Shown here piece after piece: positions 1-10,310 of a DNA stretch of 10,310 nucleotides (position 1 is the first letter of the stretch; every line of letters begins with the position of its first letter). A program made the position numbers and the translations under genes. The stretch is from UHGV virus genome UHGV-0393150. The stretch is one strand, 5' to 3'. This DNA comes from a virus. The notes under the pieces were generated by a model that had not been told where the DNA came from, searched no databases, and saw only the letters and a list, made by a program, of their open reading frames with translations.

Positions 1-53
1 CGGTACGGGGCTGCGTTGAGATAAGAGCCAGTCATTACAAATACCAGCATTTA

Positions 54-79
54 GCCTCGCATTCGCGGGGCTTTTTATT
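54..79 (+). terminator. Putative rho-independent terminator: stem GCCTCGC (54-60), loop ATTC, stem GCGGGGC (65-71), then TTTTTATT
   Basis: Read directly: 7-bp GC-rich stem including one G-U pair, 4-nt loop, followed by a run of five T. A possible upstream gene could end at TGA 17-19. Confidence 0.6.
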
Positions 80-88
80 GCCATTACA

Positions 89-114
89 AAAGCCACTTCC
101 TACGGAGTGGCTTT
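89..114 (+). promoter_or_regulatory. Second hairpin: 11-bp stem (89-99 with 104-114, one G-U pair) and tetraloop CTAC, followed by GATAAT
   Basis: Read directly: AAAGCCACTTC / CTAC / GGAGTGGCTTT. It sits 10 nt after the first hairpin, so the two form a tandem pair in the leader of the HNH gene. Its function (second terminator, RNA-stability element or protein-binding site) is not determined. Confidence 0.45.
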
Positions 115-136
115 GATAATGGCTTATACCCTACAC

Positions 137-158
137 GGGATAACTTAACTGATATCCC
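137..158 (+). promoter_or_regulatory. Inverted repeat GGGATA-N10-TATCCC in the 5' leader of the HNH gene
   Basis: Read directly: perfect 6-bp arms separated by 10 bp, about 26 nt upstream of the ATG at 184. It is followed by the direct repeat AACGGA-TA-AACGGA (164-177), which overlaps the GGAG ribosome-binding site. Candidate operator or RNA structure; function unknown. Confidence 0.3.
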
Positions 159-183
159 TTTTAACGGATAAACGGAGCCAACA

Positions 184-681
184 ATGGCAAAGCTCACAGA
201 CAAACAAGAGCTGTTTGCCCATCCGGATGATGTGTATGTCGGAGAGTGTGTGATTTATACCGGCTACATAAATAAGCGAGGGTATGGGCAGAAGCACATT
301 TCACGAAAGCCGCACTACGCACATCGAATCGCATACTGCGAAGCTAACGGAATTTCGCTAGATAGCATCAAGGACCTGGTTGTTAGGCATAAATGCGATA
401 ATCCATCATGCGTGAATCCTGACCATCTGATTATAGGTACTGTCGCTGACAATAATCGTGACAGGTCAAGGCGAGGCAGAAACTCATACCCTGACCGTTC
501 AGGTGAAAAGAACGGAATGGCGAAATTAAAAGAGTGCGATGTCATCTGCATTCGCCTCGAGTATGTGCGCGGGAGTGTAGGTAATGGGCTTAGGTCTTTA
601 GCAAAGAGATATGGCGTATCCACTACCATGATTGCTGACATCGTTAATCATAGAAATTGGAGCAATGTTTCGGAGGTGTGA
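184..681 (+). CDS. HNH endonuclease (HNH_3-like catalytic region plus C-terminal helix-turn-helix-like tail), phage homing/packaging-associated type
   Basis: ORF of 165 aa with GGAG 6 nt upstream of the ATG. Contains the motif HKCDNPSCVNPDHL (His, Cys-x2-Cys, Asn, His), typical of HNH nucleases. The C-terminal segment LAKRYGVSTTMIADIVNHRNW resembles the DNA-binding tail of phage HNH homing endonucleases. It sits immediately upstream of the terminase genes. Confidence 0.85.
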   Translation: MAKLTDKQELFAHPDDVYVGECVIYTGYINKRGYGQKHISRKPHYAHRIAYCEANGISLDSIKDLVVRHKCDNPSCVNPDHLIIGTVADNNRDRSRRGRNSYPDRSGEKNGMAKLKECDVICIRLEYVRGSVGNGLRSLAKRYGVSTTMIADIVNHRNWSNVSEV

Positions 682-682
682 T

Positions 683-1237
683 TTGAAACAGCTCACACCT
701 AAGCAGGAACTGTTCTGCAGGGAATATTTAAAAGATTTAAACGCCACTCAGGCAGCTATCAGGGCGGGTTACAGCGAGAAAACTGCTCGCGCCACTGGTA
801 GCGAGAACCTGTCAAAACCTGACATAGCAGATCGCATTGCTGAGCTAAAGGCTGAACGCAATGAAGAGGTAGGTATAGATGCTGCCTATGTATTGCGACG
901 GCTGACTGAAATCGATCAGATGGACGTGCTGGATATCCTGCTTGCCAATGGCGAACTGAAGCCGATTAAAGACTGGCCTAAGGTGTGGCGTACAACGCTA
1001 TCAGGAATGGATGTCGTCGAGATGGCATCAGCAGATAGTGCTGCTCTCCTGAAGAAAATCAAATGGCCTGATAAGGTTAAAAACCTTGAGTTGCTCGGGC
1101 GTCATGTTTCTGTTCAGGCGTTTAAAGACAATGTCAAAAATGAAGTGACTGGTGCTGACGGAGGACCAGTCAGAACAGAAATTACCAACTTAACGCCGGA
1201 GCAGGCTGCAGAAGCGTATAAAAAAATGATGGGCTAA
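683..1237 (+). CDS. terS: Terminase small subunit (Terminase_2-like), probably starting at TTG 683
   Basis: The N-terminus [34 protein letters not shown] matches the conserved N-terminal DNA-binding region of phage TerS proteins as I recall them. The open frame extends back to 632 (and an in-frame ATG at 665), but GGAGG at 672-676 sits 6 nt before TTG 683, one nucleotide after the HNH stop (679-681), so I favour 683. Confidence 0.85.
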
Positions 1238-1239
1238 GT

Positions 1240-2862
1240 ATGCCGTTACCATTTCCCTTCGATTTTAAACATCCTGATTACCAGATGGTTTTTGAATGGC
1301 GGATGGAACGCCTACAGCGCATTCGCCAGAATCCTGAAATATTGCCCGTATTGAAGCAGTTTTACCGAACCAATCCGGCTCAGTTCATCATCGACTGGGG
1401 CATGACAACGGACCCGCGTAATATTGATTATGGCCTGCCGGTGACCATTCCGTTTTTACTCTTCCCTAAGCAGGAGGAGTGGATCCACTGGATTATGGAA
1501 CGCTGGGGCAATCGGGAGAATGGTATTACCGAAAAATCCCGTGAAATGGGGCTCAGTTGGACCGCGATCGGACTGGCCTGCTCGCTTTGTCTCTTCAACA
1601 AAGAAATGGTTATCGGTTTCGGCTCCCGTAAAGAGGAATACGTCGACAGCACCGGTGACCCGAAAGCATTGTTCTGGAAGGCGCGCAAGTTCGTGGAAAC
1701 ACTGCCTGTAGAGTTTCGCGGTTCGTGGAGCGAGAAGAAGCACGCGCCATATATGCGTGTTGAGTTTCCTGAAACTGGTGCCGTTATCAAAGGCGAGGCT
1801 GGCGATAATATTGGTCGTGGTGACCGTACCACGCTTTATCTGGTTGATGAGGCTGCATTCCTTCAGCGTCCTCTGCTGATTGATGCGGCGTTGTCACAAA
1901 CGACGCGTTGCCGTATCGACCTGAGTTCAGTTAACGGCATGGCTAACCCGTTCGCTCAGAAGCGTCATGGCGGGAAGATACCGGTATTCACATTCCACTG
2001 GCGGGATGATCCTCGCAAGGATGAAGAGTGGTATCGCAGGGAATGCGAGAAAATCGATAATCCGGTGGTGGTGGCACAGGAACTTGATCTGAACTACAGC
2101 GCATCAGCGGAAGGCGTTCTGATTCCATCCGAATGGGTACAGGCTGCCGTTGATGCACATATCAAACTGGGGATCCAGCCAACAGGCAAACGACTTGGCG
2201 CGATGGATGTCGCCGACGAAGGCAGGGACAAAAATGCCTTTTCCACCCGTCATGGCTTCCTCCTGGAAAATGTGCGGGAATGGTCTGGTGTGGGCAGCGA
2301 CATTTATCAGTCCGTCGAGAAGGTCTTCGGTTTTTGCGAACAGGACAACCTCGAAGAGTTTCGCTTTGACGAGGACGGGCTGGGCGCTGGCGTTCGCGGC
2401 GATGCACGCGCTATCAACGAACTGCGTAACGCTGCGCGCCGACCGTCAATACTCGCCACACCGTTTCGAGGTAGTGGCGCGGTATTTGATCCGGATGATG
2501 AAGCTGTTCGCGGGGACAACGGGCAAGCCGCACGTCTGAACAAGGACTTCTTCGCTAACGCCAAAGCCCAGAGCTGGTGGCGGTTACGTAAACTTTTTCA
2601 GAATACCTGGCGCGCCGTGGTTGAAGGTATGGCTTACAACCCGGACGAAATCATATCAATCAGCAGTAGCATGGCACTCAAAGATAAACTCATCATCGAG
2701 CTTTCGCAGCCGACCTATTCAATTAATGGTGTGGGGAAAATCGTTATTGATAAACAGCCTGATGGAACCCGGTCGCCAAACCTTGCCGACTCGGTGATGA
2801 TCAGCTACGCGCCAATGAATTCAGCCCTGAACATCTGGGAGCTGCTAGGGAGACAGGCCTGA
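1240..2862 (+). CDS. terL: Terminase large subunit (ATPase plus nuclease)
   Basis: 540 aa, directly after TerS (2-nt gap). Has a deviant Walker A-like motif KSREMGLSW (nt 1534-1560), reminiscent of KSARVGYS in lambda gpA, and a Walker B-like hydrophobic run ending in DE ([11 protein letters not shown]). Size and position are typical for TerL. Confidence 0.9.
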
Positions 2863-4328
2863 TGGCACGAAACAAACAAGCCACGCGGCGAACGGCACAG
2901 GCCACCGCTGATGGCTATGAGAACTTTGTCGCCCGCGTGGGGATGCAGACGCCTAACCAGCACTCAGCATCGACCTACCGGGCTAACTTCACCAGCCGCA
3001 ACCGCATGCTGGTGGAATGGTCCTATCGTTCGTCCTGGATCATCGGCGAAGCGGTCGACGCTATCCCGGATGATATGACCCGCAAAGGCATTCGCATCAC
3101 TTCGGAAATTGATGCAAAAGATCGCGGCATTCTCGAATCACAACTTGATGAGTTGCAAATCTGGGATGCGCTGAACGACGTGCTGAAATGGTCTCGCCTC
3201 TACGGCGGCGCGGTCGGCTTCATCATGATCGAGGGGCAGGCACCAATGACCCCGCTGCGGCTCGAAACCATTGGAGAAGGCAAGTTTAAGGGCATTCTCC
3301 CGCTCGACCGCTGGATGATTAACCCGGTCCTGACCCGCCGCATTAAAGAGATGGGGCCAGATCTCGGCAAACCTGAGTTTTACGACGTGGTGACCACTGC
3401 AACGGGCATCCCGGCCTGGCGCATCCATCACAGCCGCCTGATTCGCTTCGACGGGGTGACGCTGCCATTCCAGCAGAAGATGACCGAGAACGAATGGGGA
3501 ATGTCGGTTGTAGAGCGTATCTGGGATCGTCTTACCGCGTTCGACAGCGCTACTGTCGGTGCGGCGCAGCTGGTCTACAAGGCGCATCTGCGTACCTACA
3601 GCGTGGAGAAGCTACGTGAGCTTATCGCACTTGGTGGTCCTGCGTATGAAGCGTTGCTGAAGAATATCGACCTGATTCGACAGTTCCAGAGCAATGAAGG
3701 CATGACGCTCATGGACTCGCGGGATAAGTTTGAAACCCATCAGTACAGCTTCAGTGGTCTGGATGACATCCTTTCACAGTTTGCAGAACAGATTAGTGGC
3801 GCTGTTGGTATCCCACTGGTGCGGTTGTTCGGACAGTCCCCGAAAGGATTTTCTACCGGTGATGCAGATCTTGCCAACTATTACGACCGGGTGAGCTCAT
3901 TGCAGGAGCGCCGCTTACGGATGCCGATGCGCCGGATACTGGACATTATGCACCGCTCGGAACTCGGTAAGCCGCTGCCGGACGATTTCACGTTTGAGTT
4001 TAACCCGCTCTGGCAAATGTCTGATGTCGATCGCTCAACGGTGGCGTTAAATACCACCAACGCAATCAGTACAGCGCTGGGTGATGGTCTGATGACACTG
4101 AAAGCCGCTATGACTGATTTGCGCGAAAATTCTGACGTAACCGGCATCGGGGCATCCATTACCGACGAGGACATCGAGAATGCCGAAGATGAAGCGCCGC
4201 CCGGCATCGGCGAACCTGATGACGAACCGCAGGAACCGTCAGGCGGAAATCCGGTATCGAACCAGCCTACGCAGGATAGCGCGGGCGGTCGGGGACATCG
4301 TAAATGGTCACTACGATGGTTCAAATGA
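2862..4328 (+). CDS. Portal protein
   Basis: 488 aa. Its start overlaps the TerL stop (TGATG). Lies between TerL and the MuF-like gene, the canonical portal position, and has an acidic C-terminal tail. The family was not verified by search. Confidence 0.75.
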   Translation: MARNKQATRRTAQATADGYENFVARVGMQTPNQHSASTYRANFTSRNRMLVEWSYRSSWIIGEAVDAIPDDMTRKGIRITSEIDAKDRGILESQLDELQIWDALNDVLKWSRLYGGAVGFIMIEGQAPMTPLRLETIGEGKFKGILPLDRWMINPVLTRRIKEMGPDLGKPEFYDVVTTATGIPAWRIHHSRLIRFDGVTLPFQQKMTENEWGMSVVERIWDRLTAFDSATVGAAQLVYKAHLRTYSVEKLRELIALGGPAYEALLKNIDLIRQFQSNEGMTLMDSRDKFETHQYSFSGLDDILSQFAEQISGAVGIPLVRLFGQSPKGFSTGDADLANYYDRVSSLQERRLRMPMRRILDIMHRSELGKPLPDDFTFEFNPLWQMSDVDRSTVALNTTNAISTALGDGLMTLKAAMTDLRENSDVTGIGASITDEDIENAEDEAPPGIGEPDDEPQEPSGGNPVSNQPTQDSAGGRGHRKWSLRWFK

Positions 4329-4953
4329 CAGTATCACGGAAATTATTGAGGCGCTGGAACGCTACAGTGAAATCATCACCCCCTGGGCGACAAAGGTCGC
4401 GGAAAACTTTACCGCCGACATTGTGCGCAAGAATGATGAGCAGTGGCGTAAACACAGCAAAACCATCAGCCGTGAGCTCCGCAATCTGGTAAACAGTGCC
4501 CCGCCAGGGCAGGTGATGAAATCCATCGTTGCCGAACAGGTTAAGTACATCAAATCGCTCCCCCTCGAGGCGGCTGACAGGGTGTACGACATCCAGAATC
4601 GGGCGATTGAAGCTGTTGTGACCGGTGGGAGAGCGGAACATTTTGCTAAAGAAATAGCAGCATCGGGTGATATAGCAAAGTCCAGAGCTGACCTGATTGC
4701 CCGTACTGAACTTGGACGTGCAACCGGCGCGCTGGATCAGGCGCGTGCGCTGTCAATTGGTTCGAATGGTTATATCTGGCGTACAGCCGAAGATGGTGAC
4801 GTCAGGCATTCTCATCGGGAAATGGAAGGTAAATTTGTCGAATGGGGCAAACCTCCAACGCTTGACGGCATGACAGGTCACGCTGGCGAGCTCCCGAATT
4901 GTCGCTGTTATAAAGAAATCGTTTTTCCCACCTCCCAATCTTATCCCGCCTGA
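4180..4953 (+). CDS. Minor head / head morphogenesis protein, phage Mu F-like (SPP1 gp7-like)
   Basis: The C-terminal half (TELGRATGALDQARALSIGSNGYIWRTAEDGDVRHSHREMEGKFVEWG...CRCY) resembles the Mu F domain as I recall it. Follows the portal gene as in SPP1-like and Mu-like head modules. Start is uncertain: ATG 4180 (GAGG 9 nt upstream) is the first start in the open frame and overlaps the portal ORF by 149 nt. Confidence 0.8.
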   Translation: MPKMKRRPASANLMTNRRNRQAEIRYRTSLRRIARAVGDIVNGHYDGSNDSITEIIEALERYSEIITPWATKVAENFTADIVRKNDEQWRKHSKTISRELRNLVNSAPPGQVMKSIVAEQVKYIKSLPLEAADRVYDIQNRAIEAVVTGGRAEHFAKEIAASGDIAKSRADLIARTELGRATGALDQARALSIGSNGYIWRTAEDGDVRHSHREMEGKFVEWGKPPTLDGMTGHAGELPNCRCYKEIVFPTSQSYPA

Positions 4954-4967
4954 ATCGCAGGTAACAC

Positions 4968-6188
4968 ATGAAATATTTTTTCAATACCCGGCTGGGGGAA
5001 ACCCGCTATCAGCTGGCTGACGGCTCGTTGCTGTGCAGAGACGTGCCGATAGGACGAACAGGTAAGCAGCTCTATGGTGCTGATGACCTGCCAAAACTGA
5101 AACCCGATAAGTTCGGTGAAATAGTCGTCACGCGTTCTCCTGAGCAGGTATTCCATCCGACCACGCTTGCCTCATTCGAAGGGATGAGCATCACGATTCT
5201 GCATCCTGAAGATGAAAACGGGAATGTGCGGCTGGTAAATCCCGAGAACTGGAAAGAGCTTGCTGTCGGGCACCTCCAGAATGTCCGGCGCGGGACGGGT
5301 GAGCAGTCTGATTTGATGCTGGCTGACCTTATCGTCAAAGACGAAAGCGCCATTCAGCTTATCGAAGATGGCCTGCGCGAAGTGTCGTGCGGCTATGACG
5401 CGGAGTATGAGCAGACCGAGCCAGGTAAAGCCGAGCAGGTCGATATTACCGGAAACCATGTGGCTCTTGTCCCCAAAGGCAGAGCCGGAAATCGTTGTGC
5501 AATTGGAGACAGAGACACAATGGCAAATCAAAAGAAAAACTGGTGGAACCGCATGCGTGCAGCCATCAAGACAGGAGATGCCGACACCATGAACGAACTG
5601 GTGGAGTCGGCTCCCGCATCGGTTACAGGAGATGAGGGGGATTTGCCGCAGGGCGTTAATCTCAACATCAACCTGTCCCCGCAGCAACCACTACCGGACA
5701 AAGCACCAGAGATGGGCGGAGGTCCAACCGGCGACAGTGATGATGACCTCAAAACATTACTGAAATCCCTGCTGGCTAAGCTGGAAGGAAATGCGACGGG
5801 CGATAACGATAATAAGCCTGACGATAATCCAACCGGTGACGGCGAGGACGATGAAGAGGAAACCACGATTACTGGTGACTCAGCCTGGCGTGCCGAAGTT
5901 ATCGTTCCGGGTATCGATCTGAGCCGTAAGATGAAACCGACCGCGTTCAAACGCGAGGTTCTGGCTTCTGCTGACAAAACGCTGGTTCGCCAGATAGTCG
6001 GTGATGCGGATATCCGCAAATTGCCGAAACAATCGGTCGACATGGCGTTTAATGCCGTGTCTGAGATTGCCAAAGGGCGAAACACCCGCGCCACCACCGG
6101 CGATGCACAGCGCCTAAACATGGGCATGACCAGTATCGCTTCCCTGAACAAACAAAACGCTGAATTCTGGGCAAACCGTAAAGGGTAA
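4968..6188 (+). CDS. Putative prohead scaffolding/protease-like protein with acidic repeat linker
   Basis: 406 aa between the MuF-like and capsid genes. Has an N-terminal globular region, a central acidic low-complexity linker with five TGD repeats, and a C-terminal region of helical character. The call rests on position and architecture; the family is unverified. Confidence 0.55.
   Translation: MKYFFNTRLGETRYQLADGSLLCRDVPIGRTGKQLYGADDLPKLKPDKFGEIVVTRSPEQVFHPTTLASFEGMSITILHPEDENGNVRLVNPENWKELAVGHLQNVRRGTGEQSDLMLADLIVKDESAIQLIEDGLREVSCGYDAEYEQTEPGKAEQVDITGNHVALVPKGRAGNRCAIGDRDTMANQKKNWWNRMRAAIKTGDADTMNELVESAPASVTGDEGDLPQGVNLNINLSPQQPLPDKAPEMGGGPTGDSDDDLKTLLKSLLAKLEGNATGDNDNKPDDNPTGDGEDDEEETTITGDSAWRAEVIVPGIDLSRKMKPTAFKREVLASADKTLVRQIVGDADIRKLPKQSVDMAFNAVSEIAKGRNTRATTGDAQRLNMGMTSIASLNKQNAEFWANRKG
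5625..5879 (+). repeat. In-frame acidic repeat region encoding five TGD-acidic units
   Basis: Read directly in the protein: TGDEGD, TGDSDDD, TGDNDN, TGDGEDD, TGDSAW. At DNA level the segments 5723-5747 and 5828-5852 are imperfect direct repeats (TCCAACCGG then GAC..GA..GA). Confidence 0.6.
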
Positions 6189-6191
6189 AAA

Positions 6192-6698
6192 ATGAATAAT
6201 GTATTTCTGTACCGGATGCCTGTTGGCATTGCCGGGGCTGTCTCTCGCCCGCAGGACTTAACCGTCGAACCGGTGGTCCTTAAATCCGATAACGCCTTCG
6301 CTGCCTATGGCCTGGCTGGTAAATACGATGATGACGGTTTTTTCGTGCCGCTGGCAGATGGTGATACCGCAGACAAGGTGAAGGGGATCTACGTGCGCCC
6401 TTATCCGACCACTTCGCAGCCGGACATGGTTCGCCAGGTGGGGACTGGCAAGAACTTCCCGGGCGACGCCATGAAGCGTGGCTACGTGACCGTTAATCTC
6501 GGTTCTGATTTTGATGCCAGCACCATCAAAAAAGGCGACCCGGTATACGTTGTCGTCTCCACTGATGAATCCATCAAAGTGCCGCTGGGTGGATTCATGT
6601 CCACGTCAGTCAGTGGCAAAAACGTGGTGCTGACCAACGCTGAATTCACAGGTGCCGGTGATGCTGACGGCAATGCAGAAATTTCCTGGAAGATTTAA
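6192..6698 (+). CDS. Small head structural protein (possible decoration or scaffold-associated protein)
   Basis: 168 aa, AAGGG upstream of the ATG, tightly packed between the scaffold-like gene and the capsid gene. Function assigned by position only. Confidence 0.5.
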   Translation: MNNVFLYRMPVGIAGAVSRPQDLTVEPVVLKSDNAFAAYGLAGKYDDDGFFVPLADGDTADKVKGIYVRPYPTTSQPDMVRQVGTGKNFPGDAMKRGYVTVNLGSDFDASTIKKGDPVYVVVSTDESIKVPLGGFMSTSVSGKNVVLTNAEFTGAGDADGNAEISWKI

Positions 6699-6709
6699 GG
6701 AACAGACGA

Positions 6710-7651
6710 ATGATTACTTTTGATCAGGCAACCGTTGACAGCTCTGGTGCCTTTCTCATCGGGGAGCTGGAGCGACTCGACCAGACGCTGAACCTGCCAC
6801 TGGTGGGGTACACCTGGACCCGCGATATTCAGTTGCGTGAAGATGTCTCTATCGCAGATGACATTTCCAGCTGGACGAATACCAGCTTCGCCGCTGCGGG
6901 TACTGGTGCAAATCCGAATGGCAAAAACTGGGTAGGCAAAGACTCAACCGCTATTGCTGGCGTGAACGTGGATATCGGCAAATCCGGTAACCCGCTGAAC
7001 CTGTGGGGGATGGAACTTGGCTGGACGGTCATAGAATTGCAGGCTGCTCAGCAGGTCGGCCGCCCGATTGATACGCAGAAGTATGACGGTATGCAACTGA
7101 AATGGCAGATGGATAACGATGAACAGGTATATGTTGGCGATTCCGCATTAAACCTGAAAGGCCTTGTTACCCTGGACGGCGTGCCTGTCAACAACGCTGC
7201 TAAAACGTGGGCAACCTCAACACCAGACGAAATCCGCGCAAGCATTAACCAGGTGCTGTCTGATGCGTGGGCCGCTTCCGGTTACTCTGTGGTTCCGAGT
7301 GATTTGCTGATCCCACCTGAGCAGTTTGCTCTGTTGTCCAGCATCATCGTTTCATCTGCGGGTAACCAGTCCCTGTTGACGTACCTTCAGACCAACACCA
7401 TCAGCTATCACCAGAACGGTGTTCCGCTGAATATCCGCGCGGTTAAATGGCTGAAAGGCCGTGGTGTGGGGAATAAGGATCGCATGGTTGCGTACACCAA
7501 CGATAAAAAATACGTCCGCTACCCGCTGGTTCCGCTTCAGAGCGTGCCGGTGCAGTATCGCGGTCTGTATCAGATCGTCACTTACTACGGCAAGCTGGGT
7601 GCAGTCGAGCCAGTGTACAAAGAAACCATTTCGTACGTTGATGGCATTTAA
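6710..7651 (+). CDS. Major capsid protein (putative)
   Basis: 313 aa, strong ribosome-binding site (AGGAA), in the canonical capsid position after the scaffold-like gene, and followed by a GC-rich hairpin. Family not verified. Confidence 0.65.
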   Translation: MITFDQATVDSSGAFLIGELERLDQTLNLPLVGYTWTRDIQLREDVSIADDISSWTNTSFAAAGTGANPNGKNWVGKDSTAIAGVNVDIGKSGNPLNLWGMELGWTVIELQAAQQVGRPIDTQKYDGMQLKWQMDNDEQVYVGDSALNLKGLVTLDGVPVNNAAKTWATSTPDEIRASINQVLSDAWAASGYSVVPSDLLIPPEQFALLSSIIVSSAGNQSLLTYLQTNTISYHQNGVPLNIRAVKWLKGRGVGNKDRMVAYTNDKKYVRYPLVPLQSVPVQYRGLYQIVTYYGKLGAVEPVYKETISYVDGI

Positions 7652-7658
7652 CAGCCAT

Positions 7659-7679
7659 ATGGCCCCCTGGCGGGGCCAT
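7659..7679 (+). promoter_or_regulatory. GC-rich stem-loop (8-bp stem ATGGCCCC/GGGGCCAT, loop CTGGC) 8 nt after the capsid stop
   Basis: Read directly. There is no T-tract after it (TAAGGATG follows), so it is more likely an mRNA-stabilising or partial attenuator hairpin than a strong terminator. Confidence 0.5.
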
Positions 7680-7692
7680 TAAGGATGACCCG

Positions 7693-7914
7693 ATGGCAAA
7701 AAATAATGCAGTAATACACGTACATACCCCGTTTGTGCTCACGCTTCCCGACGGTTCGCGGCGCGAGTTTGTTAAAGGCCGTCATGCTGTGGAGGAAGAC
7801 GTTGCCACGCACTGGTTCACTCGTGCGCACGCGGAAGTATCCGTTGGCAAAGCCACAGACGCGCGTAACGAGGTAAAAAATGCCAAAGAATCAAAGTCTG
7901 CCAGCGGTAAGTGA
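7693..7914 (+). CDS. Hypothetical small protein (73 aa) between capsid and connector genes
   Basis: AAGGA lies 7 nt upstream of the ATG. The ORF overlaps the next gene by 35 nt. Its C-terminus is lysine-rich. I recognise no motif. Confidence 0.45.
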
Positions 7915-8287
7915 TTTTCGCCGCGACTTCCCGCAGTTTGCTGACCCTGCCAAATATCCCGAAGCGCAAATCCAGTTTCGTCTGAATCTGGCCGATGAAC
8001 TGCTGAGCGAAAACGTCACCGGGAAAAAGTTGTTTCCGTACTTTGCCGGGTTGTTCGTTGCGCACTACATGACGCTCTGGGCGGCAGACAGCCGGGCGAT
8101 GCTGGCTGGTGGTCCGGGCGGTTCAACCAATGGTGTTCAGTCCTCAAAGTCCGTGGATAAGGTAAGCGTCAGTTATGACACCAGCGCGACGCTGAATCCT
8201 GATGCAGGTTTCTGGAATAACACCCGATATGGCGCTGAATTTTATCAGCTGATCACGATGTTCGGTGCGGGCGGTCGCCAGCTATGA
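7880..8287 (+). CDS. Putative head-tail adaptor / head completion protein
   Basis: 135 aa, GAGGT 5 nt upstream of the ATG. Function assigned by size and position after the capsid gene. Confidence 0.5.
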
Positions 8288-8838
8288 GTTTCAAAAGTGG
8301 TGTAACAACGAGGGTTGATAACGCTCAGGCCATTCTGGATGCGCTCCGGTCGCTAACCAAAAAGGATGTGCTGGTGGGCATCCCGGAAGAAGACAGCGAG
8401 CGTGAGGATGTTCCGTTTGGTAATGCCGGGATCGGTTACGTCAACGAATACGGCTCGCCAGCGCAAAACATCCCCCCACGCCCGCACCTGACCCCAGGCG
8501 TTAAATCGGTAGAGGGACAGACAGTGCCGCAGCTCAAAGCAGCGGCGCAGGCTGCGCTTGATGGTAATGCGTCGGGTGCGGAAAGAGCGCTCAACCGTGC
8601 CGGAACGCTGGCCGCTAATGGCGTCAGGCGTTACATGACTATTACCGGCTTTACGCCGCTTGCTGACAGCACTGTTGAAGCCCGCGCACGTCGAGGGCGC
8701 AAAGGGGCGAAAGCTGAGCTTGCCCGACGCGCTGCTGGCGAGTCACCCGGAACCGATCTGGTGAAACCGCTAATTGACACCGGACAGTACCGCAGAGCTA
8801 TTACCCATGTAGTGAGGGATAAAGATGCCGACTCTTGA
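8284..8838 (+). CDS. Putative head-tail joining protein (HK97 gp10-like, tentative)
   Basis: 184 aa, ATGA start/stop overlap with the upstream gene. The C-terminal motif DTGQYRRAI resembles the DTG.LR.SI-type motif I recall from HK97 gp10-family proteins. Unverified. Confidence 0.45.
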
Positions 8839-9214
8839 TGTAACAGACGTGCTTTTTGACCCCGATTTTTGCGACTTCAACCTGTGGGTAACGCGCCGAG
8901 TGCAAACGGTGGATGAGGACGGGATCGGCAGCGACAGTAAAGTTAAAAAGCAGTTTGCCGGAGTCGTAACTGTTGATCGCTCTCTGGAAAACCGCCGTAT
9001 GCAGGCAGGGCAGGTAATCAGTGGTGCAATTCTGATTGTGACGACTGAGCGACTGACGCAGGGACAGACTGGCCGTGATGCCGATATCGTGACGTATCAG
9101 GGCCGTGATTATCGTGTGACCTTCGTCGACCCGTATACAGCTTATGGGGCCGGATTCGTTCAGGCGCATTGTGAGTTGATGCCGTTTGATGGGGGAACTC
9201 CGGTTGAGCAATAA
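8825..9214 (+). CDS. Hypothetical virion structural / neck protein
   Basis: 129 aa, GAGGG 6 nt upstream of the ATG, overlaps the upstream gene by 14 nt. Function assigned by position only. Confidence 0.45.
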   Translation: MPTLDVTDVLFDPDFCDFNLWVTRRVQTVDEDGIGSDSKVKKQFAGVVTVDRSLENRRMQAGQVISGAILIVTTERLTQGQTGRDADIVTYQGRDYRVTFVDPYTAYGAGFVQAHCELMPFDGGTPVEQ

Positions 9215-9752
9215 CACCAGTACAGAGCGCGGATGGTTAATACCAACCAGTGGCGATCCGGATTATGACGAAGCGCTCGACAGGCTGTTAAGCCAGTGGA
9301 TGCGTAACGTTTCCGGTCTGTCTGCCGGGATGGTTCGCCCGCGCTGGCAGAAAGAGCAGCCGCCACTGCTACCGGTTGAAACGAACTGGTGTGCGTTTGG
9401 GGTTATCGGATGGTCAGGTGATGACAGTCCGGCATTCACCGGACAGACCGATGATGGCTCTCAGCTCTGGCGGCATGAAACGATTGAGTGTATGGCTTCG
9501 TTTTATGGTCCGGAGGGGATGGTGTATGCGTCCCGGTTTCGTGACGGTATATCTGTACCGCAGAACAATGCAGCACTGAATGCGCTGGGGCTGTCTCTTG
9601 GCGATTACACAGGTCTGACTCCCTTCCCTGAACTTATTAATCAGCAATGGGTCCGCCGCTACGATATGACGGTGCGTCTGCGCCGGAAGGTTGTGCGCGA
9701 GTACGGTATTAAATCGCTGGTGGAAGCACCAGTCATCTTTTTCGGAGATTAA
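9189..9752 (+). CDS. Hypothetical virion structural protein (possible tail completion or neck protein)
   Basis: ORF of about 187 aa. Start is uncertain: TTG 9186 or ATG 9189, neither with a clear ribosome-binding site, and an internal ATG at 9300. Overlaps the upstream gene. Confidence 0.4.
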   Translation: MGELRLSNNTSTERGWLIPTSGDPDYDEALDRLLSQWMRNVSGLSAGMVRPRWQKEQPPLLPVETNWCAFGVIGWSGDDSPAFTGQTDDGSQLWRHETIECMASFYGPEGMVYASRFRDGISVPQNNAALNALGLSLGDYTGLTPFPELINQQWVRRYDMTVRLRRKVVREYGIKSLVEAPVIFFGD

Positions 9753-9755
9753 GCT

Positions 9756-10310
9756 ATGGCACAGGGCTTGCCTGTATCAAACGTTGTTAATGTTGATGTG
9801 ATCATGTCGCCGCGTGCAGCATCAGGGCGAAATTTTGGTGCATTACTCATTCTCGGCCCGTCCACAATCATTCCGGTAAGTGAGCGCATTCGTCGTTATT
9901 CTGCCGCGGAAGATATTGGAAAAGATTTTGGCGTGGAATCACCAGAATATAAAGCTGCGCAGGTGTTTTTCTCACAATCACCGAAACCTCAGGAGGTTTT
10001 TGTTGGTCGTTGGGTGAAAACGAAGGGAGACAGCGAACAGGCCACGACTGAGACGCTGGAGCAGGCTGTGAATGCCATGCTTGATTATACTTCATGGTAT
10101 GGGCTGGGGATTGCAGACGATGCAGATATTCCGGATGCAGACTGGCTGAAAGTGGCTGCGGCGATCGAATCCTCTTCTGTAAGCCGTATTCTGGCGATTA
10201 CGACAAGCGATGAGAAATGCCTGCAGACTGCATCCAGCGATGATTTGGCATCAAAACTGAAAACCGCCGGATATTCACGCAGTTTTATTCAATATTCATC
10301 GGGTAATAAA
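9756..10310 (+). CDS. 5' part of a putative major tail protein (tail sheath-like); continues beyond the window
   Basis: ATG 9756 with GGAG 8 nt upstream. The frame stays open for 185 codons to the window edge, so the six-frame track does not list it. The N-terminus MAQGLPVSNVVNVDVIMSPRAASGRNFGALLILG is reminiscent of phage sheath-like structural proteins as I recall them. Unverified. Confidence 0.45.
   Translation, partial: MAQGLPVSNVVNVDVIMSPRAASGRNFGALLILGPSTIIPVSERIRRYSAAEDIGKDFGVESPEYKAAQVFFSQSPKPQEVFVGRWVKTKGDSEQATTETLEQAVNAMLDYTSWYGLGIADDADIPDADWLKVAAAIESSSVSRILAITTSDEKCLQTASSDDLASKLKTAGYSRSFIQYSSGNK

What the first reader, a model, noticed from the sequence alone, without database searches (positions are those of the whole stretch)
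184..730. HNH gene begins with a copy of the TerS N-terminus, a footprint of homing-endonuclease insertion into terS
The HNH protein starts MAKLTDKQELFA and TerS, 500 nt downstream, starts (L)[11 protein letters not shown]. Codon-by-codon, nt 190-216 and 689-715 match at 19 of 27 positions, and 7 of 9 residues (KLT.KQELF) are identical. This motif is the characteristic N-terminus of Terminase_2-type TerS and is not expected at the start of an HNH nuclease. The simplest reading is that an HNH gene inserted in-frame near codon 12 of an ancestral terS, captured its ribosome-binding site and start, and that the target segment was duplicated so TerS keeps an intact N-terminus, now translated from TTG 683.
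Basis: partly seen in the sequence, partly recalled or inferred. Interest (0 to 1): 0.55.

Follow-up and report, generated by a model that had tools for sequence, protein, structure and literature searches.

The report
HNH homing gene inside terS start
A selfish HNH nuclease gene sits inside the first codons of a prophage's small-terminase gene (terS), uses that gene's start signals for itself, and carries a re-coded replacement start for terS. This "replace the end of the host gene" strategy has so far been described only for yeast WHO elements.

Summary

- **Empty sites exist.** HNH-free E. coli prophages carry an uninterrupted terS. Its first 37 nt are identical to window 184-220, and it rejoins the window at 731.
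- **What was inserted.** Window 221-730 (510 nt) replaces 11 nt of an empty site.
- **The second copy is not a fresh duplication.** It differs from the empty-site allele at 19 of 48 nt. The next 570 nt differ at only 4.
- **The second copy travels with the HNH gene.** This re-coded "B" start (TTG 683) was always found with the HNH gene or its 3' remnant. That held for 12 of 12 IMG/VR contigs, 21 E. coli genomes, and Yersinia, Xenorhabdus and metagenome loci with different terS bodies and large-terminase (TerL) types.
- **The nuclease looks functional.** Its gene is under purifying selection (dN/dS about 0.04-0.10). Its closest solved fold is the homing endonuclease I-HmuI.
- **Unrelated HNH_3 proteins lack the terS peptide.**

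Best explanation: a free-standing homing endonuclease cassette that replaces the 5' end of its host gene. It is a mirror image of yeast WHO elements. TerS is probably re-initiated 1 nt after the HNH stop codon.

Cleavage of empty alleles and active homing are inferred, not shown. I rate it a new variant of a known kind, of moderate to high interest.

The parts
79..183 (+). Resident upstream block, with the original terS translation-initiation region (Shine-Dalgarno GGAG 174-177). It now drives HNH translation.
   Evidence: Shared with HNH-free loci (111/116 identity over 105-220 to ET650). Also shared with many lambdoid phages up to nt 189-192.
184..220 (+). Old terS 5' fragment: codons 1-12 plus the first base of codon 13 (haplotype A). 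It is fused in frame to the HNH body, and is inferred to serve as the left homology arm of the element.
   Evidence: 37/37 identical to intact terS of ET650, and near-identical to HNH-free terS starts in six genera.
221..730 (+). The inserted cassette relative to an empty site. These 510 nt replace the 11 nt GTGAGTACCTG.
   Evidence: Alignment with the HNH-free loci L002 and L003. Most HNH+ loci compared are 99.8% identical here, while their TerL and portal flanks are 92-98% identical.
184..681 (+). HNH_3 (His-Me finger) endonuclease gene, 165 aa. The nuclease core is about residues 20-100 and a C-terminal helix-turn-helix domain is about 117-154.
   Evidence: - Pfam HNH_3 E=1.5e-9 and zf-His_Me_endon E=5e-7.
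- All 14 invariant family positions are present.
- AlphaFold2 mean pLDDT is 86, but 48 for residues 1-10.
- dN/dS is 0.04-0.10.
672..685 (+). New terS initiation region supplied by the cassette: Shine-Dalgarno GGAGG 672-676, HNH stop TGA 679-681, one spacer base, terS start TTG 683-685.
   Evidence: Conserved in all lineages, including Xenorhabdus. ATG 665 is not conserved.
674..700 (+). Predicted RNA hairpin that buries part of the Shine-Dalgarno sequence, the HNH stop codon and the TTG start. It is a candidate translational-coupling device.
   Evidence: -12.4 kcal/mol, z=-3.1 in the window; -11.2 in L015; weaker (-5.7) in L011. Its function is inferred only.
683..730 (+). Re-coded replacement terS 5' end (haplotype B, codons 1-16). 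It is presumed to be resistant to the nuclease.
   Evidence: - 19 of 48 nt differ from the empty-site allele, mostly at synonymous positions from codon 7 on.
- It was always found with the HNH gene or its remnant.
- Synonymous divergence among lineages is 0-0.22, against 0.6-0.9 in the HNH body.
731..786 (+). Zone of right-hand homology and co-conversion (terS codons 17-34, [16 protein letters not shown]).
   Evidence: Mean identity across lineages stays at 0.83-0.87 up to about 786, then falls to about 0.5. In the E. coli lineage the sequence rejoins the empty allele at 731.
683..1237 (+). terS, a Terminase_2 small terminase subunit of 184 aa counted from TTG 683.
   Evidence: Pfam Terminase_2 E=4.8e-41, with residues 4-155 matching profile positions 1-139. 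PHROG 51.

Best explanation
This is a free-standing HNH homing-endonuclease cassette lodged inside the 5' end of the terS gene of a lambdoid E. coli prophage.

**Shown: anatomy.**
- The resident terS ribosome-binding site, ATG and first 12 codons are fused in frame to the HNH body.
- The HNH stop codon follows, then one base.
- A new TTG start and a re-coded copy of terS codons 1-16 follow.
- This joins the resident terS within the conserved helix-turn-helix coding region.

**Shown: comparisons.**
- Empty sites exist.
- The re-coded 5' end occurs only together with the HNH gene or its remnant.
- The same cassette sits on at least six different terS bodies.
- The HNH protein is under purifying selection.

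**Inferred: mechanism.**
- The nuclease cuts or nicks empty (haplotype A or C) terS alleles near codons 4-16 during co-infection or prophage-phage encounters.
- Repair copies the cassette from the occupied genome.
- The old 5' fragment serves as the left homology arm. The conserved codons 17-34 serve as the right arm.
- The re-coded copy is not cut.
- TerS is made by termination-reinitiation at TTG 683, one base after the HNH stop. TerS output therefore stays tied to the original terS initiation region.
For: **Empty site and breakpoints.** The upstream copy matches HNH-free terS at 37/37 nt. Eleven nt are replaced by 510 nt. The two 5' ends differ at 19 of 48 nt, while the next 570 nt differ at 4.

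**Presence/absence polymorphism in 5426 complete E. coli genomes**.
- 14 are occupied.
- 7 carry only the last 60 nt of the HNH gene plus haplotype B.
- About 36 are empty.

**Haplotype B is exclusive to the element.**
- 12 of 12 IMG/VR matches have the HNH gene or its remnant directly upstream.
- Of the 80 closest TerS loci, about 22 are haplotype A and about 55 are haplotype C, and none has the HNH gene. The 2 haplotype B loci both have it.

**Same cassette, different hosts.** It sits on different terS bodies and TerL types in E. coli, Yersinia (Terminase_3), metagenomes (Terminase_6C) and Xenorhabdus.

**Chimeric left junction.** In L011 and L014 the HNH N-terminal peptide (MALTDKQEM-) matches haplotype C for 29 nt and then the element. 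This implies recombination within the left arm.

**The element is younger than its flanks.** It is 99.8% identical among loci whose flanks are 92-98% identical. HNH+ and HNH- loci are interleaved in terS-body identity.

**Other element types are excluded.** No intron model matches. A stop codon and a frame change rule out an intein.

**terS start.** TTG and the Shine-Dalgarno sequence are conserved, and a hairpin covers them. The remnant lineages retain exactly the 60 nt that carry the Shine-Dalgarno sequence.
Against: - No cleavage assay exists, and no cross shows biased inheritance. The target site is only guessed.
- Lambdoid phages are highly mosaic, so presence/absence and discordant flanks can arise without a nuclease.
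- No isolated phage in the phage collection carries a close relative (best 47% identity). No GTDB representative genome carries haplotype B. All occurrences are prophages or metagenomic contigs.
- The left homology arm is only about 37 nt plus variable upstream sequence.
- The Xenorhabdus copy (MAK|HPDD) lacks most of the terS peptide. Its history is ambiguous: it could be a deletion, an independent event, or the ancestral free-standing state.
- The hairpin is weak in L011, and there is too little sequence variation to test covariation.
Confidence: 0.75

Rival explanations
1. Ordinary lambdoid mosaicism without active homing. One illegitimate recombination joined the region upstream of terS-A, plus its first 37 nt, to a pre-existing 'HNH - terS-B' module. 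In that module the HNH gene was a normal free-standing gene upstream of terS. The junction has since been passed around by general recombination. The nuclease may be inactive or may serve another role.
For: - The Xenorhabdus locus L015 has an HNH gene starting MAK|HPDD directly upstream of a TTG-started terS. This looks like a free-standing arrangement.
- The block upstream of ATG 184 is a known type of mosaic junction. It is shared with P22-like and HK97-like phages, where it starts a different gene.
- The region between the lysis genes and terS holds various nuclease genes.
Against: - The same in-frame junction (…A|HPDD) is kept in at least five lineages whose HNH synonymous sites are saturated.
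- Haplotype B never occurs without the HNH gene or its remnant.
- The HNH gene is under strong purifying selection.
- The element is more uniform than its flanks.
- The replaced segment is exactly the kind of sharply diverged tract seen at proven homing sites (PMC7282813).
Confidence: 0.17
2. The HNH protein is a packaging accessory factor of the terminase, like HK97 gp74. It would not be a selfish element, and its position next to terS would reflect function.
For: - HNH genes next to terminase genes are common, and some stimulate cos cleavage (PMC3592412 abstract; discussion in PMC10448857).
- This HNH gene is under purifying selection and is always adjacent to terS.
Against: - It is absent from prophages with 99% identical terS and 94-99% identical TerL. 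It is also absent from all 77 haplotype A and C TerS relatives.
- It is an HNH_3, I-HmuI-like protein with a C-terminal helix-turn-helix domain. It is not the short PF01844 type.
- The cassette is combined with three different TerL families.
- Remnant lineages keep terS but have lost the nuclease.
Confidence: 0.05
3. The N-terminal resemblance is chance, or a native N-terminal helix of HNH_3 proteins.
For: Many HNH_3 relatives have an N-terminal extension of similar length with an F/W-containing helix.
Against: - The copy is 37/37 nt identical to empty terS alleles.
- The per-position chance is about 2e-6.
- The motif is absent from all homologues below 66% identity.
Confidence: 0.01

Closest known systems
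WHO elements of Torulaspora and Lachancea yeasts (Coughlan et al. 2020, PMC7282813; Osborne et al. 2026 preprint, 10.64898/2026.08.13.744650)
   Same: - Neither an intron nor an intein.
- The element sits at one end of an essential host gene and restores it by supplying a diverged allelic copy of that end. In yeast that copy has been shown to resist the nuclease.
- The displaced old end is left behind as a fragment and serves as a homology arm.
- There is a sharp switch from high divergence to about 99% identity at the junction.
- The two gene parts have discordant histories.
   Different: - Mirror image: the 5' end is replaced rather than the 3' half.
- The enzyme is HNH_3, not LAGLIDADG with a zinc finger.
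- The old fragment is not junk. It provides the nuclease's ribosome-binding site, start codon and first 12 residues.
- The host is a bacteriophage.
- The replaced tract is tiny (16-34 codons).
- No tandem clusters were seen.
- Cleavage has not been tested here.
Free-standing HNH, GIY-YIG and T5orf172 homing endonucleases of phages (T4 mobE, PMC2790892; ICP1 homing endonuclease genes, PMC10448857)
   Same: - A stand-alone nuclease gene next to or within essential genes, including terminase genes.
- Variable presence among close relatives.
- Decayed copies occur.
- Flanking DNA is co-converted.
   Different: As far as I know, those genes sit between genes or split a gene in two. Here the nuclease is translationally fused to the host gene's first codons, and the cassette brings a replacement start for the host gene. 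I found no phage precedent in the paper searches.
I-HmuI (PDB 1u3e), intron-encoded HNH nicking homing endonuclease of Bacillus phage SPO1
   Different: Identity is only 18%. I-HmuI is intron-encoded. No intron is present here.
Mitochondrial homing endonuclease genes fused in frame to host genes, or carrying partial exon duplications (for example rps3-LAGLIDADG fusions and the atp6 i1 intron; PMC7902536)
   Same: An in-frame fusion of a homing endonuclease ORF with a host coding sequence, and a partial duplication of host-gene sequence at the insertion point.
   Different: They are LAGLIDADG or GIY-YIG enzymes in organelles. They are usually fused to the 3' end of the host gene or lie inside introns.
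HK97 gp74-type HNH packaging factors
   Same: An HNH gene immediately upstream of terS.
   Different: A different HNH family. Those genes are conserved and required for cos cleavage. Here the gene is dispensable and polymorphic.

Membership tests
HNH_3 / His-Me finger homing endonuclease (I-HmuI-like) | Matches the Pfam HNH_3 model above its gathering score | tested here: met
   37.8 bits against a cut-off of 24.8. zf-His_Me_endon scores 30.4 against 27. The result is unchanged without residues 1-12.
HNH_3 / His-Me finger homing endonuclease (I-HmuI-like) | Conserved catalytic and zinc-binding residues are present | tested here: met
   All invariant columns of a 50-sequence alignment are present: C22, H47, R48, H69, C71, D72, C76, H81, N90, D93 and others.
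HNH_3 / His-Me finger homing endonuclease (I-HmuI-like) | Nuclease fold plus a separate DNA-binding domain resembling a solved homing endonuclease | tested here: met
Homing genetic element (general) | Occupied and empty alleles of the same site exist in otherwise homologous genomes | tested here: met
   14 occupied, 7 remnant and about 36 empty E. coli genomes. Breakpoints are exact.
Homing genetic element (general) | The element's history is discordant with that of its flanks (horizontal spread) | tested here: met
   The same cassette sits on at least six terS bodies and three TerL types. The element is 99.8% identical while flanks are 92-98% identical.
Homing genetic element (general) | The endonuclease cleaves the empty allele and not the occupied one | not testable with these tools
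   Needs purified protein and substrates of haplotypes A, B and C.
Homing genetic element (general) | Super-Mendelian inheritance in mixed infections | not testable with these tools
   Needs phage crosses.
WHO-type homing element (gene-end replacement) | The host gene is restored by a diverged allelic copy of its end, and the old end is left as a fragment | tested here: met
   The old fragment is 184-220 and the replacement is 683-730. They differ at 19 of 48 nt, against 4 of 570 beyond the junction.
WHO-type homing element (gene-end replacement) | The endonuclease is homologous to WHO/HO/VDE (LAGLIDADG plus zinc finger) | tested here: not met
   The protein is HNH_3. It therefore works like a WHO element but is not a member of that family.
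Intein or self-splicing intron | A continuous ORF with the host protein (intein), or a group I/II ribozyme (intron) | tested here: not met
   A stop codon at 679-681 and a +1 frame change precede terS. No Rfam intron match at E<=1 in 1-1400.
HK97 gp74-like packaging HNH | Conserved in all phages that share the terminase | tested here: not met
   Absent from prophages with 99% identical terS, and from 77 of the 80 closest TerS loci.
Terminase_2 small terminase (the host gene) | Full-length Pfam match starting at the LTxKQ motif | tested here: met
   E=4.8e-41, with residues 4-155 matching profile positions 1-139.

The most novel reading that the evidence does not exclude
This would be a bacteriophage counterpart of the 'third category' of homing elements, so far reported only as yeast WHO elements.

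- The HNH enzyme would recognise the nucleotide-conserved, hairpin-forming codons 4-14 of empty terS alleles.
- It would insert within them.
- It would immunise the host gene with a re-coded 5' end.
- It would be expressed from the captured terS initiation region.
- It would hand ribosomes on to terS by termination-reinitiation.

A further, more speculative layer concerns the conserved 5' terS sequence. If it is also a DNA or RNA signal (for example pac-related, or a translational operator), the cassette rewrites that signal when it invades.
Probability: 0.4. Interest if true: 0.75.

Novelty: new variant of a known kind. Interest (0 to 1): 0.6.

Why it matters
**A third way for a homing endonuclease gene to live inside an essential gene.** Besides splicing out as an intron or an intein, the element can overwrite one end of the gene with an immune copy. 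A 2026 preprint still calls this strategy unique to WHO elements. A phage example with an unrelated enzyme would show that it evolved more than once.

**A tractable test system.** Mixed induction of E. coli prophages could be used.

**Practical consequences.**
- It explains inconsistent terS start annotation (ATG 665 versus TTG 683).
- It warns that short N-terminal matches between adjacent genes can mark element boundaries.
- It provides a naturally paired sensitive and resistant target, 48 nt long, for characterising an HNH_3 enzyme's specificity.

Tried and rejected
- **Chance similarity.** Rejected.
- **Native HNH_3 N-terminus.** Rejected. Distant homologues lack the motif.
- **HNH-free alleles arose by deletion between the two copies.** Rejected. 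The empty allele carries its own codons 13-16 (CGTGAGTACCTG), which neither copy in the window could supply.
- **Recent tandem duplication of the target.** Rejected: 19 of 48 differences against 4 of 570.
- **Intron or intein.** Rejected.
- **ATG 665 as the terS start.** Not conserved.
- **The 25-residue N-terminal peptide against Pfam.** No hit. It is too short to be informative.
- **Exact search for haplotype B in GTDB representative genomes.** Nothing found.
- **Protein-based scan of GTDB representative genomes.** It returned only distant HNH_3 genes and HNH-free terS starts.
- **Covariation support for the hairpins.** Not attempted. Haplotype B hardly varies, and the stems are shifted between haplotypes.
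- **Paper searches for a phage precedent.** None found. The library is incomplete, so this does not prove absence.

Full report
**1. The observation**

The window carries a 165-codon ORF at 184-681, starting MAKLTDKQELFAHPDD. One base after its TGA stop (679-681) lies terS, in frame from TTG 683 and starting [15 protein letters not shown].
- It is the only match of that quality to this 27-mer in the window. Only 3 of 200 shuffles reached it anywhere. The per-position binomial probability is 1.8e-6.
- The repeat finder lists it as the top direct repeat, with a spacing of 499 nt.
- The first ORF is an HNH_3 / zf-His_Me_endon protein. The second is a Terminase_2 small terminase whose Pfam match begins at the LTPKQ motif.

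**2. Empty sites exist and give exact breakpoints**

A megablast of window 1-1300 against 5426 complete E. coli genomes found two kinds of locus. Thirteen genomes cover the whole region. Another set matches both flanks but is about 500 bp shorter. A narrower probe (184-800) found 14 genomes with the full cassette.
- In ET650 and E89, terS is uninterrupted: ATGGCAAAGCTCACAGACAAACAAGAGCTGTTTGCCC-GTGAGTACCTG-AAAGATTTAAACGCC….
- Its first 37 nt equal window 184-220.
- The next 11 nt are absent from the window.
- Identity resumes at window 731.
- So window 221-730 (510 nt) replaces 11 nt, and the left junction lies inside codon 13.
- Over 731-1300 the window and ET650 are identical at 566 of 570 positions. 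Over 105-220 they are identical at 111 of 116.

**3. The second copy is an imported allele, not a local duplication**

- The empty-site codons 1-16 and window 683-730 differ at 19 of 48 nt.
- From codon 7 on, nearly all differences are synonymous: AAA/AAG, CAA/CAG, GAG/GAA, TTT/TTC, CGT/AGG, GAG/GAA, TAC/TAT, CTG/TTA.
- A switch from 40% divergence to 0.7% at a single point is the signature of a segment brought in from elsewhere.
- The empty allele cannot be a deletion product of the occupied one. Its codons 13-16 occur in neither copy.

**4. The re-coded 5' end (haplotype B) belongs to the HNH cassette**

- Exact-pattern search of IMG/VR for haplotype B gave 12 contigs. All have the HNH 3' end directly upstream. 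Ten carry a full-length HNH ORF, one (L023) has only the last 60 nt, and one (L027) runs off the contig end.
- In E. coli, 14 genomes have the full cassette. Seven have only the 60-nt HNH remnant followed by haplotype B, placed directly after the lysis gene Rz.
- Among the 80 closest TerS loci in IMG/VR there are three classes of 5' end:
  - haplotype A (MAKLTDKQELFAREYLK), about 22 loci, none with the HNH gene;
  - haplotype C (MALTDKQEMFCREYLI), about 55 loci, none with the HNH gene;
  - haplotype B, 2 loci, both with the HNH gene.

**5. The cassette is old and mobile**

Close HNH homologues (69-82% identity) have the same layout: terS-type peptide, HNH body, TGA, one base, then [11 protein letters not shown]. 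They come from:
- Yersinia enterocolitica;
- two metagenomic lineages;
- a further IMG/VR lineage (L017);
- Xenorhabdus miraniensis, whose HNH starts MAK|HPDD without the LTDKQELFA segment.

Further points:
- These copies sit on different terS bodies. They sit next to different TerL families: Terminase_3 in Yersinia, Terminase_6C in one metagenomic lineage, and no Pfam match in the window, L014 and L015.
- Mean pairwise identity across eight lineages runs as follows:
  - below 0.4 upstream of 184;
  - 0.66-0.80 in most of the HNH body;
  - 0.90-0.97 over 652-726;
  - 0.83-0.87 up to about 786;
  - about 0.5 thereafter.
- In L011 and L014 the HNH N-terminal peptide is MALTDKQEM-. It matches haplotype C for 29 nt before switching to the element's …GC(T/G)|CA(C/T). 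This left junction is chimeric, as expected if the cassette entered a C-type terS by recombination within the short left arm.
- Within E. coli and IMG/VR, the cassette is 99.8% identical among loci whose TerL and portal genes are only 92-98% identical. HNH+ and HNH- loci are interleaved in terS-body identity.

**6. The nuclease looks functional**

- Between lineages, HNH synonymous sites are near saturation (pS 0.6-0.9) while pN is 0.05-0.22. Where computable, dN/dS is 0.04-0.10.
- All invariant family residues are present.
- The AlphaFold2 model is confident (pLDDT 86) except for the terS-derived residues 1-10 (pLDDT 48) and an inter-domain linker.
- Homologues at 51% identity or less, including free-standing HNH genes of T7-like and other phages, lack the terS peptide.
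- Decayed forms exist: the 60-nt remnant, a 113-aa partial protein, and a KilA-N–HNH C-terminus fusion. This fits the usual life cycle of a homing endonuclease gene.

**7. How terS is expressed**

- TTG 683 and a GGAGG-type Shine-Dalgarno sequence six bases upstream are conserved in every lineage. L011 has the variant GGAGA and L021 has GGGGG.
- The ATG 665 used in some RefSeq records is lost in L011, L014 and L017.
- The HNH stop and the terS start are separated by one base.
- A predicted hairpin at 674-700 (-12.4 kcal/mol, z=-3.1) buries part of the Shine-Dalgarno sequence, the stop codon and the TTG. It is kept in Xenorhabdus and is weaker in L011.
- I infer termination-reinitiation coupling. 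Ribosomes that start at the original terS initiation region translate the HNH gene, open the hairpin, and restart on terS.
- The remnant lineages keep precisely the 60 nt that hold these signals, preceded by a short leader ORF ending at the same TGA. This is inference, not demonstration.

**8. Mechanism and comparison with known systems**

The anatomy is the mirror image of yeast WHO elements (PMC7282813).
- A WHO nuclease cuts sensitive FBA1 alleles.
- The old 3' end is left behind as a fragment and doubles as a homology arm.
- The FBA1 alleles are 85% identical on one side of the junction and 99% on the other.

Here the 5' end is replaced, and the old fragment also supplies the nuclease's start.
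- A 2026 preprint calls the WHO strategy unique and a third category of homing element.
- Phage homing endonuclease genes are known to cluster at terminase genes. The region upstream of terminase has been called a hot spot (PMC10448857).
- I found no description of a phage nuclease fused to its host gene's first codons and carrying a replacement start.
- By protein family the nuclease is an ordinary HNH_3 enzyme. By element architecture it is a new variant.

**9. What is not shown**

- No cleavage data exist, and no inheritance bias has been measured.
- The target is a guess, based on the insertion point and on the unusual conservation of the site.
- General lambdoid recombination could spread a once-formed junction without nuclease help. 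I give this rival 0.17.
- A packaging role like that of HK97 gp74 is unlikely because the gene is dispensable. I give it 0.05.

**10. An unexplained side observation**

- Synonymous sites of terS codons 2-16 are strongly conserved in haplotype B (pS 0-0.22, apart from L014 and L015) and in haplotype A across six genera (pS 0-0.3). In neighbouring codons pS is 0.5-0.9.
- In haplotype A, codons 4-14 form an imperfect inverted repeat or hairpin: CTCACaGaCAAACA-AGAGC-TGTTTGcCcGTGAG (z=-2.8).
- The HNH junction lies in its 3' arm.
- Haplotypes B and C fold at the same codons with different pairings.
- This nucleotide-level constraint may be what makes the site a good homing target. Its own function is unknown: RNA structure, a DNA signal, or something else.

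Noticed in passing
window 674-700: A predicted hairpin (AGGUGUGA.UUG…CAG.UCACACCU, -12.4 kcal/mol, z=-3.1) covers the end of the Shine-Dalgarno sequence, the HNH stop codon and the terS TTG start. It is conserved in Xenorhabdus L015 and weakened by one mismatch in L011. It suggests translational coupling.
   Followed up: partly
L002 1588-1622 (empty-site terS codons 3-14); window 193-220 and 692-724: Empty terS haplotype A has an imperfect 14-nt-arm inverted repeat over codons 4-14, and the HNH junction falls in its 3' arm. Haplotypes B and C fold at the same codons with other pairings. Synonymous sites of codons 2-16 are far more conserved than in neighbouring codons, in both A and B. The function is unknown.
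   Followed up: partly
window 79-192: This block, including GGAG and ATGGCA, is 94-97% identical in many P22-like and HK97-like phages (CUS-3, Sf101, epsilon34, HK544). There the same start codon opens a different small gene (hkbM / DUF2560) ahead of an unrelated terS. It is a mosaic junction placed exactly at a start codon.
   Followed up: partly
L085 4408-4959; L008 1164-1691; phage epsilon34 / g341c: Other nuclease genes lie between the lysis cassette and terS in relatives. ET650 has a second HNH gene, the Yersinia prophage has a NUMOD4/HNH_3 gene, and epsilon34 and g341c have a GIY-YIG gene. The region is a nuclease hot spot.
   Followed up: no
L005 1990-2065; L006 1990-2062; L023; protein P0049: Decayed cassettes occur. 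Seven E. coli genomes and one IMG/VR contig keep only the last 60 nt of the HNH gene plus haplotype B terS, directly after Rz. P0049 is a KilA-N protein fused in frame to the last 54 HNH residues.
   Followed up: partly
window 665 versus 683: RefSeq annotations of this terS are inconsistent. Some records use ATG 665 (190 aa: E308, PC6, 5CRE51). Others use TTG 683 (184 aa: SY3626, EJN001). Conservation favours TTG 683.
   Followed up: yes
protein P0006 / L016: This HNH variant is identical to the window protein for about 75 residues but has an unrelated C-terminal DNA-binding half. It could be a domain swap or an assembly chimera. The contig is 627 nt with a coverage tag of 0.388.
   Followed up: no
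window 1-142 and 53-82: There is a sub-threshold Rfam match to the Hfq-binding sRNA STnc560 (20 bits against a gathering score of 55, cut off by the window edge). A terminator-like hairpin lies at 53-72 and is followed by a T run.
   Followed up: no
window 4180-4953 versus 2862-4328: The Mu F-like minor head protein ORF overlaps the portal ORF by 149 nt if started at ATG 4180. Relatives are annotated with either a long overlapping start or a shorter non-overlapping one.
   Followed up: no
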